Made by a program: the position numbers and the translations under genes
Sequence record: OR515477.1
Origin: Escherichia phage Es2
DNA: 64,000 nucleotides
Reading direction: 5' to 3' (one strand)
In this document: positions 1 to 64,000 of the stretch, piece after piece
How the letters are laid out: each line of letters begins with the position of its first letter
Position numbering within the stretch: the first letter of the stretch is position 1
Notes under the pieces: model-generated
Database searches by the model: none
The model's input: the letters and a program-made list of their open reading frames with translations, nothing else
Told to the model about the DNA's origin: nothing

Positions 1-1
1 A

Positions 2-451
2 ATTAATCTGATGATTAATGGTCCGGGTGGTTATGTTGATACTGCTGCACAGTTATCTAACTTAATTGCTAATTGCCGTGGAACAGTTATAGGGCATCTG
101 ATTGGTCCTAGTGCTTCTGCTTACTGCACAATTTTCCTATCCTGTCATGGGTGGGTAGTACATCCACATGCTACGCTAATGGGGCACACGTTCTCTGGCG
201 GATTCTGTGAGAAGGGTCAAGAAATTAAGAAAGCCTATGAATCTTACAACAAGTTCGTAGAAGATATGATGCTAGATGTCTACTATCCGTTCTTCTCAAT
301 AGACGAAATCGACGAGATGGTAAAAGACAACAAAAATATCTATCTAGATAGCAAAGAAATCCATAAGCGTATTGAAATCTTGGCAAAATATCGATCTGAG
401 CAATATAATAAAGCCCAGTTACCTCAATTAGAGGAGCACAGTGAAGAGTAA
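2..451 (+). CDS. ClpP-like serine protease, 5' end truncated by window edge
   Basis: Reading frame open to window start; INGPGG, GPSASA (active-site Ser), HPH and GGF..KGQEI segments align with the ClpP catalytic core; terminator follows. Confidence 0.5.
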   Translation: MNLMINGPGGYVDTAAQLSNLIANCRGTVIGHLIGPSASAYCTIFLSCHGWVVHPHATLMGHTFSGGFCEKGQEIKKAYESYNKFVEDMMLDVYYPFFSIDEIDEMVKDNKNIYLDSKEIHKRIEILAKYRSEQYNKAQLPQLEEHSEE

Positions 452-460
452 GTAGTTTTA

Positions 461-492
461 AGCCAGGGTTTAACGACCCTGGCTTTTCTTTT
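461..492 (+). terminator. rho-independent terminator
   Basis: Hairpin AGCCAGGGT-ttaacg-ACCCTGGCT followed by TTTCTTTT. Confidence 0.6.
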
Positions 493-554
493 ATCTAAAA
501 TTCTTCTTGACAACGACAAAATTTTATGCTCCAGAAGTGATCTTTAAAAACACA

Positions 555-583
555 TTGTAATTTTCCTCCAAAATTAGTATAAT
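555..583 (+). promoter_or_regulatory. sigma70-type early promoter
   Basis: TTGTAA (555-560), 17 bp spacer, TATAAT (578-583), AT-rich upstream. Confidence 0.5.
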
Positions 584-607
584 GGTACTGGTTAGAGGAG
601 GTTACAA

Positions 608-1264
608 TTGGAAAAGTTCTTACAATTATTAACGGTACTGCTCCAAGAAGCGAAAGATCCAGCATCGCTTCTTAAACGTCTGCTAACTATCTTAGTTGCT
701 GTCATTATTTTCTTATTTGTTAGTAATACTAGCGAGGTGATGTCATTCTTAAAGACTTTCTCCACGTCTGCGGTTCTACAGGATGTTCAAACTCAAAGGA
801 TAGATAACTTTCCTAATGTAGCTAGAGAAAAAAGCATGGTACTCTTTTCTCAAACGGGTGCGGATGCTGTTTTTGTCGTCAAGTATAAACCCGATGCCAT
901 TAATGATTATTCTAACATTATTGCATGGGAAAGCAATGCGCAATTAGATAGGGCTGACTTGGCCGATAAAGCGGTAAATAAAACGTCTGAGCTATATAGA
1001 CGTCACTTGGAAGGCTTTAACTACGCATCGGATTTAAGTGTAAAAGTAAATAAATACATGGGGTTAGATATACCTGCGTTTAAGAACGTTACTTTTAATT
1101 ACATATACACTTGTCCATATTTCAATCTAAACAATATCTATGCTGGATATATTGGTATTGCTTGGAAAGATAATCCTGTAGATGCAGCCGATTCTGAGAA
1201 ATTTAACGAGTATTTAACAAAGCTCTGTTCCCCACAACAGAGATCTTTAGGTAGATCAATATGA
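608..1264 (+). CDS. holin, T4 gpt-like (single N-terminal TM, large periplasmic domain)
   Basis: 218 aa; TM segment LLTILVAVIIFLFV; C-terminal CPYFNLNNIYAG matches the T4 holin T motif CPYFNLDNIYAG as recalled; TTG start; directly upstream of endolysin. Confidence 0.55.
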   Translation: MEKFLQLLTVLLQEAKDPASLLKRLLTILVAVIIFLFVSNTSEVMSFLKTFSTSAVLQDVQTQRIDNFPNVAREKSMVLFSQTGADAVFVVKYKPDAINDYSNIIAWESNAQLDRADLADKAVNKTSELYRRHLEGFNYASDLSVKVNKYMGLDIPAFKNVTFNYIYTCPYFNLNNIYAGYIGIAWKDNPVDAADSEKFNEYLTKLCSPQQRSLGRSI

Positions 1265-1674
1265 GTTTTAAATTTGGTAAAAATAGTGAAAAACAATTAG
1301 CTACCGTTAAGCCAGAGCTACAAAAAGTAGCTCGTAGAGCTTTAGAATTATCTCCATATGATTTCACGATCGTACAGGGTATTCGTACAGTAGCACAAAG
1401 TGCCCAGAATATTGCTAATGGTACTTCATTTTTAAAAGATCCTAGTAAAAGCAAGCATATTACTGGGGATGCCCTTGATTTTGCTCCATATATTAATGGC
1501 AAAATTGATTGGAATGATTTAGAAGCATTTTGGGCAGTTAAAAAGGCTTTTGAACAAGCAGGTAAAGAACTAGGCATTAAACTTCGTTTTGGTGCTGATT
1601 GGAATGCTTCGGGAGACTATCACGATGAAATAAAACGTGGTACCTATGATGGCGGTCATGTCGAACTAGTTTAA
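1261..1674 (+). CDS. endolysin, L-alanyl-D-glutamate peptidase (M15-like zinc peptidase)
   Basis: 137 aa, same length as T5 endolysin (from memory); H-x-x-G-D-A-x-D and D-G-G-H-V-E zinc-ligand motifs. Confidence 0.7.
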   Translation: MSFKFGKNSEKQLATVKPELQKVARRALELSPYDFTIVQGIRTVAQSAQNIANGTSFLKDPSKSKHITGDALDFAPYINGKIDWNDLEAFWAVKKAFEQAGKELGIKLRFGADWNASGDYHDEIKRGTYDGGHVELV

Positions 1675-1685
1675 TTGATAACTGA

Positions 1686-1708
1686 GGCGGGAATATTCCC
1701 GCCTTTTT
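1686..1708 (+). terminator. rho-independent terminator
   Basis: Palindrome GGCGGGAAT/ATTCCCGCC followed by TTTTT. Confidence 0.65.
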
Positions 1709-1751
1709 AGGCAAAGGGGGCTTTAATAATTTTTGAAGATAGGAGAAAGCC

Positions 1752-2168
1752 ATGTTTGCAGAACTATTCACTATGATGCTGCTAGGTATCTGGAAAATAA
1801 GTCTAGTAGTATTCGTTTTAATGATAGTTTTTACTATCCTTGCATTAACTACCCGAAATAGCTTACTAATAAAGGTTATTCACGGACTAGAGTATATAAT
1901 TATGGGTTCATTCGGCGTTTGTAAATGCAATTGCCATAGAGATACGAAATATTGTTGGTTATGGATGGAACTAGAGAATCCTATATCCATAGCTTTGGCT
2001 GTTTCATTCGGCATGATTCTTATGGCCCTTACTCTAGCATTAATTCCTTTGATGTTAGCTGGGGGAGTTACAGCGTATTTCACCCTTTTCTCCCCGATAC
2101 TTATGTACTCAATTTACCCAATAACTATGTATCTAGTTAGGAAAAGATTTATACATGCAGTAGATTAA
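1752..2168 (+). CDS. multi-pass membrane protein, unknown function
   Basis: 138 aa with three to four hydrophobic segments; RBS AGGAGA upstream. Confidence 0.4.
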   Translation: MFAELFTMMLLGIWKISLVVFVLMIVFTILALTTRNSLLIKVIHGLEYIIMGSFGVCKCNCHRDTKYCWLWMELENPISIALAVSFGMILMALTLALIPLMLAGGVTAYFTLFSPILMYSIYPITMYLVRKRFIHAVD

Positions 2169-2181
2169 GATAAAAAAGTAG

Positions 2182-2210
2182 TTGACTTTTAGCCCTAGTT
2201 ATTATATAAT
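2182..2210 (+). promoter_or_regulatory. sigma70-type early promoter
   Basis: TTGACT, 17 bp spacer, TATAAT. Confidence 0.6.
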
Positions 2211-2243
2211 ATATACATAAATTAGTTAAGAGAGGTATATATT

Positions 2244-2675
2244 ATGTCTGATCGTTTCTATACTCAAATGGCGGAACATTTTCGTATACCACATTACGAG
2301 CTAAACATTGCACTCCGTGATCATGACTCTCCTGAGTACAAAAAGCTCGAAAAGAAAGCGGAAAAATCTATTGATACAAAGGTAGGTGCATCTATGTCTA
2401 AGGGCAAAAAGTTAACTCGTCTTGATCTTAATAAAATTTTAACTGAACTTTTGGGTACTGATATTGAAGGTGCTAAATTACCGCTTCTTGTACTAGAGAC
2501 TATGATTAAAAAGGTCAAAAATAAAGAGTATAAAAAGGTAGAAGTCCCAGAAGGCAGATTAAAGGCTCCTTATCAGGAAGCATTAACCGAGTGTTTGGGT
2601 GTAAATCTTGATCTGAGCACCGCAACCGTAAAAACTATGAAAAACTTCTTAGAGGCCATTAATAACTATGAGTAA
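2244..2675 (+). CDS. hypothetical early protein
   Basis: 143 aa ORF with RBS AGAGAGG; no recognisable motif. Confidence 0.45.
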   Translation: MSDRFYTQMAEHFRIPHYELNIALRDHDSPEYKKLEKKAEKSIDTKVGASMSKGKKLTRLDLNKILTELLGTDIEGAKLPLLVLETMIKKVKNKEYKKVEVPEGRLKAPYQEALTECLGVNLDLSTATVKTMKNFLEAINNYE

Positions 2676-2958
2676 ATTAGTATATCTATTGAAAGGTTCT
2701 ACTTGCAACCCTTGCAAAATGTTTGAGCCAGTATTTGATAAAGTAGTCAATGAATATAATTTGGAAGTCCATAAAGAGACTGATAATACAGAATTAATGC
2801 AGAAATTTGGCGTACGCCAAGTTCCTGTAGTAGTTCTGGCAGATCGCTTACCTAATGGTCGAGTAGAAGCTAATCATATTTTGATTGGACGTCAGCTTCG
2901 TAAAGAAACTATGCACGAAGCTATTAAAAATTTCCTGGATGATAATCCAGAGGATTAA
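2668..2958 (+). CDS. thioredoxin/glutaredoxin-like protein
   Basis: 96 aa; C-N-P-C redox-type motif near N-terminus after a beta-strand-like LVYLLKGS. Confidence 0.4.
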   Translation: MSKLVYLLKGSTCNPCKMFEPVFDKVVNEYNLEVHKETDNTELMQKFGVRQVPVVVLADRLPNGRVEANHILIGRQLRKETMHEAIKNFLDDNPED

Positions 2959-2965
2959 TAAACCA

Positions 2966-2997
2966 AGCCTGATCTTAGCGGATCAGGCTTTTATTTT
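2966..2997 (+). terminator. rho-independent terminator
   Basis: AGCCTGATC-ttagc-GATCAGGCT followed by TTTATTTT. Confidence 0.65.
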
Positions 2998-2999
2998 AC

Positions 3000-3028
3000 T
3001 TGCTTTCAGCTAAAAATTTTGGTATAAT
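3000..3028 (+). promoter_or_regulatory. sigma70-type early promoter
   Basis: TTGCTT, 17 bp spacer, TATAAT. Confidence 0.55.
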
Positions 3029-3055
3029 ACTTATATAAATTGATTGGAGGATTAA

Positions 3056-3301
3056 ATGTTAGCGGAACAAGCAAAACGTTTAGCTAGGATAAATAGAGCT
3101 GCTCTTCTCAAGAGCAGAAAGAAGCCGTATAGATACGTTAAAAGACGGATTCTAGCTTCTGTAGAGGCTGGGGGTTCTTTTATACAATTTAATCGTGATG
3201 AAATTAGTTATGAAGCTATAAAAGCCCTCTATAAAGATGGTTATACTCTAAAACTATCAAATAATTATGGTACAACTATTTTAAATGTTATTTGGGAATA
3301 A
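3056..3301 (+). CDS. hypothetical early protein
   Basis: 81 aa ORF with RBS GGAGGA. Confidence 0.4.
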   Translation: MLAEQAKRLARINRAALLKSRKKPYRYVKRRILASVEAGGSFIQFNRDEISYEAIKALYKDGYTLKLSNNYGTTILNVIWE

Positions 3302-4167
3302 TTATGAAAAAAGAATTTAATGTACATAAAACACTAGTAGTACCTGATGATGTTAACTTATTCTTTGTTGGTGATATTCATGGATGCAACGATTTACTAG
3401 AAGATGCACTACAATTAGCTGGATATAACGGCAAGAAAGATTGCGTTGTATGCGTGGGAGATTTAATTGATCGAGGCACGCAGAACCTACAAGTTTTAGC
3501 TAAATTCCTGTATAATCCACGCTTTATCAGTGTCCGTGGTAATCATGACCAATTTATGATTGTGGGAGATTGGGCTAACTGGATGTATAACGGTGGTATG
3601 TGGGCTATGAATGAACTAGATGCAGATACCATTAAAAATATTGCCGAAGACATGGCTGAAAAAATGCCAGTATTCCTAACTGTTAAACATCGCGGCAAGA
3701 AGTATGGTGTTGTTCATGGTGGTGTACCTTTTACATACAAAGAATGTGGTAATGAAGTAGAAACCCCAGTATGGGATAATCTTATTGCACAAGTAGAAGC
3801 AGCTAAGGAAGACCCACACGACCATCCTGGATACCATGTTGAGCCATACTTATGGGATCGAGATGTAATCCAAGAAATAGGTTTTCACTTAGCTAAAAAT
3901 GGTGAAGAACACTCATATTTCCAGCGTTATGCAGGGTTTAAAGAGAAATACATGGTAGAAGTACCTCCAGTTAATGGGGTAGACTTTGTATTTCATGGAC
4001 ATACCGGAGTACCTTACCCGATTTTATACCAGAACCGTGTTTATCTTGATACTGGCGGTGTTTTCAACGGGCAGTTGACGGTTGCGCAAGTTAATGATGA
4101 AACTGGGAAAATCACAACATTTACCACGCTTCGAGAAGATAGCTGTGGTGTACAGAGGATTCTTTAA
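3292..4167 (+). CDS. serine/threonine protein phosphatase (calcineurin-like metallophosphatase)
   Basis: 291 aa; GDIHG, GDLIDRG and GNHD metallophosphatase motifs. Confidence 0.7.
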   Translation: MGIIMKKEFNVHKTLVVPDDVNLFFVGDIHGCNDLLEDALQLAGYNGKKDCVVCVGDLIDRGTQNLQVLAKFLYNPRFISVRGNHDQFMIVGDWANWMYNGGMWAMNELDADTIKNIAEDMAEKMPVFLTVKHRGKKYGVVHGGVPFTYKECGNEVETPVWDNLIAQVEAAKEDPHDHPGYHVEPYLWDRDVIQEIGFHLAKNGEEHSYFQRYAGFKEKYMVEVPPVNGVDFVFHGHTGVPYPILYQNRVYLDTGGVFNGQLTVAQVNDETGKITTFTTLREDSCGVQRIL

Positions 4168-4454
4168 TGAATGATAGAATGAAAGAAGTACAAGAAGAAT
4201 TACGAGCAATGCGTATTGATGCCCTTCGTTGGAGAGCATTAGTTAATGCTTTCGTCAAAGGAGATACCGGAGTAATATATTCTGGAATAGCAGTCAATTT
4301 TTGTTTTAATTCTCCTGCTGAAATAGAGATAGAAACAAGGCTTACTACCTACCTTAATGAGGTAGACCTTAAGGAAGGAGAGACTCCCGGGGAGTTTAAA
4401 ACTAGAGTATTAACTACCTGGGTTGATAATTTAATACAAAAAAGGAGTAAGTGA
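4167..4454 (+). CDS. hypothetical early protein
   Basis: 95 aa ORF, start overlaps upstream stop (ATGA). Confidence 0.4.
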   Translation: MNDRMKEVQEELRAMRIDALRWRALVNAFVKGDTGVIYSGIAVNFCFNSPAEIEIETRLTTYLNEVDLKEGETPGEFKTRVLTTWVDNLIQKRSK

Positions 4455-5044
4455 TGAAGGTTAAATTCTGGTCAGACTTGCACTTAGACCACCCTGGAGC
4501 ACTACGTTTCCGTCCGTGGTTTAAGAACATGAAAGAGCACGATGAGTATATTCTAGATACTTTATCCAAGCATATTGGTAAACGAACAAAACTTATTTTG
4601 CTAGGAGATATTGCAGTAGGTCGTGAAGGTCTGGCCAAATTAAAGTCGGTTATCCACAATGTCCCTAATCAACTCATTATGGGTAATCATGATGCGGAGC
4701 GTCAAGGACTGAGTATTAGGGACTTAGCGGAAGTTTATGACGATATTCAAGCTCTAGGCAAACAGACTGGAGGTGGCAAAAAGTTTTGGCTATCTCACTG
4801 CCCTTTGCACCCTAATGAACTTCGTGGCAAACTAAATATTCACGGACATGTACATACTACTTCTTTACGTGATCCACGTTATATTAATGTCTCATTTGAA
4901 ATGAGTAGAACTCCAATTCCACTAGAGGATATTGTGTCTGGTAAGTTTACTAGTTACGATAGAGTGGTTAATTGTACTACCGGCGAGGTATTACAAATAG
5001 GAGAAGACGTAGCTGCTGTATTGCGTGGCGATATAAATGTCTAA
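4451..5044 (+). CDS. metallophosphoesterase-like protein
   Basis: 197 aa; LLGDIAVG, GNHD and GHVH motifs. Confidence 0.5.
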   Translation: MMKVKFWSDLHLDHPGALRFRPWFKNMKEHDEYILDTLSKHIGKRTKLILLGDIAVGREGLAKLKSVIHNVPNQLIMGNHDAERQGLSIRDLAEVYDDIQALGKQTGGGKKFWLSHCPLHPNELRGKLNIHGHVHTTSLRDPRYINVSFEMSRTPIPLEDIVSGKFTSYDRVVNCTTGEVLQIGEDVAAVLRGDINV

Positions 5045-5152
5045 GTATATAGCTAGGGCTATTATTAAACGAATTATACAAGTGATAGCAATACTTATAG
5101 TTATTTGTATTGCCATTGGCACAGGACTAGGCATTTTAATTAAAAGTTTTAT

Positions 5153-5181
5153 TTGCTAAAATGCCTAAATTTCTGTATAAT
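5153..5181 (+). promoter_or_regulatory. sigma70-type early promoter
   Basis: TTGCTA, 17 bp spacer, TATAAT. Confidence 0.55.
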
Positions 5182-5211
5182 TACTTTATAAATTGATGAG
5201 AAGGAATAAAA

Positions 5212-5643
5212 ATGAACAAAGTCGATAAAGCCTTAGTTTTCGCAGCAGCAGATAAGTTTGAACAAGTCAAGGCAACTTTCCGAACCTTGTTCCAGTCTTA
5301 CGTTCAAGATAAGTCTAATCCTATTTCTGAACGCTTAATGGTTTGGGAATGTCATGCTTGCAATGCCCTGCTAATTGCGGATTATCGTAGTGATATAGAT
5401 AAAGATCTCTGTGAAATCCTCATCCCTGAGGAAGCAGAACGTTATCAGCTAATCTCTTTTCAAGATTTGGCAGAGCACATAATCCCTGATGATCTTTGGG
5501 ATAAATACTATGGTGATCCTGAAGATGAGGGGATGACTCCAGAAGCATGTATTGAGTTAATCTGTAAGGATCATCCTGAAATTGCAGAAAAATTTGAAAA
5601 AGTTTTTGCTTCTGAGTTCTCTGGTGTTGTTAACGATTGGTAA
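5212..5643 (+). CDS. hypothetical early protein
   Basis: 143 aa ORF with RBS GAGAAGGAA. Confidence 0.45.
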   Translation: MNKVDKALVFAAADKFEQVKATFRTLFQSYVQDKSNPISERLMVWECHACNALLIADYRSDIDKDLCEILIPEEAERYQLISFQDLAEHIIPDDLWDKYYGDPEDEGMTPEACIELICKDHPEIAEKFEKVFASEFSGVVNDW

Positions 5644-5660
5644 GTAATTAAAAAATTCAG

Positions 5661-5689
5661 TTGCTTTAAGCCTTAAAATTCTGTATAAT
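5661..5689 (+). promoter_or_regulatory. sigma70-type early promoter
   Basis: TTGCTT, 17 bp spacer, TATAAT. Confidence 0.55.
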
Positions 5690-5721
5690 AAGTTCATAAA
5701 TTAATGAGAGAGGAAATTCTA

Positions 5722-5973
5722 ATGGAAAACATGACTAAAAATGAAATGGCTAACGTTCTGGCAATTCTCCTCGACATGCAGGGTTTTGAGGGTCAGCTCA
5801 TGAAGATGTCTATTCCGGCAATGAAAAAGATGTATGATTCTCTGAATAAGAATGCTATGGCATTCAACCTTGCAAAACAGGAAGCACGTTTTGCTAAAGA
5901 GCATCAAGCGACTGCCGAACGTCGTGCAGCATCTTTTGAGCGTGAAGTTAAGCAACTGAAAGGTAAGAAATAA
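5722..5973 (+). CDS. hypothetical early protein
   Basis: Start moved to the ATG at 5722, which has RBS GAGAGGA 7 nt upstream; ORF track begins at 5704. Confidence 0.4.
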   Translation: MENMTKNEMANVLAILLDMQGFEGQLMKMSIPAMKKMYDSLNKNAMAFNLAKQEARFAKEHQATAERRAASFEREVKQLKGKK

Positions 5974-5995
5974 GGACTAAGGGAGTATATAATTA

Positions 5996-6277
5996 ATGTT
6001 GATTGAAATTCTTATTGGGTTACTAGTTCTTACTACCCTAGTAGCGATTGGCGGAGTTATTGGGATTGTGAATGCACGAAAAAGCATGGAAAATATGCTT
6101 ATTACTAATGATGGACTACACCACCGTTTGCTAGAGCAAGAGCAGGATATTGAATTAGCACAAAGACGCTCGGATATTCTTAAGGAAAAATTAAATAATA
6201 TAGAAGCAATAGTTGGGAATAATAAATTACCTGCTAAAGTAATGCGTACACAGATAATCACGGAGATTAAAAAATGA
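5996..6277 (+). CDS. small membrane-anchored coiled-coil protein
   Basis: 93 aa; N-terminal TM then charged helical region. Confidence 0.4.
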   Translation: MLIEILIGLLVLTTLVAIGGVIGIVNARKSMENMLITNDGLHHRLLEQEQDIELAQRRSDILKEKLNNIEAIVGNNKLPAKVMRTQIITEIKK

Positions 6278-6519
6278 TGATGTTTATTCTAGCGTTTTAT
6301 CTAATTGTGGTTGGTGTACTGGTTACTAAGTATCACACATGGACACCAAAGAATGTAGGTAAGGTAGCACTGTTTGTTATCCCAGTTCCACTTATTATCT
6401 TTTCTATGTTACTGGTGATGTTAATTGGTAAAGTAACAAAAACTGATATTAAACGTATTGCTGATGAATTGCAACAGTCTTGTGATATGGTAGAGGATAT
6501 TATTAAAGATGAAGCTTAA
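6274..6519 (+). CDS. small membrane protein
   Basis: 81 aa with two hydrophobic segments; ATGA overlap with upstream gene. Confidence 0.4.
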   Translation: MMMFILAFYLIVVGVLVTKYHTWTPKNVGKVALFVIPVPLIIFSMLLVMLIGKVTKTDIKRIADELQQSCDMVEDIIKDEA

Positions 6520-6835
6520 TTTTAATGAATTAAATACCTTACATGAGATATTACAGTTTGTGAATAATAATATTAGTATTCCAGATGATACTCTAGAAGT
6601 TCTCATGTTAATCGAGAAAAAGGTAGGAATTGAAATTGAGGATTCTTGGAAACCACTTTCTGTATTAACACCACTTAATATAAAAGTGATAGTTAAAAAT
6701 ATTGATACTGGTGAAGAGTGTGAAATGATTCGTAAAGAACTAGCTGATAGTTATTCACCAAAGTCTGTAGTAATGTACCATGATGATACTCCTAAGGTTC
6801 TACAGACAGCTAATTACGTATGGCGTCTACCATGA
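6509..6835 (+). CDS. hypothetical early protein
   Basis: 108 aa ORF. Confidence 0.4.
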   Translation: MKLNFNELNTLHEILQFVNNNISIPDDTLEVLMLIEKKVGIEIEDSWKPLSVLTPLNIKVIVKNIDTGEECEMIRKELADSYSPKSVVMYHDDTPKVLQTANYVWRLP

Positions 6836-6978
6836 TTGATCTAGTACCAGTTACTGCGGGGCTAATAGCATTGCTAGTATTAGCAGTATTCATTATTGTG
6901 GAGCAGGCCAAAGTAATAAGGAGACTTAAAAACAATGATAAAACGTCTTGTTTATCAGGCACCAAAGATTGTAACTGA
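6832..6978 (+). CDS. small membrane peptide (48 aa), not in ORF track
   Basis: ATGA overlap with upstream stop; hydrophobic core AGLIALLVLAVFIIV; overlaps next ORF in another frame. Confidence 0.25.
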   Translation: MIDLVPVTAGLIALLVLAVFIIVEQAKVIRRLKNNDKTSCLSGTKDCN

Positions 6979-7135
6979 GTATTTTGTATTACTGCCTCAG
7001 ATTGTATTTCTAACAGCATTATTTAATATACTTTTTCGACATCTAGGAATAACGGAAAATATCTTCTACACTTCTGAACTACTTCCCTTTATGTACGAAG
7101 GCATCATCGTGGCAATTAACGGAGTTCGTAAATGA
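6935..7135 (+). CDS. small membrane protein
   Basis: 66 aa; strong RBS AAGGAGA 8 nt upstream. Confidence 0.4.
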   Translation: MIKRLVYQAPKIVTEYFVLLPQIVFLTALFNILFRHLGITENIFYTSELLPFMYEGIIVAINGVRK

Positions 7136-7593
7136 CAGCACTACAACAACTACAGAATTACTGGTTTGATAACCAATTTAACGATCTCTTTATCCAGTTG
7201 TTTGTCGAAACGAACGGACGCTTCAACTACCGATTCTTTAATAAGTTTCACGAAACAAAATTCTCCCATACAGAAATTAACGCAGCAATTCAGGACTTAA
7301 CAGGTTCTAAGGTAATTCAGTATCGTGAAGTAGACTTTACACCAGATTGTTTTGGATTTGAATTGTTTAAGAAAGCGTATAAATTTGGCAAGTTTGAGGA
7401 TGCTCGTCAATGGGTTCATGATTTCTGGTATAATACCGATATTGTTCCTAGTCGTGTGCTGATTCTTAACTGGATTGCTAAACAACACCCACCTAAAGCT
7501 CAATCGTCCTTCTTACCAACTGACACAGGAAACCTTTACCATGACAGAAAAGAAAAATCCATTGCTGGAGCAGATGAAGGAATGGGAGAGTAA
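7132..7593 (+). CDS. hypothetical early protein
   Basis: 153 aa ORF. Confidence 0.4.
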   Translation: MTALQQLQNYWFDNQFNDLFIQLFVETNGRFNYRFFNKFHETKFSHTEINAAIQDLTGSKVIQYREVDFTPDCFGFELFKKAYKFGKFEDARQWVHDFWYNTDIVPSRVLILNWIAKQHPPKAQSSFLPTDTGNLYHDRKEKSIAGADEGMGE

Positions 7594-7912
7594 TATTGAA
7601 ACTGGTCTAGTAGACGGAGAAGATATTGTTAACTCTATGCTAGAAGTAACAGTGGATAATATTAACCCTATTTTGGCCGGGGAAACCTCAGATCTTATAG
7701 GACTTTCTAGTACATTCGATTCTTTGGCTAAATTAGCCTTAGATAACGAAGAGATAACCAAAGAAGATCTCGCTACAGCTATGAATATGGCTATTAACGC
7801 CTATATTGGTAAACGTACTGATGAACTCGATAAACAAATCAAAAAGCGTGATACAACGTTAGATCTTATGGAAATGGCCACTATGTTAAGAAGTGGTAAA
7901 CAACTTCATTAA
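7541..7912 (+). CDS. hypothetical early protein (acidic)
   Basis: Start set at an internal ATG (MTEKKNPLL) to limit overlap; the true start is uncertain. Confidence 0.35.
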   Translation: MTEKKNPLLEQMKEWESNIETGLVDGEDIVNSMLEVTVDNINPILAGETSDLIGLSSTFDSLAKLALDNEEITKEDLATAMNMAINAYIGKRTDELDKQIKKRDTTLDLMEMATMLRSGKQLH

Positions 7913-7919
7913 TTTTAGG

Positions 7920-7953
7920 GGCCAGGACTTAATTGTTCTGGCCTTTTGTGTTT
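7920..7953 (+). terminator. rho-independent terminator
   Basis: GGCCAGGAC-ttaatt-GTTCTGGCC followed by TTTTGTGTTT. Confidence 0.55.
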
Positions 7954-7966
7954 CAAGGAACTCCAA

Positions 7967-8170
7967 ATGCAAGTATACGTCCTTACTAGAGACATAAATG
8001 AGTATAATCAGGATGGTGAGTATTTTGTAAAAGTGTTCGCTGAAAAGCCAAGTAAACAACAACTATTAGACGCTGGAGTACCAGAAGACCAGGCTAAGTA
8101 TATACTACAAGATAAAGAATTTACTGGAGATGCTTACGAATGCTTCCATCTTAGTTGTGAGAATATCTAA
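7967..8170 (+). CDS. hypothetical early protein
   Basis: ORF track start at 7946 lies inside the terminator hairpin, so the ATG at 7967 is preferred. Confidence 0.3.
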   Translation: MQVYVLTRDINEYNQDGEYFVKVFAEKPSKQQLLDAGVPEDQAKYILQDKEFTGDAYECFHLSCENI

Positions 8171-8171
8171 T

Positions 8172-8618
8172 ATGAGAGAAAAAGTAAATGAATTATTAAT
8201 CGAGGAAGCGAACAACTTCCCAATAAATAGGTTTATCAAATCGGATGGATCTATTAATAGAACTAAGATTAAGCAGTTACACCCCGACTTTCAACAAGAA
8301 GCGCTAAATCTTATATTTGTCAAGAAAGCTGTTGCAGCTCATGGGGTTTTCTTCGGGTATGAGCGTGTAAATTATAAGACAATGCAACAGCAGGTTGAGA
8401 TATATTGTCCAGACCACAAGGGTTATTACTGGCAAACTGCTAGATCTCATTTAGAAGGGCATGGTTGTCGACTGTGCGCACACAAGGTTGTGCAGCGTAT
8501 CACGGATTATGGAACTTATACCGTACCAGCATGTTATCATAAATTTGTAATTGACGATAACCATATAGTTTGGTATAATAAGTTTTCAAAGTTAAGAATG
8601 GAGATAAATAGTGAGTAG
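8172..8618 (+). CDS. zinc-finger-containing protein
   Basis: C-P-D-H...H-L-E-G-H-G-C-R-L-C-A-H cysteine/histidine cluster; start at 8172 (MREKVNELL), RBS unclear. Confidence 0.4.
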   Translation: MREKVNELLIEEANNFPINRFIKSDGSINRTKIKQLHPDFQQEALNLIFVKKAVAAHGVFFGYERVNYKTMQQQVEIYCPDHKGYYWQTARSHLEGHGCRLCAHKVVQRITDYGTYTVPACYHKFVIDDNHIVWYNKFSKLRMEINSE

Positions 8619-8901
8619 CTACATTGTATGGTCAAATCCATTAGCAGCACTTAGTAATAAATTATTTAAAACAGAATGGGGTAAAAACGAAATAGACTTA
8701 GGTAGTCGCCCAATACCAAATAAGCACCCATTAGTACCCGAGCTATATAGGGTAGTTATAAATGGCACAGAGTATTTGGTCGATAAATTTGACAGAAAAC
8801 GTTTACTAGAGGGTATCTACGATAATTCTATATCAATAAATGAATTAGTGGAACATGCCCAAATATATGATAAAAGCTGGATGTTAATATGGAAATCATA
8901 G
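8611..8901 (+). CDS. hypothetical early protein
   Basis: 96 aa ORF. Confidence 0.4.
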   Translation: MSSYIVWSNPLAALSNKLFKTEWGKNEIDLGSRPIPNKHPLVPELYRVVINGTEYLVDKFDRKRLLEGIYDNSISINELVEHAQIYDKSWMLIWKS

Positions 8902-9122
8902 CAATTATTTTAGTAGTTATGTTATTCATCGTAGTACTTGTATCTTTTGCTATTATGAGCAGAGCTAGAGAACTAGCAGAAGATCTAACAAAATTACGTG
9001 GTGAAGTGGCCGCCCTTAAACTACAGCGTGAGGCTTTAAAGTTGTTTGTAGTTCAGGGTAGCGTAGCTCATACACCAGAAGACTTCATCATATACCTCAA
9101 ACGCTATATGGGGATTAAATAA
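8889..9122 (+). CDS. small membrane-anchored coiled-coil protein
   Basis: 77 aa; N-terminal TM IIAIILVVMLFIVVLV then helical region. Confidence 0.35.
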   Translation: MEIIAIILVVMLFIVVLVSFAIMSRARELAEDLTKLRGEVAALKLQREALKLFVVQGSVAHTPEDFIIYLKRYMGIK

Positions 9123-9307
9123 TGGAAACACTTTTTCTTTTAATGCTCGTAGGTTCGTTAGTAGTTATATTAGCACTCCTATTAATCTGTAATATTCTTA
9201 ATAATAAGAATTTAGGACTAAAGTGTGAGAACCAAATCCTTAATCGTGAACTTGAGCAATATAACCTAGCAGCCCATAAACTATTAGACAAACTGGAGAA
9301 TAAATAA
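9122..9307 (+). CDS. small membrane-anchored coiled-coil protein
   Basis: 61 aa; same architecture as the preceding ORF. Confidence 0.35.
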   Translation: METLFLLMLVGSLVVILALLLICNILNNKNLGLKCENQILNRELEQYNLAAHKLLDKLENK

Positions 9308-9906
9308 TGTTCACACAACAACCTATTCAAGTAGTACCAGACCATGAACTGAACACATGGGATTATAGCTTTAAAGATTTAACTGCTACTGTACAATTCA
9401 AATCTATGAAGCTAACATTTGCACACACTGACCTTAGAGCATGTAAAGATCTTGAAGGTAAGCTAGAAGATGCTCGTAAGATTTTTGGCAAGGCTCGCAT
9501 CCCGGCTGATAACCTGATTAATGCACTGATCGATGCAGGATACAAACTCGTGAAGGCTGAGGTTAACCGTCCTAGTACTCCAGTGACTATTAGAGATCCG
9601 TGGCAATCAGGGCCAATCGCAATGCTAAATAAATCATCGGATTTGCACAATGTTCCATGTGGCGGTACGCTGTCGTCTAATCAATCCTATCGAGTTGGGG
9701 AAGATTATGGGCCTTCTATACAGTTGAAACATACTCAAGAAGCTCTTGAGTCTGACATGAAAAGCGTAGCACCGGGGAACTCTGGAGTTTCTAGGAATTC
9801 TGTCTATACTGTTCATTTAAACAATCCTGGTAATCATGGAAGTTTAGAGGATGCTATTATGGAGGCGTTGGGAGCTGTCATTAATGAAGATAAGAGAGGT
9901 AATTAA
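9307..9906 (+). CDS. hypothetical early protein
   Basis: 199 aa ORF; ATGA overlap with upstream gene. Confidence 0.45.
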   Translation: MFTQQPIQVVPDHELNTWDYSFKDLTATVQFKSMKLTFAHTDLRACKDLEGKLEDARKIFGKARIPADNLINALIDAGYKLVKAEVNRPSTPVTIRDPWQSGPIAMLNKSSDLHNVPCGGTLSSNQSYRVGEDYGPSIQLKHTQEALESDMKSVAPGNSGVSRNSVYTVHLNNPGNHGSLEDAIMEALGAVINEDKRGN

Positions 9907-10253
9907 TGATATTTGGTAAAACAAAAATAGCCCCTGCTGGGGAAAATTTAATTACTCTTAGCCTCTACTATAAGGATGAAAATGTAGAAATAGAAACATT
10001 AGAGTATGTTCTTATAAATACTAATAAGCCTAAAATAGGAGAGTTACTTGGTATAATCTCTAATATCTCTGATAGGGAAGATATTCCAAGTATAACACCA
10101 AAGAATATAGCTCACTTAGCACAACAATTAGGAATCTTGTGGTATAAAGTAGATCTTCCAGCTAAAGAAAGAACCAAAGGAACCTTTGCAGAGATCGCAA
10201 GAAAACCTAAGTCAGAAAAGAAAGAAACAGGGGAGCAAGCGTCTGATATATGA
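9906..10253 (+). CDS. hypothetical early protein
   Basis: 115 aa ORF. Confidence 0.4.
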   Translation: MIFGKTKIAPAGENLITLSLYYKDENVEIETLEYVLINTNKPKIGELLGIISNISDREDIPSITPKNIAHLAQQLGILWYKVDLPAKERTKGTFAEIARKPKSEKKETGEQASDI

Positions 10254-10963
10254 TTAAAGAAGCCGAAAAATTAAAACGTCTCATCCAGCTAGCGCGGGGT
10301 GCTACACAAAAGAGTCTTTCCCAGCTAACTAATGAAGAAAAATATGCAGTAATGTTTTTAGGAGATCATTATCCTGCTAGGTGGGATAAAGGTAAGATCA
10401 AGTATGATCGTGATGCAAAACAAGTTGTTTGGTCAGGCTCATATGTAGAAGTGAATAAAGCATTAAAGGCTTTAGATCCTGAAGCAAAAGGTTTCTCTTC
10501 TAATGCTATTCATATTCTAATTGATGAAGATCTCCCAAGATTTAAGGAAGCATCATTTAAAGAAGCATTAGCTAGTGAAGATCTTATTCCTTTTAAACAC
10601 GGTAAGTATGCACATCTTCCACCACTAGAAAAAGAGAAACCTACTCTAGTTAAAGATGAAGTTTATCGTGGGATTGGCACAATGCTAGCGAGTTTGACTG
10701 TAGCTCTCCATAAAGATCTAGAGTTAACGCCCCTAGAAAACGCTGTGCATTTCATGTGCCATAAGTACGAGGATACATTTAAAGAGCTATGTAAGTCGCT
10801 AGGAATGCCAAGTTACACGATATTAAACTATGCTCCTGAATATACTAGAGCAGCTCGTGGAACTATGGATTACGATGATACAGGATCCACTGCTTCCTAT
10901 TTAGCAACTTATATCTACTTCGCATCCTTAGGTATCAAACTCAAATCCAAGAAGGAGGAATAA
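10250..10963 (+). CDS. hypothetical early protein
   Basis: 237 aa ORF, last gene before the repeat region. Confidence 0.45.
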   Translation: MIKEAEKLKRLIQLARGATQKSLSQLTNEEKYAVMFLGDHYPARWDKGKIKYDRDAKQVVWSGSYVEVNKALKALDPEAKGFSSNAIHILIDEDLPRFKEASFKEALASEDLIPFKHGKYAHLPPLEKEKPTLVKDEVYRGIGTMLASLTVALHKDLELTPLENAVHFMCHKYEDTFKELCKSLGMPSYTILNYAPEYTRAARGTMDYDDTGSTASYLATYIYFASLGIKLKSKKEE

Positions 10964-10980
10964 AAGTTAACAAAAAGTTC

Positions 10981-11010
10981 TTGCATTCTCATACCCAAAC
11001 ATGTTATAAT
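10981..11010 (+). promoter_or_regulatory. sigma70-type promoter upstream of non-coding transcript
   Basis: TTGCAT, 17 bp spacer, TATAAT. Confidence 0.45.
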
Positions 11011-11017
11011 AATCTCA

Positions 11018-11185
11018 TAGATTAACAACTACTCTAGTTGATTAACTCTAGGGGCGATGATTATTACACGAATGTCTCGTATAGCTTGCGGCCTAGCAAC
11101 AGCGGTATGACGGCATGAGTACTCACGTAATTAATCACGCGCCCACAGGAGAGACTCTCATGAAATTGGGGGTCTCTTTTTCTTT
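11018..11185 (+). ncRNA. candidate small structured RNA (about 165 nt)
   Basis: Bracketed by the promoter at 10981-11010 and a hairpin plus T-tract terminator at 11148-11185; long-range helix GGGGCG/TGATTA with TAATCA/CGCCC; only a 17-codon ORF with weak SD. Confidence 0.3.
11148..11185 (+). terminator. rho-independent terminator
   Basis: AGAGAC...GTCTCT stem followed by TTTTTCTTT. Confidence 0.45.
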
Positions 11186-11269
11186 ATATTATTTAAATAT
11201 TTTTAATGGCAATATCTGTGTTCAAGATGATACACCTGTTGCCGCTCATCTGCTAGGATGGCACAACAC

Positions 11270-11560
11270 TTTCTTCTAGACTCCTAAGTTTCTAGGAATA
11301 GTTGAGCACTAACTCTAGAGTTTACATTAAACTTTAAATCTGTTTCTCTAGTCAACTCAGGCGGTTTTCATATTCCTAGAAACTCTAGCAATAGGCGGTT
11401 AATACAGGGCGGTTTTAGGGAGGGCGGTTATTTCTAGAAGACATTTTTTGAAAACACATTTCTAGAAATTACTGTCGTATTTGCACACTGCATTTCTAGA
11501 AATTTATGGTCGGATTTGCACAAACGCCTAAGTTTTTAGGAACATATAATCTCTTGAAAA
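11270..11560. repeat. TTCTAGAA palindrome cluster and CCTAAGTTTYTAGGA repeats
   Basis: At least 4 copies of ATTTCTAGAA(A) and 4 copies of the ctRAGTTTYTAGRA element. Confidence 0.6.
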
Positions 11561-12080
11561 TGGCAGCATTATTTCGGGCCGAAGGCCCGTGATTGCCTGA
11601 GTTTTTAGAGCCACAAGAATTTTCACTTGTCAAGCTATTTTGCCCCATTTAGCAAATAAAATTTTACTTTATCTCCTCTAATCTCAAATTAACCCAAATC
11701 TTCTCAACTCTTCCCCAAAATACCCGCAAATCAGGTGCTCCGCACCAAACATGCGCCTCTCCCACAGTTCCCCCAAAATTTCTCTCGCTCTCTCAACTTC
11801 TCCCCAAACATACACAATCACACACCCTCCAATCGAAGCCACAAAAATCTTGTCGGATTCGCACATCTTAATCCTAGAAAAACCGTGTCGGATTTGCACA
11901 TACCCCACAGGATTCGAACGCAGTTCGAGATTGCTGGAGTTTTTAGGAAAATTCATTGTCGGATTCGCACACTATAAAAATTTTTCGGGTCGGATTTGCA
12001 CACTACCAAAAATTGTCGGATTCGCACATACACGCCCGCACGTAACACCCGTGGAGCAATGTCGGATTTGCACAAAAGCG
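11470..12080. repeat. dispersed 14-mer repeat GTCGGATT(T/C)GCACA, about 8 copies
   Basis: Copies near 11476, 11508, 11852, 11886, 11958, 11988, 12013 and 12058 with irregular spacing. Confidence 0.65.
11690..11830. repeat. C/A-rich low-complexity tract with CCCCAAAA-type repeats
   Basis: Strong strand compositional bias; repeated tCCCCAAAa units. Confidence 0.5.
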
Positions 12081-12099
12081 CAGGGCAATTGCCCTGCGC

Positions 12100-12310
12100 T
12101 AAATGAGAATAAAAATAAGAATCATTCTCATTTAGAAAGCGGAATGAGAATGATAATAATTCGCATTTAGAAAGCGAAATGAGAATCAATCTCATTTAAG
12201 AACGGAAACGAAAATTATTCAGGAAGTGAAACGATTCTCATTTAGAAAGTGGAATGATTCTCATTTAGAAAGTGGAATGCAAATGATAATGATTCGCATT
12301 TAAGAATGGA
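12100..12310. repeat. tandem array of ATTCTCATTTAGAAAG(Y)GGAATGA units with embedded inverted repeats
   Basis: About 5 direct repeat units plus AAATGAGAAT/ATTCTCATTT palindromic cores. Confidence 0.65.
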
Positions 12311-12333
12311 AGTGAGAAACACTGTTATTTAAG

Positions 12334-12415
12334 TTATCCACAGACTTATCAACAGCACGATTTGACTTGACAAAATTCTAGCCATTTTGAGGCGTTATCA
12401 ACAGACTTATCAACA
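12334..12415. promoter_or_regulatory. cluster of DnaA-box-like sites
   Basis: TTATCCACA (12334-12342) matches the DnaA box consensus TTATNCACA; TTATCAACA at 12346, 12395 and 12407. Confidence 0.45.
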
Positions 12416-12423
12416 GCTTATCC

Positions 12424-12443
12424 TACTGTATAAATATACAGTA
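12424..12443. promoter_or_regulatory. LexA (SOS) box-like palindrome
   Basis: TACTGTATAAATATACAGTA, CTGT-N8-ACAG, 18 of 20 match to TACTGTATATATATACAGTA. Confidence 0.45.
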
Positions 12444-12636
12444 TTCCTATGCAGTGAATAATTCTAATATACAGCTAAAACGCTCTCAAACGCATTCTAA
12501 CGCGTTTAATTTTGGTGGGGATACTAAAACACGGGCAAAATTGGAGGAGGCTTAGAAATTAGTTAGCTCGCTAACGATCACACAAGGCGACACGTAACAT
12601 CCTAACCATTAGCAGGCTAACCATCGCGGGCGCGGT

Positions 12637-12659
12637 CAAATGAGAATGATTCTCATTTG
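12637..12659. repeat. perfect 22 bp palindrome
   Basis: CAAATGAGAATGATTCTCATTTG, same core as the 12.1-12.3 kb array. Confidence 0.55.
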
Positions 12660-12809
12660 AGAATTGGGGGCACTTCCTGATAGTTGCGCCCCGTGATTAT
12701 TACAGTAGTGGGCAACCTTTACGCTTTGCCCATTCCCGCCACTCATCTTGATGTCTAGACTTGCGACGGCGTACTAAAAACCATTTATACCAGTGATTAA
12801 ACCATCGTT

Positions 12810-13013
12810 TCATAAATCCTCCTCCGGTAGTCGGTGCGTGATTTTTTCCTCCTCTCCGTAGGAATCCACTAAATGCTGATAATAACCATCGTGATCATAA
12901 ATCACTTTATCATATTCGCCACGCTCGACCGCTTGTCGGTTTTCCGGCGTATCTGGCACGTAAAAAACATCAACCATTGTACTGATTTTGGTTACAACAA
13001 TTTTATTGCTCAT
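12810..13013 (-). CDS. hypothetical small acidic protein (67 aa)
   Basis: RBS GGAG upstream of ATG; inside higher-GC cassette. Confidence 0.4.
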   Translation of the reverse strand: MSNKIVVTKISTMVDVFYVPDTPENRQAVERGEYDKVIYDHDGYYQHLVDSYGEEEKITHRLPEEDL

Positions 13014-13038
13014 AATAACGCTCCGTTATTATATAATC

Positions 13039-13383
13039 TCATTGTGCCACCTTTCGAAACGCTGTTTCAATACTTTCCGCAGTTGACTGAATATACGCGC
13101 CTTTCATGATCAGGCGCTCAGTGCATACCTTACGGAAGATATTAATAAAATCATCTTCATTTTCTGCAATTAACGCTTCACCCATAACCTGAACGTCACA
13201 AGATGCAAAGGTCAAAAATTGAAACGCTAGTTCACGGGCAACGACCTCATTGATTTTATAATGCGCCTTGCCCTCATAAATATTAATAACGCCCTTATAT
13301 GTTGGGGAAAGCTGATTTAAATAATTTGCTAATAATGCTGGGCGGCAATTAGCAATAAAACGATTGCCTTCATAAATAACCAT
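13039..13383 (-). CDS. hypothetical protein (114 aa)
   Basis: Start set at the ATG with RBS GGGAGG 6 nt upstream (MVIYEGNRF); ORF track start is 13398. Confidence 0.4.
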   Translation of the reverse strand: MVIYEGNRFIANCRPALLANYLNQLSPTYKGVINIYEGKAHYKINEVVARELAFQFLTFASCDVQVMGEALIAENEDDFINIFRKVCTERLIMKGAYIQSTAESIETAFRKVAQ

Positions 13384-13510
13384 TTGACAGCCTCCCAATT
13401 AGATAGCCAGATAATAACATAAAGATCCCCAATGAAAGGGGGTCATTTTTAAATAGGGTGGCGGTAAAACCGCCAGCCATTGCAAGGATGATAACAATAA
13501 CGCTTTTCAT
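13367..13510 (-). CDS. small two-segment hydrophobic peptide (47 aa), not in ORF track
   Basis: MKSVIVIILAMAGGFTATLF...LSLGIFMLLSGYLIG; ATGA overlap with upstream stop. Confidence 0.3.
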
Positions 13511-13719
13511 AGTACCCCACGAAACGCAGCGTAAAAGGTGGCAAAATGTTTAACTGTTTCAGCTATCACGTTGCCGCGCTTGTCAAATTTCTTTTCTGTA
13601 ACACGAAAGGCATTCTTATTACGTGCTACATATTCAATTTTACAATCTTCCCGCTCGAACGTGTTAACATCCACCAGCTTAAAGCCTTTCGAACGTGCAA
13701 GAGAAACATTGCGGATCAT
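13507..13719 (-). CDS. hypothetical basic protein (70 aa)
   Basis: RBS AGGAGAA upstream of ATG. Confidence 0.4.
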   Translation of the reverse strand: MIRNVSLARSKGFKLVDVNTFEREDCKIEYVARNKNAFRVTEKKFDKRGNVIAETVKHFATFYAAFRGVL

Positions 13720-13721
13720 TT

Positions 13722-13871
13722 TTATTCTCCTTTACTAGTCATGCAGCCCAGCAGATAAGAAAATGCAGCGATACCCGCGCCAATAATAACCGCGTGAACA
13801 CCGAAAGCTATTGCAAAAAGGGATAAAATAGCGCCCAAGATACCTGCTAGAATAGCTCGAAAAATAACCAT
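13722..13871 (-). CDS. small two-segment hydrophobic peptide (49 aa), not in ORF track
   Basis: MVIFRAILAGILGAILSLFAIAFGVHAVIIGAGIAAFSYLLG; RBS AGGAGA 7 nt upstream. Confidence 0.3.
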   Translation of the reverse strand: MVIFRAILAGILGAILSLFAIAFGVHAVIIGAGIAAFSYLLGCMTSKGE

Positions 13872-13917
13872 TTTCATTCTCCTAGTTTGCGGGGCGAAAG
13901 TAACGCCCCGTTATTAC

Positions 13918-14158
13918 TTACATTAAAACAATTTTTGCCGCTTGTTTTTTAGTACAGTGTTCCGCTTTCAGGGTATCCAGCAAAAAGCCGGCCGTTTGCT
14001 GATCGATTTTATCGGCGTTGTATAGTTCTTGGATGGTGTTATAAGTTTTAGCAATGCCGAACTCCTGCACCATTTCATGAATGATGGCGCGATTAGATAC
14101 CCAGCCTTGCGCGGTGAACAGATGACTAGCAGAAGAATAAGCAACCATTTTAAACCTC
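13918..14158 (-). CDS. hypothetical protein (80 aa)
   Basis: Start set at the ATG with RBS GGAGG upstream (MVAYSSASHLF); ORF track start is 14181. Confidence 0.4.
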
Positions 14159-14266
14159 CAAATTTTTGGGAAAATTTTCAACCGTCCTCAAACGGTGTAA
14201 AGGCATTATAACAAAAAAGGTCGCCATAAAAGGCGACCTTTACAAAACTTTACATTAGATTATTTA

Positions 14267-15277
14267 TTACTCGTTTTCGGTGTTAGTGGTAAAAGTAGAA
14301 ATATCGATACCTTTTACCATTTCATCAATCATTTCAGCGATGTTAAAACTTTGCACCATTTCCAACATTGCCGCTTCCATAGCTGCCCCTGCTACCGCTT
14401 TCGCTTTCTGGTTGCTTGGGGCATACTGGTCAACCGCTACGCTCAGCAGGTTGGCAATTACTACTCGACCGATAGGCGTATCAATATAACCTTTAATCAT
14501 GAACGGTGCTTTTTTAGCCGCTACTTTCGTAATTTGAGTCAGTGCAATTTTACCCGCTTCCAGTTTTGCAGCGTTTACAACGGCGGATTTATTAGCGGCA
14601 ACGATGTTAGCAATCTTGGTCATGGTATTTTTTCCTTTATTTTCAGTGATTTGAGTATTAACGCTTTGAGTGTTAGAATTTACAGCATGGTTTTCTACGC
14701 TGTCAATAATCTGATCTTCATCTTTCCAGAAAGAAAAACCAGCGCTTTCTATATCCCCATCATAAATATACGGGTATAGCTCCCGTGGTAACAAAAAATT
14801 ACCGTCGCCATCAAAAGCCATTATACCGGTATATTGAGATCCGTCGTTATCCGGCTTATACCATCCAGCGGGTAAATACTTCCAGATAACATCTAAAAAT
14901 CCCTCAATGCTAGAAAGTCCATTTATCAGATCAAGCCCAATAAGCTCAAAACCATTTATATTAAATGATTGACGGCCTGAATTGCTATGATACGCAACAA
15001 TAGTATTGCCCTGCGCAACAATAAAATCGGTATCCGGCCCCGCTCCCCTGCCCGTAAAGATATGGCAATCCCGATTATGTAAAACTAGCGTTGCCCCTTG
15101 CTTATATAAGGGTAGAAAACTATCCATATCATAGGCGTCATATTCATCAAAAAAGTTTTGATGAATAGTTTCAACCTTGTTAATAAAATGTTTAATGCTG
15201 GTTGACTTGCTACCGTCCAGCAGGTTACGCAATGCACCTTTTAAGACGGTTGCGTTATCTGGTTTATAAAGCCTCAT
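14267..15277 (-). CDS. hypothetical protein (336 aa), first gene of the inverted-repeat-flanked cassette
   Basis: Strong RBS GAGGAGG 7 nt upstream; Gly/Asp-rich N-terminal half and Ala/Lys-rich helical C-terminal half; no recognised catalytic motif. Confidence 0.5.
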   Translation of the reverse strand: MRLYKPDNATVLKGALRNLLDGSKSTSIKHFINKVETIHQNFFDEYDAYDMDSFLPLYKQGATLVLHNRDCHIFTGRGAGPDTDFIVAQGNTIVAYHSNSGRQSFNINGFELIGLDLINGLSSIEGFLDVIWKYLPAGWYKPDNDGSQYTGIMAFDGDGNFLLPRELYPYIYDGDIESAGFSFWKDEDQIIDSVENHAVNSNTQSVNTQITENKGKNTMTKIANIVAANKSAVVNAAKLEAGKIALTQITKVAAKKAPFMIKGYIDTPIGRVVIANLLSVAVDQYAPSNQKAKAVAGAAMEAAMLEMVQSFNIAEMIDEMVKGIDISTFTTNTENE

Positions 15278-15541
15278 TTGTTCGGCCTCCTCGTTAATCG
15301 GTGAGTGAATGATAAAGGTATTTTCTTTCTAGGGGCAAATATTATTTTACCTTTTTATTTTCTTTGCCTAACTCCTAGTTTTATGCTAATCGCGCAGCGG
15401 TACAGTAAAGAGCAAAACACGGCGAAGCCACCAGGGCGACGGGTGAAGGCTTTACTTTAATATTACCCCACTGCATTTAGCTCGTTAGAAAGCGATTTAG
15501 GCCGCTTAAAATTGATTGCAGTTGTTAACACTACCTTTTTA

Positions 15542-15561
15542 CCCTGTATATTTATACAGTA
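15542..15561. promoter_or_regulatory. LexA (SOS) box-like palindrome
   Basis: CTGTATATTTATACAG, CTGT-N8-ACAG. Confidence 0.45.
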
Positions 15562-15569
15562 GGATAACC

Positions 15570-15651
15570 TGTGGATAAGTCTGTGTAAAAGTCCTTATAT
15601 CGCCGCCTATCATGTCAAGTTATTTTACAAAATGTATAAGTCTGTGGATAA
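15570..15651. promoter_or_regulatory. DnaA-box-like sites
   Basis: TGTGGATAA at 15570-15578 and 15643-15651, reverse complement of TTATCCACA. Confidence 0.45.
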
Positions 15652-15841
15652 CTTAAATAATAGTGTTTCTCACTAACTAATTTATGCAGTTATTATATCG
15701 TAAAATATAGTTAGTTGGCTAATAGGATTTTAAAGTGATTATGAGTCCGCTAATTAAACCTGAAAAACTCATTAGCTAGTCTGCTAATCATTTTGATATA
15801 ATATAATAGAGATTAAATTAATAACATAAGGAAACAATTAG

Positions 15842-16360
15842 ATGCCTAAATATAAACATATAGATTATGACCTTTTTAATAGTTACTTTTATTATGATGA
15901 AACATCGTTATCATTTTTACGCTGGCGAGAAGATCATGCCATCGCTGGTGGTTTAAATGGTAATTATTGGCAAGTTGAATTATTAGATAAAGGACAATTC
16001 AAAGTACATAGAATTATTTTTTGTATAATGAATGGTGGTATAGATAGCGAGCTAATGATTGATCATATTGATCGTAACCCCCGTAATAATAACATTTGGA
16101 ATCTTCGCGCGGTTGATAGTTCCCAGAATAACTATAATAAGACTCCTAGTGAGTATGAAAACTATAAGCGTGCTAATGGTATCCCTAGAAACATTTACGT
16201 TAATAAAATTCGCCCCCGTGATAGTTTCGGGCGTGATTATTTAACTGCTCAAATTAAGAATCCTATTACTAACAAGCGTGTTAGTAAGTCTGGTTATGAT
16301 TTACAAGAGTTATTATTATGGCTTGAAGCTAAAAAAGCTGAATTCGGAATTGTCAATTAA
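15842..16360 (+). CDS. HNH homing endonuclease (HNH_3-type)
   Basis: IDHIDRNPRNNNIWNLR motif; sits in an AT-rich islet within the higher-GC region. Confidence 0.6.
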   Translation: MPKYKHIDYDLFNSYFYYDETSLSFLRWREDHAIAGGLNGNYWQVELLDKGQFKVHRIIFCIMNGGIDSELMIDHIDRNPRNNNIWNLRAVDSSQNNYNKTPSEYENYKRANGIPRNIYVNKIRPRDSFGRDYLTAQIKNPITNKRVSKSGYDLQELLLWLEAKKAEFGIVN

Positions 16361-16384
16361 TTTATTTTATAAATTAACTCGTTT

Positions 16385-16416
16385 AGTCTTGATTTTTAAA
16401 AGTCAAGACCTTTTTC
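16385..16416 (+). terminator. rho-independent terminator
   Basis: AGTCTTGA-loop-TCAAGAC followed by CTTTTT. Confidence 0.5.
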
Positions 16417-16585
16417 AACTATTTTTCAATTTTGCGGTTGTTAAATATTTGTTAAACCGAAAATAAGCCGCCTAAAACGCCCCAGAACGCGATGAAAGTT
16501 TTAGTCATGCCATTGCATTGCCTACCCTCGTTTATCGCTACCACGAGCTTTTTAGATTTTGTCAAGTAGGGGAAAGCAAATATAA

Positions 16586-16876
16586 ATGAAAAAATTACTT
16601 GCCTATCTGCTATGTTTTGTGGTATTCACGCGCCCGTTTCTTTTAATTTTAGTGTGCCGCGCCCTAGTCGCCGCACGCCGTCCGGTGAATCGTGTCTTTA
16701 CGTTTCTTTACAAAAATAAGGTTGCGCCATTTTCGGGAATCCCCTATTATTTATCACGTAGGGCGGCAATGACGAACTACACGGCGGGAAGTTTACCGCC
16801 ACGCTCTTTAAAAATTGGGTATATCTTAAAGCCTATCGGCGGTAAACTTATTCATTATAAGGAATCGACGATATGA
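16586..16876 (+). CDS. hypothetical protein (96 aa)
   Basis: ORF with weak RBS and unusual Arg-rich hydrophobic composition. Confidence 0.25.
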   Translation: MKKLLAYLLCFVVFTRPFLLILVCRALVAARRPVNRVFTFLYKNKVAPFSGIPYYLSRRAAMTNYTAGSLPPRSLKIGYILKPIGGKLIHYKESTI

Positions 16877-17076
16877 AACAAACGCTTTTGATAACTGGTA
16901 AACCAGCTAAAAAATTAGATGGTACTACTAAAAAATTGTTGACAGTAGCGCAAAGATCCATAAGATATAGATTCACGCAGTACAAGAAAGGCCGCCAGCA
17001 AGGTTTAGAAATGATCTGGCGAAATATTATGATTGACCTGAAAGAAAATCATAAAAAACTGCAAAAAATTGTTTGA
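16873..17076 (+). CDS. hypothetical basic protein (67 aa)
   Basis: RBS AAGGA upstream. Confidence 0.3.
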   Translation: MKQTLLITGKPAKKLDGTTKKLLTVAQRSIRYRFTQYKKGRQQGLEMIWRNIMIDLKENHKKLQKIV

Positions 17077-17306
17077 CACCCTAGCCGATAGGCTTTAAGA
17101 TGTACCCAGTTCGATGAGAGCGATAACTTGATACAATTTGACGGTCGGTGCTTACCATAATGCATCCCGCCCCCTAACTGGGATATAGCGGCCTGAGTGG
17201 AGTTCTTTAAATTGATTATAATGGCGAGCGGATTGTTACTTATTACCTGCTACTATTTTCTAGTAGGTAATGCGAAACAATCCCCTAAATAACTGGAGTT
17301 TATACT

Positions 17307-17558
17307 ATGCAAAACGTTACTAATGCGCCGAAAATTGGTCAATCCGTTTTTATCCCTTTCGTTACCAAAACGGATGAATTAACCGGAAAAGCCGAACGTA
17401 TTAAAGGTGCGGCGCTTATGCCGTTCGATACAATCGACGCGGTATACGCTGAAAATGAACGCAGTAACAACGGCAAGCCGATTTATAACGTTCGCGTTAA
17501 ATCCGGCGACGTTGTAAAGGTTGTTCAACGCAACGAAAAATGGGAAGCTGTACTGTAA
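17307..17558 (+). CDS. pre-early-type hypothetical protein (83 aa)
   Basis: Conserved TCCCCTAAAT leader plus GGAG SD; followed by perfect hairpin at 17574-17599. Confidence 0.45.
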   Translation: MQNVTNAPKIGQSVFIPFVTKTDELTGKAERIKGAALMPFDTIDAVYAENERSNNGKPIYNVRVKSGDVVKVVQRNEKWEAVL

Positions 17559-17656
17559 TCTAGTGTTAACTTTATATTCCCCTGAAATATGGGGAATATA
17601 ACGATTAACATTAGTTAATCATAATCCCTTAAATTAAACTAATAGGAGTTTATATC

Positions 17657-18064
17657 ATGACTAACGCAAAAACCGCAAAATTCGCATGGAATGAAGAAAA
17701 CACCCAAAAAGCTGTTACCATGTACCAGCAGTTAATCAACGAAAACGGTTTAGATTTCGCAAATAGTGACGGGCTGAAAGAGATTGCAAAAGCAGTAGGC
17801 GCGGCTTCTCCCGTATCCGTTCGCTCAAAATTGACCAGTGCAAAAGCCTACCAGAAAAGCGATAAGCCGCGTAAAGTTGGCGGCGGCAGTTCTGTACGCA
17901 AAGCGCATTATGTGCGTGTTATTGCTAAACATGCCATTGATTCCGGCATTATCAAAGACGCTGACGATCTGGCATCACTGGAAAGTGCAAAACTTGAAAC
18001 GCTGGACGCGGTAGCGCAATTGCTAGGCGTTGCCGATGAAGTGAAACAAGCCGCAGGCGAATAA
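17657..18064 (+). CDS. pre-early-type hypothetical protein (135 aa)
   Basis: AATCCCTTAAAT leader plus GGAG SD. Confidence 0.45.
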   Translation: MTNAKTAKFAWNEENTQKAVTMYQQLINENGLDFANSDGLKEIAKAVGAASPVSVRSKLTSAKAYQKSDKPRKVGGGSSVRKAHYVRVIAKHAIDSGIIKDADDLASLESAKLETLDAVAQLLGVADEVKQAAGE

Positions 18065-18153
18065 TAGTTATACATTGCCCTTCCTAGTGGGAGGGCAATA
18101 ATATAACTGTTTAGCGATAGTTATTTTCTTCCCTTAAATCAGGAGTTTTAAAA

Positions 18154-18351
18154 ATGATTTTCTTTCCTACTGAATCATTAATTTTAGGCTTGTTTATTAT
18201 GGCGGCCTCATTATTGTTCGCTTATTTTCAAAATGATTTAGATTCATATTATTTTAAACGTAAATCTAAGTTAGCAAAGCGTTTAGGTCTGATTTGTTTT
18301 ATTGCCGCCGTTGCTTGTGGTGTTAGTTCTAGCCTTATGCCTTTAAATTAA
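18154..18351 (+). CDS. small membrane protein (65 aa)
   Basis: TCCCTTAAAT leader; two hydrophobic segments. Confidence 0.4.
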   Translation: MIFFPTESLILGLFIMAASLLFAYFQNDLDSYYFKRKSKLAKRLGLICFIAAVACGVSSSLMPLN

Positions 18352-18447
18352 TGTTGCAAATTATAACGCCTATTATTCAAGGCGTTATATTTGGCAATAT
18401 TTGCCAATAACAAACGTTTTTTAATCCCTTTAATGGAGTTTATTACT

Positions 18448-20112
18448 ATGATTATTTCCGCAGAAAAACAAACCGTTATCCTGAAAATGGCCGCTGACTT
18501 TAATTTCTATGGTAAACGTCTGCGCGCCACTAAACTGGAGGTCTGCGACGATATATCAAAAGCGGTCTACGATACAACAAAACACTCGACCGCCATTTGT
18601 GATTGGCTGGAAGCAAATAAACCAGTTAAACCAAAAGCTGCAAAAGTAGCAAAAGCTATTAAAAACGATGAGCGCCCCGAAGCGGCTGGGATCGTTTCTA
18701 GCACGGTTGAACAGTGGGAAGTAAAACAAGGCAAACGCTTTATTATTACGTCGATTCAGAATAATACTTTCCCGCATAAAAACTTTTTGGCCTCGCTTGA
18801 ACAGTATGCTAAATACATCGGCGCTGATTTGCTTGTTTCTAAGTATATTTATAATAAAAACGGCTTCCAAAATGGTGAAGGTGCGGATGGAATCAAATAT
18901 GATTCCGCGTTCGATAAGTATATTTGCAGCAAAAACGTGTTTTTAAACAACCGCCGTTTTGCTTTCATGGCTGAAATTAACGTTTTGCCTACCGCAGATT
19001 ATCCGCTTTCTGGATTCGCTGAAACTGCAACGGCGCTTAATCTTGAAGGTCTGGCAATTGGTCACGCTAAAATCACCGCCGAAAGCGTGCCAGCTTTAAA
19101 AGGTGAAGTAGTACGCCGCATGTACTCAACCGGAACGGCAACGCTAAAAAACTACATTCAGCAGAAAGCAGGGCAAAAAGCGGAAGCGCTGCATAACTTC
19201 GGTGCGCTGATTGTTGAGTTCGACGAAGACGGTGAGTTTTTTGTACGCCAGCTTGAAACAATGGACGAAAGCGGGGTGTTTTATGATCTGAATGTTTGCG
19301 CTACTCCCGCAGGATGCTATGAAACATCGGGGCATGTTTTAGGTTTACAATATGGCGACATCCACGCAGAAAAATTAGATGATGATTGTGCCGTTGCGTC
19401 ATGGGCTGGCGAAAATAGCTTGCTTGATATTCTTAAACCAAAATATCAGTTTATCCATGACGTTCACGATTTTACATCTCGCAATCATCATAATCGTGCG
19501 TCCGGTGTATTCCTAGCGAAACAGTACGCCGCCGGACGTGATAAAGTTCTGGATGATCTTATCGATACGGGGCGCGTGCTGGAATCAATGGAACGTGATT
19601 TTAGTCAAACGATCATTGTTGAATCGAATCACGATTTGGCGCTATCCCGTTGGCTGGATGATCGTAATGCTAACATTAAAGACGATCCAGCAAACGCCGA
19701 ACTATATCACCGCCTGAATGCTGCAATTTACGCGGCAATCGGTGAACACGACGAAACGTTTAACGTGTTAGATTATGCGCTGCGCAAGGTTGCAGGTTGC
19801 GAGTTTAACGCCATTTTCCTAACAACTGACCAATCATTTAAAATTGCAGGCATCGAGTGTGGCGTACACGGTCACAACGGCATTAACGGAAGCCGTGGCA
19901 ATCCTAAACAGTTTAAGAAATTGGGCAAACTGAACACGGGGCATACGCATACGGCAAGCATTTACGGCGGGGTATACACCGCTGGCGTGGCTGGTAGTCT
20001 GGACATGGGTTACAACGTTGGCGCGTCAAGCTGGACGCAAACGCATTTAATTACCTATGCAAACGGTCAGCGCACTTTGATTGACTTTAAAAACGGTAAA
20101 TTCTTTGCGTAA
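18448..20112 (+). CDS. A1: A1-like pre-early protein with calcineurin-like metallophosphatase motifs
   Basis: 554 aa from the ATG at 18448 (T5 A1 about 556 aa, from memory); GDIH, GHNG and GHTH motifs; AATCCCTTTAAT leader. Confidence 0.55.
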   Translation: MIISAEKQTVILKMAADFNFYGKRLRATKLEVCDDISKAVYDTTKHSTAICDWLEANKPVKPKAAKVAKAIKNDERPEAAGIVSSTVEQWEVKQGKRFIITSIQNNTFPHKNFLASLEQYAKYIGADLLVSKYIYNKNGFQNGEGADGIKYDSAFDKYICSKNVFLNNRRFAFMAEINVLPTADYPLSGFAETATALNLEGLAIGHAKITAESVPALKGEVVRRMYSTGTATLKNYIQQKAGQKAEALHNFGALIVEFDEDGEFFVRQLETMDESGVFYDLNVCATPAGCYETSGHVLGLQYGDIHAEKLDDDCAVASWAGENSLLDILKPKYQFIHDVHDFTSRNHHNRASGVFLAKQYAAGRDKVLDDLIDTGRVLESMERDFSQTIIVESNHDLALSRWLDDRNANIKDDPANAELYHRLNAAIYAAIGEHDETFNVLDYALRKVAGCEFNAIFLTTDQSFKIAGIECGVHGHNGINGSRGNPKQFKKLGKLNTGHTHTASIYGGVYTAGVAGSLDMGYNVGASSWTQTHLITYANGQRTLIDFKNGKFFA

Positions 20113-20166
20113 TTAAATTATTACCCTAGCGGCTTGAAATACAGCCGCTATTATAGGAGTCAAAAA

Positions 20167-20424
20167 ATGAAAGTTACATTACCCAAAACATTAGACGAAA
20201 AAGCGTTTATTTCCCCCGATGAAATGGAATCCGATAAAGTTTACAGCTTCGGGCCTATCCTAGCCGCCAAAACTAATACTGATGGAATTATTACAGTCGA
20301 TTATCGTGATAATGATATTGTTCCCTTTGACGATGATGACGCTTTTTACGAGTGGTTAAGCGATAATAATTTACCCGTAAGTGGTGAATTAACGCCGTAT
20401 CAGATGCAAATCATTATCAAATAA
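20167..20424 (+). CDS. pre-early-type hypothetical acidic protein (85 aa)
   Basis: Start at ATG with RBS GGAG upstream (MKVTLPK). Confidence 0.4.
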   Translation: MKVTLPKTLDEKAFISPDEMESDKVYSFGPILAAKTNTDGIITVDYRDNDIVPFDDDDAFYEWLSDNNLPVSGELTPYQMQIIIK

Positions 20425-20463
20425 TTTAAATCCCCTTATTAAACTAATTGGAGTTTTATAACT

Positions 20464-20856
20464 ATGAAAAAGCAAAATATCCCATTCGACCGCGCTCAGT
20501 CCTCAATTGTTCTGGTTTATTCCAACGGCGAACGTTACCACGTCGAGGCGGGGCACGTTATTGATGACCTATTAGATTTCAATGACGCTTTGCAGGTTAC
20601 TACCTTTGCATATACGCAGGGCAAACTAACCAGCCATATTAAAGCAAAAGGCGTTTATGTTGACACGGTGAAACAAGAAACGATTATCATCGACGCCGTA
20701 AAATCCGGCCTAGCCTTTGCAGTTGTCGCGCCTTGCCTCGCTTGCCTTGATGATCAATTGATTAGTGCAAAGGTCTACACATGTGCGGGGATTCGTTCTA
20801 GCGTATCCGGTGAGGATGTTAGTTTTATCGCTGATGCGTTGGCTTATGGTCTTTAA
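20464..20856 (+). CDS. pre-early-type hypothetical protein (130 aa), possible A2-like
   Basis: AATCCCCTTATTAAA leader plus GGAG SD; A2 assignment is a guess from size and position only. Confidence 0.35.
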   Translation: MKKQNIPFDRAQSSIVLVYSNGERYHVEAGHVIDDLLDFNDALQVTTFAYTQGKLTSHIKAKGVYVDTVKQETIIIDAVKSGLAFAVVAPCLACLDDQLISAKVYTCAGIRSSVSGEDVSFIADALAYGL

Positions 20857-20936
20857 TAGTTGATTTATTATTGCCCGCTTATAAATAGCGGGTAATGCTG
20901 AATTAATCTAATCCCTTAAATGGAGAACGTAACAAA

Positions 20937-21671
20937 ATGAGTCAAGTTAAAACGAATATTACCCGCTCTTTCCCGCATATTTCCCGCGTTATGATTTGGG
21001 ATCTGGACGGCACTATCATTAATTCTTTCCATCGTGTAGCGCCTTGTTTTGATAGCGAGGGCAATTTAGATTTAAATAAATATAAAAATGAAGCCTGCAA
21101 ACATCATTTAATAATGCAGGATTCATTATTGCCATTAGTTGAATATATGCGCCAGTGTATGAATGACGCTAACACGTTAAACATTATTTGCACCGCTCGA
21201 CTGATGAGCAAGTCAGATTATTATTTCTTGCGTAAACAAGGATTGCGGGGGCGTGGAAATAGCAATATCCGCGTGTTTTCCCGCGATACCCTGCACAAAT
21301 ACTTTAAAGCTGATAAAGTTAGCGAGATATACCACAGTAAGGACGCAGTTTATAAATCTTATTATTTTGAATTATTTAAACAATTATATCCGAACGCTGA
21401 TTTTACAATGATTGATGATCATAAAGGCGTGTTAGCGGCGGCGGCATCATACGGATTTAAAACGCTGGACGCACAAGCCGTTAACGATATTCTATCAATC
21501 GGTGTTACATTGATTGGTGAAACCTTTATTGATGAATCGCTCGACGATGATAATGATTATCAGTTCCTAGCAGACCGCCTGCAATTATGTTGGGAAGGTA
21601 TGACCGAGGAAGAACGCGCAGAATATAGTTGCAGTCCTCAACAGTACATCGAGAAATTAAAAGTTGCATAA
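20937..21671 (+). CDS. dmp: 5'-deoxyribonucleotidase (HAD superfamily), Dmp-like
   Basis: 244 aa, same length as T5 Dmp (from memory); WDLDGTI HAD motif I; AATCCCTTAAAT leader. Confidence 0.65.
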   Translation: MSQVKTNITRSFPHISRVMIWDLDGTIINSFHRVAPCFDSEGNLDLNKYKNEACKHHLIMQDSLLPLVEYMRQCMNDANTLNIICTARLMSKSDYYFLRKQGLRGRGNSNIRVFSRDTLHKYFKADKVSEIYHSKDAVYKSYYFELFKQLYPNADFTMIDDHKGVLAAAASYGFKTLDAQAVNDILSIGVTLIGETFIDESLDDDNDYQFLADRLQLCWEGMTEEERAEYSCSPQQYIEKLKVA

Positions 21672-21828
21672 TAATTAAAGTTGAAATAGTCACGGTGTGT
21701 AATGATAACATGCCGTGACTATTAGTCTGCTAAGTACCGGGCGGTAATGAGACTCATTCTCATCTGGTGGGCCACTGGACACACCTCCATGTGTAATCTT
21801 ATGAAATTTGGCAAAAAGGTAATTAGCG

Positions 21829-22032
21829 CTATTTACGGACTGACTGCTCAAAGACTTCCCGCCACAGAGGGTCAGTCTTAACTAGATTATTAATATGCTC
21901 AATAGCTTCATCAAATCTCATGAATCCTTCCGGGATTTCCGAAGACTTAGGAAAAACTTGCAGCATCTCCTGTGTGATACCCATCTTTTCAAGATCTTCT
22001 TGGGTTAACTTAAACTGTCCGAATTCTTTCAT
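21829..22032 (-). CDS. hypothetical protein (67 aa)
   Basis: ORF with stop/start overlap to upstream gene. Confidence 0.4.
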   Translation of the reverse strand: MKEFGQFKLTQEDLEKMGITQEMLQVFPKSSEIPEGFMRFDEAIEHINNLVKTDPLWREVFEQSVRK

Positions 22033-22274
22033 GAACTTCTCCTGTCTACCGGCTTATCTCCAGATTCTGACATACGAAATCTCTTTCGTGACGCCCGAGA
22101 ACCGTCCGCCCACTCCCTCTCAAACTCCGCACGTTTCTTCGCAAACCTCCGCTCTCTTTCCGCAATCTCCCGCGACACTTCCGCAATATATTTACGATGC
22201 GTATTAATAGCCGCAGTCATTCCGAAAACTCCCGCGATTACCCCGATAATAAAAGCAATTACAATACTAAACAT
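22029..22274 (-). CDS. small N-terminal-TM protein with charged C-terminus (81 aa)
   Basis: MFSIVIAFIIGVIAGVFG TM then Arg/Glu-rich helix. Confidence 0.4.
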   Translation of the reverse strand: MFSIVIAFIIGVIAGVFGMTAAINTHRKYIAEVSREIAERERRFAKKRAEFEREWADGSRASRKRFRMSESGDKPVDRRSS

Positions 22275-22461
22275 CTAGTTCTCTCTCAATTTGCAGAATA
22301 CGAGTGCTATCACAACGTTGCAATTCTACTAATTTTTCTATAGCAAATTGTTGTTGTTTTACCTGGGCCTCTAGAGTTTTTAGGCGAACGTACACGGTGT
22401 AAGAAATAATGAAAGCTGACCAAACTGCTAGTACTATTAATATAGCTACTACTTCCATCAT
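22267..22461 (-). CDS. small N-terminal-TM coiled-coil protein (64 aa), paralog family
   Basis: MMEVVAILIVLAVW TM; overlapping start/stop with neighbours. Confidence 0.4.
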   Translation of the reverse strand: MMEVVAILIVLAVWSAFIISYTVYVRLKTLEAQVKQQQFAIEKLVELQRCDSTRILQIERELDV

Positions 22462-22565
22462 TTACGTTTCTCCAGTAACAGAGTTTCAATTCTAGCTAAG
22501 TGGTTATCTAAAATACATTGCCCGATAATCACAATCCCTAGTAGTGCAATAATTACCCATTCCAT
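22458..22565 (-). CDS. small N-terminal-TM peptide (35 aa), paralog family, not in ORF track
   Basis: MEWVIIALLGIVIIG...RIETLLLEKRK, similar to the N-terminus of the next ORF. Confidence 0.3.
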   Translation of the reverse strand: MEWVIIALLGIVIIGQCILDNHLARIETLLLEKRK

Positions 22566-22720
22566 TGTTTACGCTCCTCTAATAAAATTTCAATCCTAGA
22601 TAATCTGTTACTCAACTGCATTAATTTAGCTTCTACTTGTGTTATAGAGGTATCTATTACACGTAAGCCTACAAAGAGAAGTATCAGTAAGATGAATATG
22701 CCAATAATTACCCATTCCAT
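22553..22720 (-). CDS. small N-terminal-TM coiled-coil protein (55 aa), paralog family
   Basis: Start set at MEWVIIGIFILLILLF; RIEILLEERK C-terminus. Confidence 0.35.
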   Translation of the reverse strand: MEWVIIGIFILLILLFVGLRVIDTSITQVEAKLMQLSNRLSRIEILLEERKQWNG

Positions 22721-22848
22721 TAAATCCACCCCGCCATAGCTGCTAACCAAAAACCTACGAAAATAAAGAATAGGATAGTTCCGAACCCAAAACTATTTAT
22801 CCAGCTATCATATACCTCTCCACGTCTGCTCTTTCTTTTGTTTGACAT
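22720..22848 (-). CDS. small C-terminal-TM peptide (42 aa)
   Basis: Start set at the ATG with GGAG 8 nt upstream (MSNKRKSRR...); basic N-terminus then hydrophobic tail. Confidence 0.3.
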   Translation of the reverse strand: MSNKRKSRRGEVYDSWINSFGFGTILFFIFVGFWLAAMAGWI

Positions 22849-23024
22849 ATCTTTCATGCTCCTATAAATGTGATTTTTGAAATATTCTATAATTTGTGCA
22901 CAACCGACCATGCCTGTGAACTCATAGAAGGACTTCTACTTTTCTTACATAGTGGTTTCTGCCAATATACCATCCAAGAAATAAAAAATTTAGTTTACTT
23001 GGATGTCTTTTTGTTTTATACTAA

Positions 23025-23291
23025 TTACAGGTAATTAGATTGCTCTAGTTTAAATTTACAATCACCGTATTTAAGGTCAAACTGACTGAGATCCCACCAC
23101 CCAAACTTAGTACGGAGCTGTACTACTGGAAAGCGATCTCCCTTAATACGAACTTTTTGAACCTTGAGGCCGTAATGTTCCTCTCCAGCACCACCAAAAG
23201 ATTTTACAAACCCCGTACAAAATGGTTTGGGGGCAGGTGCACAACCAGATAACATAACTGCGGCAACTAGTGCAATCACAAACTTTTTCAT
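23025..23291 (-). CDS. llp: lipoprotein, Llp-like (receptor-blocking lipoprotein)
   Basis: Signal peptide with lipobox LSGC; divergently transcribed from the adjacent RBP gene as in the T5 llp/oad pair. Confidence 0.55.
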   Translation of the reverse strand: MKKFVIALVAAVMLSGCAPAPKPFCTGFVKSFGGAGEEHYGLKVQKVRIKGDRFPVVQLRTKFGWWDLSQFDLKYGDCKFKLEQSNYL

Positions 23292-23376
23292 ATTTATCTC
23301 TCCATTTCTAATTTATGAATCTATTATAGCAAAATAGAGAGATGAAAGCAAATACATTTTTATAATAGGAGATTAT
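23292..23376. promoter_or_regulatory. divergent promoter region for llp and RBP genes
   Basis: AT-rich 85 bp with TATAAT-like hexamers on both strands and SD sequences for both genes. Confidence 0.35.
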
Positions 23377-25134
23377 ATGGGTTTTTTCGCTGGAAAATAT
23401 AGCGATGGTAAGACCGTACTATCTTTAAATACTGAATCTGGTGGTGACATTAATCGTCACTATAGCCCAAATGCCAATAGTATTTTTCATAGTGATATGC
23501 CATTTGTCCTAGTTGATGGTACTTACGAGGCTGGGTTAGGTAATGCCGGGAATGGGTTTTTTGTATGTCAAATGCCCTCTGACATAATAAATATTAAATC
23601 TAATGACCCGGGTAGAGTTATACTAACTGCTATTGAAATTAATGGTACTCACAGAGCTTTTCTTAATGGTACTCAGAGTAAGGTTGGTCAAACTATAGTT
23701 GCCACTCAGGCAGACCCCTTTAGGTCTTTTGCCAGTGTTTCTCAAACCAGTGGATTTGCATTTGGTAATAGTCTAGCATCTGGCACTTATAACTACAACC
23801 CCTCTCTAGGGCATGAAGAATCTATCTCTAGAAGTGGCACAGGGGGTACTACGTTACATAGTACGTATCATGGTATAGTTAGGCCCGGTGGTGGAGCACC
23901 TGTAGGAGTTACTGTTGCAGAAGCCTTTGCACAATTAGGTTTTCCTACTAATAGTAGCACAGTACCTGTAGATGGTAATAACCCATACTATTGGGATCCT
24001 GGATGGATGGCTCCTCTAGGAGCAGCATATAGGGGGCATGATTGGTTTTATGTTTGCAATTCTAATATACGTGGATATGGTGGGGTTAGGCAAGGGCTCC
24101 CTGGTAATGTAAATACTATGTACCATGATGGTGGTAATAGATTTGTTTGTAGAGGGTCTACTACTAATTTAGCTAACCAGTCGGGTGACTCTACAATACT
24201 ACAGGACTGGTATAATATAACTCCTACTAAGGTTATTTGGTATGTTCTTAATTTAAGGTACTCAAATGGTGGAATGAGTATTTCAGGTAACCCTTTCACT
24301 GGTTCTGATATTCTTATATCTCCTTCTAATTTTATAATTAAAGGGGTAAGTCTCCCTAATACCGGGTATAAATTTATTAATCAGAATGCTTTTGGTAACC
24401 TAGGTTACCGTCCTGATATGGAGTATATAGGGAATAACGCTGCGTATACTGGGGTTTTTGGGGATACCACTGCAAGGTGTGAACTTGTAGGATCTAGTAA
24501 TGGAGGGTTGTGGTCTCCTGTAGATTATGGAGGTGCCAAATCACAGATTAGCATTTACAAATTTGGAGCAGGTAAACAGTGGTATGTAAACTCTAACGAT
24601 AATACTATTGGTAATGAGCATGGGGTTGTTTGGGGACCATCAGCAGTTCCATTACGACTTTTTGGAGGAAATGTAGGTAGCTCTTACATGGGGGATGATA
24701 TTACTCCTAGCTATCCAGGAACTGGGGATAGGTACGTTGGTTTATCAACTATTGGGCTAGGTATACCTGGTGGCAATGCTACAGTAATTCTTACTACTGA
24801 AGTTATATCAGGTAATCTTAACTGTGCAGGTGTCCCAGCTAACACATGGAATAATGGTGTGTTTCAAGTACAAGGAAGAAAAGCGCATAGTTATAGTAAT
24901 GGAGATGCAATATTCCACCAGATTCTAACGCTACCTGTGGGCTATCTAGTACCTTTTCATACTACAGCAGCTTTTAGATACACCCCTAATAATGCTTTAA
25001 GCAGGAATAGTTTTATATATACCGCTAAAAACCTAGGAAATGGAAATGTAGAGTTAGGGGTAGTTATGCATGTCAGTTTAGGTAGTGCAGTTTTCTTACC
25101 TAGACTAAGAGTAACAGTTCAACGCCTTACCTAA
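23377..25134 (+). CDS. receptor-binding tail protein, pb5-like
   Basis: 585 aa, Gly/Asn/Ser/Thr-rich; position between llp and terminase; receptor specificity not determinable. Confidence 0.55.
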
Positions 25135-25144
25135 AGGAGGAAAT

Positions 25145-25627
25145 ATGGCAAATGATGTACTAGTACCAGATCTTATGTCCCCTGAAGGGATGGATGTGAT
25201 TGAAGCTTATTTACAGTGCGGCAGCGATGTGCCTTCTGCCGCACGTAGTCTTGGAATGTCCGAAATTGCTTTCCGAGATATTATGAATCGTAGTGAAGTT
25301 AAGAACTACTTAAATGATATTTTTATGGAGAGTGGTTTCCGTAATAGGGATCGTTTATTTGGTGTTCTAGATGAAGTTATTAAACGTAAGCTAGAGGAGC
25401 TAGAAGAAACTGGCATGGGTTCTGACCAAGATATTATGGATATTCTCTGGAAAGCACATAAAATGAAAATGGAAGAAATGAAGATGATGGTAGAGTTGGA
25501 AAAAGCTAAAGCTGCTGTCCGTGCTCCTGCTAATCAGACCAATATTCAGAATAACATTATTGCTGGAGCTGGGGATCAAAACTACATGGATTTAATTACT
25601 TCCCTAGCTACTGGAGGTAAAAAGTAA
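25145..25627 (+). CDS. putative terminase small subunit
   Basis: 160 aa immediately upstream of TerL with coupled stop/start; N-terminal HTH-like segment. Confidence 0.35.
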
Positions 25628-26943
25628 TGGAAGTATCAAGACCCTATGTTAATACAGTAGACGTTATTGACTTCGGAATAGATAAACGTTTCTTCCGTCT
25701 ACCTGTTTCAGGAATACTAGCACAAGAGGGTATTACACCTAATGGTCCTCAAATAGCAATTATTAATGCACTAGAAGACCCTAGACATCGTTTTGTAACA
25801 GCGTGTGTGTCACGTCGTGTAGGCAAATCCTTCATCGCATACACACTTGGGTTTCTAAAATTGCTGGAACCCAATGTGAAGGTGTTAGTAGTTGCCCCTA
25901 ACTATTCACTGGCTAATATTGGTTGGTCACAGATTCGTGGTCTTATCAAGAAATATGGGCTACAAACAGAACGTGAGAACGCTAAGGATAAAGAGATTGA
26001 GTTAGCTAATGGTTCTCTATTTAAACTAGCTTCTGCAGCGCAGGCTGACTCCGCAGTTGGACGTTCATATGACTTTATCATTTTTGACGAAGCTGCAATT
26101 TCTGATGTAGGTGGTGATGCTTTTAGAGTTCAGTTGCGACCTACTCTGGATAAGCCTAATTCTAAGGCTCTGTTTATCTCTACTCCTCGTGGTGGTAACT
26201 GGTTTAAAGAGTTTTATGCCTACGGATTTGATGATACGCTACCTAACTGGGTATCTATTCATGGTACATATCGTGATAACCCTCGTGCCGACCTGAATGA
26301 CATTGAGGAAGCACGTCGTACTGTTAGTAAAAACTACTTCCGCCAGGAATATGAGGCTGATTTCTCTGTATTCGAAGGACAGATCTTTGATACCTTTAAC
26401 GCTATCGATCATGTTAAAGACCTCAAAGGTATGCGTCACTTCTTTAAAGATGATGAAGCATTCGAAACATTACTTGGTATTGACGTTGGTTATCGTGATC
26501 CTACGGCAGTTCTTACTATTAAATATCATTACGATACAGATACTTACTATGTATTAGAAGAGTACCAGCAGGCGGAGAAAACTACAGCTCAACATGCCGC
26601 TTATATTCAGCACTGTATAGATCGTTATAATGTAGATCGTATCTTTGTTGACTCTGCAGCAGCTCAGTTCCGTCAGGACTTAGCTTATGAACATGAAATT
26701 GCATCAGCTCCAGCTAAAAAGTCTGTCCTAGATGGCCTAGCATGTTTGCAAGCGCTATTCCAACAGGGTAAGATTATTGTAGATGCTTCATGTTCCTCCC
26801 TAATTCATGCATTGCAGAATTATAAGTGGGACTTCCAAGAAGGCGAAGAGAAATTATCACGTGAAAAACCACGTCATGATGCTAACTCTCACCTTTGTGA
26901 TGCACTGCGCTATGGAATTTACTCTATTTCCCGTGGTAAATAA
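25627..26943 (+). CDS. terminase large subunit
   Basis: 438 aa; Walker A-like VSRRVGKS and Walker B-like IIFDEAA. Confidence 0.75.
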   Translation: MEVSRPYVNTVDVIDFGIDKRFFRLPVSGILAQEGITPNGPQIAIINALEDPRHRFVTACVSRRVGKSFIAYTLGFLKLLEPNVKVLVVAPNYSLANIGWSQIRGLIKKYGLQTERENAKDKEIELANGSLFKLASAAQADSAVGRSYDFIIFDEAAISDVGGDAFRVQLRPTLDKPNSKALFISTPRGGNWFKEFYAYGFDDTLPNWVSIHGTYRDNPRADLNDIEEARRTVSKNYFRQEYEADFSVFEGQIFDTFNAIDHVKDLKGMRHFFKDDEAFETLLGIDVGYRDPTAVLTIKYHYDTDTYYVLEEYQQAEKTTAQHAAYIQHCIDRYNVDRIFVDSAAAQFRQDLAYEHEIASAPAKKSVLDGLACLQALFQQGKIIVDASCSSLIHALQNYKWDFQEGEEKLSREKPRHDANSHLCDALRYGIYSISRGK

Positions 26944-27057
26944 ATAAGTATAGGATGGGATACTACTCAGTTGGTATCCCATTCCTGCATTTTAAAATCC
27001 CCTTTACAAATTCGATACGATTATGTATACTATATTCATACAGTTGAGGAGAACACT

Positions 27058-27495
27058 ATGGCAAGCAATATAAAATATAAACGCGATGCTATATCCCTTA
27101 TGAGAGACGGAATAAAAAGTCAATATAAAAAAGACTCTCAATGTGCTATCTGCGGTTGTGCTGAAGAATTAGAGCTTCATCATTACCATACGGTGTCTCT
27201 ACTAGTTAAAAAATTTGCTAAAGAACTCCAATTGGATTTCACTGACGAAGAAACAGTCCTCTCAAATAGGACGGCATTCTATGATCGATATAGGCATGAG
27301 CTAGTAGAAGACACTGTTACCCTTTGTGTACACCATCACCAATTATTACATAAGGTTTACACAAAAGAACCTCCTTTATTTTCTGCTAATAAGCAAAAAG
27401 TGTGGGTTCAAAAGCAGAAAGACAAATTACAGAATCCTCAAGAAAAGACACAAGTCAAGACTGAAACAAAATCAGGATTCGCAAGGTTCTTATAA
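27058..27495 (+). CDS. HNH endonuclease (packaging-associated type)
   Basis: C-A-I-C-G-C ... H-H ... C-V-H-H-H motif; start set at ATG with RBS GAGGAG; ORF track start is 26971. Confidence 0.45.
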   Translation: MASNIKYKRDAISLMRDGIKSQYKKDSQCAICGCAEELELHHYHTVSLLVKKFAKELQLDFTDEETVLSNRTAFYDRYRHELVEDTVTLCVHHHQLLHKVYTKEPPLFSANKQKVWVQKQKDKLQNPQEKTQVKTETKSGFARFL

Positions 27496-28706
27496 TGGGT
27501 TTTAAAAGCTGGATTACTGAAAAGCTAAATCCGGGTCAACGTATTATAAGAGACATGGAACCAGTTAGTCACCGCACTAACCGTAAGCCTTTTACCACTG
27601 GACAAGCCTATAGCAAGATTGAGATTCTCAATCGAACTGCCAATATGGTTATAGATAGTGCGGCGGAGTGTTCTTATACTGTCGGAGATAAATATAATAT
27701 TGTCACGTATGCCAATGGCATCAAGGCAAAGACTCTAGACACTCTCTTAAATGTACGACCTAATCCATTCATGGATATAAGCACATTCCGTAGACTTGTA
27801 GTCACTGACCTACTTTTTGAAGGTTGTGCGTACATCTATTGGGATGGCACAGCACTTTATCATGTCCCTGCTGCACTAATGCAAGTAGAGGCAGATGCCA
27901 ATAAGTTTATCAAAAAATTTATATTTAATAACCAGATAGACTATCGCGTAGATGAGATTATCTTTATAAAGGATAACAGTTACGTGTGTGGCACAAATTC
28001 TCAAATTTCTGGACAATCTCGTGTTGCCACTGTTATTGATTCTCTTGAGAAGCGTTCTAAGATGCTTAACTTTAAAGAGAAGTTCCTCGATAACGGAACC
28101 GTGATTGGTCTTATTCTTGAGACGGATGAAATCCTGAACAAGAAATTGCGTGAGCGTAAACAAGAAGAATTACAACTAGATTATAATCCTAGTACTGGTC
28201 AGTCCTCTGTCCTGATTCTAGATGGTGGTATGAAAGCTAAACCGTACTCCCAAATATCCTCTTTTAAAGATCTAGACTTTAAGGAAGACATTGAAGGATT
28301 TAATAAATCTATCTGTCTAGCCTTTGGTGTTCCGCAAGTGCTACTTGATGGTGGTAATAACGCGAACATTCGACCAAACATCGAACTGTTCTATTACATG
28401 ACTATCATTCCTATGCTGAACAAACTGACTAGTTCTCTAACTTTCTTTTTTGGTTATAAGATCACTCCTAATACAAAGGAAGTCGCAGCATTAACACCAG
28501 ATAAAGAAGCAGAGGCTAAACATTTAACCTCATTGGTTAATAATGGTATTATAACCGGTAACGAAGCTCGTTCAGAGCTGAACCTGGACCCTTTAGATGA
28601 TGAGCAGATGAATAAGATTCGTATTCCTGCTAACGTCGCTGGTTCCGCAACAGGTGTATCTGGTCAAGAAGGTGGCAGACCCAAAGGTTCCACCGAGGGA
28701 GATTAA
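27495..28706 (+). CDS. portal protein
   Basis: 403 aa, same size as T5 pb7 (from memory); between terminase and protease/capsid. Confidence 0.7.
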   Translation: MGFKSWITEKLNPGQRIIRDMEPVSHRTNRKPFTTGQAYSKIEILNRTANMVIDSAAECSYTVGDKYNIVTYANGIKAKTLDTLLNVRPNPFMDISTFRRLVVTDLLFEGCAYIYWDGTALYHVPAALMQVEADANKFIKKFIFNNQIDYRVDEIIFIKDNSYVCGTNSQISGQSRVATVIDSLEKRSKMLNFKEKFLDNGTVIGLILETDEILNKKLRERKQEELQLDYNPSTGQSSVLILDGGMKAKPYSQISSFKDLDFKEDIEGFNKSICLAFGVPQVLLDGGNNANIRPNIELFYYMTIIPMLNKLTSSLTFFFGYKITPNTKEVAALTPDKEAEAKHLTSLVNNGIITGNEARSELNLDPLDDEQMNKIRIPANVAGSATGVSGQEGGRPKGSTEGD

Positions 28707-28708
28707 GA

Positions 28709-29191
28709 ATGATTGATTATAGTGGTCTAAAGACCATTTTTGGTGAAAAACTGCCAGAATCTCATATCTTCTTTGCTACGGTTGCTGCACATAAATATGT
28801 TCCTAGCTATGCTTTTCTTCGAAGAGAACTAGGGCTTTCATCTGCGCATACTAACCGTAAAGTATGGAAGAAATTTGTAGAGGCTTATGGTAAAGCAGTT
28901 CCTCCGGCCCCACCATTAACTCTTTCTAAAGATTTAACTGCTAGCATGTCAGTTGAAGAAGGAGCAGCATTAACACTTTCTGTTACTGCAACTGGTGGTA
29001 CTGGTCCATATACTTATGCATGGACTAAAGATGGTTCTCCTATTCCTGGTGCTTCAGGGGCTACCTATACTAAGCCTACAGCAGCAGCTGAGGATGCTGG
29101 CTCTTATAAAGTAACTGTAACAGATAGTAAGCGAGTAAGTAAGGATTCTACTGCGTGCACTGTGACAGTTAACCCTGGGGTTGGAGGCTAA
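28709..29191 (+). CDS. capsid decoration protein with Ig-like domain, pb10-like
   Basis: 160 aa; C-terminal TATGGTGPYTYAWTKDGSPIPGA Ig-like segment. Confidence 0.45.
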   Translation: MIDYSGLKTIFGEKLPESHIFFATVAAHKYVPSYAFLRRELGLSSAHTNRKVWKKFVEAYGKAVPPAPPLTLSKDLTASMSVEEGAALTLSVTATGGTGPYTYAWTKDGSPIPGASGATYTKPTAAAEDAGSYKVTVTDSKRVSKDSTACTVTVNPGVGG

Positions 29192-29194
29192 TAA

Positions 29195-29827
29195 ATGACA
29201 CAAGCTGCGATTGACTATAATAAGTTAAAATCAGCACCGGTTCATTTAGATGCTTATATTAAATCTATTGATAGCGAATCCAAAGAGGGTGTTGTAAAAA
29301 TCCGTGGATTCGCTAATACAATTAGTAAAGATCGCGCTGGTGATGTAATTCCTGCTTCTGCATGGAAAACGTCTAATGCACTTACTAACTACATGAAAAA
29401 CCCGATTATTCTTTTCGGACACGATCATCGTCGTCCAATCGGTAAGTGTATTGATCTTAACCCTACTGAAATGGGCCTCGAAATCGAATGCGAGATCTAT
29501 GAAAGTTCTGACCCGGCTATCTTTTCACTAATTAAAAACGGTGTACTGAAAACTTTTAGTATCGGATTCCGCTGCCTAGATGCAGAGTGGGATGAAGCTA
29601 CTGATATATTTATTATTAAAGATTTAGAACTATACGAAGTTTCGGTAGTTTCTGTACCTTGTAATCAGGACTCAACATTCAATCTCGCTAAGAGTATGAA
29701 TGGTCATGATTATACTGAATGGCGTAAATCTTTTACTGCAATAAGTTCTAAAGCTGCCCCAGCTCAAGAACGTAATCTTTCTGAACTAGAAAAACTTGCG
29801 ATAGCTTTAGGCTACGTTAAAGAATAA
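29195..29827 (+). CDS. prohead protease
   Basis: 210 aa immediately upstream of the major capsid gene; size matches T5 pb11 (from memory). Confidence 0.6.
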   Translation: MTQAAIDYNKLKSAPVHLDAYIKSIDSESKEGVVKIRGFANTISKDRAGDVIPASAWKTSNALTNYMKNPIILFGHDHRRPIGKCIDLNPTEMGLEIECEIYESSDPAIFSLIKNGVLKTFSIGFRCLDAEWDEATDIFIIKDLELYEVSVVSVPCNQDSTFNLAKSMNGHDYTEWRKSFTAISSKAAPAQERNLSELEKLAIALGYVKE

Positions 29828-29844
29828 CGGAGAATTATTTAAAA

Positions 29845-31221
29845 ATGACTATTGATATTAATAAGCTGAAAGAAGAACTTGGTCTGGGTGATCTGGCTAA
29901 ATCTCTGGAAGGTCTGACCGCTGCTCAGAAAGCTGCTGAAGCTGAACGTATGCGTAAAGAGCAGGAAGAAAAAGAACTGGCTCGTATGAATGACCTGGTT
30001 TCTAAAGCAGTTGGCGAAGATCGTCAGAAACTGGAACAAGCTCTGGAACTGGTTAAGTCTCTGGATGAGAAATCTAAGAAGAGCGCAGAACTGTTCGCAC
30101 AGACCGTAGAAAAACAACAGGAAACTATTGTTGGTCTTCAGGATGAAATTAAATCTCTGCTGACAGCTCGTGAAGGTCGTTCCTTCGTCGGTGATAGCGT
30201 AGCTAAAGCACTGTATGGTACTCAGGAAAACTTTGAAGACGAAGTAGAAAAACTGGTTCTGTTATCTTATGTAATGGAAAAAGGCGTATTCGAGACCGAG
30301 CATGGTCAGAGACACCTGAAAGCAGTGAATCAGTCTTCTTCCGTAGAAGTTTCTAGTGAAAGCTATGAAACTATTTTCTCTCAGCGTATTATCCGCGACC
30401 TGCAGAAAGAGCTGGTAGTTGGTGCACTGTTCGAAGAACTGCCGATGTCTAGTAAGATTCTTACTATGCTGGTTGAACCGGATGCTGGTAAAGCTACTTG
30501 GGTTGCTGCTTCTACCTATGGTACTGATGCAACTACTGGTGATGAAGTTAAAGGCGCTCTTAAAGAAATTCACTTCAGTACTTACAAACTGGCTGCTAAG
30601 TCCTTCATTACTGATGAAACTGAAGAAGATGCAATCTTCTCCCTGCTGCCACTGCTACGTAAGCGTCTGATTGAAGCACACGCTGTTTCTATCGAGGAAG
30701 CGTTTATGACCGGTGATGGTACTGGTAAGCCTAAAGGTCTGTTGACTCTTGCTAGCGAAGATGGTGCTAAAGTTACTACTGAAGCTAAAGCTGATGGTAC
30801 TGTTCTGGTAACTGCTAAAACCATTTCTAAACTACGTCGTAAACTGGGCCGTCATGGTCTGAAACTGAGCAAACTGGTACTTATCGTATCTATGGATGCT
30901 TACTATGATCTTCTGGAAGATGAAGAATGGCAGGATGTTGCACAGGTTGGTAACGATGCTGTTAAACTGCAAGGTCAGGTTGGTCGTATCTATGGTCTGC
31001 CGGTTGTAGTTTCTGAGTACTTCCCAGCTAAAGCAGCTGAGAAAGAGTTCGCAGTTATTGTTTATAAAGATAACTTCGTAATGCCACGCCAGCGTGCTGT
31101 TACTGTTGAACGTGAGCGTCAAGCTGGTAAACAGCGTGATGCATACTACGTTACTCAGCGTGTTAACCTGCAACGTTACTTTAGTAATGGTGTTGTATCC
31201 GGTGCTTACGCTACCGCTTAA
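29845..31221 (+). CDS. major capsid protein
   Basis: 458 aa, same size as T5 pb8 (from memory); N-terminal coiled-coil delta/scaffold-like domain; highest codon optimisation in window. Confidence 0.75.
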   Translation: MTIDINKLKEELGLGDLAKSLEGLTAAQKAAEAERMRKEQEEKELARMNDLVSKAVGEDRQKLEQALELVKSLDEKSKKSAELFAQTVEKQQETIVGLQDEIKSLLTAREGRSFVGDSVAKALYGTQENFEDEVEKLVLLSYVMEKGVFETEHGQRHLKAVNQSSSVEVSSESYETIFSQRIIRDLQKELVVGALFEELPMSSKILTMLVEPDAGKATWVAASTYGTDATTGDEVKGALKEIHFSTYKLAAKSFITDETEEDAIFSLLPLLRKRLIEAHAVSIEEAFMTGDGTGKPKGLLTLASEDGAKVTTEAKADGTVLVTAKTISKLRRKLGRHGLKLSKLVLIVSMDAYYDLLEDEEWQDVAQVGNDAVKLQGQVGRIYGLPVVVSEYFPAKAAEKEFAVIVYKDNFVMPRQRAVTVERERQAGKQRDAYYVTQRVNLQRYFSNGVVSGAYATA

Positions 31222-31242
31222 TACAGGCTTTTCAGCCGATAA

Positions 31243-31266
31243 GGAGAGCTTCGGCTCTCCTTTTTT
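31243..31266 (+). terminator. rho-independent terminator
   Basis: GGAGAGC-ttcg-GCTCTCC followed by TTTTTT. Confidence 0.65.
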
Positions 31267-31280
31267 ATTGGGAAAAATAA

Positions 31281-31793
31281 ATGCAAATAATCACAGCTGA
31301 AGACTATAGATTATACGGTGGGTTAAAACGACCGGAACTAGAATCTGGTGTAGAAATGATGATTACTGCTGCCAATGCGCTGATTACTAGCCTTCTAGGC
31401 ATGGATGATGCTGATGCGGTAGACCAGTTAATCAATACAAAACCTACTCGTAAAAAATACTTTTTAAGTTCTCCCTCAGCTACTTCAGTAACCAAAATGA
31501 CTATTAATGATAAGGAGATAGATCCCGAGCAATACAAGTTATACTCAGATGGGGTTATACTTCTTAAATTTAATCCTCCAGAAGGTTATATGGATGTAGA
31601 ATACACACAAGGTGGATTTAATCCAATACCTGAGGATCTCAAACTTGCAGCATGCATGCTAGTAGATCATTGGCACAAACAGGATTATCGCCAAGCTAAA
31701 ACAATTGGTGGAGAAACAGTTACTTTTAATAATACTAAGTCTGGTATACCAGAGCATATTCGTACTATTATTGAAGTCTACAGGAGAGTATAA
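31281..31793 (+). CDS. head completion / connector protein
   Basis: 170 aa; position after capsid gene. Confidence 0.4.
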   Translation: MQIITAEDYRLYGGLKRPELESGVEMMITAANALITSLLGMDDADAVDQLINTKPTRKKYFLSSPSATSVTKMTINDKEIDPEQYKLYSDGVILLKFNPPEGYMDVEYTQGGFNPIPEDLKLAACMLVDHWHKQDYRQAKTIGGETVTFNNTKSGIPEHIRTIIEVYRRV

Positions 31794-32560
31794 TGTCTCT
31801 TTCTGATTTAGCTACACAAATTATTAAGGAGCAACTAGATACTGCGGGACGTTCCGAGAATAATAAGAATACCGTTGTATATTCTGTTGAAACAGGACTG
31901 AAAGATCCTACTAGAGATGGTACTGTTGCTCAGGTATCTTTTAAATTCTCAAAACCTGTATCCCAAGACCTCCTTAATGTTAGGACCGCTTCTATTCTAA
32001 AAGCAGTTTCTTCTAGCTTAGATCTAACAGGAGACTTAGGTGCTTTAGAAAGTCTTATTCAAGCAACCGCTGGTAAAAAATCCTCTGTAGGTAAAAAACG
32101 TTCTACTGGTAGAGTTCAAGTAAACTTTGGGGATCCTAGAGACGTAGAAGATGGATATTCTGGTGCAGTAACAGGTGCTTCAGGACGTTTTGTATCTAAT
32201 AGCAATATGAAGGTTATTCTGGAGTTGGTTGCTAAAGAATACCTTATAAAGGATATGAAAAAAGCAGGAGCTCCACTTAAATTTAGAACAGGTCGTTTTG
32301 CAAATTCTCTAAAAGTTAAAGATGTTATGCTTAGAGATGCTGGAACTAGCAAAGGTGCTCCTGAATTAAATGTTACATATAATTATATGGTACGTCCATA
32401 TTCAGTATTTAATCCTGCAGTATCTACATATCGAAGGTTGTCATTACGACCCTACCCAGGTGCTAGAAACCCTCAAAGACTAATTGGAGAGGCGATAGCT
32501 AAAGCTGCAAGAGACTTAATTCACTCCAGATACAAAATTAAGGTTAATCAAGGAACCTAA
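31793..32560 (+). CDS. head-tail joining / tail completion protein
   Basis: 255 aa; position. Confidence 0.4.
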   Translation: MSLSDLATQIIKEQLDTAGRSENNKNTVVYSVETGLKDPTRDGTVAQVSFKFSKPVSQDLLNVRTASILKAVSSSLDLTGDLGALESLIQATAGKKSSVGKKRSTGRVQVNFGDPRDVEDGYSGAVTGASGRFVSNSNMKVILELVAKEYLIKDMKKAGAPLKFRTGRFANSLKVKDVMLRDAGTSKGAPELNVTYNYMVRPYSVFNPAVSTYRRLSLRPYPGARNPQRLIGEAIAKAARDLIHSRYKIKVNQGT

Positions 32561-32563
32561 TAA

Positions 32564-33049
32564 ATGGATCACAGAACAAGTATAGCACAAGCTCTGGTTG
32601 ACCGAATAGCCAAACAAATGGATGGCTCCCAACCAGATGAATATTTTAATAACTTGTATGGAAACGTCTCACGTCAAACTTATAAGTTTGAGGAGATAAG
32701 AGAGTTTCCTTATGTTGCAGTTCATATCGGAACTGAAACTGGGCAGTATCTTCCCTCAGGTCAACAGTGGATGTTTTTAGAACTTCCTATCCTGGTGTAT
32801 GATAAAGAGAAAACAGACATTCAAGAGCAACTTGAAAAACTCGTAGCGGATATAAAAACCGTTATTGACACAGGTGGAAATTTAGAATATACTGTTAGTA
32901 AACCTAATGGATCGACCTTCCCATGTGAGGCGACTGATATGAGCATTACATCAGTTAGTACAGATGAGGGTCTACTGGCCCCATATGGTTTAGCAGAAAT
33001 AAATGTAACAGTGAGGTATCAGCCTCCACGTAGGTCACTTCGCAGATAA
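32564..33049 (+). CDS. tail terminator protein
   Basis: 161 aa immediately upstream of the tail tube gene. Confidence 0.4.
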   Translation: MDHRTSIAQALVDRIAKQMDGSQPDEYFNNLYGNVSRQTYKFEEIREFPYVAVHIGTETGQYLPSGQQWMFLELPILVYDKEKTDIQEQLEKLVADIKTVIDTGGNLEYTVSKPNGSTFPCEATDMSITSVSTDEGLLAPYGLAEINVTVRYQPPRRSLRR

Positions 33050-33075
33050 GTTACAGATTAGGAGAAAATAATTAA

Positions 33076-34482
33076 ATGTCTTTACAACTATTACGTAATA
33101 CTCGAATCTTCGTGTCTACGGTTAAGACTGGTCACGATAAGACCAACACGCAAGAGATTCTAGTTCAGGATGATATTTCTTGGGGTCAGGACAGTAACTC
33201 AACAGATATTACTGTTAACGAAGCTGGTCCGCGTCCTACTCGTGGTTCTAAACGTTTTAACGATTCTTTAAATGCGGCTGAGTGGAGTTTTTCTACTTAT
33301 ATCCTGCCATACAAGGATAAAACTACTAGCAAACAAATTGTCCCTGACTATATGTTATGGCATGCACTTTCTAGTGGTAAAGCTATTAACCTTGATGGAG
33401 ATACCGGAGCACATAATAATGCTACTAACTTCATGGTTAACTTCAAAGATAACGCATATCACGAACTGGCTATGCTGCATATTTACATTCTAACTGACAA
33501 TGCGTGGAGTTACATTGACTCTTGCCAGATCAACCAGGCAGAAGTTAACGTTGATATTGAAGATATTGGTCGTGTAACTTGGTCTGGTAATGGTAATCAG
33601 CTCATCCCGTTAGACAGCCAACCATTTGACCCTGATGCATTAGGTATTGATGATGAAACCTATATGGCTATTCAGAGTTCTTACATTAAGAACAAGTTAA
33701 CTATCCTAAAAATTAAGGATATGGATTCTGATAAGGCATATGATATTCCTATTACTGGTGGTACTTTTACCATTAATAACAACATCACGTACCTAACCCC
33801 GAATATTATGTCACGTGTAAATATTCCAATCGGCTCATTTACTGGTGCGTTTGAACTAACGGGTTCTTTGACAGCATACCTTAATGATAAGTCTCTAGGA
33901 TCTATGGAATTATATAAAGATCTAATTAAAACCCTTAAGGTAGTTAACCGTTTTGAAATCGCACTTATTTTGGGTGGTGAATATGACGAGGAACGTCCGG
34001 CAGCTGTGTTAGTTGCTAAACAGGCGCACGTTAACATTCCTACTATTGAGACTGATGATGTACTTGGTACTTCAGTAGAGTTTAAGGCTATTCCTACAGA
34101 TTTGGATACTGGTGACGAGGGTTATCTCGGATTTTCTAACAAGTATACAAAAACTACTGTGGCTAATCTGATTGCTACGGGGGATGGTGCTAAAACTCCA
34201 CCAAAACTAGTTGAATCAATCACAGTTAAATCTGCTGGTGAGGCTACTTCTGTAACAAATAGTAATACTTTACAGATGTCTGTTGAGGTAACACCTCCAG
34301 AAGCTACTAATAAGGCTGTAACTTGGTCTATTTCTAGCGGTAACGCAGCTACGATTGATGCAGAATCAGGGTTATTAACAGCTGATGCTTCTAGAACTGG
34401 TGCAGTTACTGTGAAGGCTGTAGCTAAAGACGGTTCTGGTGTAGAAGGTACTAAAACTATCACAGTTAGTGCTGGTGGTTAA
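33076..34482 (+). CDS. major tail tube protein with C-terminal Ig-like domain, pb6-like
   Basis: 468 aa; C-terminal Ig-like (BIG2-type) segment ITVKSAGEAT...VTWSISSGNAATID. Confidence 0.65.
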   Translation: MSLQLLRNTRIFVSTVKTGHDKTNTQEILVQDDISWGQDSNSTDITVNEAGPRPTRGSKRFNDSLNAAEWSFSTYILPYKDKTTSKQIVPDYMLWHALSSGKAINLDGDTGAHNNATNFMVNFKDNAYHELAMLHIYILTDNAWSYIDSCQINQAEVNVDIEDIGRVTWSGNGNQLIPLDSQPFDPDALGIDDETYMAIQSSYIKNKLTILKIKDMDSDKAYDIPITGGTFTINNNITYLTPNIMSRVNIPIGSFTGAFELTGSLTAYLNDKSLGSMELYKDLIKTLKVVNRFEIALILGGEYDEERPAAVLVAKQAHVNIPTIETDDVLGTSVEFKAIPTDLDTGDEGYLGFSNKYTKTTVANLIATGDGAKTPPKLVESITVKSAGEATSVTNSNTLQMSVEVTPPEATNKAVTWSISSGNAATIDAESGLLTADASRTGAVTVKAVAKDGSGVEGTKTITVSAGG

Positions 34483-34486
34483 ATAA

Positions 34487-35386
34487 ATGTACTACTCTCT
34501 AATGCGAGAGTCAAAAGTTATAGTTGAGTATGATGGTAGGGCATTTCATTTTGATGCCCTATCAAACTATGATGTACAAACCTCCTACGAGGAATTCAAG
34601 ACTCTTCGTAGGACTGTTCATCGTAGAACTAACTATGCAGACTCTATTATAAATGCTCAAACCCCTTCTTCTATCTCTCTAGCAGTAAATTTTAGTAATA
34701 CTCTTACTGAAGCTAACTTCTTTGAATGGTTAGGTTTTGATAGAAAAGGTAATACTTTCTTACTCCCATTATATAGTAATAATATTGAACCTATTATGTT
34801 TAATATCTATATAGTAAATAAAGATAATAACTGTGTATATTTTGAAAACTGCTATGTATCTACAGTAGATTTTTCTTTAGATAAAAATATACCAATTCTT
34901 AATGTTGGTATTGAATCGGGAAAATTTTCCGAAGTATCTACGTATAGGGAAGCAGCTTCTATTATACAGGGTGAAGTAATGTCTTACAGCCCAGTAATAG
35001 CTTCTACTAATGGCAGCATCTTACCAGGTCTTATTTCTGCCTCTTTATCTTTCCAACAGCAGTGCTCCTGGAGAGAGGATAAGAGTGTTTTTGATATAAA
35101 TAAAATTTATAATAATAAAAGAGCTTATGTAACTGAAATGAATGCTTCGGCAACCATTTCTCTGTACTACTTAAAACGTTTTGCAGGAGACATGGTTTAC
35201 AATATCGAACCGGAGATAGATGTACCATTAAATATAAGAAATAATAATATTTCTATAGATTTTCCTTCAGCACGTATTACAAAACGCCTAGATTTCTCAG
35301 ATGTGTATAGAGTTGAGTGGGATATTATACCTACTGCTTCTTCAGACCCAGTGAGAATAGATTTCTTTGGAGAAATTAAAAAATGA
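34487..35386 (+). CDS. tail protein, p140-like
   Basis: 299 aa; position after tail tube gene. Confidence 0.4.
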   Translation: MYYSLMRESKVIVEYDGRAFHFDALSNYDVQTSYEEFKTLRRTVHRRTNYADSIINAQTPSSISLAVNFSNTLTEANFFEWLGFDRKGNTFLLPLYSNNIEPIMFNIYIVNKDNNCVYFENCYVSTVDFSLDKNIPILNVGIESGKFSEVSTYREAASIIQGEVMSYSPVIASTNGSILPGLISASLSFQQQCSWREDKSVFDINKIYNNKRAYVTEMNASATISLYYLKRFAGDMVYNIEPEIDVPLNIRNNNISIDFPSARITKRLDFSDVYRVEWDIIPTASSDPVRIDFFGEIKK

Positions 35387-35787
35387 TTAATTTAAAAGAT
35401 ATTACTCTCGATACTCGTACTATTACTCTTTCCTACCCGGGTATGCCGAACTTTAAACTAGAACTTAACTATATGTCTCGTGCTACCTCTAAACGTGTTA
35501 TTTCTTCTGCTAAACGCGATGAATGGGTTAATGGTACTTTGATTCAGGTACAGGATGATGATAAGTTCATTGAAGCCTTTGTTGACGCAGCTATTAAAGG
35601 TTGGACCGGTTTGACTGTAGGTGATGTTGAAAAACTGATGCTGATTGAAACAGATGCTGATCCTGCTACTGAAGTTCCTTTTAGCCGCGATAATGCTGTA
35701 ATGCTCATGCAGAACTCTGCTGCGTTTGATTCTTGGATCAACCAGACAGTGTTCCACTTAGATACTTTTCGTAGCCCAAAAGCGTAA
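35383..35787 (+). CDS. putative tail assembly chaperone
   Basis: 134 aa acidic protein upstream of the tape measure gene. Confidence 0.3.
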   Translation: MINLKDITLDTRTITLSYPGMPNFKLELNYMSRATSKRVISSAKRDEWVNGTLIQVQDDDKFIEAFVDAAIKGWTGLTVGDVEKLMLIETDADPATEVPFSRDNAVMLMQNSAAFDSWINQTVFHLDTFRSPKA

Positions 35788-35848
35788 AGAACTTCTAGAT
35801 GCTGTTGCTGATTTCGCAGATAAATGTATTAAAAGCTCAGCATCTAAA

Positions 35849-36217
35849 ATGACCAAACAACAATATTTAATACTTTGTGAGTCAATGGGTATAGAACCTG
35901 ATCCTAAGGCTATGCCTGTTGAACTCGAAGATTTTCCACCTATTGTGGCTATTAGTATGAATATTTATAATAGTCTGATTGACTGCTTCATACCAAGTGA
36001 CTTTCCTATCTTTATAGGTAAAGATAAGGCTGCTCTAGGTGTTTTATTTGATATTTATGGGATTACTGATCCTATAGAGAAAGAATTTGTTCTACACATT
36101 ATCAATATATTTGATGCTAAAGCTGTAGATGCTGCACGTAAACGTGCTGAGAAGCATAAACCGCAAAACGGAAGGATTCCTAACGTTAAGCCACATGCTA
36201 GATCTCGTGCACGGTAA
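35849..36217 (+). CDS. putative tail assembly chaperone
   Basis: 122 aa directly upstream of the tape measure gene. Confidence 0.3.
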   Translation: MTKQQYLILCESMGIEPDPKAMPVELEDFPPIVAISMNIYNSLIDCFIPSDFPIFIGKDKAALGVLFDIYGITDPIEKEFVLHIINIFDAKAVDAARKRAEKHKPQNGRIPNVKPHARSRAR

Positions 36218-36252
36218 AAGTTTCCTCCAATGGGCGTTCCACGATGAGGCTT

Positions 36253-36283
36253 GGCTCTGGGTGATTTGCCCAGAGCCTTTTTT
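36253..36283 (+). terminator. rho-independent terminator
   Basis: GGCTCTGGG-tgattt-CCCAGAGCC followed by TTTTTT. Confidence 0.6.
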
Positions 36284-36300
36284 ATTGGGAAAAATAAAAT

Positions 36301-39300
36301 ATGACTGACAAGCTAATACGAGAATTACTAATAGACGTTAAACAGAAGGGGGCAACTCGTACTGCAAAGTCTATTGAAAACGTATCTGATGCATTAGAGA
36401 ATGCTGCTGCTGCTTCTGAACTAACAAATGAGCAGTTAGGTAAAATGCCCAGAACTCTTTATTCCATTGAGAGGGCAGCAGACAGAGCAGCGAAAAGTCT
36501 TACTAAAATGCAAGCTAGTAGGGGTATGGCTGGTATCACTAAATCCATTGATGGTATTGGTGATAAGCTAGACTACCTAGCTATCCAGCTTATTGAAGTA
36601 ACAGATAAACTAGAAATTGGATTCGATGGAGTTTCTAGATCTGTTAAAACAATGGGTAATGATGTTGCAGCTGCAACAGAAAAAGTCCAGGATAGATTAT
36701 ACGATACTAATAGAGCATTAGGTGGCACAGCTAGGGGTTTTAATGATACTGCTGGTGCCGCTGGTAGAGCTTCTAGAGCTATTGGTAATACTTCTGGTTC
36801 AGCACGTGGTGCAACTCGTGATTTTGCGGCAATGGCTAAGATCGGTGGTAGTCTACCTATTATGTACGCAGCTCTTGCTTCCAACATCTTCGTTTTGCAA
36901 TCAGCATTTGAACAACTTAAACTAGGTGATCAGCTAAATCGTCTAGAAAAATTTGGTGTTATAGTAGGTACTCAGACAGGTACTCCTGTTCAGACCCTTG
37001 CTAGATCGTTACAAGAAGCTGCCGGATATGCTATTTCTTTTGAGGAAGCAATGAGACAGGCATCTTCAGCATCTGCTTATGGATTTGATGCTGAACAACT
37101 TAATAAATTTGGTTTAGTAGCTCGTCGTGCGGCTGCTGTTCTTGGCGTTGATATGACTGATGCACTTAACCGTGTAATTAAGGGCGTATCTAAACAAGAA
37201 ATCGAACTTCTGGATGAACTTGGTGTTACTATTCGCCTTAACGATGCTTATGCTGATTACGTTAAACAGTTAAATGCTGCAAACACAGGTATAACATATA
37301 ATGTTAATAGTCTTACCACTTTCCAGAAACAACAAGCATACGCTAACGCGGTAATTGCTGAATCTACTAAGCGGTTTGGCTACCTAGATGAAGTACTACG
37401 TGCAACTCCATGGGAGCAATTTGCTGCTAATGCAGATGCTGCACTAAGAAAAATACAACAAGCTGCTGCTAAGTATTTAGGGCCAGTAATTGATGCTATC
37501 AATACAGTATTTTATACATCTCAGGCTTCTATATCTGCGGAGGCAGCTAGAGCTCAAGAAAAAACTAATAGACAGATAGACCCTACCAACGTTGGTGCTG
37601 TTGCTTTAAGTTTAGCTGCTTCTGAAGAAGGCTATAATAAAGCTCTAGATATGTATAAGGAATCTCTTGATAAGCGTAATAAGCTAAAATCTGAGTTCGA
37701 TAAACGAATGGAACAAGCAGATTTCTATACAAAACTAGCTATACGTCAAGTTGGTGAAGGTATTCCTGTTGGTCTCGCAGCAGCAGGTGCTTCGGAGGCC
37801 AATAAGCAATTTGTAGCAGAAACTGCAGCTATGGGTCTACAAGTAACTAGACTTGGTAAGGAAGTAGAGGATTCTACAGAGAACCTCAATGCTTGGAAAT
37901 CAGCGTATCAAGCTGCTGGGGCTGCTGCTGCAAAGGCTAGTCCAGAGTTTCAGAAGCAAATTAATCTACAGAGAGATACTACTGATCCTGATGCTGTATA
38001 CGATTTTAATTCTACTGTATTAAAAGGTCTAACTGAGCAACAGAAAGCGTACAATCAGACTAAGAAAACTGCTAGTGACTTAGCTAATGATATACAGAAC
38101 GTTGCTCAGAATACAGATACTGCTGCTAAAACTAGTGCTACTTTAGCAGATGCTATAAAAAACATAGAATCTCTATCTCTAGGTACTGGTAAGAGTGCTG
38201 ATGAATACGTTAAAAATCTTAACCTAGGCTACAACACTCTGTCTGAAATGAAAACTGCGTCTCAGGCCTTATCTGAGTACGTTAAACTAACCGGTAATGA
38301 GACTAAGAACCAGTTAGCAGTTCAACAGAAGATAGCTGACGTATACAACCAAACTAAAGATAAAGAAAAGGCACAGGAAGCCGGTAGGCGTTTAGAACTC
38401 CAACAGTTAGAAGAGCAAGAAGCTGCTTTACGCCGTGTTCTTCAAACAAACCAGGGAAATAAAGCTGTTGAGAAAGAAATTGAAAAAATTCAGCTGGAGA
38501 AACTTAAACTTACTAATCAGGGTATGGAGGCTCAGAAGAAAGTTAAGGATTATACAGATAAAATTCTGGGTGTAGACCGTGAGATAGCTCTTCTGAATGA
38601 CCGTACTATGACTAGCACTCAGTATAGATTAGCACAGTTAAGGTTAGAACTAACCATAGAGGAAGAAAAATACGAGTGGTACTTAAAACAAGCGGATAAA
38701 CAAAAAGAGGCAGAGCAGTCTAGACGTGCTCAAGCACAGATAAGTAGAGAGTTATGGGAAGCAGAGAAACAAGCTACTGCTACTCATGTATCCGCCCTTA
38801 TGGATGCCTTAGAGGTTAGCCAAACGCAGAGAAATGTCACTGGTCAGTCACAGATTCTCACTGAAAGGTTATCTATTCTGCAGCAGCAGCTGGAACTGTC
38901 TAAAGGTAATACTGAAGAAGAAATTAAATATCGTAATGAGATTTATAAAACTTCAGCAGCCTTAGAGCAGCTTAGAAAACAGAGAGATAGCCAGATGCAG
39001 CAACAGGTAGGGTCTTCTGTAGGTGCTGTATATACTCCTACAACTGGACTATCTGGAGAAGATAAAGATTTTGCTGATATGGGAAATAGAATGGCTTCTT
39101 ATGATCAGGCAATCTCTAAACTATCTGAGCTAAACTCTGAAGCAACCGCTGTAGCTCAAAGCATGGGTAACTTAACCAATGCTATGATTCAATTCTCTCA
39201 GGGATCTTTAGATACTACATCTATGATTGCTTCCGGTATGCAGACTGTGGCCTCTATGATTCAATATAGTACTAGTCAACAGGTTAGTGCAATTGATCAG

Positions 39301-39981
39301 GCTATTGCAGCAGAGCAGAAACGAGATGGTAAATCTGAAGCATCTAAAGCTAAACTGAAAAAGTTAGAAGCTGAAAAGCTGAAGATTCAACAAGACGCAG
39401 CTAAGAAGCAGATTATCATCCAAACTGCCGTAGCTGTAATGCAGGCGGCAACAGCTGTACCTTACCCGTTCTCTATCCCTCTAATGGTAGCGGCAGGTTT
39501 GGCAGGTGCATTAGCTCTTGCTCAAGCATCTTCTGCATCTGGTATGTCAAGTATTGCTGATTCTGGAGCGGATACAACTAGTTACCTAACCTTAGGAGAG
39601 CGCCAGAAGAATATAGATGTGTCTATGTCTGCTAATGCTGGTGAATTATCTTATATTCGTGGCGATAAAGGCATAGGCGGTGCTAATTCATTTGTGCCTC
39701 GTGCCGAAGGTGGTAATATGTACCCTGGGGTTAGCTATCAAATGGGGGAGCATGGTACAGAAGTAGTTACCCCTATGGTTCCTATGAAAGCTACGCCTAA
39801 TGATGAGCTAAAAACCTCATCCAACTCAACTTCAGGAAGACCTATCATCCTGAATATTAGTGCTATGGATGCTGCAAGTTTTAGAGAGTTTGCTTCTAGT
39901 AATAGTGGTGCTCTAAGAGACGCGGTAGAATTAGCTCTGAATGAGAACGGTGCTAGTCTGAAAACATTAGGAAATTCTTAA
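36301..39981 (+). CDS. tail tape measure protein, pb2-like
   Basis: 1226 aa, Ala/Gln/Lys-rich coiled coil with hydrophobic segment near C-terminus. Confidence 0.75.
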   Translation: MTDKLIRELLIDVKQKGATRTAKSIENVSDALENAAAASELTNEQLGKMPRTLYSIERAADRAAKSLTKMQASRGMAGITKSIDGIGDKLDYLAIQLIEVTDKLEIGFDGVSRSVKTMGNDVAAATEKVQDRLYDTNRALGGTARGFNDTAGAAGRASRAIGNTSGSARGATRDFAAMAKIGGSLPIMYAALASNIFVLQSAFEQLKLGDQLNRLEKFGVIVGTQTGTPVQTLARSLQEAAGYAISFEEAMRQASSASAYGFDAEQLNKFGLVARRAAAVLGVDMTDALNRVIKGVSKQEIELLDELGVTIRLNDAYADYVKQLNAANTGITYNVNSLTTFQKQQAYANAVIAESTKRFGYLDEVLRATPWEQFAANADAALRKIQQAAAKYLGPVIDAINTVFYTSQASISAEAARAQEKTNRQIDPTNVGAVALSLAASEEGYNKALDMYKESLDKRNKLKSEFDKRMEQADFYTKLAIRQVGEGIPVGLAAAGASEANKQFVAETAAMGLQVTRLGKEVEDSTENLNAWKSAYQAAGAAAAKASPEFQKQINLQRDTTDPDAVYDFNSTVLKGLTEQQKAYNQTKKTASDLANDIQNVAQNTDTAAKTSATLADAIKNIESLSLGTGKSADEYVKNLNLGYNTLSEMKTASQALSEYVKLTGNETKNQLAVQQKIADVYNQTKDKEKAQEAGRRLELQQLEEQEAALRRVLQTNQGNKAVEKEIEKIQLEKLKLTNQGMEAQKKVKDYTDKILGVDREIALLNDRTMTSTQYRLAQLRLELTIEEEKYEWYLKQADKQKEAEQSRRAQAQISRELWEAEKQATATHVSALMDALEVSQTQRNVTGQSQILTERLSILQQQLELSKGNTEEEIKYRNEIYKTSAALEQLRKQRDSQMQQQVGSSVGAVYTPTTGLSGEDKDFADMGNRMASYDQAISKLSELNSEATAVAQSMGNLTNAMIQFSQGSLDTTSMIASGMQTVASMIQYSTSQQVSAIDQAIAAEQKRDGKSEASKAKLKKLEAEKLKIQQDAAKKQIIIQTAVAVMQAATAVPYPFSIPLMVAAGLAGALALAQASSASGMSSIADSGADTTSYLTLGERQKNIDVSMSANAGELSYIRGDKGIGGANSFVPRAEGGNMYPGVSYQMGEHGTEVVTPMVPMKATPNDELKTSSNSTSGRPIILNISAMDAASFREFASSNSGALRDAVELALNENGASLKTLGNS

Positions 39982-39985
39982 AACT

Positions 39986-40015
39986 GGAGGAGGACTTTGA
40001 GTCCTCCTTTTCTTT
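39986..40015 (+). terminator. rho-independent terminator
   Basis: GGAGGAC-tttga-GTCCTCC followed by TTTTCTTT. Confidence 0.6.
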
Positions 40016-40033
40016 ATGGAAAAATAAAAATTT

Positions 40034-40062
40034 CTTGATAAAATTTTCTAATACTATTATAA
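40034..40062 (+). promoter_or_regulatory. sigma70-like promoter upstream of distal tail protein gene
   Basis: TTGATA, 17 bp spacer, TATAAT. Confidence 0.4.
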
Positions 40063-40090
40063 TAATTGTATCTAAGAGGAGAAATTAACT

Positions 40091-40705
40091 ATGAGATTAC
40101 CAGACCCATACACGAATCCAGAACTTTCAGGATTAGGATTCGAAAGTGTTAACCTGATTGATAATGACCCAGTAATTCGTGATGAGTTACCTAATGGTAA
40201 AGTTAACGAAGTTAAGGTATCTGCTCAGTACTGGGGTATAAATATTTCTTACCCAGAATTGTTTCCCGATGAATATAGTGTTCTCGATTCCTTTATTCTA
40301 GAGTATAAGAGGACAGGAGGCTATATTGATGTTATATTACCTCAGTATGAGGCTTTTAGGGTTAGGGGTAATACTAACTTAGTAAATATACCAGCAGGAC
40401 AAAAAGGCTCCAATATTACTATGGATACAAAAGGTATTCTTACGGGTATCCCTAAACCAGGTGATTTATTTAAGTTATCCAATCACCCAAAAGTTTATAA
40501 AATAACATCATTTAATAGATCTGGTAATTCATGGTCTATTAACGTATATCCTGACCTATTTATAACTACTACTGGAGCTGAAAAACCAGTATTTAATGGG
40601 ATACTATTTAGAACAAAACTCATGAATGGTGATGCTTTCGGATCTACATTAAATAATAATGGAACATACTCCGGCATCTCATTAAATTTACGGGAAAGTT
40701 TATGA
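40091..40705 (+). CDS. distal tail protein, pb9-like
   Basis: 204 aa; position between tape measure and baseplate hub. Confidence 0.55.
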   Translation: MRLPDPYTNPELSGLGFESVNLIDNDPVIRDELPNGKVNEVKVSAQYWGINISYPELFPDEYSVLDSFILEYKRTGGYIDVILPQYEAFRVRGNTNLVNIPAGQKGSNITMDTKGILTGIPKPGDLFKLSNHPKVYKITSFNRSGNSWSINVYPDLFITTTGAEKPVFNGILFRTKLMNGDAFGSTLNNNGTYSGISLNLRESL

Positions 40706-43551
40706 AAAAAATACTAGATAGTGCTAGAAACTACTTAAAAAATAATAGCAGAATAAAAACTGCTAGTCTAATTTCTTTAGAATTACCTGGCTCTACTGGT
40801 ACTAGTACTGCTTTTATTTACTTAACTGACTATTTTAGAGATGTACTATATAATGGTATTTTGTACCAGGCCGGTAAAGTTAAGTCTATTAGCACACATA
40901 AACAAAATAGAGATTTATCTATTGGCAGCCTATCTTTTACTATTACAGGTACAGCGCAGGATGAAGTACTGAAATTAGTGCAGAATGGTGTATCTTTTTT
41001 AGACAGATTAGTATCAATTCACCAAGCAATTATTACAGAAGATGGTTCTATTTTATCTGTAGACCCAGACACAAATGGGCCTTTATTATACTTTAGAGGT
41101 AGAATTACTGGTGGAGGTATTAAGGATAATATTAGCACTTCGGGAGTTGGAACCTCCACAATTACTTGGAATTGTTCTAACCAATTCTATGATTTTGATA
41201 GGGTTAATGGTAGATTTACTGATGATGCTTCTCATAGAGGGCTTGAAGTTGTAGCAGGACAATTACTTCCATCTAACGGGGCTAAAAGACTTGAGTACCA
41301 AGAAGACTACGGTTTCTTTCATGCCAATAAAAGTATCTCTATTCTAGCAAAGTATCAGGTACAGGAAGAAAGATACAAACTAAAGTCTAAGAAAAAGCTA
41401 TTTGGACTATCTAGAAGTTATAGTCTTAAAAAGTATTATGAGACTGTTACTAAAGAAGTAGATATAGATTTTAACCTTGCTGCTAAGTATATACCAGTAG
41501 TTTATGGTGTACAGAAAATACCAGGAATACCTATTTTTGCGGATACGGAATTACATAATCCTAACATAGTTTATGTAGTATATGCTTTTGCTGAAGGAGA
41601 GATAGACGGTTTTCTTGACTTTTCCTTTGGGGATAACCCTATGATTTGTATGGACTCTAATGATAGCTCCGCTAGAACCTGCTTTGGTACTAAAAAAGTG
41701 GCTGGGGACACCATGCAAAGAATAGCGTCAGGAACACCTTCTAGTAGTCCTTCCGTTCATGGGCAGGAGTATAAGTATAATGATGGTAATGGTGACATAA
41801 GAATTTGGACGTATCATGGAAAACCTGACCAAACGGCTTCTGAAGTACTAGTAGATATAGCTAAAGAACGTGGGTTCTACCTTCAGAATATGAATGGCAA
41901 TGGACCGGAGTATTGGGATGCTAGGTATAAACTACTAGATACTGCATACGCAGTGGTGCGCTTCACTATTAATGAAAATAGGACTGAGATTCCTGAAGTT
42001 AGTGCTGAAATTCAAGGTAAAAAAGTAAAAGTCTATCATTCTGATGGTAGAGTAACTGCTAATAGTACTAGTTTAAATGGTATTTGGCAAACACTTGATT
42101 ACTTAACCTCTGATAGATATGGCGCTAATATTACCCTTGATCAGTTCCCTCTTCAGCAACTAATACAGGAAGCAGCTATTTTAGATATTATAGATGAATC
42201 CTATCAGGTATCTTGGCAGCCGTATTGGAGATACGTTGGGTGGACTGATCCACTAGCAGAAAATAGACAAATAGTACAAATGAATACTATTCTGGATACA
42301 TCTGAATCAGTATTTAAAAATGTGCAAGGTTTATTAGAGTCCTACGGTGGGGCTATTAACAATTTATCTGGCCAGTATAGAGTTACTGTAGAAAAATACT
42401 CTAATACTCCGCTAGAGATTAATTTTCTAGATACTTACGGTGATTTGGAGCTATCAGATACTACTGGTAGAAATAAATTCAATTCAGTTCAAGCATCTAT
42501 CGTAGATCCCGCCCTTAGTTGGAAAACTAATTCCATTACATTCTATAATTCCAAGTATAAGGAACAGGACAAGAACCTAGATAAAAAATTACAACTGTCT
42601 TTTGCTAATATTACTAATTATTATACTGCAAGAAGTTTTGCTGATAGGGAGCTTAAGAAATCCAGATACTCAAGAACACTCTCTTTCTCATTACCATATC
42701 AATTCATTGGTATTGAACCTAATGATGCTATTGCATTTACATACGACCGTTATGGGTGGGATAAGAAGTATTTCCTAGTAGACGAAGTGGAAAACTCTAG
42801 GGAAGGAAAAATAAATGTTACCCTACAGGAATATGGAGAAGATGTATTTATCAATTCTGAGCAGGTTGATAATAGCGGTAATGATATTCCTGATATTAGT
42901 AATAATGTCCTTCCTCCTAGAGACTTTAAATATACTCCTACTCCTGGCGGTTTAGTAGGCTCTATAGGTAAAAATGGTGAGTTATCTTGGCTTCCGAGTC
43001 TAACCAATAATGTAGTCTATTACTCTATCGTGCATTCCGGTCATGCTGAACCTTATATTGTGCAGCAACTAGAAACAAATCCCAACGAACGGATGATCCA
43101 AGAGATAATTGGAGAGTCTGCAGGTTTAGCAATATTTGAAATAAGGGCTGTGGATATAAACGGTAGAAGAAGTTCTCCAGTAACATTATCTATAGAACTT
43201 AACTCTGCTAAAAACCTAAGTGTAGTATCTAATTTTAGGGTAACTAATACGGCTTCTGGGGATGTAACTGAGTTTGTAGGCCCAGATGTAAAACTAGCTT
43301 GGGATAGAATACCAGAAGAAGATATAATAGAGAGTATATTCTATACTCTGGAGATCTATGATTCCCAGAATAGAATGCTAAGAAGTGTACGTATTGAAAA
43401 TCAGTATACTTATGACTATTTATTAACGTATAATAAGGCAGATTTTGCTCTTCATAACAGTGATGCTCTAGGAATCAATAGAAAACTATATTTTCGTATT
43501 AGAGCAGAAGGAGATGATGGAGAACAGTCTGTGGAGTGGGCATCCATTTAA
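40702..43551 (+). CDS. baseplate hub / tail tip protein, pb3-like
   Basis: 949 aa, same size as T5 pb3 (from memory); position. Confidence 0.65.
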   Translation: MKKILDSARNYLKNNSRIKTASLISLELPGSTGTSTAFIYLTDYFRDVLYNGILYQAGKVKSISTHKQNRDLSIGSLSFTITGTAQDEVLKLVQNGVSFLDRLVSIHQAIITEDGSILSVDPDTNGPLLYFRGRITGGGIKDNISTSGVGTSTITWNCSNQFYDFDRVNGRFTDDASHRGLEVVAGQLLPSNGAKRLEYQEDYGFFHANKSISILAKYQVQEERYKLKSKKKLFGLSRSYSLKKYYETVTKEVDIDFNLAAKYIPVVYGVQKIPGIPIFADTELHNPNIVYVVYAFAEGEIDGFLDFSFGDNPMICMDSNDSSARTCFGTKKVAGDTMQRIASGTPSSSPSVHGQEYKYNDGNGDIRIWTYHGKPDQTASEVLVDIAKERGFYLQNMNGNGPEYWDARYKLLDTAYAVVRFTINENRTEIPEVSAEIQGKKVKVYHSDGRVTANSTSLNGIWQTLDYLTSDRYGANITLDQFPLQQLIQEAAILDIIDESYQVSWQPYWRYVGWTDPLAENRQIVQMNTILDTSESVFKNVQGLLESYGGAINNLSGQYRVTVEKYSNTPLEINFLDTYGDLELSDTTGRNKFNSVQASIVDPALSWKTNSITFYNSKYKEQDKNLDKKLQLSFANITNYYTARSFADRELKKSRYSRTLSFSLPYQFIGIEPNDAIAFTYDRYGWDKKYFLVDEVENSREGKINVTLQEYGEDVFINSEQVDNSGNDIPDISNNVLPPRDFKYTPTPGGLVGSIGKNGELSWLPSLTNNVVYYSIVHSGHAEPYIVQQLETNPNERMIQEIIGESAGLAIFEIRAVDINGRRSSPVTLSIELNSAKNLSVVSNFRVTNTASGDVTEFVGPDVKLAWDRIPEEDIIESIFYTLEIYDSQNRMLRSVRIENQYTYDYLLTYNKADFALHNSDALGINRKLYFRIRAEGDDGEQSVEWASI

Positions 43552-45608
43552 TGATTTCGAATAATGCACCAGCCAAAATGGTCTTAAATAGTATAATGAC
43601 TGGATATACAATGGCATATGTCCAGCACTCTATATATACTGACTATGACGTTATTGGTAGATCTTTTTGGTTAAAGACAGAAGAAAGTATAGATAGACGT
43701 GATTATACTGGTATAGATACTTTCTTCGTAATGATTAATAATCTAACCCCTTCTACCTCCTACGGGGTTCAGGGGGCTTTCTATGACTCAATTATTGACT
43801 CAGAGTTACTGGAAGCTAAGATTGGTATCAACCTCTCTAATGAAACTAACTTTAGAACAAAGGAAAAGCCAATAATTACTGCAGCAAGATCTGAATCAGA
43901 ACCCGTCGACGTGGGTGTTGGTGCTCCAATAGTTGTTGTAGATACTACTGGGGAAGCTAGTTACTGCACTATTGAATTAAAAAGTACTGCATCAGAAGAT
44001 AGTGAATGGGTTAAGTATTATATAGGCGCATTGGGATCTACTATCAAATTTGGTGGTGTTCCGGTTGGCGACTATAAGATCAGAATATCGGGTCAAGTTA
44101 CGATGCCAGATGGTGTTACAGTTGACTCATCTGGTTATTATGAATACCCTAGCGTTTTCACTGTAGCTTATAATTTCGTACCACCTACTGCACCTACTAA
44201 CATTGCCTTTAAAGCTGCACGAATCGCAGACGGTAAGGAACGATATGATGTTAGAATAGAGTGGGACTGGGAACGTGGTGCTGGTGCTAATGTCCGTGAA
44301 TTTCTAGTCACTTATATAAACTCTGAGGAATATGCTAAGACTGGCTGGGCTAAAGCTCAAAAGATAAACGTTGGGGCTGCTAGAGCTGCAACGATCATAT
44401 CATTCCCATGGAAAGTTGAGCATACTTTTAAGGTATCATCAATTGCCTGGGGACCAAATAAGCAAGATATAACAGAATCAGCTCCTGTAACATTTATATT
44501 GAATGAAGATACTCCTCTAGACAACAGCTTTGTCAATGAGACGGGTATTGATGTTAATTATGCCTTTATTAAAGGTAGTATGAAAGATGGAGAAATCTGG
44601 AGGCAGACATTCTTAATCGACGCAGCCACTGGCGCTATTAACATTGGTCTGTTAGATGAAGAAGGAAAAGCACCTATTTCTTTTGACCCTATAAACCGTG
44701 TTGTTAACGTTGATGGGAAAGTAATTACTAGAGATATTAATGCTGCAAACTTTATTATGACTAACTTATCCGGTAAGGATAATCCAGCAATTTACACTCA
44801 AGGTAAATCTTGGGGGGATAATAACTCCGGTATTTGGATGGGCATGGATAATACCTCTGCCAAAGCTAAGTTAGACATTGGTAATGCCACACAGTGGATT
44901 CGTTATGATGGTGATGTGCTACGTATTTCTAGCGGTGTAGTAATTGGAACACCAAATGGTGACGTAGATATTGAAACTGGTTTGCAAGGCAAACAAACCG
45001 TATTTATTTATAAACTTGGTAAAAGTTTGCCAGCAAAACCATTAGAGCAAGATTATCCCCCTCCTGGTTGGTCTAAAACACCGCCTAATCGTACTGATAT
45101 GACTCAGAATATCTATGCTACTACTGGTACTTTAGATCCTGTTACTAATAGATTATTAGAGGGTACTAGCTGGTCTGATGTAGTTCAGTGGAGTGGTACT
45201 GAAGGTACTATAGGGCATGACGGACAACGTGGTCCTGGGATGTACTCCTTAGGCATACCTGGTCTTGGGGGCTGGGATGATGGACAAGCTAATTCCTTCT
45301 TCCAGAATAACTTTGGTAGTCCCCCTGTTAAATATGATGTATTAACTGAATTTAATAGTAATGCCCCACAATCAGCATTTACACGGCAATGGAATGGTTC
45401 TAGTTGGGTTAACCCTGCAATGGTTCTCCACGGAAACATGATTGTTAATGGAACAGTGACGGCAGATAAAATTGTAGCAGGAAATGCTTTCTTGTCTCAA
45501 ATTGGTGTTAATATCATCTATGATAGAAATGCTGCGTTATCCGGGAATCCTGAGGCATACTACAAGATGAAGATAGACCTAAATAGTGGGTATATCCATA
45601 TAAGGTAA
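43536..45608 (+). CDS. tail tip central fibre protein, pb4-like
   Basis: 690 aa; position after hub. Confidence 0.55.
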   Translation: MGIHLMISNNAPAKMVLNSIMTGYTMAYVQHSIYTDYDVIGRSFWLKTEESIDRRDYTGIDTFFVMINNLTPSTSYGVQGAFYDSIIDSELLEAKIGINLSNETNFRTKEKPIITAARSESEPVDVGVGAPIVVVDTTGEASYCTIELKSTASEDSEWVKYYIGALGSTIKFGGVPVGDYKIRISGQVTMPDGVTVDSSGYYEYPSVFTVAYNFVPPTAPTNIAFKAARIADGKERYDVRIEWDWERGAGANVREFLVTYINSEEYAKTGWAKAQKINVGAARAATIISFPWKVEHTFKVSSIAWGPNKQDITESAPVTFILNEDTPLDNSFVNETGIDVNYAFIKGSMKDGEIWRQTFLIDAATGAINIGLLDEEGKAPISFDPINRVVNVDGKVITRDINAANFIMTNLSGKDNPAIYTQGKSWGDNNSGIWMGMDNTSAKAKLDIGNATQWIRYDGDVLRISSGVVIGTPNGDVDIETGLQGKQTVFIYKLGKSLPAKPLEQDYPPPGWSKTPPNRTDMTQNIYATTGTLDPVTNRLLEGTSWSDVVQWSGTEGTIGHDGQRGPGMYSLGIPGLGGWDDGQANSFFQNNFGSPPVKYDVLTEFNSNAPQSAFTRQWNGSSWVNPAMVLHGNMIVNGTVTADKIVAGNAFLSQIGVNIIYDRNAALSGNPEAYYKMKIDLNSGYIHIR

Positions 45609-45614
45609 TAAATA

Positions 45615-46037
45615 ATGAGTACTGAAAATAGAGTTATAGACTTAGTAATAGATGAGAAAGTGCCTTATGGTCTACTAATGCAATTCTTAGATGTTGATGA
45701 TAGTACTTATCCCCCTACAAATACCCCTGTTAACTTAACGGGGTATTCTCTAAGGGGTACTATAAAGAATAGCCTTGATGAGACTGCGGAAACTTTAGCA
45801 TCTTTTACTACTAAAATTATTGATGCTGCTCAAGGTGCTATAGCTATAAGTTTACCCATAGAAGCGGTAGAGAATATTGGTGAAAAAGCCACCAAAGAAA
45901 GAGATAGATATAACCCTCGTCAGCGATTCGCAGGATACTATGATATAATTATGACTAGAGATGTTATAGGATCTGCAATTAGCTCCTTTCGTATAATGGA
46001 GGGTAAAGTATTTATCAGTGATGGGGTAACTAAATAA
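45615..46037 (+). CDS. tail collar protein, p132-like
   Basis: 140 aa between pb4-like and tail fibre genes. Confidence 0.45.
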
Positions 46038-48391
46038 TGGCAGTAACTACTAAAATTATCGTACAGCAGATATTAAATATTGATGATACTAAAGCTACTG
46101 CTAGTAAATTTCCTAGATATACAGTAACTCTAGGTAATTCTATTAGCTCTATTACTGCAAGTGAGTTAGTATCTTCTATTGAGGCAGCAGCTAAGTCTGC
46201 TGCAGCTGCAAAAGATTCTGAGATAGCGGCTAAAACTTCGGAGCTTAACGCTAAGAACTCTGAACAGGAAGCTGCTATTTCTGCTGGAGCTTCTGAAGCT
46301 TCTGCTACTCAGTCTGCTACCTCTGCTACTCAGTCTGCCACTTCTGCTACTAAATCTGCAGAATCAGCTGCAGCTGCAAAAACCTCTGAAACCAATGCTA
46401 AGTCTAGTGAAACAAAAGCTAAAACCTCCGAGACTAATGCAAAAACTAGTGAAACTAATGCAAAGTCTAGTGAAATCAAAGCTAAGGCCTCCGAGACTAA
46501 TGCTAAGGCTAGTGAAACTAATGCTGCTGCTTCGGCTGCAGCGGCAAAACTTAGTGAGGATAATGCAAAAATCAGTGAGACTAATGCTGCTGCATCCGCT
46601 GCGGATTCCAGTGGTTTTAGGAATGAGGCGGAAACATTCTCTACACAAGCTGCCACATCAGCTTCTGCTGCAAAAACCTCCGAAACAAAGGCTAAAACTA
46701 GCGAAACTAATGCAAAAGCTAGTGAGACTAAAGCCAAAGCTAGTGAGACTAACGCAGCTAGTTCCGCAACTTCAGCTAGTCAGTCAGTAACTACTATTCA
46801 AGGCTTAAAATCAGATGTTGAGCAGCTAAAATCAGATACTCAGGCCATTAAAAACAGTGCTGTAACAGAGACAACAGCTATAAAGGCAGATGTTGCGCAG
46901 TTAAAAACGGATACACAAGGTATTAAAGATAGCGCGGTAGCTGAGACAACAACTTTAAAAAACCAAGCTGCAACTTCTGCAACTAATGCTGCTAATTCTG
47001 CAGCAGAAGCGGGGAGACAGGCTACTGCTGCTGCTAATAGTACTAATACTGCTAAAACTGAAGCCGATCGTTCAAAAACTGAGGCTGATAGATCAGAAGC
47101 TGCTGCCAATGCTACTCCTGACATTCAGCCTCTTCCAGATGTATGGATACCGTTCAACGATTCACTGGATATGATTACGGGCTTTTCTCCATCTTATAAA
47201 AAGATTGTTATTGGTGACGATGAAATTACGATGCCGGGCGACAAGATTGTTAAATTTAATCGAGCGTCTACTGCAACGTATGTTAATAAGTCTGGCGCGT
47301 TCACAATTGCTGAAATCGATGAACCAAGATTTGAACGTGAAGGTTTGCTTATTGAGGGGCAGAGAACTAATTATCTATTAAACTCAAATAAACCGCAGTC
47401 GTGGCCTATACACTCATCACTAAATAAAGAGTTTAGTAGCGACAATTTTAACTTCAACTATGCAACAGTATCGCCGACTAATGGTATTATAGGGACAACA
47501 GGTGGCTACATGATAATCAATGTTGCCACCAGAGATAGGTTTAATCTACCTAACGGTGAAAGTTTTACTTTTTCTTGTCGTGCAAAAGGTAGCAAGTGCA
47601 GACTCAGAGCGCGTGTAGCTTACGCTGGTGATGGTGGTGCTGATGTTTTTTCGGCAGACGCATACCTTGACTTTGATTCAGTATCGGCTTCAGTAAGCGG
47701 TCAAACCAATCTTATTAGATCAAAAGTTGAACAGCGTGGAGAATGGCTTTATTTTGAAGTGACATACACGGCGGACGCTGATCGCAACGCCATAAACTGT
47801 GCTTTCTTTTTTGCTAACAAGATTAGAGAAGAACCATTTTATGAAGATTCAACGATTACGCTAGCTACATCACAAATTGAGCTTGGCTCCTGCGCATCAT
47901 CGTTTATTGTATCAGGTGGCACTCCAACCACAAGAGCAAGTGACGTTGTGACCATTCCAGCACAAAACAACCTTGCTATTAGGCCATTTACTGTTCTTTG
48001 CGAAGTAAACAAAAATTGGACTACTCCACCAAATGTAGCCCCACGTATATTTGATGTCGGTGGGCACCAGATTGATGATAATTATTTGTCACTTGGGTTT
48101 GTATCAACAGGAAAGCTGGCTGCAAATGTCGGAATGATTCAACCGCAGATTGCTGTTGATGGGGATAAGTTTGTTGTTGGTTTAAGGGCTAAATCAGACT
48201 TATCTGTTAATGCTATATTCAATGGCAATTATACAACTAACCCTAATGGTAAAGAGTTCGGAATCACGGCAACATCGTACCGATTCGGAGGGCAAACTGC
48301 GGCGGGAACTCGTCACTTATTTGGCCATATCCGCAATTTAAGAATCTGGTTTAAAGAGCTAACTGATAGACAAATGAAGGAGTATGTATGA
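46037..48391 (+). CDS. L-shaped tail fibre protein A-like, with tandem repeats and C-terminal LamG/lectin-like domain
   Basis: 784 aa; 7-aa KTSETNA-type repeats; C-terminal GTRHLFGHIRNLRIWFKELTDRQMKEY resembles a concanavalin-A-like lectin domain end motif. Confidence 0.5.
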   Translation: MAVTTKIIVQQILNIDDTKATASKFPRYTVTLGNSISSITASELVSSIEAAAKSAAAAKDSEIAAKTSELNAKNSEQEAAISAGASEASATQSATSATQSATSATKSAESAAAAKTSETNAKSSETKAKTSETNAKTSETNAKSSEIKAKASETNAKASETNAAASAAAAKLSEDNAKISETNAAASAADSSGFRNEAETFSTQAATSASAAKTSETKAKTSETNAKASETKAKASETNAASSATSASQSVTTIQGLKSDVEQLKSDTQAIKNSAVTETTAIKADVAQLKTDTQGIKDSAVAETTTLKNQAATSATNAANSAAEAGRQATAAANSTNTAKTEADRSKTEADRSEAAANATPDIQPLPDVWIPFNDSLDMITGFSPSYKKIVIGDDEITMPGDKIVKFNRASTATYVNKSGAFTIAEIDEPRFEREGLLIEGQRTNYLLNSNKPQSWPIHSSLNKEFSSDNFNFNYATVSPTNGIIGTTGGYMIINVATRDRFNLPNGESFTFSCRAKGSKCRLRARVAYAGDGGADVFSADAYLDFDSVSASVSGQTNLIRSKVEQRGEWLYFEVTYTADADRNAINCAFFFANKIREEPFYEDSTITLATSQIELGSCASSFIVSGGTPTTRASDVVTIPAQNNLAIRPFTVLCEVNKNWTTPPNVAPRIFDVGGHQIDDNYLSLGFVSTGKLAANVGMIQPQIAVDGDKFVVGLRAKSDLSVNAIFNGNYTTNPNGKEFGITATSYRFGGQTAAGTRHLFGHIRNLRIWFKELTDRQMKEYV
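46300..46770 (+). repeat. in-frame 15-nt and 21-nt tandem codon repeats within tail fibre gene
   Basis: TCTGCTACTCAGTCTGCY units then about 12 AAAACCTCTGAAACYAATGCW-like 21-mers in two blocks. Confidence 0.6.
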
Positions 48392-48666
48392 GAGATATAA
48401 TCCTAAAATTCACGGATAAATCAGCATATAAAGATTTTCTCTTAAAAATAGAGTGGGATACTAATGAAACTTTGCAAAACCAAATAATGCTTGATGAAAT
48501 TGGATATACTTATACTGAAATCTCTCCGCTAGGTGATGATGAGCCTAGATGCATCCGTAATGAGGGGTATTATGTTAATGTAAGGATTCTTGATGAATCC
48601 TTTACTTACGAATACTTTGAGCCTTTTATAGTTCAGCTAGAACAGCCTCTTAGAGAGTGGGCATAA
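48388..48666 (+). CDS. hypothetical protein (92 aa) between the fibre genes
   Basis: ORF with ATGA overlap to upstream gene. Confidence 0.35.
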   Translation: MRDIILKFTDKSAYKDFLLKIEWDTNETLQNQIMLDEIGYTYTEISPLGDDEPRCIRNEGYYVNVRILDESFTYEYFEPFIVQLEQPLREWA

Positions 48667-48675
48667 GGTTTTATA

Positions 48676-50421
48676 ATGGTAACTAAAACAGTAATTCCTA
48701 CGGATATTACAAAACTTAAAAACGAGTCACTTAATAAGAATAATAACCTGAGTGACTTAGCAGACCGTGCAGCAGCATGGCTAAATGTGCGTCCTATTGG
48801 ATCCACCCCTCTTGCGGGGGATCCTGTTGGGGACTATGATGCCGCAACTAAACGTTGGGTAGAGAATAAGATTAACACTGGTACAGTTGGACCCACTATG
48901 AATGGTGTTATGAACTACGGTGTTGGTGATTTTCACCTCCGAGATAGTCGTGCATATATTCAACCATACGAAGTCGTTTCTGACGGACAGCTTCTTAATA
49001 GGGCTGACTGGCCTGAGCTTTGGGCTTATGCTCAGATGGTTGGGCTTATAGAGGATTCCGTCTGGTTAGCGGATAAATTCCAGCGTGGTAAATACTCATC
49101 AGGAGATGGAACAACAACTTTTCGTGTTCCAGATAGGAATGGGGTACAGCAAGGGTCAATACGTGCTCTTTATGGTCGTGGTGATGGCGGTATGTCCGAC
49201 GCTAACGGTCGTGCTTTTGAATCCGCTGCACCGAATATTACAGGTGCTGTTCCTAGCTACTCAGGAGGTATGTATGCTCAGGTATTCGGTTCTGCTGCTA
49301 GAGGTGCATTCTTTTCTGATAATATGCTTTTTCCTAACGGGGATGGGGATGTCATCCCTGCAGGTAAGACACCGCTTACTGGCCGTTGTAACACGCTAAA
49401 TTTTGACGCCTCACGTTCAAGTCCAATTTACGGAGCATCAAATGATGAGATTCTTACACGAAATTTTGTAGGTGTATGGGTGATTCGTGCATCTGGTGGT
49501 TTCGTTGCAGCAAATACATCATGGAGTGTTATTAACGGCGATGCGACCAGACCGATAGACGGCACAAGAGTTGAATCAGGGAAAGTAAGCGTAGAATATA
49601 AGATTGGAACGGCTATTGAGGCGCAGGGTAATGTCTATACTGCTGCAACAATGGGTGGGGCATATTCTACCCAGCTCTCTGTTAAAAATGCCACTACGGG
49701 CAAAGAGAAAGATATCAGCGTCACAGAAGATGGTGATCTGTGGTCCGACCGCTTTAAGGCTAGATTTGGCACCCGTATGGCTTGGGCTCAGACCGGCTGG
49801 GCCTATGGCACATTTTCCCAAGCCAACCAATCCATCGGTAACGACTACAATTTCTACAGTATTCTTAGCGGCTCCCAAAGTTCAAGCACGGGCTATAAAA
49901 CTCATACCCATATTGGTCAAATCCACAATGACAACGGTTCATTTGCTGATAGCTGCTGGCATGTTGCAGGTGATGATGATAACAAATATGGTGTACGTTT
50001 AAAAATTCAGCCTAATAATAATAGTATTTATTTCTATTCTTGGTGGCCTGGTGCTTCAGCAGTCTATACTTTGCAATTAAATGCTGTATCTGATTCTCGC
50101 TTAAAGCATGATATTAAGGCTATAGACGCAACTAAGTCCATCGAGGTATTAAAAGGATTAGAATTCCAATCCTTTGTATATAATAACGATGAAAAATCTC
50201 GCGTCCGACGTGGGGTTATTGCTCAGCAAGTAGAGACTATAGAACCACTTTATGTAAAAACTAGAAGATTTTATAATAATGATGGGGTGGAGCAAGAACA
50301 GAAGGAATTAGATACGACTCCAATGCTTCTTGACACTATGCATGTCGTGCAAGAACTTATAAAACGGATTGAATCTTTGGAAGAAGAACTCAAACAATTA
50401 AAAGTACAATTAGTACAGTAA
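48676..50421 (+). CDS. tail fibre protein B-like, with phage tail collar domain and C-terminal S74 intramolecular chaperone domain
   Basis: 581 aa; N-terminal QLLNRADWPELWAY...GDGTTTFRVPD collar-type motif; C-terminal SDSRLKHDI autoproteolysis-type motif. Confidence 0.55.
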   Translation: MVTKTVIPTDITKLKNESLNKNNNLSDLADRAAAWLNVRPIGSTPLAGDPVGDYDAATKRWVENKINTGTVGPTMNGVMNYGVGDFHLRDSRAYIQPYEVVSDGQLLNRADWPELWAYAQMVGLIEDSVWLADKFQRGKYSSGDGTTTFRVPDRNGVQQGSIRALYGRGDGGMSDANGRAFESAAPNITGAVPSYSGGMYAQVFGSAARGAFFSDNMLFPNGDGDVIPAGKTPLTGRCNTLNFDASRSSPIYGASNDEILTRNFVGVWVIRASGGFVAANTSWSVINGDATRPIDGTRVESGKVSVEYKIGTAIEAQGNVYTAATMGGAYSTQLSVKNATTGKEKDISVTEDGDLWSDRFKARFGTRMAWAQTGWAYGTFSQANQSIGNDYNFYSILSGSQSSSTGYKTHTHIGQIHNDNGSFADSCWHVAGDDDNKYGVRLKIQPNNNSIYFYSWWPGASAVYTLQLNAVSDSRLKHDIKAIDATKSIEVLKGLEFQSFVYNNDEKSRVRRGVIAQQVETIEPLYVKTRRFYNNDGVEQEQKELDTTPMLLDTMHVVQELIKRIESLEEELKQLKVQLVQ

Positions 50422-50428
50422 TAAAAGA

Positions 50429-50463
50429 AAACCCCAGTGGACAAAATCCACTGGGGTTTTATT
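50429..50463. terminator. bidirectional rho-independent terminator at convergence of late and replication modules
   Basis: CCCCAGTGG-acaaaat-CCACTGGGG flanked by A-run and T-run. Confidence 0.65.
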
Positions 50464-50465
50464 AC

Positions 50466-50726
50466 TTATTTACTGCCTTCTATAATACCAAGATTATAAA
50501 TGGCTAAAAGGAATTTTAAATGCTCATTGTCACTATTAGTGCAAAGTTCTATAAAACCTTCAGGATCCCAAAAAGTAACATTACCTTCTTTATCTGTTTT
50601 CAGCACAAACTTTTCGGATTCAGTGGTTTTAATCTGATAAGTAGACATATTGGTATTAACAATACCTACCATACTAGGGTTAGTAAAATTATTTGTTTCC
50701 TGAACTTCCAAATCCACCTTCTCCAC
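50466..50726 (-). CDS. hypothetical protein (86 aa)
   Basis: ORF downstream of dUTPase gene. Confidence 0.4.
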   Translation of the reverse strand: MEKVDLEVQETNNFTNPSMVGIVNTNMSTYQIKTTESEKFVLKTDKEGNVTFWDPEGFIELCTNSDNEHLKFLLAIYNLGIIEGSK

Positions 50727-51135
50727 GTTCTGTCTCCTCTAGTTCATCAACGATTTCAAAATGATGAGTTGAATAGTGTGGTAGTACCACTAGCTGACAA
50801 AGTCTTTCAAAATTTTCCAGGGTTTGCATTTCGGAACCGTAATTGAATAGGTTCATCTTAATAGTTCCACGATAGTCTGAGTCGATCACTCCTGCGGTGT
50901 TTGCAATCATCAGATGACGCTTACCTAAGGAGCTACGAGGAACTACCAAACCGAACCAACCTCGCGGAATTTCTACCGCGACACCGGTGTCAATCATTAA
51001 GGATTTGCCTGGTGCAATAGCACGTAAATCTGCAGCAGGGTTAGTACCAAAGAATGCTCGCAGATCCATACCTGCAGCATCTTCGGAACCAATCTTAGGC
51101 ATACAATCTGGATGAGTTAATTTAATTTTAATCAT
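50689..51135 (-). CDS. dut: dUTPase
   Basis: 148 aa; AGMDLRA, RSSL, GVIDSDYRG and GGFGSSG motifs. Confidence 0.8.
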   Translation of the reverse strand: MIKIKLTHPDCMPKIGSEDAAGMDLRAFFGTNPAADLRAIAPGKSLMIDTGVAVEIPRGWFGLVVPRSSLGKRHLMIANTAGVIDSDYRGTIKMNLFNYGSEMQTLENFERLCQLVVLPHYSTHHFEIVDELEETERGEGGFGSSGNK

Positions 51136-52007
51136 TGTTCTGCAATCTCCAAAATATCTTTTGTAAACTTATCTAATACATCTTGACCTACAGCGGCGAT
51201 AGCATCTACACAGTAGGTTGGTAAATCAACCAGAATTAAGTTTCGATAAAGTAATTCTTCCGAAGCATTTAAATTCTGTATATATTTCTGTTTTCCAGGT
51301 AGTGGAAGCTGATCAATAATATCCAGAACGTTACCAAATTCACGAATAATATTATACCCGCGTTTTGCCCCAATACCTTCAACACCTCGGATATTATCCC
51401 CTAAATCACCCATAATTGCTTTCAGAGAGATAAACTGCTCTACATCGTCAACATTATGATGCTCATACATATCACGAAGATGATATTCACGACGTGTTGT
51501 AAAAGAAAAACGAGAAACTTTATCAGTTAATAAAGTATCCCAGTCACCATCAGTAGAAATCAACCAAACGTGATCATACAGATGTCCAATGAGTTTAACA
51601 ATATAAGCCGCCATATCATCTGCTTCTACACCACGAATAGTGAAAGTTGGGAATGTAGTTTCACATAATTCGAAAGCATCTTTCAAATACTCGAAGAACT
51701 GCTCATCTAATGCTTTCTCCTCTTCCGTACGCTGAGAGTATTTCTCATCTCGGTTCCCTTTATACTCGGGGAGATGCTCTAAGCGGAATGCAGACTTTCC
51801 TTTATCTCCTAAAACTATTGTAGTTCTAGCGGAATAAGATTTTGCTAGAGACTGAATAGTGGAAACATAACTTGAGGCAAATGGTTTTTTACTGTTATTA
51901 TGCTTGAAGCGAAAGCCTAAGTTAGTTCCATCGACAATCATTAGGTTACGACGGGAAGCCATTTCAGCTTCCTCTTCTTCAATAAATTTTCCCCAGGATT
52001 TACTCAT
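51132..52007 (-). CDS. flap endonuclease (5'-3' exonuclease), D15-like
   Basis: 291 aa, same size as T5 D15 (from memory); acidic clusters typical of FEN/PIN domains. Confidence 0.65.
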   Translation of the reverse strand: MSKSWGKFIEEEEAEMASRRNLMIVDGTNLGFRFKHNNSKKPFASSYVSTIQSLAKSYSARTTIVLGDKGKSAFRLEHLPEYKGNRDEKYSQRTEEEKALDEQFFEYLKDAFELCETTFPTFTIRGVEADDMAAYIVKLIGHLYDHVWLISTDGDWDTLLTDKVSRFSFTTRREYHLRDMYEHHNVDDVEQFISLKAIMGDLGDNIRGVEGIGAKRGYNIIREFGNVLDIIDQLPLPGKQKYIQNLNASEELLYRNLILVDLPTYCVDAIAAVGQDVLDKFTKDILEIAEQ

Positions 52008-52489
52008 TATTTAATTAAGTCCTCAACAGATGCATGATGTAGCCACGGCTCAAATAAACCAATTACGATTTCCATGTCTTTCTTATTTAACACCATATGG
52101 GTACGACTCATTAAGTTGTCAACCATCGGGTCTGAGCTATCCAAAGCTATTAACCACTGTCCTCTGTCTTTCTTGAATATTAATGCAGGTTTGGAGTTCA
52201 TCTGCTCACCTTCACGTGAGCATTGCTGCCACCACTTCTCTAGAGTGGATTCACCAACATTAAATAAATTACTTGATATATTATCATCTTTATACCACTT
52301 AACTTCGAAGCAGTATTTACTAATGTGTCCACTTTGTGGTGGAAGGTAGATGTCACCTTTTAGTCCATGGCTCTGGCCAAAAGCACCAGAGCCAGGAACA
52401 CGTTCCCACTCAAGACCTGTACGCTCACGTAGAATATCTCTTACCTGATATTCGCCACGTTTACCTTTCTCTCTACTATCTACAGCCAT
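52007..52489 (-). CDS. putative nuclease (PD-(D/E)XK-like), D14-like
   Basis: 160 aa; E-x-K-type segment CFEVKW and GxG-rich N-terminus; weak. Confidence 0.3.
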   Translation of the reverse strand: MAVDSREKGKRGEYQVRDILRERTGLEWERVPGSGAFGQSHGLKGDIYLPPQSGHISKYCFEVKWYKDDNISSNLFNVGESTLEKWWQQCSREGEQMNSKPALIFKKDRGQWLIALDSSDPMVDNLMSRTHMVLNKKDMEIVIGLFEPWLHHASVEDLIK

Positions 52490-52492
52490 GTT

Positions 52493-54361
52493 TTAATCTA
52501 AGTAGGAAAATCCTTCTGCATCTTTTTTGACGGTAATCTTATGGGCCAATGGATGCGTATGCCCATGAGAAACAATGATAGAATTTAGACCTTCTTCCTC
52601 ATTTAATAATTCAACAAGGGTGTCAAGTCCTTTCGTATCAATAAAGCTGATTACTTCATCAAGGAATAGAAGATTAATATTAACTTTACTAATAGATGTT
52701 AGTAGCATTCGAATAGCTAACAGAGTTGCTAAATTAATTCTACTTTGTTGACCAGTGGAGCAGTTCTCCATACTGGTACGGTTTCCATCATTGAAGATTA
52801 CTACTTGTAATTTTGTTTCATCAAGTTCAAATCCAAGTGCGAACTTACCACCAGTCATAATAGAAAGGTATTTATTAATTAATTCTTCGAATACTTTCAC
52901 ACTATGCTCTAGTTTATACCCTACCAGATTTTTCAATGCGGCGATCAGAATATCGAGATCAGCAACAGCTTCTGATACTCCATCCAGTTTGGAAGTAATC
53001 TCAGACATTTCTGCCTCAGCTTTCTCAATCTGTTCTAGTTTCGCTTTATATTTTGCATTGGCTAATTCAACATTTGCATTATGCTCTTTGGCAATTGCAA
53101 CCTTAGAACGTCCGTCAGCGATTTCCTGTTCTAGTTGTCGGATTTGCACCTGTAGGTTTTGCACATTGAGTTCTTCAAAAGAAGCATCACTCATTGAATT
53201 TTTGAACTCGTCTCTAGCTGCCACTGCTTTATCCAAAGCATCCTTTGCTCTAATATAAGTAGTGTACTCAAGTTGTTCTTTCTTCAACTGTTCTAACTTA
53301 GCTTCAAGAGATTGTTTCTCTTTGAACAGAGGATCATATTCTGTTCTAGCCATATCCATTGCTTTTTGAGCAGCAGTTGTATCAAGATGAGTACCACAGG
53401 TAGGACATTCAGTATTTGAAGCCTCTTGCTTGAACTTCTGATAACGTTTCTTAACTTCGCCCGCACATGAGGTCACAATCGTTAGGTCACGCGTAACACT
53501 TGAGATCTCTTCATTTTGGTCAATGGGCGCAGGCAAGTTTTTGAAAGGCTCGAAAGATTGTTCGGCAACTTGTACAGCTTTGTCCAAATTACGCAATTTA
53601 GTAATATTAGCCTCTTGAGACTTGGCTAATGCCGCCTTAATTTTCGATTCAGTAAGTTCTTGTGCTAATGGCCCTTCATCAAACTCTGGTACTTCTACAG
53701 GTTCCTGCAAAGTTCCCAGATTATCTTTACTATTGAGGATCTTCGTAATTACAGCCATTTGGCCCTGCAGATTACTTAAAGTAGCTGCCACTTCTTTACG
53801 ATCAGCCTTAATAGTTTCAGACATTTCTTTATACTGCTCTTGATTAAACAAGTTAACAAGAAACGCTTTACGTGTTGCATCGGTAGCTTTGAGGAAGTCT
53901 AGATTTGAACCAACAGATTGATAGATTAGTTTGGTGAAAGTTTGGAAGTCACCACCCATGATCTCTTCAATCATCTTGTACGTTTGGGTTGCAGTATGCC
54001 CACTAATATCTTCCCCGTTCTTAATCAACGTTACTTTAGCGGTTGATTTGACAACTTTATGCAGCTCATATTCATCATCATCTTTTGAAAAGTAAGCGTG
54101 CATATCGTACTCTTTTTTTGGAGCATTCCAAGAGAACAGAGCATCTTTCTTAATGCCGCGCGAGTTCTTATTATAAAATAGTTCTTCAATAACAGTAGCA
54201 ATAGTGGATTTCCCTAGCCCATTGCCACCAATTAGTTGAGTAACTGGATTCTTATCGAAATGAATTACGATGTCCTTACCGTAAGACATAACGTTACTAA
54301 ATTTTAGTGTCTTAATTGTAATCTTTGACATATTTCGCAGCTCTAGCCAAGATTCTATCAA
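52493..54361 (-). CDS. SbcC/Rad50-like ATPase
   Basis: 622 aa; Walker A GGNGLGKST, zinc-hook CPTCG within coiled coil, Walker B LLFLDEV. Confidence 0.7.
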   Translation of the reverse strand: MIESWLELRNMSKITIKTLKFSNVMSYGKDIVIHFDKNPVTQLIGGNGLGKSTIATVIEELFYNKNSRGIKKDALFSWNAPKKEYDMHAYFSKDDDEYELHKVVKSTAKVTLIKNGEDISGHTATQTYKMIEEIMGGDFQTFTKLIYQSVGSNLDFLKATDATRKAFLVNLFNQEQYKEMSETIKADRKEVAATLSNLQGQMAVITKILNSKDNLGTLQEPVEVPEFDEGPLAQELTESKIKAALAKSQEANITKLRNLDKAVQVAEQSFEPFKNLPAPIDQNEEISSVTRDLTIVTSCAGEVKKRYQKFKQEASNTECPTCGTHLDTTAAQKAMDMARTEYDPLFKEKQSLEAKLEQLKKEQLEYTTYIRAKDALDKAVAARDEFKNSMSDASFEELNVQNLQVQIRQLEQEIADGRSKVAIAKEHNANVELANAKYKAKLEQIEKAEAEMSEITSKLDGVSEAVADLDILIAALKNLVGYKLEHSVKVFEELINKYLSIMTGGKFALGFELDETKLQVVIFNDGNRTSMENCSTGQQSRINLATLLAIRMLLTSISKVNINLLFLDEVISFIDTKGLDTLVELLNEEEGLNSIIVSHGHTHPLAHKITVKKDAEGFSYLD

Positions 54362-55289
54362 TGTCGCCTTGAGATAGCTTCTCTACTTCACGGAAGTAAA
54401 GTTCAAGTTCACCTAACATATCAAGATCAACAAGATTTAACTTAGCGTCTTTAGTAACTCGATGGTTAATCTTCTTATCTAATAAATCAGAGTCTTTGAT
54501 TGACTTTAATTGAACAACGTCACCAGTAACTTCATAGACTACACGATCATAATCACTAGGTTCCATCTCTTCACCGGCTCCGATTGTTTTACGAATCAGT
54601 TGTGGTAAATCACCGAGTTCAATCCATTCTACTTTTAATGTGTCGGTATCAACGATAAGACAACCATTTGTACCTTTTGTGCGCTCTCTATGGAACGATG
54701 TAGTTAATGGAGACCCTGGGTAGAGAAGTCTAGTAGATCCGATAGTCTGGCTATTAGTATAAGAATGTAAATCGCCAGCAATTACAGTATCATAACAGTT
54801 ATACTTAGTTAGATCAATTTCTGGTTTTACATGTGGAGGGATTTCACCACGAACATGCGTGAAACATAGTTTTGATTCAGACGGTTTCCATTTGGATTTA
54901 TGGATCTCATCATACGGAACAATATCAAATTCAGGGGAACGATATGGTTTGGTAATTACTTCCCACTTACCACTCGTTACCTTATTAATAACTCCTGCAT
55001 AATGATATAGACATGAAATCGTTTTAGTTAACATTTCATGATTTCCAGTAAAGATTTTACCTGGGTGGTCAAGTCTTGACATGAACTGTTCAAGCAGTTC
55101 TATTTCTTCTGACGACGGGTCGGCAACATCAAGAATATCACCACCAGCAATATGAAGATCACAGTTATGATTATGGAATATATCATTTAACCGTTCTCCT
55201 AGCATCAGGAAACGACGCTTCTGCCATTCCTTTGGAACTTTATCTTGTCCTAGTTTGATATGATGATCAGCACTAAATAATATTCTCAT
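54312..55289 (-). CDS. SbcD/Mre11-like nuclease
   Basis: 325 aa; N-terminal DHH and GNHE metallophosphatase motifs. Confidence 0.7.
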   Translation of the reverse strand: MRILFSADHHIKLGQDKVPKEWQKRRFLMLGERLNDIFHNHNCDLHIAGGDILDVADPSSEEIELLEQFMSRLDHPGKIFTGNHEMLTKTISCLYHYAGVINKVTSGKWEVITKPYRSPEFDIVPYDEIHKSKWKPSESKLCFTHVRGEIPPHVKPEIDLTKYNCYDTVIAGDLHSYTNSQTIGSTRLLYPGSPLTTSFHRERTKGTNGCLIVDTDTLKVEWIELGDLPQLIRKTIGAGEEMEPSDYDRVVYEVTGDVVQLKSIKDSDLLDKKINHRVTKDAKLNLVDLDMLGELELYFREVEKLSQGDIDRILARAAKYVKDYN

Positions 55290-55325
55290 TGGTTAAAAAG
55301 AAAGGGGCCGAAGCCCCTCTATTTA

Positions 55326-56099
55326 TTAGTCGTCCAGATCGCTTGCAGCTTCTGAGTCAATACCTTTCTGGGAGCCTGCATTGCTATTACCAGATTTGGC
55401 ATCATCATCTTTATTCTCACGACCCTCCATGAAGGCTAGAATTGCTTCTTTCTGCTCTTCATAGGTAGGAACCGGATAGGTTTGTTCCAGAGAAGGAACT
55501 TTTTCGAACTTAATGATGTCGCCATCTTCATCACACATAGCTTCACCGATCAGGTCGACATCCGCAGCATATTGCTTAGATTCCGCACTGTTAGGATCTT
55601 GCAGCTTAATCTGGAACTGCATAGCAGCAATCTGCTGTACATCATACTCAGTATCGAAACCTTTACCTTTTTTCTCGATAGAAATATCGATATCAAATGG
55701 AGTTGCCAGGCTCAGCTGCTTCATGATAGACTGGATGCCTTTCAGAATAGTGGCCTTAACTTCCATTACTTTCAGTTTGTTATCAGAACGGTCAATAACA
55801 AAAGCGATATAGTTTTTCTTCGGTTTCAGCGGAACACGATTACCATCTTTATCCAGCTCTTTCTCGAAGAAGCCCATCTCATGAACCGGATCAGCTTTAC
55901 CACGAACAAAACTCTCTTTGTCACGGTTAAAACGGAGACATTCGAAAGGAGCTACGTTACCCTCTTTATTATTCAGCCAATAGACATAACGTGGAAGAAC
56001 ACCAGAAACGATACGAACACGAGTGATACCGTTGTTGAACTTCAGGAATTCGATTTTATCGTTAGAACCGCCAGTAGTTTCGCCCCAAGACTTAGCCAT
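55326..56099 (-). CDS. putative single-stranded DNA-binding protein
   Basis: 257 aa with acidic C-terminal tail ending DSEAASDLDD; position in replication module. Confidence 0.3.
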   Translation of the reverse strand: MAKSWGETTGGSNDKIEFLKFNNGITRVRIVSGVLPRYVYWLNNKEGNVAPFECLRFNRDKESFVRGKADPVHEMGFFEKELDKDGNRVPLKPKKNYIAFVIDRSDNKLKVMEVKATILKGIQSIMKQLSLATPFDIDISIEKKGKGFDTEYDVQQIAAMQFQIKLQDPNSAESKQYAADVDLIGEAMCDEDGDIIKFEKVPSLEQTYPVPTYEEQKEAILAFMEGRENKDDDAKSGNSNAGSQKGIDSEAASDLDD

Positions 56100-56376
56100 A
56101 TTTTATTTCCTCTTTAAAGATTAATTTCGATTTGTTAATTGCGATTAGTGGGTTAGTGTCGATTACTAAACGTGGTATCCATACTGGAACATATTGTATG
56201 TCCAAACTAGGATCGTTTGTAAACTTGTATTCGGCATAATTTCGTAGACTTAAAATTCCTAGATATTCTGCCAGTTGTCTATTAGACAATTTATTTGGAT
56301 TATCAACTATTGTTGATTCATTCAAAATGAATGAGGAACCGACCAATAATTGGTGAGCATCAGGCTCTGTAAGCAT
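56092..56376 (-). CDS. hypothetical protein (94 aa)
   Basis: RBS GAGGA upstream. Confidence 0.4.
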   Translation of the reverse strand: MLTEPDAHQLLVGSSFILNESTIVDNPNKLSNRQLAEYLGILSLRNYAEYKFTNDPSLDIQYVPVWIPRLVIDTNPLIAINKSKLIFKEEIKYG

Positions 56377-56483
56377 TCTTTTGAATAACTTAATAATTAG
56401 GTCGGAATTTCCTCTAGCTAGTAAGTATAGCTTTTCATAATCGAAGAATTTAATTTTTGTTTTCTCCTCGAATTTATGTATAT

Positions 56484-56513
56484 ATTATACTAGATTTCGA
56501 GAGAATTTAGCAA
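56484..56513 (-). promoter_or_regulatory. sigma70-type early promoter (minus strand)
   Basis: On minus strand TTGCTA, 18 bp spacer, TATAAT; a second copy of the -10 region lies near 56575. Confidence 0.45.
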
Positions 56514-56596
56514 CTAAAATTTTTATTTTTCTGCTTCGGACTTTCTTATCAATCCGAAACTTTCTCTCTCAAATTTATGTATATATTATACATCAT

Positions 56597-57949
56597 TTAT
56601 GAGCTGTTGCCAAATGCAATTTTAGCTAATTGAACTGCTTTCTCCGGAGTCATGGTAATAGTTTTCCACCCGTTGTTACGATATACTGCCATACGTCCAG
56701 AAGCCTGTCTTAGTCCAGTGCCCCCTTTCATAATTAGATCTACAACAATAGGGTCGAGTTTACCTTCGACAATACGTTGAACACGGCCTGCAAGCTGTTC
56801 AATGAGAGATTCATTATTAATGAGGCTTCCCATTATTAAACAAGACAACTCATTAAGAGAAATACCTTCAGAGAAGATGCTCTGAGCTGCTGCAAGTACA
56901 CAAGGTCCACCTTTTGCTATATCTTCCTGGATTTTTAATCGGTCATCTAAGTGGGTTGCCCCTATAATTTCATATGTTGTAACACCACGCTGTGCAAGAG
57001 CTTCTAATACTGTTTGGATTAACTCTGTTCTATCGCTTACAATGAGTACTTTATGCCCCATATTCACGTATAAATGTGCTAGATTTATAATAGTCTCTCG
57101 GTATTCAGGATGATTATATACATCGTTAGCACGTAATGCCCATGGTACGTTTTGGTTCCCTGATAACTCAACAGGTACGGAATACCTATGGATTGTAGGT
57201 GCAACAGTATTATTAACCGGTGGGCTAAAGATCTTATATCCAAAGAAATCTTTGAACATAACTTGTAGACCATCTTTTCTTTTTAATGTACCGGATAGTC
57301 CAATCTTATAGCGAGCACAGGATATTTCTAGGAAGTTAGTGAAAGTTGTAGCCACACAATGGTGAACTTCATCAACTATAACAGTACCGAATACTTTAGA
57401 AAGATTATTCGCATGTTTATTCACTGTTTGAATATTACTAACCACAATTGGTGGATCAATATTGTATTTCCCAGAACCTATGATACCTGGTTCAAACCCA
57501 AACCATTTACGAACCTCTGCCGCCCACATTTCACGAATAGATGTGTTGGTACAAATTACCAAAGTTTTTTGGCCAAATTTATACGCAAGTGCAAGGGCTA
57601 AGATAGTTTTACCAAATCCTGGCTTACCATTAATAATACAGGTATCATCGCACTCTTCATATATTGGGAGCTGGTCTTCTTCACGTAGCTTGAACTTAGG
57701 TTTTGGTATATCTACCGGAGCTAATGTACGTTTATCTACTAATTCGTATTTTACTCCTTTAGCATCTAGTAAGTCCAGACGCGTAATAGGAATCCACTTA
57801 ATCTCTTTGGCAACAACACCACTATTCTTATACATAATAGGGTATTTACTAGTCATTGTCTCAATGTGATAAGTGGTTTGTTTACTACAATAATCCCAAA
57901 GTTCATCATCGGGCTTGAAATAGGCTTTATTAGATATAACAACCTTCAT
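56597..57949 (-). CDS. SF2 DNA helicase, D10-like
   Basis: 450 aa; Walker A GKPGFGKT and DEVH box. Confidence 0.65.
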   Translation of the reverse strand: MKVVISNKAYFKPDDELWDYCSKQTTYHIETMTSKYPIMYKNSGVVAKEIKWIPITRLDLLDAKGVKYELVDKRTLAPVDIPKPKFKLREEDQLPIYEECDDTCIINGKPGFGKTILALALAYKFGQKTLVICTNTSIREMWAAEVRKWFGFEPGIIGSGKYNIDPPIVVSNIQTVNKHANNLSKVFGTVIVDEVHHCVATTFTNFLEISCARYKIGLSGTLKRKDGLQVMFKDFFGYKIFSPPVNNTVAPTIHRYSVPVELSGNQNVPWALRANDVYNHPEYRETIINLAHLYVNMGHKVLIVSDRTELIQTVLEALAQRGVTTYEIIGATHLDDRLKIQEDIAKGGPCVLAAAQSIFSEGISLNELSCLIMGSLINNESLIEQLAGRVQRIVEGKLDPIVVDLIMKGGTGLRQASGRMAVYRNNGWKTITMTPEKAVQLAKIAFGNSS

Positions 57950-58443
57950 AATTTTATTCTAAGTCTAGGAATTTCAGGCTCCTCTTGATGGACTTGATAA
58001 ATAACAGGGCTATTATTTACCAGAATATAGCTTATATAAGCTGGAACATAAGATAATACAAATGGATATGGAACTTTAGCCACATAGCATTGGTATTTTC
58101 CATTATAGATTCTAGCTGAATGCAAAACTTTAGAGGTGACAACATCATAGAACGTAGTTTTCTTCCAGTTAATAAGATTTCCATCAGAATCTATAAATTG
58201 GCTACGCTTTGACCCAACTAATTGAGACAACATTGATATTCTACCTCTAATAGGATAGAGCTTATATGGTAATTCTTTCCGTTTCTCAAATAGAATAAGC
58301 CTACGTTGAGAAAAAGTGCCAGGCAACTTCCTGTTATCTAGCACATATTTATTATATCTTGTTGTAATTACGGAATAATCACCTTCTTGCTCAATTGATA
58401 CGAACGCCCGTAAAGCATATACGGGCAATTTGAAATCAAGCAC
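57946..58443 (-). CDS. hypothetical protein (165 aa)
   Basis: ORF between polymerase and helicase genes. Confidence 0.4.
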   Translation of the reverse strand: MLDFKLPVYALRAFVSIEQEGDYSVITTRYNKYVLDNRKLPGTFSQRRLILFEKRKELPYKLYPIRGRISMLSQLVGSKRSQFIDSDGNLINWKKTTFYDVVTSKVLHSARIYNGKYQCYVAKVPYPFVLSYVPAYISYILVNNSPVIYQVHQEEPEIPRLRIKL

Positions 58444-61003
58444 CGAGAATCCTTCTCACGTTATCCAGATCTTTACATACAGCAATAAACTTATCATCCT
58501 TGTACTTGCTATGATCTGGATGCTCTTTATCCATTGCAGCTAGTTTCTTATACTCGAACTCTACATCAAGTAATACACCCTTGACATAACGAGTGTATTC
58601 ATCATCATCAATACAAGCGATTGATGGATGCTGCTTCTTCATCTTACCACAAGAGTAGTCACGAGAACCTCCAGCTTCAGAATCAGAATCAATACCAATC
58701 GGACAACCAGGAATACTGATACCACGGTCTTTCTGAATATTACGAATCAGGATTTCATTGTATTGGTCGATCAAGTCTTCACGAACAATAGCAACTACGG
58801 AGTCATGAACCAGCATAACAATCTTCATCTCTTGTTCTAGGCCAAGAGAAATGATCTCATTGTCTGCATCTACAGCACCTAAAAGGAGGCTATCAGAAGA
58901 AGCAGACTGAATGATTGCGTTAAATCCAGAACGGATTTCTTCACCCTGAACACCACGGTCTTCGGAGTGGATATTATGCAGACGACGTTTACGACCAAAG
59001 TGACTGTAGATAAATCCATGATTCTTGATCTGATCGTGGCACTTATCAATCCAACGTTTAAGCTGTGGGAACTGACCGAAGTACGTTTCAATGTACTCTT
59101 TAGCATCTGCAACAGTACACTCCACAAATGGTTCACCTGTCTTAGCAGCTTGTTCCAGAAGAGCTTCATTAACAGAATGAGCTACTTTAGCCGGGCCAGA
59201 ACCGTACAAAATACCGAAGGTGATTGCCTTAGCGGCCTGACGTAGTGCTGGGAACAACTTCTTAACATCACGAGGTTCGCATTGGAGCTTAAATACCATG
59301 TGTGCGATGTTAGAGTGGAAGTCAGGGTATTTATCAGGCTCATTTCTCATGTTGATAAATACTTGTTGCATATTTCTATCCCCAGATAGAACAGCAGCAT
59401 AATAAACTTCCGCAGTTGTTAAGTCCCATGCGATTACACGATACCCGGGAGGAGCTACTACACAACCCTTGATAATAGATTCATCACGAGGTAACTGTTG
59501 AAGGTTCAGTTTACCAGAAGAACTCAGACGACCAGAAGTAGTCATGTGTTCGTGGAAGCCAGTACGAATGCAACCATCAGCATCAATGCTCAGAAGAATC
59601 TTCTCAACGTAAGTGGAGATCAGCTTAGTCAGCTTACGAATCTCTAGCAGAGTTTTAGCGATTGGATGCTGCGTAGACAGTTCGTTCAGAGCTTCTGCAT
59701 CTGTAGAGTCCGCTCCAGTATCTGTCAATTTACCTGTTGGAGTTAAGCCAACATAATCAAACAGAAGAACACGTAGTTGCTTAACAGAGTTTGGGTTAAA
59801 CGCCTCGTTCTGGTCTTTTTCTAGCTGAACGACTTCTGGATAAGTATACAGTTTCTCACGAGCCTTATTCAGGTTATGGGTTAACTGGTACTGTGCTTCT
59901 TTCAAGCGATCAATAGAAATTGGTACACCGCGATCTTCAACACGTTGCAGGAACACGCAACCAGGCATCAAAACATCGTAGTATAGACTGCAAAGTTTTT
60001 CATTCTTCTCAATTTTTGGTAAGAAGAAGTTGTGCAAACGTATGGTGGCATCGGTATCTTTTGCAGCGTAAGGCCACATAATATCAAACGGAATTAAATC
60101 ATAGGTGAAATCTTCTTTCTTGATTTTATGTGCTTTGCAGTAATCCTCCTTGAACTTATCTAGTTCAAAGTCATAGTCGCCCATATCGGTATACTTCATT
60201 GCTAGAGATTTCAAGCCATGAGTACCACGACGCTCATCTAGAACATAATGCTGCAACATGGTATCATGGAGCCTGCGTTCTTTATGTGCTTTATCAAAGG
60301 TAAGTCCCAGATGGTACTTATAAAAGTGCATATCAAACTTCAAGTTGTGAAAAACAATAGTGTGGTTTTCACTATCCAGAATTTTCTGGAGATAATATAC
60401 TGCAACCTCTGTGAGACAATCAGAATCGATATACACACCCTGATACTCTTGGTGAGACATAGAAACACCAAGCAGATAACCATCTCGACAGTATAGTGCT
60501 GAGGTTTCGGAGTCGAATGCGACAGGTCCGATAACCATATTATACACCATCTTGATATATTCTTCCGCCTCATCAGGGTCAGTAATAGGGCGGTAATCAC
60601 CAGCTTTTGCAATCTTCTCGCGACCATTGATAATATCGTGGATATTTTCTACTGTTGCATCGAAAACTGGTTTCATTTCAGGTTTAAAGTGTAGCTGGGC
60701 TGGGCTGATACTCGCAATCCAGTTAGCATATCCATTATATTCTACACGTTTACCAGTATAGTCACCAATGCCTTTCTTACCTGCGAAATACAGGAAAGGT
60801 TCAGCACCTACTAGTATAACAAAATCGTAATCATTCGGATCAAATGGGTTTTCTGGTGTTCCAATAGTAATGTGCTTTTTAAGCAAACGACCAGATAACT
60901 TCTCGTTACACATATGGAATACATCAACTTCCTCACCGTATAGCTGGAAGTGTTTATCGTAACGAGTGTTATTTAGAGCTTTATCAACTACTGCGATTTT
61001 CAA
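58436..61003 (-). CDS. DNA polymerase, family A, with 3'-5' exonuclease domain
   Basis: 855 aa, same size as T5 DNA polymerase (from memory); exonuclease and Pol A palm segments recognisable. Confidence 0.8.
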   Translation of the reverse strand: MKIAVVDKALNNTRYDKHFQLYGEEVDVFHMCNEKLSGRLLKKHITIGTPENPFDPNDYDFVILVGAEPFLYFAGKKGIGDYTGKRVEYNGYANWIASISPAQLHFKPEMKPVFDATVENIHDIINGREKIAKAGDYRPITDPDEAEEYIKMVYNMVIGPVAFDSETSALYCRDGYLLGVSMSHQEYQGVYIDSDCLTEVAVYYLQKILDSENHTIVFHNLKFDMHFYKYHLGLTFDKAHKERRLHDTMLQHYVLDERRGTHGLKSLAMKYTDMGDYDFELDKFKEDYCKAHKIKKEDFTYDLIPFDIMWPYAAKDTDATIRLHNFFLPKIEKNEKLCSLYYDVLMPGCVFLQRVEDRGVPISIDRLKEAQYQLTHNLNKAREKLYTYPEVVQLEKDQNEAFNPNSVKQLRVLLFDYVGLTPTGKLTDTGADSTDAEALNELSTQHPIAKTLLEIRKLTKLISTYVEKILLSIDADGCIRTGFHEHMTTSGRLSSSGKLNLQQLPRDESIIKGCVVAPPGYRVIAWDLTTAEVYYAAVLSGDRNMQQVFINMRNEPDKYPDFHSNIAHMVFKLQCEPRDVKKLFPALRQAAKAITFGILYGSGPAKVAHSVNEALLEQAAKTGEPFVECTVADAKEYIETYFGQFPQLKRWIDKCHDQIKNHGFIYSHFGRKRRLHNIHSEDRGVQGEEIRSGFNAIIQSASSDSLLLGAVDADNEIISLGLEQEMKIVMLVHDSVVAIVREDLIDQYNEILIRNIQKDRGISIPGCPIGIDSDSEAGGSRDYSCGKMKKQHPSIACIDDDEYTRYVKGVLLDVEFEYKKLAAMDKEHPDHSKYKDDKFIAVCKDLDNVRRILGA

Positions 61004-61096
61004 ATTTAATCTCCTCTTGGTAAGTAAGTATAACTTCAGTGTTTCTTCTCTAACTTACCAATATATTATATCAAAGTATTAGGATAATAGCAAATA

Positions 61097-61426
61097 CTAT
61101 TTATATGTGTGTAGTAGTTTAAGCATTTCGTTGCGCTGCTTTTCTACTGCCTTAAGTTCTTCATCTATGCGCAAGAAAGCTCCGAGTACTTTCATAGATT
61201 GCTCAGTATTTTCTACAACAGCCCAATCATACGTTAGATATACCTCTTGACCAGTATCTTTTACTATAAAGTAAATATATGATGCTGGTAATTTAGAGTC
61301 TCCAAATAGATGGAAATCCTTTCGTTTATTAAGGGATTCTAGTACCGTAAACCGTTCTAATTCCACTCTTTCATGTGTTGTACTGTCGTATACTGGAACA
61401 TCCTCATAAATATATACATATTCCAT
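61097..61426 (-). CDS. hypothetical protein (109 aa)
   Basis: RBS GAGGAG upstream; own promoter. Confidence 0.45.
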   Translation of the reverse strand: MEYVYIYEDVPVYDSTTHERVELERFTVLESLNKRKDFHLFGDSKLPASYIYFIVKDTGQEVYLTYDWAVVENTEQSMKVLGAFLRIDEELKAVEKQRNEMLKLLHTYK

Positions 61427-61453
61427 AGTGACTCCTCAGTTATTTATGAAAAT

Positions 61454-61483
61454 ATTATACCAAATCTTTGAGCGATTCAGCAA
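61454..61483 (-). promoter_or_regulatory. sigma70-type early promoter (minus strand)
   Basis: On minus strand TTGCTG, 18 bp spacer, TATAAT, then RBS and ATG at 61426. Confidence 0.5.
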
Positions 61484-62345
61484 CTAAAATTTCAATACGT
61501 TTTGCTAACATATCAATTTCATCTTTGTTTAAATCCCCAGGATCTTTACCTTCAGGCAGAAGAAAGTTAGCAACTACAGGTGTTAAACGCGTTTTTGTAC
61601 GAATTAACTTGGCCAATGCTTGTGCAGCCTTATTACCAGAAGCATCATTATCTAGTAAGATAACAACAACTTTAACACCAGCAATAATATAAGGACTGAA
61701 CTTATCTGCAATGTTATCCGAGGTAAACTGATGTGTACCAAAGCAGCAAGAAGCATAGTCTATACCATTATCCTCTAGGTTCAGCATATCAAAGATACCT
61801 TCAACTAGAATAAGAACTGGAGTATTATATCGTACAGGGAAAATCGGTGGTGAAACTTGTTTTGGTTTTACTAAGTATTTAGGAGGGGCAGAACTGTTTA
61901 TAGAACGACCCAAAAATAGGATATTGCGTCCAACAGCATCTGTGATTGGGAATACAATTCTGCCTTCCCAGTCTGCTTGGTGTTGGAAAGCAAAATATTT
62001 CTTCAAGGTCTTAGAACTTATACCTCGGAAATCACCTTCGAAAAGGTAAGCAGATTCAGGAATTGCAAGATTCGTAGATCCATTCCTAATCTCTGAAATC
62101 TTTTTACGTACCTGCGATAGCCTTGGGGACTGTCGGTACTGAGTCTCATTAAAATAATGGTAAATGCTCGGTATACCTTTACCGAAGCCACAACTCAAGC
62201 AGTGCATAATACCTGTTTCAGGATCAATACGCAAACTTGGGTGTTTATCGTCATGATCTGGATTGAGACAACAGATGAGGATGTCCCCACCTGTGTCTTT
62301 ATATTCAATGCCTTTCAGATCAAGTAGTTCTGTTATTCTACTCAT
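61455..62345 (-). CDS. DNA primase (DnaG-like, zinc finger plus TOPRIM)
   Basis: 296 aa; C-x-x-H...C-x-x-C zinc finger CCLNPDHDDKHPS...CLSCG and TOPRIM-like LVEGIFD. Confidence 0.6.
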   Translation of the reverse strand: MSRITELLDLKGIEYKDTGGDILICCLNPDHDDKHPSLRIDPETGIMHCLSCGFGKGIPSIYHYFNETQYRQSPRLSQVRKKISEIRNGSTNLAIPESAYLFEGDFRGISSKTLKKYFAFQHQADWEGRIVFPITDAVGRNILFLGRSINSSAPPKYLVKPKQVSPPIFPVRYNTPVLILVEGIFDMLNLEDNGIDYASCCFGTHQFTSDNIADKFSPYIIAGVKVVVILLDNDASGNKAAQALAKLIRTKTRLTPVVANFLLPEGKDPGDLNKDEIDMLAKRIEILVAESLKDLV

Positions 62346-63811
62346 ATATCGCTGGCCTGTTCACCTGTTGAATTTTCAGTTTTGTCTTTCTTAGCACGTT
62401 TAGGTTGAGCCGGCTTATCCTTCTCAATAGGGATAACGAACTCAGCTTCCATTTGAGATATATCTTCCATTGCTAGGTTGGTAGTGTTATCCATCCGCAA
62501 GGTTTCCCAGTTCATTTTAGGCATAAACTTCACGCTATCAGAAGAACGAGTCTTAACGAAGTCAAACATAATAGCACCTTGACCATTATCAGCTTTTGCA
62601 GCATTAAGATTAGCCGCCATGTCTGCAGAATCAAGAATACCCTTTGACATACGTGTTCTACCATCTTGATCGATCTGGTAAGGAGCTACACCAGCCACGT
62701 TATGTTTCTGGCAGATAGATTTGAAAGACGAGCTAACAACCATCTGTTCTTTCCAGTCATACATATCAATGGTTTTAGAGTCTGGAAGTCGGGTTTGGTT
62801 AATATAGTCCAGTAAAGCTACTGTAACTTTATCACCATATCTAGCAACTAATTTATTTAATTCTACGTCAACTGTTGTAATGGACAGTTCAGGGTCATAA
62901 ACGATAATCATAGGAGTATGTAGTTCATATCCTTCTATTAGCTTACTCTCCATATCGTAGAAATCACTCATCTTAGCCATTGTGTACTGTTTAACGAAGT
63001 TGTCGAAAAGCTCTTCACCACCATTAAACATTCTAGCTCTAGTTCTGGCTAATCTCAACAGAGCTGCACCTTCTAGAGTATTATTACGCATTGCTAATGC
63101 TGATACACCAGCTAACATGGCTAGATTACGTCTAAATACTTCATGTTCTTTCATCTCAATTGAGAAGTATGGAGCAATATCCCCATTCAAATATTGCTGA
63201 ACCTGTATGTTTGAACAGATAATGGATTTACCAGTACCACGCCAACCACCAAGCAGTAACGTTTCTGTGCGAGCTAAACCGATTTGAGCGTCGAACTCAT
63301 TACAAATACCAAGAGCGATTAAGTTCAGTTTGGTATCTTCTTCTCTCTGGAAAATACGCATGTTATCTGCGTTGAATACTTTTCCAGTATTCGTTACTTT
63401 CTCTTCTAATTTTAAGTGAAGGGAGGCAACTCGGTTGAGAATTTCTCCCTGATCCAGCATTGTTAAATCTTGAAGCACGTCTGTTTCTAGAAGCTTCAGG
63501 AATAAATCCTGTGTATATTCGGCTTCTAGGACTTCAAGTGCCTGTTCCATGCTCACTTCTGGAATTTGAGTGTTAGCTAAGACGACTAGAGCTTGAGAAA
63601 GGCGGGCGTTCCTATTAGCTTCAAGCATAAGTGCGTCAATGGACGGCATTGTGTTATATTTTTTATAATAATTCTGGACGGCTTGGTAAATTGAGGAGAA
63701 AGCGTCATTAAAATGATCTTTATGCAGTTTTGAGAATGTTTCCAATGCTATTTGCTTCTGTTCGGAAGCTAGAAGCATCTTCAACACTACAGCTTGCACG
63801 TTAAACAAGGT
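62342..63811 (-). CDS. DnaB-like replicative helicase
   Basis: P-loop GGWRGTGKS; start uncertain (ATG at 63811 or 63865, the latter overlaps an upstream hairpin). Confidence 0.5.
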   Translation of the reverse strand, partial: TLFNVQAVVLKMLLASEQKQIALETFSKLHKDHFNDAFSSIYQAVQNYYKKYNTMPSIDALMLEANRNARLSQALVVLANTQIPEVSMEQALEVLEAEYTQDLFLKLLETDVLQDLTMLDQGEILNRVASLHLKLEEKVTNTGKVFNADNMRIFQREEDTKLNLIALGICNEFDAQIGLARTETLLLGGWRGTGKSIICSNIQVQQYLNGDIAPYFSIEMKEHEVFRRNLAMLAGVSALAMRNNTLEGAALLRLARTRARMFNGGEELFDNFVKQYTMAKMSDFYDMESKLIEGYELHTPMIIVYDPELSITTVDVELNKLVARYGDKVTVALLDYINQTRLPDSKTIDMYDWKEQMVVSSSFKSICQKHNVAGVAPYQIDQDGRTRMSKGILDSADMAANLNAAKADNGQGAIMFDFVKTRSSDSVKFMPKMNWETLRMDNTTNLAMEDISQMEAEFVIPIEKDKPAQPKRAKKDKTENSTGEQASDI

Positions 63812-63850
63812 CATTCTCCTTTGCACGCTTTCGTGCCTTCTAAATGCAAA

Positions 63851-63880
63851 AAGGGGAAGGAGCATAGCCCCCTCCCCTTA
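63851..63880 (-). terminator. putative terminator (minus strand)
   Basis: On minus strand AAGGGGA...TCCCCTT hairpin followed by TTTTGCATTT. Confidence 0.35.
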
Positions 63881-63896
63881 GGTTTAATTTACCAGA

Positions 63897-64000
63897 TTAT
63901 TCAGCAGCCGCAGCTTTTGCATCCAGTTTAGCACGCTTAGCGGCACCATCATAGTCCTTAGCAACCAGACCACGACGAGACAGCATAGATTTAACACCGC
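63897..64000 (-). CDS. 3' end of a gene continuing beyond window
   Basis: Open frame on minus strand ending ...KRAKLDAKAAAAE-stop; only 34 codons visible. Confidence 0.3.
   Translation of the reverse strand, partial: GVKSMLSRRGLVAKDYDGAAKRAKLDAKAAAAE

Follow-up and report, generated by a model that had tools for sequence, protein, structure and literature searches.

The pre-early genes of T5 take over the cell within minutes, through host DNA degradation, second-step transfer and the inhibition of restriction and repair, and the A1-dependent shut-off of pre-early protein synthesis has been known for decades. Among the described systems closest to the elements reported here are the sites between T7 early genes for RNase III, an enzyme that needs about two helical turns. 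Gene 10 of T7 reportedly carries a translational enhancer, epsilon (UUAACUUUA), and T4-type phages are said to hold mobile regulatory cassettes, the PeSLs, in which an early promoter is combined with a stem-loop. As for the boxA element of Nus sites, its gamma-proteobacterial consensus is GYTCTTTAANA (PMC5725501).

Current work on the strong expression and shut-off of T5 pre-early genes treats promoters only. Here, we describe the gene boundaries of the leftward pre-early operon in a 64,000-nucleotide stretch of Escherichia phage Es2 (OR515477.1; hereafter the window). We favor, with a probability of roughly 45%, a reading in which nearly every cistron would be served by a two-part cis-acting RNA module, consisting of a 3' stability or processing hairpin and of a box that extends the translation initiation region. 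This hairpin-plus-box arrangement, conserved over several phage genera, appears not to have been described before.

The leftward pre-early operon and the signals at its head

Judged by its DNA identity to T5-like phages (91-93%) and by its gene order, which is that of T5, the window belongs to a T5-like phage, and positions 17307-21671 correspond to the leftward pre-early (first-step-transfer) operon. While the initial annotation counted six consecutive genes, the operon consists of seven, T5.007, A2, T5.005, A1, T5.003, T5.002 and dmp (Table 1), the fifth of which, the T5.003 homologue (ATG at 20167), has a hairpin upstream and no box. None of the operon proteins displays a recognizable RNA-binding domain. 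The spacers of the module-bearing genes are long (39-100 nt); in the rightward pre-early operon, the genes abut or overlap and the module is absent. In the accessible literature, we found no experimental transcript ends, half-lives or translation measurements for the leftward operon.

The sole perfect match to the boxA consensus in the window is at 16803-16813. All Demerecviridae loci examined have a perfect boxA ahead of the operon, in sense orientation (control loci: three matches in 26), and the true boxAs of these phages show exact conservation as GCTCTTTAA(A/C)A. The weak promoter candidate TTGCGC-17-TATTAT falls below the threshold of the promoter scan; T5, Klebsiella phage Spivey and an Epseptimavirus-like locus, L036, retain its -10 element and its spacing. 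Promoter-boxA units are present in Proteus phage 1, L036, Spivey and one Vibrio phage. In this phage, the single perfect boxA is located upstream of both strong promoters. The T5 annotation has P-H22 at the position homologous to the first of these promoters (16939..16966), and in L036 a promoter of the second type (17073..17101) is followed by a perfect boxA. The presence of a consensus boxA suggests that these phages may recruit the host Nus antitermination complex, of which we found no mention in the literature searched.

Table 1. Coordinates of genes, boxes, hairpins and upstream signals in the window
Feature	Position	Strand	Description	Basis
Weak promoter candidate	16722..16750	+	sigma-70-like, TTGCGC-17-TATTAT, upstream of boxA	read from sequence, putative
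Hairpin and boxA	16783..16813	+	hairpin GGCGGgaagtttaCCGCC, then boxA GCTCTTTAAAA (16803-16813); boxB-then-boxA order of rrn leaders	
Strong promoter-like	16939..16966	+	TTGACA-16-TAAGAT (10/12 matches)	promoter scan
Strong promoter-like	17073..17101	+	TTGACA-17-TAAGAT (10/12 matches), last before the seven-gene block	promoter scan
IG0, leader hairpin	17230..17283	+	~21 bp; 3' strand overlaps first box copy	fold z=-5.3
Box, T5.007	17279..17298	+	AATCCCCTAAAT + GGAG (17295-17298); ATG 17307	
T5.007 homologue	17307..17558	+	DUF7177	
IG1	17556..17617	+	25 bp (upper stem 11 bp, lower stem 14 bp, bulge between them); no U-tract	fold z=-5.0
Box, A2	17623..17648	+	AATCCCTTAAAT + GGAG (17645-17648); ATG 17657	
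A2	17657..18064	+	DNA-binding protein, required in second-step transfer	
IG2	18063..18111	+	21 bp; no U-tract	fold z=-4.8
Box variant, T5.005	18128..18145	+	CTTCCCTTAAAT + GGAG (18142-18145); ATG 18154	
T5.005 homologue	18154..18351	+	small membrane protein	
IG3	18350..18407	+	20 bp (18350-18401), overlaps small palindrome 18391-18407; no U-tract	fold z=-3.6
Box, A1	18423..18438	+	AATCCCTTTAAT abutting GGAG (18435-18438); ATG 18448	
A1	18448..20112	+	host DNA degradation, second-step transfer, pre-early expression shut-off	
IG4	20127..20159	+	8 bp (20127-20150), then GGAG (20156-20159); no box ahead of T5.003	
T5.003 homologue	20167..20424	+	accessory gene between A1 hairpin and T5.002 box	
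Box variant, T5.002	20429..20453	+	AATCCCCTTATT + GGAG (20450-20453); ATG 20464; junction without hairpin	
T5.002 homologue	20464..20856	+		
IG6	20857..20910	+	22 bp; no U-tract; ends at box start	fold z=-5.7
Box, dmp	20910..20925	+	AATCCCTTAAAT abutting GGAG (20922-20925); ATG 20937	
dmp	20937..21671	+	5'-deoxyribonucleotidase, final operon gene	
Terminal hairpin	21685..21723	+	16-bp perfect, after dmp; no U-tract	

The box and the hairpins at the gene boundaries

A short box, AAUCCCUUAAAU, or (A/U)AUCCC(U/C)U(U/A)A(A/U)U, precedes six of the seven genes, with its 3' end 0-10 nt from a GGAG Shine-Dalgarno (SD) sequence and 13-23 nt from the ATG. All six copies are found where the initial annotation had placed its motif, and all lie 5' of GGAG as it had claimed: three are exact AATCCCYTAAAT (17279, 17623 and 20910), the copy at 18423 (AATCCCTTTAAT) departs from it by one mismatch, and those at 18128 (CTTCCCTTAAAT) and 20429 (AATCCCCTTATT) by two each. 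When up to one mismatch is allowed, the box has seven matches in the window against 1.28 expected, a number reached in none of 100 shuffles. The composite CCCYTWWW-N0-14-GGAG-N4-13-NTG, searched on both strands, occurs six times in the 64 kb, always on the + strand within 17282-20937; in the 111-kb unique genome of T5, it is found only ahead of T5.007, A2, A1 and T5.002. Five of the six operon leaders contain AATCCC, whereas it is missing from all 58 leaders of other ORFs with an SD (p=8e-7).

In relatives, the A2 box (ATCCCTTAAATTAAA) is invariant in 24 distinct phages and the A1 box (TCCCTTTAATGGAG) nearly invariant in 26, with flanks that vary in both cases; the box is probably under purifying selection. 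The first copy (17279) is not conserved and reads CC-NNNN-AAT. A motif search across related genomes recovers three to six sense-strand copies per locus, and no antisense copy, in Klebsiella phage Spivey, Pectobacterium phages My1 and DU_PP_V, and Proteus phage 1; control loci (~205 kb) have four box matches. The composite recurs in the Klebsiella, Pectobacterium and Proteus relatives and is absent from 26 control loci and from one Vibrio T5-like phage. Among Demerecviridae that infect Enterobacterales, the box marks the leftward pre-early operon in at least five genera.

The predicted unpaired probability of the box is 0.54-0.82, and neither the 200 nt 5' of it nor the 120 nt 3' of it offer a consistent pairing partner. 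With 16S rRNA it shows only two 6-mer complementarities (240-245 and 451-456), a number not above chance, the mean for shuffled boxes being 2.3, and the duplex energy gives p=0.25. Its spacing from the SD, with up to 14 nt in other genera, varies rather freely for an element that would be structurally part of the ribosome-binding site, and since the box-less T5.003 is presumably still expressed, the box is not obligatory for translation. We rejected it as a sigma-70 promoter: no call of the promoter scan overlaps any copy, the second base of TTAAAT/TTTAAT is not A, and a transcript begun ~7 nt further 3' would have lost the conserved GGAG (18435, 20922), which makes the box unusable as a promoter.

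As for the hairpins, the initial annotation held that every gene ends with one, which is true for six of the seven; the exception is T5.003, whose junction with T5.002 (39 nt, 20425-20463) carries the box only. The hairpins it quoted do exist, at 17574-17599, 18074-18099, 18362-18389, 20127-20150 and 20868-20896, but the helices are far longer than described, four of them lying in imperfect helices of 20-25 bp (17556-17617, 18063-18111, 18350-18401 and 20857-20910). Helices of at least 20 bp are found in the leader and at four of the six gene junctions, with 8 bp at 20127-20150 and 9-12 bp in the shorter alleles of relatives. Of the ~11 compact hairpins in the window that have 20 bp or more, six belong to the sense strand of the operon, and long hairpins are ~30-fold enriched in the operon.

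In relatives, IG0 has 18-23 bp (19 distinct phages; one compensatory pair, C-G to U-A), IG1 22-27 bp and IG3 20-24 bp, with a compensatory change of U-A to G-C at its apex. IG2 has 20-21 bp where the allele is the same, and an alternative allele forms a 9-bp hairpin. IG6 exists as several unrelated alleles, all hairpins and most of 21-24 bp, and the terminal hairpin, which is ~60 bp short of the position matching the left end of the T5 chromosome (~21781), as two unrelated alleles, both with stems of 16-24 bp. Compensatory change affects four pairs of IG1, one of which occurs as all four Watson-Crick types, and seven pairs of IG6; the covariation of IG1 exceeds all 500 shuffles and all slid controls, and that of IG6 is likewise above shuffled and slid controls. 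One-sided changes in upper stems almost all give G.U on the sense strand. In IG1, 11 of 21 pairs, mostly in the lower stem, are invariant, and because there is hardly any variation in the lower half of each long stem, covariation speaks neither for nor against these halves. Selection seems to keep hairpin pairing rather than sequence: upper stems covary strongly, and unrelated replacement alleles still form hairpins.

The operon hairpins do display the G+C-rich stem-loop of an intrinsic terminator, but they have no U-tract, while the same genome uses canonical terminators, and we rejected this assignment. The 8 nt after the stem contain one to three U at the five long hairpins, where a terminator has at least five; the short IG4 hairpin is followed by AUUAUAGG. 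No operon hairpin was called by a terminator scan that made calls at 16386-16409 and 14241-14216, and canonical T-run terminators are present elsewhere in the window, after hegG and in the neighboring rightward pre-early operon. The lack of a T-run noted in the initial annotation is therefore borne out, and compensatory pairing, together with the missing U-tract and the absence of a promoter at the box, supports its view of RNA-level units rather than promoter-terminator pairs. Rfam covariance models, run over 16500-22000, gave chance-level matches only, far below gathering scores.

Hairpin and box are separable. Accessory ORFs, T5.003 among them, have entered precisely between the two (junction lengths 352-610 nt), and in relatives without T5.003 the junction is contiguous, hairpin-CCCCTTATTAAATTAATTGGAG-ATG, its A1-T5.002 hairpin being among the short ones (8-12 bp). 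Since T5.003 sits exactly at this point, we assign the hairpin to the gene 5' of it and the box to the gene 3' of it. Where IG2, IG6 or the terminal hairpin occurs as an alternative, unrelated allele, the transition to conserved flanking sequence is at the box, and the alternative IG2 allele is near-identical in Klebsiella phage Spivey and in Salmonella or E. coli phages, the A1 proteins being only 73% identical. In some phages, different junctions (IG1, IG3 and IG6) have identical 15-mers (TTAATCTAATCCCTT), which could reflect gene conversion rather than function.

Competing readings of the modules

The long hairpins may be RNase III processing signals as between T7 early genes, where pre-early RNA would be cut into single-gene messages with the box near the new 5' ends. 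This is a serious contender, if on balance unlikely: the leader and four junction hairpins (20-27 bp, or roughly the two helical turns that the enzyme requires) combine an ~11-bp upper stem, a bulge or small internal loop and an 8-14-bp lower stem, the five early sites of T7 folded likewise give composite helices of 18-25 bp in three cases, and both phages have host-polymerase early operons with very strong promoters. Unrelated IG6 replacement alleles keep ~21-23 bp, and the enrichment of such hairpins in the operon points the same way. However, the 8-12 bp at IG4, in the alternative IG2 allele and at the A1-T5.002 junction without T5.003 are too short, the almost invariant lower stems are outside the reach of covariation, neither sequence similarity to the T7 sites nor an Rfam match was found, and no paper in the literature searched links T5 and RNase III. 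The T5 stems are also more regular than those of T7, so that double-strand cuts would remove the protective hairpin. Were the hairpins instead weakened terminators or attenuators that grade expression and are read through by boxA/Nus-modified polymerase, the box would be a mere leader start. Their equivalents in My1 (Pectobacterium) and Proteus phage 1 carry U-tracts directly 5' of the box (aaagcggggttttattccccgcTTTTTctatCCCTTAATTGGAG and agggcTTTataTTTTCCCTTTAATTAGGAG), the annotators of phage BB1 called the IG1 hairpin a terminator, and a consensus boxA stands ahead of the operon in all Demerecviridae loci. Yet no U-run follows any hairpin in the window or in ~40 T5-like loci (1-3 U in 8 nt), canonical U-tract terminators are used elsewhere in the same genome, the two strong promoters start downstream of the sole perfect boxA, and antitermination of the rrn type counters mainly Rho, not intrinsic terminators, which makes attenuation distinctly unlikely.

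It is highly improbable that the box is a degenerate boxA bound by NusB/NusE (S10) at each gene, where it would reload antitermination factors or repress translation, and could titrate Nus from host rRNA operons. Its core CCCUUUAA (18426; CCCTTTAAAAA in the Proteus phage) is one base off the boxA core CUCUUUAA and retains C4 and T6, positions whose mutation inactivates boxA; E. coli suhB translation is repressed by a boxA 6 nt from the SD, true boxAs are present in the same operon, and the hairpin-then-box order is the boxB-boxA order of rrn. Nonetheless, GYTCTTTAANA is violated at three to four fixed positions, G1 and T3 always among them (three mismatches in TCCCTTTAATG, G1, T3 and A11, and four in TCCCTTAAATT), one boxA per transcript is to our knowledge enough in all known systems, and as true boxAs are exact in these phages, the same proteins would probably not recognize a version that has drifted. 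The modules might also be recombination linkers for swapping accessory genes, like T4-type PeSLs, conserved by repeated exchange rather than by a role in expression. This agrees with the insertion of accessory ORFs, including T5.003, exactly at the hairpin/box boundary, with the unrelated IG2, IG6 and terminal-hairpin alleles that join conserved flanks at the box, with the 15-mers common to IG1, IG3 and IG6 in some phages, and with an alternative IG2 allele almost the same in phages whose A1 differs so much. We find it quite improbable nevertheless, for it leaves unexplained the fixed CCC core amid drifting neighbors, a box always 0-14 nt from GGAG and a stem pairing kept via compensatory changes; it is compatible with an expression role, not exclusive of it.

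Proposed working and likeness to described systems

In the two-part module that we favor, the first part would be the stem-loop just 3' of the stop codon (20-27 bp at four junctions and in the leader, 16-21 bp after dmp, 8 bp once) and the second a single-stranded box 0-10 nt 5' of GGAG, a property of the downstream gene. Host RNA polymerase would initiate from the strong sigma-70 promoters of an operon headed by an rrn-type boxA, and would read through all the hairpins, which would be non-terminating, to ~110 bp from the DNA end. We infer a role for the hairpins in stabilization or processing, in which they would block 3' exonucleases, mark points of endonucleolytic processing and shield each ribosome-binding site from the coding RNA 5' of it. 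The box would act in translational control by extending the translation initiation region in a way specific to this operon; either the 30S subunit or a dedicated RNA-binding factor would read it in single-stranded form, and it would set or coordinate initiation at cistrons that start independently after a long structured spacer. In a bolder, unlikely version, the UCCCUUWAAU box would be an operator to which a dedicated RNA-binding factor of host or phage origin binds in trans; this factor would switch translation of the whole operon on or off as a class and form the post-transcriptional arm of A1-dependent shut-off; with boxA and the long stems, the operon would then mimic a ribosomal RNA operon, hijacking host Nus and RNase III.

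The two-part arrangement probably governs the stabilization and translation of the long early transcript, and the box and structure-selected hairpins at six of seven gene ends offer a mutable handle on the post-transcriptional control of host takeover. Since accessory genes naturally insert between hairpin and box, this boundary could guide the engineering of T5-like therapeutic phages.

Among described systems, intrinsic terminators share with the operon hairpins a G+C-rich stem-loop after the stop codon, and the homologous positions in My1 and Proteus phage 1 are canonical terminators, but there is no U-tract in the window or in any T5-like relative. The PeSLs are alike in being repeated stem-loop cassettes at small early gene boundaries where accessory genes are gained and lost; in contrast to them, the module has no promoter component, its conserved part being the leader box and SD, and it does not qualify as a PeSL-type cassette. 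Like epsilon, the box is short, A/U- and pyrimidine-rich and, in a phage gene with high expression, precedes a strong SD by a few nt, and CUUUAA is common to epsilon and the box copy at 18423. It differs by its invariant CCC core and its repetition ahead of six genes in one operon only, and, while its position fits, its complementarity to 16S rRNA, where an epsilon-type element would pair with nt 458-466, does not exceed chance, so that we rejected it as an epsilon-type enhancer. With the boxA/Nus sites of rrn operons, lambda nut and the suhB leader (PMC5725501), the locus shares the consensus boxA and preceding hairpin at 16783-16813, and its intercistronic box resembles the boxA core and adjoins the SD as in suhB, but this box fails G1, T3 and A11 and is repeated over the operon genes. 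The RNase III sites of T7 (R0.3, R0.5, R1, R1.1 and R1.3) are without a separate conserved box between hairpin and SD, and the T5 stems, whose cleavage is putative, are more regular, some of only 8-12 bp, and have no sequence similarity to them. What the two have in common is a series of intercistronic, imperfect ~20-bp hairpins without U-tract, each 5' of the ribosome-binding site of the next gene, in an early operon that host polymerase transcribes from very strong promoters.

Operon identity and leader

Comparison with the annotated T5 genome identifies the + strand at 17307-21671 as the T5 leftward pre-early, first-step-transfer operon in reversed orientation, and positions 17000-21700 share 91-93% identity with many T5-like phages of Salmonella and Escherichia. 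Where the initial annotation counted six consecutive genes, each with a leader motif, the operon comprises seven, and T5.003 has no such box. The two promoter-like sites upstream lie at or near T5 P-H22 and P-D/E20. Base 1 of the T5 chromosome aligns to ~21781, so that the operon, transcribed toward the physical DNA end, reaches within ~110 bp of it. The window is thus an assembly with a collapsed terminal repeat, and the sequence beyond ~21781 is therefore the other end of the unique region.

Features of the pre-early operon and its leader
Feature	Position	Strand	Basis or remark
hegG homologue (HNH homing-endonuclease gene), then canonical terminator (16386-16409) and T-run	15842-16409		
Hairpin GGCGGgaagtttaCCGCC	16783-16800	+	5' of boxA; whole hairpin-boxA element 16783-16813
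boxA GCTCTTTAAAA	16803	+	perfect match to gamma-proteobacterial consensus
Strong promoter-like sites, TTGACA-16/17-TAAGAT	16939 and 17073		upstream of operon; promoter scan
Long hairpins (20-25 bp)	17230-17283, 17556-17617, 18063-18111, 18350-18401, 20857-20910	+	folding, z -3.6 to -5.7
T5.007	17307-17558	+	match to annotated T5
A2	17657-18064	+	match to annotated T5
T5.005	18154-18351	+	match to annotated T5
A1	18448-20112	+	match to annotated T5
8-bp hairpin	20127-20150	+	
T5.003	20167-20424	+	match to annotated T5
T5.002	20464-20856	+	match to annotated T5
dmp	20937-21671	+	match to annotated T5
16-bp perfect hairpin	21685-21723	+	3' of dmp

The head of the operon carries a true boxA, the NusB/NusE site (consensus GYTCTTTAANA; PMC5725501). 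All Demerecviridae loci examined, that of a Vibrio phage included, have this element ahead of the A2-A1 operon on its sense strand, compared with three matches among 26 control loci. In Proteus phage 1, an Epseptimavirus-like phage, Klebsiella phage Spivey and the Vibrio phage, it lies 16-35 nt past a TTGACA...TATAAT-type promoter. rRNA operons recruit the Nus antitermination complex, and the boxA suggests that pre-early transcription recruits this host complex in the same style. Our literature search on boxA and phage T5 found no mention of it.

Several other features surround this leader. The hegG homologue and its terminator sit between an upstream promoter region and the boxA leader. A 96-aa ORF (16586-16876), whose first 59 residues correspond to phrog_17446, overlaps the boxA hairpin region at a position where the T5 annotation has only the 36-aa T5.009; should this stretch be a structured leader, it is doubtful that the ORF is coding. 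An inverted repeat of ~26 nt flanks the hdi gene, with arms at 16818-16845 and 17081-17108 (gggtatatcttaaagcctatcggcgg / ccgataggctttaagatgtaccc), the left arm, directly after boxA, being an inverted copy of the 17073 promoter spacer and -10 region. At ~95 nt past the 17073 promoter, the leader has a boxA-like element, GTTCTTTAAAT (17202-17212; 10/11 to consensus), which is kept in T5-like relatives, some of which carry TTCCTTAAAT; Epseptimavirus-like loci have instead a perfect boxA directly after the 17073-type promoter.

A box specific to leftward pre-early leaders

Six of the seven leaders of the operon bear a box, (A/U)AUCCC(U/C)U(U/A)A(A/U)U, 0-10 nt 5' of a GGAG Shine-Dalgarno (SD) sequence. 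The sites originally proposed are all recovered, as exact copies of AATCCCYTAAAT at 17279, 17623 and 20910, with one mismatch at 18423 and with two each at 18128 and 20429. With at most one mismatch allowed, seven matches were obtained versus 1.28 expected, so chance does not explain the box. The composite of box, SD and start codon (CCCYTWWW-N0-14-GGAG-N4-13-start) occurs six times in the 64 kb when both strands are searched, always on the + strand and within the operon, and an unbiased k-mer comparison found AATCCC in 5/6 operon leaders versus 0/58 other SD-bearing leaders. Searched on both strands, the 111-kb T5 unique genome has the strict composite nowhere but ahead of T5.007, A2, A1 and T5.002.

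The expectation that the motif is conserved in relatives was borne out in part. The boxes of IG1, IG3 and IG6 (the junctions after T5.007, T5.005 and T5.002) are conserved, with ATCCCTTAAATTAAA, TCCCTTTAATGGAG and ATCCCT, respectively, unchanged or almost unchanged amid drifting flanks, but the 17279 copy is not kept. A loosened composite is present in three to six copies per locus, always on the sense strand, in Spivey, Pectobacterium phages My1 and DU_PP_V and Proteus phage 1, whose A1 identity is 42-73%. It was not found in a Vibrio T5-like phage, and there were only four matches among 26 non-Demerecviridae loci encoding A1 homologues.

Several readings of the box were rejected or found no support. 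As a promoter it received no call, its -10 is poor (TTAAAT, where position 2 is not A), and transcripts starting 7 nt downstream would lack the conserved SD. Its complementarity to 16S rRNA is no higher than chance; a 6-nt match to 16S 451-456 does adjoin the T7 epsilon target (458-466) but was noted post hoc and lacks significance. Pairing with nearby RNA, by lower-stem extension or SD sequestration, revealed no consistent partner (p=0.07-0.87), and the box is predicted to be mostly unpaired, with just two or three weak C-G pairs with the SD. The RNase E consensus (RN/WUU), judged by eye, fits the 17623 copy only. Rfam returned no family match to the box, and Pfam and PHROGs no recognisable RNA-binding domain in the operon proteins, which are only DUFs, a membrane protein and the A2 DNA-binding protein.

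Structure and covariation of the hairpins

The hairpins of the initial annotation are real, but junction folding makes them far larger, namely extended imperfect helices of 20-25 bp, and the junction following T5.003 has none, so that not every gene is followed by one. In the long hairpins, a lower stem of 8-14 bp is separated by a bulge or a small internal loop from an upper stem of ~11 bp. Across the whole window, compact hairpins with 20 bp or more number ~11, and the sense strand of the 4.5-kb operon holds six of these. As had been noticed, U-tracts are absent: there are one to three U in the 8 nt past the long hairpins, and the tail past the 8-bp hairpin is AUUAUAGG. A terminator scan called no operon hairpin, and the same scan calls canonical terminators after hegG and in the neighbouring rightward pre-early operon (cf. 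T5 annotation). With no U-run and no call, we rejected terminators as a reading of the Es2 hairpins. In phage BB1 (MT843274; locus L002, 4558-4616), the deposited annotation labels the IG1-hairpin homologue "terminator," though it too has no U-tract.

Junction-by-junction alignment of ~40 T5-like loci from IMG/VR, plus annotated phages, reveals that the operon stems evolve through compensatory change. One IG1 pair is seen as U-A, A-U, G-C and C-G, three further pairs there are changed on both sides, and IG6 has seven pairs with both-sided change; at both junctions, covariation is higher than in all 500 column shuffles and every slid control. Where only one side of an upper-stem pair has changed, the sense strand nearly always has G.U, an indication that selection acts on the sense RNA. 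Entire hairpins have also been swapped for unrelated sequences that still form hairpins, mostly of 21-24 bp at IG6 and 16-24 bp after dmp, while an alternative allele of IG2, the A2-to-T5.005 junction, has 9 bp only. This junction (window 18063-18145; L003 2633-2691; also loci L036 and L039) exists as two unrelated alleles. The short one, a 9-bp hairpin plus TTTCCCTTTGACCGGAG, is near-identical in Spivey and Epseptimavirus-like phages despite A1 proteins only ~73% identical, which suggests inter-genus exchange of the junction.

A putative intercistronic module

Hairpin and box can be separated. Where a T5-like phage has no T5.003, its A1-to-T5.002 junction runs stop codon, 12-bp hairpin, CCCCTTATTAAATTAATTGGAG, ATG, and in the window T5.003, with its own SD, is inserted exactly between the A1 hairpin and the T5.002 box. 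The hairpin thus belongs, as a 3' element, to the gene before it and the box, as a 5' element, to the gene after it, and accessory genes enter at the boundary of the two. T5.003 itself is an accessory gene found only in some T5-like phages (cf. L010, L018, L020, L023, L046 and other loci); elsewhere the spot is empty or holds different ORFs, in junctions of 487-610 nt.

The best-supported reading, to which we give a probability of roughly 0.45 and in which we infer function throughout, is an RNA-level intercistronic module. The hairpins would most likely be 3' exonuclease barriers, processing marks and insulators rather than terminators, a role supported by the structural conservation of the terminal hairpin 60 bp from the DNA end, where a terminator is needless. 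The box could extend the ribosome-binding site as single-stranded RNA, in this operon alone, and work either as an enhancer or as an operator bound by some factor. The module accompanies genes set far apart (spacers of 39-100 nt) and is missing from the rightward pre-early operon, where neighbouring genes abut or overlap.

Its main rival, T7-like processing by RNase III, is rather unlikely: helix size and architecture fit, but the short alleles of 8-12 bp argue against it as a general explanation. It is improbable that the hairpins are attenuating terminators read through by Nus-modified polymerase, a reading that does not fit Es2. It does fit My1 (L004 5335-5398) and Proteus phage 1 (L005 6075-6142), where hairpins with U-tracts form canonical intrinsic terminators immediately 5' of the CCC box and SD; the lack of U-tracts in T5-like phages may hence be the derived state. 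We rank below both of these the idea that the modules are recombination linkers, itself a slim prospect and one compatible with a role in expression, and that of the box as a degenerate boxA, which is very improbable: the cores are similar (CCCUUUAA vs CUCUUUAA), but the box fails GYTCTTTAANA at G1, T3 and A11 and was rejected as a family member.

Literature searches covering pre-early transcription of T5, RNase III and boxA did not turn up these elements, although a description in Davison's 2015 review is possible. We found no description of the CCC box, or of its pairing with U-tract-less hairpins apparently selected for structure. Elements of these general kinds, intercistronic stem-loops and enhancers close to the SD, are already known from T7 RNase III sites, T7 epsilon and T4 PeSLs. 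The CCC box is specific to one operon and conserved across genera.

What the first reader, a model, noticed from the sequence alone, without database searches (positions are those of the whole stretch)
18448..20112. A1-like pre-early protein carries calcineurin-like metallophosphatase motifs
The 554 aa protein at the position and size expected for T5 A1 contains GDIH, GHNG and GHTH signatures of binuclear-metal phosphoesterases. T5 A1 is required for host DNA degradation and second-step DNA transfer, consistent with a nuclease or phosphatase fold. A near-perfect inverted repeat TTGGCAA-tat-TTGCCAA sits upstream at 18393-18409 as a possible operator.
Basis: partly seen in the sequence, partly recalled or inferred. 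Interest (0 to 1): 0.4.

Follow-up and report, generated by a model that had tools for sequence, protein, structure and literature searches.

The report
T5 A1 host-DNA-degrading metallophosphoesterase ortholog
This gene is the counterpart (95% identical) of phage T5's A1 protein, the early factor that destroys the host chromosome; it has an intact two-metal phosphoesterase site, which is already in the literature, and the palindrome upstream belongs to a conserved RNA hairpin rather than an operator.

Summary

Three things go beyond the papers I read:
- The family has at least 2,481 clusters, well beyond Demerecviridae, often in replication modules.
- The palindrome lies at 18391-18407, not 18393-18409. 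It overlaps a conserved hairpin (18350-18401) with compensatory and G-U changes, and no promoter is nearby, so it looks like an RNA element rather than an operator.

The finding is correct but known, so interest is low.

The parts
18448..20112 (+). A1 ortholog CDS (554 aa plus stop)
   Evidence: 95% aa identity to T5 A1; phrog_1745 'DNA transfer protein' E 4.9e-245
18435..18438 (+). Shine-Dalgarno GGAG, 9 nt before the ATG
   Evidence: conserved in relatives
18448..18627 (+). N-terminal three-helix domain (residues 1-60), putative DNA-binding
   Evidence: helices 5-17, 26-41 and 47-56, with block-mean pLDDT 85-93 over residues 1-60. Distant homologs have Pfam HTH domains (PF13384, PF04218, PF02796) at their N-termini, and their matches to A1 start around residue 70. 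A GcrA-like DNA-binding domain is reported for T5 A1 in 10.1101/2022.08.27.505566.
18628..18702 (+). Lys/Ala-rich flexible linker (residues 61-85)
   Evidence: pLDDT <50 for residues 62-74 and 79-81; variable in length across homologs
18703..19335 (+). Middle domain (residues 86-296): MPE-like fold without Asp/His metal ligands, but with invariant polar residues (Q104, Y135, T182, T228, G229, N235, Y236, H249)
19336..20109 (+). C-terminal catalytic MPE domain (residues 297-554)
19354..19365 (+). MPE motif I, G-D304-I-H306
   Evidence: D304 and H306 are 266/266; they align with SbcD D8/H10
19456..19470 (+). MPE motif II, H-D338-V-H-D341 (D338 is the presumed bridging ligand)
   Evidence: D338 is 266/266; it aligns with SbcD D48
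19624..19635 (+). MPE motif III, S-N394-H395-D
   Evidence: N394 and H395 are 266/266; they align with SbcD N83/H84
19861..19875 (+). MPE motif IV, G-V-H474-G-H476
   Evidence: H474 is 266/266; H476 is 206 H and 59 D. hhalign places SbcD H184 opposite H476, so which histidine is the ligand is unresolved.
19939..19950 (+). MPE motif V, G-H499-T-H501
   Evidence: H501 is 266/266; H499 is 258 H and 8 D. They align with SbcD H222/H224.
18350..18401 (+). Conserved hairpin between the T5.005-like gene and A1: inner stem 18362-18371/18380-18389, outer stem 18350-18357/18394-18401
   Evidence: RNA fold of the 18340-18455 stretch gives -24.4 kcal/mol, z -3.8. The inner stem is 99.3% paired across 15 relatives and 5 of 10 pairs show compensatory changes. 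Loops vary in sequence and length.
18391..18407 (+).
   Evidence: T5 has TTGGCAATATTGCCAA. The core GGCAA/TTGCC is kept in 13 of 15 relatives, the outer pairs are not.
17657..18064 (+). A2 ortholog (DNA-binding protein, A1's partner in T5)
   Evidence: phrog_1725 E 8.3e-52; T5 gene order
18154..18351 (+). T5.005-like small membrane protein gene, immediately upstream of the hairpin
   Evidence: phrog_4820 E 1.2e-32
20937..21671 (+). dmp ortholog (5'-deoxynucleotidase), the downstream step of host-DNA catabolism in T5
   Evidence: same position and size as T5.001; phrog_415 E 4.3e-57

Best explanation
The gene encodes the ortholog of bacteriophage T5 pre-early protein A1.

The protein has four parts:
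- a small N-terminal helical DNA-binding domain (residues 1-60);
- a flexible linker;
- a middle domain (about 90-295) with a metallophosphoesterase-like fold but no metal ligands;
- a C-terminal calcineurin-like metallophosphoesterase (MPE) domain (about 297-554).

In the C-terminal domain, D304, H306, D338, N394, H474, H499 and H501 would hold two divalent metal ions, and H395 would act as the catalytic histidine. The arrangement matches Mre11/SbcD and the PolD DP1 exonuclease.

The most likely mechanism is that A1 is itself a metal-dependent DNase. It would be made from the first-injected 8% of the genome and would hydrolyse host chromosomal DNA. The neighbouring dmp product then dephosphorylates the released dNMPs.

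Basis of each step:
- Shown here by computation: orthology, gene order, motif invariance, predicted fold.
- Shown in the literature for T5: A1 is necessary and sufficient for chromosome degradation in vivo.
- Inferred: direct DNA hydrolysis at this metal site. It has not been shown in vitro.

The upstream palindrome is part of a conserved mRNA hairpin between the T5.005-like gene and A1. It is probably a leaky terminator or an RNA processing/stability element, not an operator.
For: Orthology and context:
- 95% aa identity to T5 A1 over the full length.
- phrog_1745 E 4.9e-245.
- Gene order A2, 005-like, A1, 003-like, 002-like, dmp, as in T5.

Catalytic site:
- Five MPE motifs are present, with ligand residues invariant in 30 and in 266 homologs.
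- All five motifs line up with E. coli SbcD D8/H10, D48, N83/H84, H184 and H222/H224.

Fold:
- The AF2 model has pLDDT 87.8.

Literature:
- HHpred found a C-terminal nuclease domain and a GcrA-like N-terminal DNA-binding domain in T5 A1 (10.1101/2022.08.27.505566).
- A1 is described as a 'predicted metallo-phosphatase', the only pre-early gene needed for host DNA degradation, and sufficient for it when expressed alone in E. coli (10.64898/2026.04.02.716235).

Distant homologs sit among primase, helicase, clamp, RNR and ligase genes, which fits a role in DNA metabolism.

Hairpin.
Against: - No curated HMM recognises the protein: Pfam, NCBIfam and PDB sequence searches give no MPE hit.
- The hhalign comparison with SbcD is weak (probability 37-46%, E about 2e-4 for a single pairwise comparison).
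- The fold assignment rests on a predicted model, not a solved structure.
- No in vitro nuclease activity of purified A1 has been reported in the papers read.
- Many MPE-fold proteins are not nucleases. MJ0936, YfcE and LpxH score as high as the nucleases.
- How phage DNA escapes a non-specific DNase is unexplained.
- For the hairpin, the U-tract is imperfect (4 T in 8) and the terminator scan did not flag it. The reverse strand folds about as well in this one sequence.
Confidence: 0.75

Rival explanations
1. A1 is an active metallophosphoesterase whose substrate is not DNA. It could act on a nucleotide, a cyclic or signalling nucleotide, a phosphoprotein or a lipid precursor. Host DNA degradation would then be indirect, through activation or de-repression of a host nuclease.
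For: [quoted passage not shown]
- No in vitro nuclease activity has been reported.
Against: - A1 alone is sufficient for chromosome degradation in E. coli, while rRNA is spared.
- The protein carries an N-terminal DNA-binding-type domain.
- Homologs lie in DNA replication modules (PMC8541194).
- The best structural match is a proofreading exonuclease.
Confidence: 0.15
2. A1 is a catalytically inert MPE-fold scaffold, like Vps29 or the B subunits of eukaryotic DNA polymerases. It would act only through protein-protein contacts with RNA polymerase, A2 or the membrane.
For: - Vps29 and the Pol alpha, delta and epsilon B subunits are among the top structural matches.
- A1 is reported to bind RNAP and A2.
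- The middle domain does look like an inert MPE fold.
Against: Inert MPE proteins have lost the metal ligands. Here all of them are invariant in the C-terminal domain across 266 homologs, including the catalytic His395. That is hard to explain without catalysis.
Confidence: 0.05
3. A1 is a sequence-specific, restriction-like endonuclease that cuts sites present in host DNA but absent from first-step-transfer DNA. This is Davison's hypothesis.
For: - It would explain why phage FST DNA is spared (10.1101/866236).
- The N-terminal DNA-binding domain could confer specificity.
Against: - No restriction-type nuclease family was detected; the only nuclease-like fold found is MPE.
- By general knowledge of the family, known MPE nucleases are end- or structure-specific rather than sequence-specific.
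- Many homologs lack an equivalent of A1's first ~70 residues or carry a different HTH there.
Confidence: 0.05
4. The palindrome TTGGCAA-N3-TTGCCAA is a DNA operator for a dimeric regulator (for example A2 or A1) that controls A1 expression.
For: - It is a perfect 7-bp inverted repeat found once in the window, against 0.01 expected.
- The core GGCAA/TTGCC is conserved in 13 of 15 relatives, and T5 has a 16-bp perfect palindrome.
- A2 is a dimeric dsDNA-binding protein.
Against: - No promoter-like site overlaps or adjoins it, and T5 annotates no promoter there.
- The outermost pair of the 7-nt arms is unpaired in 5 of 15 relatives, and the arm spacing differs by one nt (spacer TA or TT versus TAT) among close relatives.
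- In the more distant genera (L035, L036) the right arm changes in a G-U-compatible way (GGCAUAU/AUAUGUC, GGCAAUU/AAUUGUC), which preserves RNA pairing but not DNA symmetry.
- The left arm is shared with a longer covarying hairpin.
Confidence: 0.1

Closest known systems
Bacteriophage T5 A1 (T5.004, YP_006832; 'DNA transfer protein')
   Same: 95% aa identity over the full length, the same start context, the same neighbours (A2, T5.005, T5.003, T5.002, dmp) and the same upstream hairpin and palindrome.
   Different: Two residues shorter (554 versus 556 aa). One extra T in the palindrome spacer. His206 here is Ala in T5. Nothing of functional consequence is apparent.
Mre11/SbcD double-strand-break nucleases
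   Different: A1 has no capping domain: it ends where the SbcD nuclease domain ends. There is no adjacent Rad50/SbcC gene. Sequence similarity is undetectable by HMMER. A1 also carries an extra N-terminal DNA-binding domain and a second MPE-like domain in the same chain.
Archaeal PolD small subunit DP1 (3'-5' proofreading exonuclease, PDB 5ihe)
   Different: DP1 works as a subunit of a polymerase. Identity is 14%, and there is no evidence that A1 binds a polymerase.
Vps29 (catalytically inactive MPE-fold scaffold)
   Different: It is a eukaryotic retromer subunit. Identity is 11-13% and Foldseek TM-scores are only 0.35-0.40. A1's middle domain keeps its own invariant polar residues.
A1 homologs in replication modules of non-T5 phages (phiCbK gp126, Shewanella phage KASIA p106)
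   Same: Same two-MPE-domain core at 40-47% identity. They are located among replication and nucleotide-metabolism genes (PMC8541194).
   Different: They lack A1's N-terminal ~70 residues or carry a different HTH. No A2 partner and no two-step injection context are known for them.

Membership tests
T5 A1 orthologous group (phrog_1745) | Full-length sequence similarity to T5 A1 | tested here: met
   95% identity, 554 of 556 residues aligned; phrog_1745 E 4.9e-245, covering residues 8-553
T5 A1 orthologous group (phrog_1745) | Location in the first-step-transfer gene block next to A2 and dmp | tested here: met
   Order A2, 005-like, A1, 003-like, 002-like, dmp, identical to T5 positions 124-4134
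T5 A1 orthologous group (phrog_1745) | Required for host DNA degradation and second-step transfer | not testable with these tools
   Genetic and biochemical property; known for T5 only
Calcineurin-like metallophosphoesterase superfamily (C-terminal domain) | Five-motif signature DxH / GDxxD / GNH[DE] / H / GHxH with conserved metal ligands | tested here: met
   GD304IH306, HD338VHD341, SN394H395D, GVH474GH and GH499TH501 are present. The ligands are invariant in 266 homologs and align with the SbcD motifs. Motif II has H in place of G, and motif III has S in place of G.
Calcineurin-like metallophosphoesterase superfamily (C-terminal domain) | Significant match to a curated family HMM (Pfam Metallophos families, NCBIfam) | tested here: not met
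   0 families at E<=10 for the whole protein and at E<=0.1 for the domain alone. PDB phmmer and hmmsearch give no MPE hit.
Calcineurin-like metallophosphoesterase superfamily (C-terminal domain) | MPE beta-sandwich fold | tested here: met
Calcineurin-like metallophosphoesterase superfamily (C-terminal domain) | Binds two metal ions and hydrolyses phosphoesters | not testable with these tools
   Needs purified protein
Calcineurin-like metallophosphoesterase superfamily (middle domain, residues 86-296) | MPE beta-sandwich fold | tested here: met
Calcineurin-like metallophosphoesterase superfamily (middle domain, residues 86-296) | Asp/His/Asn metal-ligand motifs | tested here: not met
   The loops after the first two strands read TSxQNNT and YNKNGFQN, with no Asp or His. 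His206 is Ala in T5. There is no sequence similarity to the C-terminal domain (hhalign probability 0.2%).
Mre11/SbcD nuclease family | Capping domain following the nuclease domain | tested here: not met
   A1 ends at the residue aligned with about SbcD 270, the end of the nuclease domain
Mre11/SbcD nuclease family | Partner Rad50/SbcC ATPase encoded adjacently | tested here: not met
   The neighbours are A2, small membrane or unknown proteins and dmp
Operator of a sigma-70 promoter (palindrome 18391-18407) | Overlaps or adjoins a promoter | tested here: not met
   No promoter-like site lies between 18253 and 18447 on the + strand. None is annotated at the equivalent place in T5.
Intrinsic (rho-independent) terminator (hairpin 18350-18401) | Stable G+C-containing stem directly followed by a U-tract | tested here: inconclusive
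   The stem is conserved with covariation, but the tail ATATTTGG has only 4 T in 8 and was not flagged. More distant relatives (L035, L043) have a clean T-run after the equivalent hairpin.

The most novel reading that the evidence does not exclude
A1 may be a single-chain pseudo-dimer of two metallophosphoesterase-fold domains, one catalytic (297-554) and one degenerate (about 90-295). The degenerate domain has swapped its Asp/His metal ligands for an invariant Gln/Asn/Thr/Tyr pocket (Q104, N105, T107, Y135, T228, N235, Y236, H249). This architecture would stand in for the obligate homodimer of Mre11/SbcD and let A1 act as a stand-alone DNase without Rad50. The degenerate pocket could provide DNA, RNAP or A2 binding, or substrate discrimination. 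The retron-Ec67 escape mutation V214M falls in this domain. None of the papers I read describes this second domain.
Probability: 0.35. Interest if true: 0.5.

Novelty: already known. Interest (0 to 1): 0.25.

Why it matters
How T5 destroys the host chromosome within minutes while sparing its own DNA is a long-standing question. An intact two-metal site in A1 makes it directly testable through point mutants and Mn2+/Mg2+ nuclease assays. That idea is already in the literature and is being pursued for T5 itself, and this window only adds another 95%-identical ortholog.

The modest added value is threefold:
- an exact ligand map (D304, H306, D338, N394, H395, H474, H499, H501) that is invariant across a very large family;
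- a second, degenerate MPE-like domain;
- the observation that this two-domain core is widespread in phages outside Demerecviridae, within replication modules. This suggests a general phage DNase rather than a T5-specific 'DNA transfer protein'.

Tried and rejected
- Pfam on the whole protein at E<=10, and on the N-terminal 71 aa and the C-terminal domain at E<=0.1: no hits.
- NCBIfam on the whole protein and on both domains at E<=10: no hits.
- PDB phmmer and profile hmmsearch: only chance hits. The 3-dehydroquinate dehydratase hit (E 0.0029) rests on a short 'SNH[DE]xAL' coincidence over 64 residues and was rejected.
- Global hhalign against SbcD failed. Only the local, low-stringency mode aligned all the motifs.
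- hhalign of the middle versus the C-terminal domain: probability 0.2%, so there is no sequence evidence for an internal duplication.
- Rfam on 18000-18500: only sub-threshold chance matches, 17 bits against gathering scores of 53 and 298.
- Promoter and terminator scan: counts near the shuffled expectation, and nothing at the palindrome.
- Folding the reverse strand gave a similar energy. Strand assignment of the hairpin therefore rests on G-U pairs in relatives and on the direction of transcription, not on energy.
- The in-frame TTG at 18391 was rejected as a start codon. It has no SD, lies inside the palindrome, and T5 and all relatives start at the ATG.

Full report
**Observation.** The window has an ATG at 18448, preceded by GGAG at 18435-18438, which opens a 554-codon frame ending at 20112. 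The mechanical ORF list extends it to an in-frame TTG at 18391. That codon lies inside the upstream palindrome and has no ribosome-binding site, and T5 and every relative start at the ATG. The inverted repeat is real and perfect (TTGGCAA-TAT-TTGCCAA) but lies at 18391-18407, two bases left of the coordinates given. It occurs once in the window against 0.01 expected.

**Identity.** The protein is 95% identical over its whole length to T5 A1. It matches PHROG 1745 ('DNA transfer protein') at E 4.9e-245. The DNA is 91-93% identical to many T5-like Escherichia and Salmonella phages and up to 98% identical at protein level to IMG/VR genomes. The neighbours reproduce T5's first-step-transfer block:
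- A2 (17657-18064)
- T5.005-like membrane protein (18154-18351)
- A1
- T5.003-like and T5.002-like genes
- dmp (20937-21671)

The window is in the reverse orientation relative to the T5 reference record.

**Is it a metallophosphoesterase?**

*Sequence profiles say nothing.* Pfam gives no family even at E<=10, for the whole protein or for the C-terminal domain alone. NCBIfam gives none. Neither the single sequence nor a 30-sequence profile finds an MPE among PDB sequences. Three other lines of evidence do support the assignment.

*1. Motif conservation.* An alignment of 30 homologs down to 41% identity shows a complete five-motif set: G-D304-x-H306, H-D338-x-x-D341, S-N394-H395-D396, G-x-H474-G-H476 and G-H499-x-H501. 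In a 266-sequence alignment that includes 145 representatives of 50%-identity clusters, D304, H306, D338, N394, H395, H474 and H501 are 266/266, and H499 is 258 His and 8 Asp. Within its 'GHNG', the invariant residue is the preceding H474.

*2. Alignment with SbcD.* A low-stringency profile-sequence alignment with E. coli SbcD puts every motif opposite its SbcD counterpart (D8/H10, D48, N83/H84, H184, H222/H224). The score is weak: E about 2e-4 for the single comparison, probability 37-46%.

**What is already known.**
- Stokar-Avihail et al. (bioRxiv 10.1101/2022.08.27.505566) reported an HHpred-detected C-terminal nuclease domain and a GcrA-like N-terminal DNA-binding domain in T5 A1. Retron Ec67 escape mutations map at A15T, C33R, I36T and S47P, plus V214M.
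- Annor et al. [quoted passage not shown] They note that in vitro nuclease activity remains to be tested and that an indirect route through a host nuclease is still possible.
- Other recent papers simply refer to it as the a1 nuclease.

**Mechanism.** I consider the most likely mechanism to be direct, metal-dependent hydrolysis of host DNA at the C-terminal binuclear site. The N-terminal helical domain would contribute DNA binding, and dmp would dephosphorylate the released nucleotides. The steps rest on different kinds of evidence:
- Shown here by computation: orthology, gene order, ligand invariance, predicted fold.
- Shown by others for T5: in vivo necessity and sufficiency.
- Inferred: catalysis on DNA.

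Rivals:
- *An active phosphoesterase with a non-DNA substrate that triggers a host nuclease.* This cannot be excluded, because small-molecule phosphodiesterases match as well as the nucleases do.
- *An inert scaffold.* This is unlikely given the perfectly conserved ligands.
- *Davison's restriction-enzyme idea.* This has no support from the fold.

**Beyond the papers read.**

*A second MPE-like domain.* Residues about 86-296, modelled on their own (pLDDT 86.1), also have an MPE-like fold:
- Foldseek independently ranks Vps29 first (E 1.9e-5), although TM-scores are only 0.35-0.40.
- This domain has no Asp/His ligands. The loops after its first two strands read TSxQNNT and YNKNGFQN, and it still carries near-invariant polar residues: Q104, Y135, T182, T228, G229, N235, Y236 and H249.
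- There is no detectable sequence similarity between the two halves, so homology as opposed to fold convergence is not established.

A1 thus looks like a DNA-binding head followed by a degenerate MPE-like domain and a catalytic MPE domain. It could be a single-chain stand-in for the Mre11/SbcD dimer, but that is speculation.

*A much wider family.* A profile search of 1.84 billion representatives finds 2,481 clusters at E<=1e-3 and 1,629 at <=1e-30, nearly all covering both MPE-like domains. IMG/VR holds at least 531 loci. Members at 40-47% identity lack the first ~70 residues or carry other HTH domains. In two contigs of 41-45 kb that I examined, they lie among primase, DnaB helicase, clamp, RNR and ligase genes, directly after a ClpP/HslV-like peptidase gene. 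This matches the reports for phiCbK and KASIA.

**The palindrome.**
- No sigma-70-like promoter lies near it, and none is annotated at the equivalent site in T5.
- Its left arm forms the 3' side of a longer hairpin (18350-18401) that starts at the stop codon of the T5.005-like gene. The RNA fold of the 18340-18455 stretch is -24.4 kcal/mol, z -3.8.
- Across 15 relatives, the 10-bp inner stem is 99.3% paired. Five pairs show compensatory changes (for example AUAACGCC/GGCGUUAU becoming AUAGCCC/GGGCUAU) and several are U-G pairs, while loop sequence and length vary freely.
In two distant genera the right arm changes in a G-U-compatible way.
- More distant Demerecviridae have a classical hairpin-plus-T-run at the same place.

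The best reading is an mRNA hairpin, acting as a leaky terminator or a processing/stability element ahead of a toxic gene, rather than an operator. The evidence for function is indirect: the U-tract here is imperfect, and the opposite strand folds equally well in this single sequence.

**Verdict.** The feature is an already known protein with an already published functional prediction. Interest is low (0.25). The tandem MPE-fold architecture is the one point that might merit follow-up.

Noticed in passing
window 18350-18401: A conserved hairpin lies directly after the stop of the T5.005-like gene and about 45 nt before the A1 start. The inner stem covaries across T5-like genera and the loop varies freely. 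It may be a leaky terminator or an RNA processing element ahead of a toxic nuclease gene.
   Followed up: yes
window 18703-19335 (A1 residues 86-296): The middle part of A1 is a second metallophosphoesterase-like domain that lacks the metal ligands but has its own invariant polar residues. The papers I read do not describe it. The published retron Ec67 escape mutation V214M of T5 A1 falls in this domain.
   Followed up: partly
L072 3845-5428; L055 3824-5491; L053 3839-5434: A1 homologs (40-47% identity) occur in 41-70 kb non-T5 phage contigs. In L072 and L055, whose neighbours I scanned, they sit inside replication and nucleotide-metabolism modules (PhoH, clamp, RNR; primase, DnaB, ligase) and directly downstream of a ClpP- or HslV-like peptidase gene. 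The recurring peptidase-A1 pairing is unexplained. L053's neighbours were not scanned.
   Followed up: partly
window 21672-25134: Right after dmp (the left-most T5 gene) come small minus-strand ORFs, a Cor/Llp-like lipoprotein (23025-23291, -) and a pb5-like receptor-binding protein (23377-25134, +). These are genes from the far end of the unique region. The window therefore spans a terminal-repeat boundary or a collapsed or permuted assembly junction.
   Followed up: partly
window 15842-16360: An HNH endonuclease (Pfam HNH_3, E 1.4e-12) lies at the position of T5 hegG. The 2026 preprint finds hegG in fewer than 15% of Demerecviridae genomes.
   Followed up: no
window 20134-20424: The listed TTG start of the T5.003-like ORF is probably wrong. 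The PHROG match begins at residue 12, where an ATG at 20167 follows AGGAG.
   Followed up: no
public records MT577844.1 / NC_104259.1 (H19/H20): In Salmonella phage LmqsSP1 a 'baseplate wedge protein' is among the features annotated under the A1 match, an evident misannotation if it labels the A1 gene. Several other records call A1 only 'hypothetical protein'. Separately, dmp matches a PHROG labelled 'polynucleotide kinase'.
   Followed up: no
window 18448-20109, residue 206: His206, at the motif-IV-like position of the middle domain, is His in 250 of 266 homologs but Ala in T5 itself. It is therefore not essential for A1 function.
   Followed up: partly

Follow-up and report, generated by a model that had tools for sequence, protein, structure and literature searches.

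The run of small overlapping genes between the lipoprotein gene llp and the long terminal repeat of Escherichia phage Es2 is the T5.159-T5.162 operon, a series of six translationally coupled genes encoding proteins of 42, 55, 35, 64, 81 and 67 aa (here g1 to g6). The stretch analysed, a window of 64,000 nucleotides from record OR515477.1, comes from a T5-like phage of the genus Tequintavirus, and the ORFs flagged in it are real genes, orthologues of T5.159, T5.160, T5.161 and T5.162. In the main, this recovers hypothetical genes that had been annotated before: the array is already known from T5, whose record has carried the description "contains single transmembrane domain" for T5.159-162 since 2004. 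Judged from sequence, the array proteins are very probably bitopic membrane proteins that are real and expressed, and our best guess for the operon as a whole, still a tentative one, is that it forms a dispensable, oligomeric accessory module of the inner membrane.

Gene layout and distribution

All six genes are read from the minus strand. The T5.159 orthologue g1 (22720-22848, 42 aa) matches PHROG 8596 (E=1.1e-31); g3 (22458-22565, 35 aa) is the T5.160 orthologue and g2 (22553-22720, 55 aa) an additional T5.160 paralogue, both of PHROG 6369; g4 (22267-22461, 64 aa), the T5.161 orthologue, matches PHROG 5851 (E=3.7e-32), and g5 (22029-22274, 81 aa), the T5.162 orthologue, matches PHROG 6447, labelled 'membrane protein' (E=2e-45). 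The last gene, g6 (21829-22032, 67 aa), encodes a soluble, acidic protein of PHROG 20937. Stop and start codons overlap at every junction, namely TAATG at g1/g2 (1 nt), 13 nt at g2/g3, ATGA at g3/g4 (4 nt), ATGTTTAG at g4/g5 (8 nt) and ATGA at g5/g6 (4 nt), and junctions of these types are found again in the related loci examined.

The first-pass annotation had described five head-to-tail minus-strand ORFs with overlapping stops and starts. Five one-helix genes do lie at 22029-22848, and two of the ORF starts had been over-extended. The first ORF, given as 63 aa (to 22911), is the 42-aa g1, whose ATG at 22848 is served by an AGGAG ribosome-binding site, the 63-aa extension being open only in a minority of relatives and not conserved; the second, given as 65 aa from a TTG at 22750, begins at the ATG at 22720. 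The run also continues past the limits first drawn for it, into the sixth coupled gene, g6. Upstream of g1, a spacer (22849-23024, minus strand) leads to the llp-type lytic-conversion lipoprotein gene (23025-23291, minus strand; 88 aa, lipobox LSGC), which is a neighbour of the array and not a member, and divergently from llp runs the gene for a pb5-type receptor-binding tail protein (23377-25134, plus strand, 585 aa), given here as context only. At the other end, mapping from the T5 and Stitch annotations places the start of the long terminal repeat at 21780-21781, 48 nt past the g6 stop, and dmp (20937-21671, plus strand) is already inside the repeat; the array, with g6 as the final gene, lies in the last transcription unit of the unique genome. 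Compared with T5, gene order, coupled junctions and the position from llp to the right terminal repeat are identical, and protein identity with T5.159-162 is 86-98% over the aligned parts. The window differs from T5 in carrying the additional paralogue g2, with a 4-aa read-through extension, and g6, which T5 lacks, and in having an llp/pb5 module of a different, non-homologous type.

Profile matches combined with synteny between llp and the terminal repeat place the array in T5 and 45 other loci. In this census g1 and g5 are always present, and the number of middle genes between them varies from one (11 loci) through two (24-25) to three (10). About 449 phage records match g1, roughly as many as there are Tequintavirus and Epseptimavirus records (about 440 by TerL identity); g2 occurs in only 36 of these T5-like records (about 8%), and g6 is an optional gene found in 61 phage records. 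The array was not found in Serratia and Vibrio Demerecviridae and is hence unnecessary for the T5-type life cycle, and since neither plasmids nor 5,426 complete E. coli genomes gave a match, it is not a prophage moron. At the equivalent position, the Klebsiella T5-like phage Roth37 encodes two unrelated proteins of 74 aa and 153 aa with a transmembrane (TM) helix and a coiled coil; by shuffle comparison their likeness to the array proteins is one of architecture only, and they were rejected as relatives.

Membrane helices, tails and paralogy

Each of g1-g5 contains one hydrophobic segment (Kyte-Doolittle 17-residue mean 2.2-3.2), so that their earlier description as small single-pass membrane proteins is borne out by one predicted TM helix per protein. 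In g2-g5 this helix stands right at the N-terminus, after 0-3 non-basic residues, while g1 has the mirror-image architecture, a basic N-tail (MSNKRKSRRGEVY) followed by a C-terminal hydrophobic helix, and is predicted to be tail-anchored with its N-terminus inside. Behind the TM helix, g3, g2 and g4 continue into an unbroken leucine-zipper-like helix of two, five and about 5.5 heptads, respectively, in which 73-88% of the a/d positions are LIVMF, versus 10-21% elsewhere. Together with the AlphaFold2 model of g4, predicted as one continuous helix over residues 2-63 (pLDDT 89.6; a fold search on this single-helix model would be uninformative), these positions uphold the coiled-coil tails of the first reading as heptad helices of coiled-coil type. 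By the positive-inside rule we infer that the soluble parts would face the cytoplasm, clearly for g1, g4 and g5 and ambiguously for g2 and g3, a call made from flanking charge bias only.

Local duplication had been proposed for three members of the array, and it holds for two of them. The paralogy of g2 and g3 is found by hhalign (probability 94-97%, E=5e-10) and by Smith-Waterman alignment (z=6.2; 0/2000 architecture-preserving shuffles), the motif MEWVII...RIE(I/T)LL is present only in these two, and the PHROG 6369 profile matches g3 over positions 1-35/35 (E=1.7e-25) and g2 over positions 1-34 with an insertion (E=5.4e-11). The TM helix of g3 carries a conserved polar GQC and is followed by the two-heptad tail LARIETLL, the whole protein being very strongly conserved (GQCILDNHLARIE); in g2 the TM helix is followed by a five-heptad helix in which phi-x-[RQK]-[LIV]-E-x-x-phi occurs twice, spaced 14 residues. 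These comparisons show that g2 arose by duplication of g3 and is longer by exactly two heptads owing to an internal duplication. The window g2 exceeds all its relatives by 4 aa because the TAA stop reads CAA. The third proposed paralogue, the MMEVVAI gene g4, is no closer to g2 and g3 than shuffled TM-plus-tail sequences are (Smith-Waterman z<=1.2 against architecture-preserving shuffles), and its hhalign probability of 10-28% is comparable to a spurious 48% between g1 and g2; g4 matches PHROG 5851 only, outside the 6369 family, and shares with g2/g3 an architecture. Its tail is more conserved than its TM helix: none of 21 TM positions is invariant, versus a strongly conserved C-terminus (QRxDxxRIxQ[IL]ERELDV) in all sequences except one truncated one.

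The TM helix of g5 bears a small-xxx-small pattern, with G11, G15, G18 and A22 invariant or near-invariant, and leads into a strongly basic helical tail. Its conserved core comprises residues 1-66, after which at least four alternative C-terminal endings are found among relatives. The g6 protein is coupled to g5 by their ATGA overlap; its AlphaFold2 model is of low confidence (pLDDT 68.7), insufficient for a fold search.

All six genes are under purifying selection, with dN/dS of 0.12-0.31 (g1 0.20, g3 0.115; g3 and g5 within 0.12-0.25), as compared to 0.16 for llp. Because it is conserved and under purifying selection, the array is far more than a set of chance ORFs. Conservation might in principle act on the DNA itself, without any protein function, for instance because the locus is close to the boundary of the terminal repeat or of packaging, or because llp/pb5 swapping uses it for recombination arms; indeed, the array abuts the terminal repeat, the alternative 3' ends of g5 fall exactly at the repeat boundary, and the adjacent llp/pb5 module is swapped between phages. 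However, synonymous change is 3-9 times commoner than non-synonymous change in every array gene, reading frames, starts and coupled junctions are kept across the 46 loci, and g4 variants of only 42-46% identity still keep their amino-acid motifs, which makes a purely DNA-level explanation hardly credible.

Neighbours, lysis and host targets

That the array lies next to a receptor-blocking lipoprotein gene is correct, 23025-23291 encoding a lipoprotein of Llp/Cor type (PHROG 1119, E=1.8e-26; lipobox by Pfam LPAM_1), and in most Tequintavirus and Epseptimavirus genomes the two are same-strand neighbours; neither the window nor T5 has a canonical terminator separating llp from g1. Promoter and terminator scans gave nothing above chance: an 8-bp hairpin 3' of llp is unexceptional (z=-0.25) and has no U-tract, a TGnTATATT extended -10-like element in the spacer is not conserved in relatives, and the spacer has no conserved promoter. 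Only over its final ~35 nt does the spacer resemble an acidic ORF of 100-108 aa, at the 3' end of that ORF; Stitch, Shivani, PS3-1 and a further locus (L010) have the ORF intact at this position.

This arrangement could suggest that the array helps Llp, by aiding its export or function or by blocking a receptor-proximal step of injection. Between T5 and the window, however, the array genes are 86-98% identical, whereas Llp has no detectable similarity and pb5 is only ~30% identical; moreover, array composition does not track the receptor (pb5) type, and Shivani retains g1-g3-g4-g5 with neither llp nor any lipobox ORF. A lipobox ending a signal peptide ([LVI][ASTVI][GAS]C) is absent from g1-g6, LPAM_1 matching llp only; the sole Cys close to a helix end is in IIGQC of g3, with Q at -1. 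According to structural work, Llp by itself is enough to block FhuA (PMC9586334). Arguing a role from adjacency to llp, as was first done, is thus weak, the role of an Llp helper is very improbable, and we infer that the array works independently of Llp and of receptor identity.

A second role first proposed was in lysis timing. On such a reading, the array proteins would be antiholins or holin-modulating peptides whose partner in the inner membrane is the T5 holin. They are indeed small and membrane-bound by prediction, oligomerising TM peptides are typical of holin control, and g4 has a marginal match to PHROG 739, an Rz-like spanin family (E=0.11). On the other hand, the lysis cassette of the window, with a 218-aa holin-like protein (608-1264) and an endolysin (1261-1674), lies ~20 kb from the array, and no holin family match was found for the array proteins among family and PHROG profiles, nor any linkage to the endolysin gene. 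T5-type cassettes are reported to include already a holin, an endolysin and both spanins (PMC4342426). With two-component spanins the array shares, besides the g4 match, an N-terminal TM helix followed by a coiled coil and a lipoprotein gene nearby. Nevertheless, Rz-like i-spanin tails are of ~100 aa or more and those of the array are put at 16-40 or 16-57 aa, i-spanin N-termini are basic whereas those of the array are acidic or absent, so that opposite topologies are predicted (the charge bias placing the array C-termini inside), and the proven role of Llp differs from that of an o-spanin lipoprotein. An i-spanin identity, also at odds with a position outside the lysis cassette, was rejected, and lysis timing in general is unlikely.

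CRISPRi-ART knock-down of T5.159-162 in T5 gave no fitness phenotype ('Not Fit'), and none on lysis is reported (PMC11879866 supplement). The 'Not Fit' call was shared by llp, by the endolysin gene lys and by a number of virion genes (PMC11879866 supplement), and for this reason the sensitivity of the screen in T5 is limited; that loss of the array has no phenotype, which would speak against a role of the kind first proposed, is thus indicated only in part. The coverage of HIDEN-SEQ excludes T5-like phages, T5.159-162 are not mentioned in the main text of the literature searched, and the papers on BF23, T5.026, T5 mutagenesis and Llp structure are silent on the array genes.

Sequence and profile searches yielded no homologue with known function. 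Only T5-like phage proteins came back when g5 and g2 were searched by word index against 5.8 billion proteins, and likewise when a g5 alignment was run as a profile, exhaustively, against 1.84 billion representatives; sequence searches of Pfam, NCBIfam, PADLOC and PDB produced no match past threshold. Two metagenome loci (L072 and L073, 39% identity) were rejected, as they have no TM helix, stand in an unrelated context and have no more than a chance FEREWSDGS word in common with the query. The best resemblance to a host protein is that of g5 to LapA_dom (PF06305; E=2.6e-4, 21.3 bits, curated cut-off 28), and FtsL (NF049847) reached 17.2 bits, below its curated cut-off of 50.

These resemblances bear on a rather unlikely reading in which the array proteins are host-takeover or anti-defence effectors, a cytoplasmic zipper or basic tail binding and inhibiting an inner-membrane or membrane-associated target of the host, for example a protease, the divisome or an abortive-infection system that acts on the membrane, with variation in copy number and length reflecting an arms race. 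Accessory or counter-defence loci typically show what is seen here, namely high turnover (of the middle genes), alternative C-terminal endings (of g5) and homing endonucleases on the flanks; a conserved g4 tail beside a drifting TM helix would suit a specific cytoplasmic binding surface, and by CRISPRi-ART the array is dispensable on a laboratory K-12-type host. However, none of the six proteins matched any PADLOC-DB family at E<=1 and anti-defence families gave no match either, g3 and g5 are very strongly conserved and not diversifying, and the weak likeness to FtsL-, ZapG- and LapA-type bitopic proteins lies below all curated cut-offs and is no better than architecture-level.

Proposed role and known systems

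Our preferred reading, the accessory module, starts from the possibility that the proteins associate in the inner membrane, as homo- or hetero-oligomers, which we propose because of the translational coupling, the zipper tails, the GQC of g3 and the small-xxx-small motif of g5; on these sequence features the case for such a complex is evenly balanced. In it, g1 and g5 would be the constant parts, and the one to three zipper subunits between them, of differing length, would be interchangeable. The module would come into play once second-step DNA transfer is over, on the cytoplasmic side of the inner membrane, and its most plausible role would be to stabilise or guard the membrane of the infected cell, that is, inner-membrane exclusion or control of membrane integrity, although this guarding role is conjectural and doubtful. 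Superinfection exclusion or injection control, as the first-pass annotation had suggested, is at best possible; cytoplasm-facing tails, if correctly predicted, would be unexpected for proteins meeting an incoming phage in the periplasm and count against exclusion. Hence that annotation is confirmed in part as an observation and supported in part as an interpretation.

In T5, DNA is transferred in two steps, after which the membrane repolarises. A more specific and quite improbable version of the module takes this up: since its genes lie on the part of the unique DNA that enters last, it would not be made before the second step of transfer has ended, and would serve 'entry completion'. The length-graded zipper subunits g3, g2 and g4 would join the constant g1 and g5 on the cytoplasmic face, and together they would shut or guard the channel for phage DNA and seal the membrane again, accounting for repolarisation after T5 DNA transfer and providing a second, receptor-independent layer of exclusion.

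Of the unexplained genes in a classic model phage, those of the array rank with the most widespread. What is new here is descriptive: the origin of g2 by gene duplication plus internal duplication of two heptads, the variation of the array middle from one to three genes, and the independence of the array from llp. Should the proteins turn out to form an inner-membrane complex with a defined role in exclusion, re-sealing or host manipulation, a missing piece of T5 biology would be supplied, and phages would offer a case of bitopic coiled-coil proteins that are modular and variable in length.

Among known systems, the host bitopic families LapA_dom (PF06305), ZapG-like (PF06295), FtsL (NF049847) and GspM (NF040576) share with the array a TM helix at the N-terminus that leads into a charged or heptad helix, but the array scores are all under their curated cut-offs (28, 33.5, 50 and 60 bits, respectively). 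Llp/Cor lipoproteins are encoded by the adjoining same-strand gene and, like the array proteins, are small and located in the envelope; they are outer-membrane lipoproteins, whereas the array proteins are predicted to be bitopic in the inner membrane and have neither a lipobox nor similarity to Llp/Cor. T4 Imm and HK97 gp15 are small inner-membrane superinfection-exclusion proteins that are non-essential in the laboratory and have demonstrated exclusion phenotypes. The array proteins resemble them in small size, phage origin, predicted inner-membrane location and dispensability in the laboratory, and differ from them in being unrelated in sequence and in the predicted cytoplasmic location of their bulk.

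Overlapping small genes beside llp

The neighbours of the array confirm a T5-like phage. On one side lie llp, the lytic-conversion gene for an Llp/Cor-family lipoprotein of 88 aa with a lipobox (23025-23291, minus strand), and the gene for a 585-aa pb5-type receptor-binding protein (23377-25134, plus strand), followed by ORFs where annotated relatives place the small and large terminase subunits. On the other side, inside the long terminal repeat, is dmp, encoding the pre-early 5′-deoxyribonucleotidase (20937-21671, plus strand), with the repeat boundary at about 21780, as projected from the repeat starts annotated in T5 and Stitch. The 1.7 kb around the array matches 299 phage records, nearly all of them Escherichia or Salmonella T5-like phages.

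The array comprises six minus-strand genes arranged head-to-tail: g1 (22720-22848, 42 aa), g2 (22553-22720, 55 aa), g3 (22458-22565, 35 aa), g4 (22267-22461, 64 aa), g5 (22029-22274, 81 aa) and g6 (21829-22032, 67 aa). Their junctions are, in order, TAATG, a 13-nt overlap, ATGA, ATGTTTAG and ATGA; coupled junctions of the same types recur across related loci, and a purine-rich Shine-Dalgarno-like element is found at every start. All six genes are under purifying selection, with dN/dS of 0.20, 0.30, 0.12, 0.31, 0.25 and 0.22 for g1 to g6, compared to 0.16 for llp. Overlapping coupled junctions and purifying selection together rule out chance ORFs, so all six, including the overlapping small ORFs listed in the first-pass annotation, are real protein-coding genes; a purely DNA-level role for the region is highly improbable, well below the guarding and host-takeover roles considered later. 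Two gene limits have to be redrawn, as the 63-aa first ORF was over-extended (the longer frame is closed in most relatives, and the AGGAG site serves the ATG at 22848) and g2 starts at the ATG overlapping the g1 stop. Opposite g5 and g6, a 95-aa plus-strand ORF (21920-22207) probably just reflects the GA-rich codons of the g5 tail.

The observation is real, but for the most part these genes were already annotated in T5. The T5 record (NC_005859 / AY543070) lists the orthologues of g1, g3, g4 and g5 as T5.159-T5.162, flanked by llp (T5.158) and the right terminal repeat, and annotates each of them "contains single transmembrane domain"; g2, an extra copy, and g6 have no T5 orthologue. The corresponding PHROG families (8596, 6369, 5851 and 6447, with 20937 for g6) carry no functional label beyond a generic "membrane protein," and no main-text discussion of T5.159-T5.162 was found in the literature searched. 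What interest remains is that a model phage carries this near-universal set of genes and none has an assigned function. The Stitch RefSeq record leaves g1 (2248-2382) and the short g3 (2382-2486) unannotated, and other records label array genes misleadingly, for example as 'tail fiber protein', 'tail assembly protein', 'receptor blocking protein' or 'H-N-H endonuclease'.

Paralogy and predicted architecture

Three of the ORFs had been taken as paralogues, which holds for g2 and g3 but not for g4. Both g2 and g3 match PHROG 6369, their profile-profile comparison (hhalign) gives a probability of 94-97% (E=5e-10) with one insertion, and their Smith-Waterman score (z=6.2) exceeds all 2000 shuffles in which transmembrane (TM) and tail segments were kept separate. 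The motif phi-x-[RQK]-[LIV]-E-x-x-phi is present in one copy in g3 (LARIETLL) and in two copies in g2 (ITQVEAKL and LSRIEILL), exactly 14 residues or two heptads apart, likewise in the variant of phage PS3-1; this spacing identifies g2 as a gene duplicate with an in-register internal duplication. Moreover, both genes open with the same ATGGAATGG sequence (ATGGAATGGGTAATTATTG), the first 19 nt being identical in the window, preceded by the overlapping TAA stop of the upstream gene, an arrangement consistent with unequal crossing-over. Every other g2 copy found has 51 aa and a 1-nt TAATG overlap, whereas in the window, uniquely, the stop TAA reads CAA and g2 runs four codons (QWNG) into g3 (22553-22565). 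For g4 (MMEVVAI...), hhalign gave 10-28%, no better than a spurious g1-g2 value, with z<=1.2, and g1 and g5 are unrelated to the other array genes.

The proposal of single-pass membrane proteins agrees with the one strongly hydrophobic segment found in each of g1-g5. In g2-g5 it follows an N-terminus of 0-3 non-basic residues, in g4 and g5 basic residues come directly after the helix (the g5 tail is net +7), and g1 has a basic N-tail (KRKSRR) with the helix at its C-terminal end. By the positive-inside rule, the soluble parts of g1, g4 and g5 would clearly be cytoplasmic; for g2 and g3 the rule is ambiguous. Uninterrupted heptads make up the tails of g2-g4, where LIVMF residues occupy 73-88% of a/d positions vs 10-21% elsewhere, and AlphaFold2 models g4 as a single helix (residues 2-63, pLDDT 89.6). 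The TM helix of g4 drifts (0/21 positions invariant) and its C-terminal QRxDxxRIxQ[IL]ERELDV is strongly conserved even across variants 42-46% identical overall, while g3 has an invariant GQCILD-NHLARIE segment and g5 conserves FEREWxDGS as well as G11, G15, G18 and A22 in a small-xxx-small pattern. That the array proteins form oligomers is suggested by their coupled translation, zipper tails and helix-packing motifs. Past residue 66, g5 shows at least four alternative endings in relatives (MSESGDKPVDRRSS, EFRPEHRFDDPSMR, AKVSDEE and I[DN]GKS); such variation in the last 14 codons (22029-22073) suggests a recombination junction immediately ahead of the terminal-repeat boundary.

Relationship to llp and candidate roles

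A membrane role had been argued from adjacency to llp, and this argument is weakened. Array proteins of T5 and the window are 86-98% identical beside Llp proteins of undetectable similarity and pb5 proteins that share about 30% identity; the Llp of T5 and that of BF23 are likewise non-homologous (PMC10644984), and pb5 type does not predict array composition. Furthermore, phage Shivani, reported without llp (PMC4342426), retains g1-g3-g4-g5, and the interval from its receptor-binding gene to the array contains no lipobox ORF. The array thus has no functional tie to Llp or to a particular receptor, and a role as Llp helper is quite unlikely, ranking below guarding, host takeover and lysis timing. 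The llp-g1 interval holds no canonical terminator and no conserved promoter, so llp and the array may be co-transcribed. About 25 nt past the llp stop lies an 8-bp hairpin (CAUCCAAG...CUUGGAUG; 22966-23000) with a 19-nt U-rich loop, no U-tract and an unexceptional folding energy (z=-0.25), whose pairing is kept in some relatives only via G-U wobbles on the llp-sense strand. Epseptimavirus, Shivani, PS3-1 and locus L010 carry a 100-108-aa acidic ORF (MQ[DE]xEK[SP]FQEP...) between llp or the receptor-binding gene and g1, overlapping the g1 start (Stitch 1995-2309; Shivani 2630-2956); in the window spacer (22849-23024) only a ~35-nt 3′ remnant is recognisable, and T5 retains a deleted version.

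No array protein matched Pfam, NCBIfam, PADLOC or PDB above threshold, and sub-threshold matches to LapA_dom, ZapG, FtsL, GspM and Rz-like proteins reflect only TM-plus-helix architecture. In a genome-wide T5 CRISPRi-ART knock-down screen, T5.159-162 and llp were all "Not Fit," that is, without fitness phenotype (scores -3.55 to -4.11, p=0.24-0.91); the screen is insensitive in T5, since "Not Fit" was also scored for several virion genes (ltf, N4) and the endolysin gene lys, and TerL reached only "Semi-Fit" (PMC11879866 supplement). The evidence best fits a dispensable, oligomeric accessory module of the inner membrane, which would be expressed after second-step transfer and would act at the membrane's cytoplasmic face. 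Among candidate roles, membrane guarding or exclusion ranks first, as a tentative guess, with a host-takeover or anti-defence role, possible but doubtful, close behind. Lysis timing, also proposed earlier, is unlikely and ranks below both, because the lysis cassette lies elsewhere (608-1674) and spanins are already reported as part of T5-type cassettes (PMC4342426). In the T5-type lysis region (608-2168, plus strand), the gene for a holin-like membrane protein of 218 aa (608-1264) overlaps by 4 nt the one for an endolysin of 137 aa (1261-1674), and a multi-pass membrane protein of 138 aa is encoded at 1752-2168.

Distribution and counterparts in other phages

Among 50,697 phage records, 440 carry TerL at >=95% identity, about 449 g1, about 398 g3 (34-aa short form included, many matches partial or weak), about 313 g4 or its 42-46%-identical variant, 61 g6 and 36 g2. 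Both g1 and g5 occur in 46/46 distinct loci; between them stand one middle gene (g3-short or g4 variant) in 11 loci, two (T5 type) in 24-25 and three in 10 (g2-g3-g4, or gx-g2'-g4 in PS3-1). In one metagenomic T5-like contig the 104-nt g3 slot between g1 and g4 (L066, 2210-2314) has no detected ATG-initiated g3 ORF, which may reflect mutation of the start or stop codon, or a pseudogene. Several relatives have HNH/AP2 homing-endonuclease genes at either array end (L009/L013 2934-3281; Shivani 2811-3413 and 4025-4522; L060 2700-3197) or, in PS3-1, within the g1 start (1679-2227), so that the locus looks like a hotspot of homing-endonuclease traffic.

Protein database searches confine the array families to T5-like phages of enterobacteria, and no member turned up in plasmids or in 5,426 complete E. 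coli genomes. More distant relatives differ: Serratia phage Kamaji and Vibrio phage VPT02 carry no comparable genes. Another of them, the Sugarlandvirus-like Klebsiella phage Roth37, has no lipoprotein at this position and no sequence similarity to the array; where llp plus array would be, it encodes two minus-strand proteins of 74 aa (630-854) and 153 aa (165-626), both of which start with a TM helix and contain a coiled coil; a Ser-rich tail is present in the larger one.

Follow-up and report, generated by a model that had tools for sequence, protein, structure and literature searches.

The window analyzed here is a 64,000-nucleotide stretch of DNA from Escherichia phage Es2 (OR515477.1). 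DNA and protein searches of 50,697 phage records placed it in Tequintavirus (T5-like siphoviruses, Demerecviridae). Using an ORF listing of positions 21000-28000 and a direct reading of the DNA, we observed two divergent genes. The first, llp, lies on the minus strand (23025-23291) and encodes 88 amino acids starting MKKFVIALVAAVMLSGC. Residues 1-17 form a signal peptide and lipobox ending in L-S-G-C (23241-23291), with the lipobox Cys17 encoded at 23241-23243. The second gene lies on the plus strand (23377-25134) and encodes a 585-residue protein rich in glycine (14.0%) and asparagine (9.1%), a homologue of the receptor-binding proteins pb5, Hrs and Oad (hereafter RBP). Between them is a divergent control region of 85 bp (23292-23376). 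The initial annotation had described a lipoprotein with an LSGC lipobox divergent from a Gly/Asn-rich tail protein, and both ORFs were confirmed.

Downstream of the RBP gene, on the same strand, are terS (25145-25627; PHROG 3802, E = 1.2e-90) and terL (25627-26943), followed by an HNH-type ORF and the portal gene. Only 10 nt separate the end of the RBP gene from the start of terS, and terS and terL are probably co-transcribed with it. On the other side of llp are four small minus-strand ORFs, each with a single transmembrane segment (22029-22911; PHROGs 8596, 6369, 5851 and 6447), which are homologues of T5.159-T5.162. The order of T5.162-159 homologues, llp, oad, terS and terL is the same in the window, T5, DT57C, SPC35 and BF23, and the order of terS and terL downstream of the RBP gene also recurs in FGS017. 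The RBP gene thus sits directly upstream of terS and divergent from llp, as do genes of the pb5/Oad/Hrs type. The likeness to the T5 llp/oad arrangement proposed in the initial annotation was therefore borne out in gene order, and also in the identity of the two proteins, the RBP being a homologue of pb5 and the lipoprotein being the same as BF23 Llp.

The pair was found at ≥80% DNA coverage in 116 phage records, and its full-length presence in more than 100 records excludes a chance arrangement. At the nucleotide level the locus was 93-94% identical to the nearest phages, compared to 92-93% in the flanks (23-25 kb on each side). Because locus and flanks are equally diverged, the llp/RBP locus is neither unusually diverged nor recently swapped, and we rejected both possibilities. 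Separately, DNA identity to the closest sequenced phages reached only ~92-94% over these 23-25 kb stretches. Under the 95% rule the phage would probably qualify as a new species of Tequintavirus, although it appears standard in gene content.

We next consider the lipoprotein. Llp matched the Pfam lipoprotein signal model LPAM_1 (23.9 bits, curated cut-off 20) and belongs to PHROG 1119 (E = 1.8e-26); Pfam contained no family for its mature part. The mature protein is 72 residues long, with cysteines at positions 1 (lipidated), 9 and 62. These correspond to Cys17, Cys25 and Cys78 of the precursor, which were invariant in 12 members of the Llp family. The Lol +2 rule governs lipoprotein sorting to the outer membrane. 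As the +2 residue of Llp is alanine, Llp is expected to be sorted to the outer membrane.

Llp was identical to the Llp of BF23 at 88 of 88 residues, with five synonymous nucleotide differences between the genes, and it carries a lipoprotein signal peptide with a lipobox cysteine. The Llp of Cit2 was also 100% identical, and those of DT57C and SPC35 differed by one residue (98.9% identity). On this sequence identity, the lipoprotein of the window is a BF23-type Llp and is expected to block BtuB. Leaky expression of cloned DT57C llp has been reported to lower the plating of BF23, DT57C and DT57C relatives by a factor of more than 100, with no effect on T5 (Golomidova et al. 2016, PMC4728585). 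Likewise, BF23 Llp is reported there, by citation of Mondigler et al., to exclude BtuB-dependent but not FhuA-dependent T5-like phages (PMC4728585).

Llp resembles the Cor lipoproteins of lambdoid and T1-like phages, which are also small outer-membrane proteins that exclude phages using TonB-dependent transporters. Cor acts on FhuA. PHROG 1119 pools Cor, T5 Llp and the Llp of the window. Against the NCBIfam Cor model NF047972, however, Llp scored 15.8 bits (cut-off 31) and aligned over residues 1-35 only, which does not place it in that family. The RefSeq label "Cor superinfection exclusion protein" on Llp is a name transferred at the superfamily level.

It had also been suggested that the 88-residue lipoprotein might instead be an o-spanin, a component of outer-membrane lysis rather than a receptor blocker. 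Llp is indeed a small outer-membrane lipoprotein, and the adjacent ORFs at 22029-22911, in each of which a single transmembrane segment at the N-terminus precedes a charged or coiled-coil-like tail, superficially recall i-spanins. Llp nevertheless had no spanin PHROG match, and the holin (608-1264) and endolysin (1261-1674) lie ~22 kb away, so that llp does not stand in a lysis cassette with an adjacent, overlapping or embedded i-spanin. T5 has separate Rz-like ORFs annotated as spanins, T5.044 and T5.045, beside dnk; in the close relative MET_P1_179_112 a spanin is annotated at the same place. This position lies outside the window, a short way to its left. Llp is also identical or nearly identical to lipoproteins for which receptor-specific exclusion is reported. 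We give the o-spanin identity next to no weight and rejected it in view of the distant lysis genes, the spanin pair located elsewhere and the identity to a characterized receptor blocker.

The four ORFs at 22029-22911 are directly downstream of llp, and their homologues are conserved beside it in T5, BF23, DT57C and FGS017. We regard them as context of the llp/RBP pair and do not claim them as part of the module. PADLOC returned no defense-system match for Llp or for any of these four small transmembrane ORFs.

The RBP matched PHROG 4815 ("receptor binding tail protein") over residues 1-585 (E = 3.2e-274); neither Pfam nor NCBIfam contained a family for it. Against PDB sequences it retrieved T5 pb5 (8b14_B and 8a8c_B, E = 1.3e-50) in two stretches at ~30% identity, and we found the homology to be full-length. 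This sequence homology to the solved pb5 is decisive for the assignment of the gene as a receptor-binding protein of the pb5 type. Comparison with FGS017 revealed 114 synonymous and 12 non-synonymous codon differences, which points to purifying selection on a real gene.

RBP copies with ≥90% amino-acid identity were present in 104 phage records (tblastn), the closest being those of IrisVonRoten (Bas32) and FGS017 (97.9%). The subtype represented by phiLLS, chee24, Bas32, Bas31 (DaisyDussoix), T5_ev219, Cit2 and FGS017 has RBPs of 585 residues that are 96.6-97.9% identical to that of the window. The differences from it amount to 12-17 conservative substitutions scattered along the protein; at the nucleotide level, divergence is ~6-7% and mostly synonymous. 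The neighboring genes are as in the window, and Llp was 98.9-100% identical where compared (FGS017 and Cit2). Beyond this subtype, RBP identity fell to 74% for DT57C, 72-74% for SPC35 (depending on the alignment method), 69% for BF23 Hrs, 55% for phiR2-01 and 27.7% for H8; for T5 it was between ~30% (BLAST) and 35% (MAFFT).

We observed that divergence was unevenly distributed along the protein. Compared to BF23 (585 versus 595 residues), differences were concentrated in residues 101-300 and 451-550, whereas residues 1-100 and 301-450 were 82-88% identical. Compared to SPC35, residues 1-100 were 100% identical, residues 151-200 44% and residues 301-400 92-94%. This mosaic relation to SPC35 points to recombination inside the RBP gene. 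The tips of the pb5 loops that insert into FhuA have been placed at Gln115 (L1) and Phe170 (L2), with L4 at residues 570-590 (PMC9586334). These positions fall in variable, unalignable or deleted stretches of the RBP of the window, which fits a conserved scaffold and tail-attachment region combined with variable receptor-contact loops.

In a comparison of phages with only 69-74% identity in the RBP body, llp, the spacer (99%) and RBP residues 1-100 (82-100%) were near-invariant. This pattern implies that recurrent recombination breakpoints lie inside the RBP gene and not at the module borders. The RBPs of DT57C and BF23 have previously been described as mosaic, with a putative recombination point placed between hrs and llp (Golomidova et al. 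2016, PMC4728585).

We also inspected the 85-bp spacer for regulatory signals. Shine-Dalgarno sequences were present for both genes (GGAG at 23300-23303, minus strand, for llp; AGGAG at 23367-23371, plus strand, for the RBP gene). By manual and regex inspection, the llp strand carries a putative extended -10 element (TGCTATAAT, 23323-23331) and a weak putative -35 element (TTGCTT, 23346-23351). A sigma-70 consensus scan at a 4/6 threshold flagged no promoter in the spacer. The spacer was 99% conserved in BF23, DT57C, SPC35, Cit2 and FGS017, despite the divergent RBPs of the first three, and overlapping divergent early and late promoters are annotated at this position in the T5 and BF23 records. 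We infer that the spacer has promoter activity.

Homology to phages whose receptors were typed by experiment leads us to expect BtuB, not FhuA, as the receptor of the RBP. The RBPs of Bas32, Bas31, T5_ev219 and Baret were 96.8-97.9% identical to that of the window. For Bas31 and Bas32, btuB is one of the listed RB-TnSeq hits, with values of ~13.7-15.2, and the phage table of the same supplement lists BtuB for Bas31, Bas32, T5_ev219 and Baret (bioRxiv 10.64898/2026.04.02.716166). The supplementary phage table of the BASEL collection also gives BtuB for Bas31 and Bas32. Among 25 T5-like phages, FhuA use has been reported to be restricted to T5 and CEV2, and the 23 BtuB binders carry a protein ~30% identical to pb5 (bioRxiv 10.64898/2026.04.02.716166). 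The RBP of the window grouped with those of the BtuB phages, apart from the T5 (FhuA) and H8 (FepA) types. The initial annotation had noted that the RBP is shorter than T5 pb5, given there as about 640 residues, and had proposed on this ground that the receptor may differ from FhuA. pb5 is indeed 640 residues long and a different receptor is what we expect, but on the strength of homology; protein length provides no evidence by itself on the receptor.

A published assignment appears to conflict with this expectation. A 2026 paper on Citrobacter phage Cit2 reports an RBP 96.9% identical to T5 pb5 that clusters with T5, and gives FhuA as the inferred receptor (PMC12980165). Since the Cit2 RBP is 97.1% identical to that of the window, the same reading would make the RBP of the window an FhuA binder like pb5, with Llp alone being of the BtuB type, in a mismatched module as proposed for Cit2. 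We compared the deposited proteins (DNA: OP745948.1, 601-2358; NC_005859.1, 3001-4923) and observed 30% identity between the Cit2 RBP and T5 pb5 (BLASTP), not 96.9%. The RBP of the window is likewise only ~30% identical to pb5 but 69-74% identical to proven BtuB binders, and its near-identical relatives named above were assigned BtuB from genome-wide screens. We consider FhuA binding by this RBP subtype very improbable and rejected it because of the 30% identity between Cit2 RBP and pb5 together with the BtuB-typed, near-identical relatives. The published FhuA assignment for Cit2 appears to be wrong and to rest on a wrong identity value.

Among the closest known systems is the hrs/llp module of BF23 (OR083247), which shares with the window the locus, the orientation, the identical Llp and the near-identical spacer, has BtuB as its receptor, and differs in its more divergent RBP. 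The rbp/llp loci of DT57C and SPC35, both BtuB-dependent T5-like phages, share the architecture and differ in the RBP. T5 oad/llp, for which structures are available (PDB 8A8C, 8B14, 8A60 and 7QJF), differs from the window in its FhuA receptor. Publications on this module go back to Mondigler et al. 2006, as cited in PMC10644984 and PMC4728585.

These comparisons lead to an explanation that we hold with high confidence: the locus would encode a BtuB-binding RBP and a BtuB-blocking Llp. The RBP would be monomeric and sit at the end of the straight central tail fiber, where it would bind the outer-membrane vitamin B12 transporter BtuB irreversibly, leading to DNA ejection. Llp, produced by the infected cell, would be anchored to the outer membrane. 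There it would inactivate BtuB as a phage receptor, so that superinfection would be blocked and progeny would not be wasted on debris. Gene identity, synteny and identity to characterized proteins come from the present analysis; dependence on BtuB and exclusion specific to BtuB phages are taken from published work on proteins that are identical or nearly so.

How Llp would act on BtuB may be approached through T5. T5 Llp is periplasmic. The FhuA plug to which it binds is in a non-native conformation, and as a result of binding the extracellular loops EL7 and EL8 close inward on the site for pb5; Cys11 and Cys58 of T5 Llp form a disulfide (PMC9586334). By analogy with this FhuA-Llp crystal structure, we infer that Llp may bind the BtuB plug on the periplasmic face and allosterically fold extracellular loops over the RBP site. 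The PDB copy that we searched contained no structure of BtuB with Llp or with the RBP for T5-like phages.

The sequence comparison with T5 Llp was confined to the N-terminus. A profile comparison (hhalign) aligned the two proteins over residues 1-29 only, that is, the signal peptide and the first cysteine, and a BLASTP match (E = 1e-4) was driven largely by the signal peptide. The mature parts were not alignable, so mature-domain sequence similarity did not place Llp in the T5 type, and BF23 and T5 Llp have been called non-homologous in the literature (PMC4728585). A phmmer search of PDB sequences with Llp returned chance matches only (e.g., ovomucoid) and did not retrieve 8a60_B or 7qjf_A. 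The Llp family is narrow (11 clusters at 58-99% identity in a search of 5.8 billion proteins), so the alignment available for structure prediction was shallow. With this alignment, an AlphaFold2 model of Llp (mean pLDDT 83) predicted a small five-stranded barrel with a C-terminal helix. Foldseek found nothing significant for this model in the PDB; the single best structural match was T5 Llp, itself below significance. The best BFVD match (E = 7e-9) was a receptor-blocking protein, that of Yersinia phage phiR2-01, which depends on BtuB; a phage protein carrying the annotation super-infection exclusion came second (E = 2e-3).

Llp might block BtuB in another way: by extracellular occlusion, by interfering with BtuB assembly or sorting, or via TonB. 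We consider this unlikely. The Llps of the window and of T5 share a size class, a lipobox, a genomic position and a cysteine pair that could join the N- and C-terminal parts (mature cysteines at 1/9/62 and 1/11/58, respectively), T5 Llp is the best, albeit non-significant, structural match of the model, and the receptors of both are TonB-dependent transporters. It is from this shared size, lipidation, cysteine pair, structural match, locus and receptor class that a T5-type mechanism is suggested. Those who solved the T5 structure have argued that this mechanism applies to TonB-dependent transporters beyond FhuA (PMC9586334). Moreover, at least three RBP subtypes, 69-74% identical, occur together with a single Llp sequence, as would be expected if Llp acted on the receptor at a distance from the surface that the RBP contacts.

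The BF23-type and T5-type Llps may be very distant relatives with one disulfide-clamped, small beta-barrel fold, and hence the same plug-jamming, reverse-allostery mechanism; we judge the chances of this to be evenly balanced. If so, the service of one Llp to several RBP subtypes would mean that exclusion operates on the receptor, independently of the RBP contact surface.

The llp/RBP pair is a well-known host-recognition module of T5-like phages, already described and very common. As textbook material for this group, it matters little beyond correct annotation. It does support two predictions. First, BtuB would be the terminal receptor of the phage, in which case resistance should arise via loss of btuB and extend to other BtuB phages and to E colicins. 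Second, infected cells would exclude other BtuB-dependent phages. Both predictions could be useful for the design of phage cocktails.

We made several further observations outside the module. The left part of the window begins with early genes, among them a protease fragment (11-451) and the holin and endolysin genes. One copy of the terminal-repeat pre-early region, with dmp at 20937-21671, is followed directly by genes that abut the right terminal repeat in T5. Positions 1-22000 have the layout seen when the terminal repeats are collapsed in an assembly, a feature shared by several GenBank records. A 67-residue ORF (21829-22032, minus strand; PHROG 20937) separates dmp from the T5.162 homologue. 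At its position relatives such as FGS017 and MET_P1_179_112 have an HNH homing endonuclease (hegJ), and nothing is annotated in T5 or BF23; this site, at the boundary of the terminal repeat, is variable. A 146-residue ORF with Cys/His motifs (27055-27495, plus strand; PHROG 3497), located between terL and the portal gene, showed a weak HNH endonuclease match (E = 6e-6). The mechanical ORF call begins 28 codons further upstream, at TTG. This ORF sits where BF23 has a 438-bp gene annotated as "nicking endonuclease".
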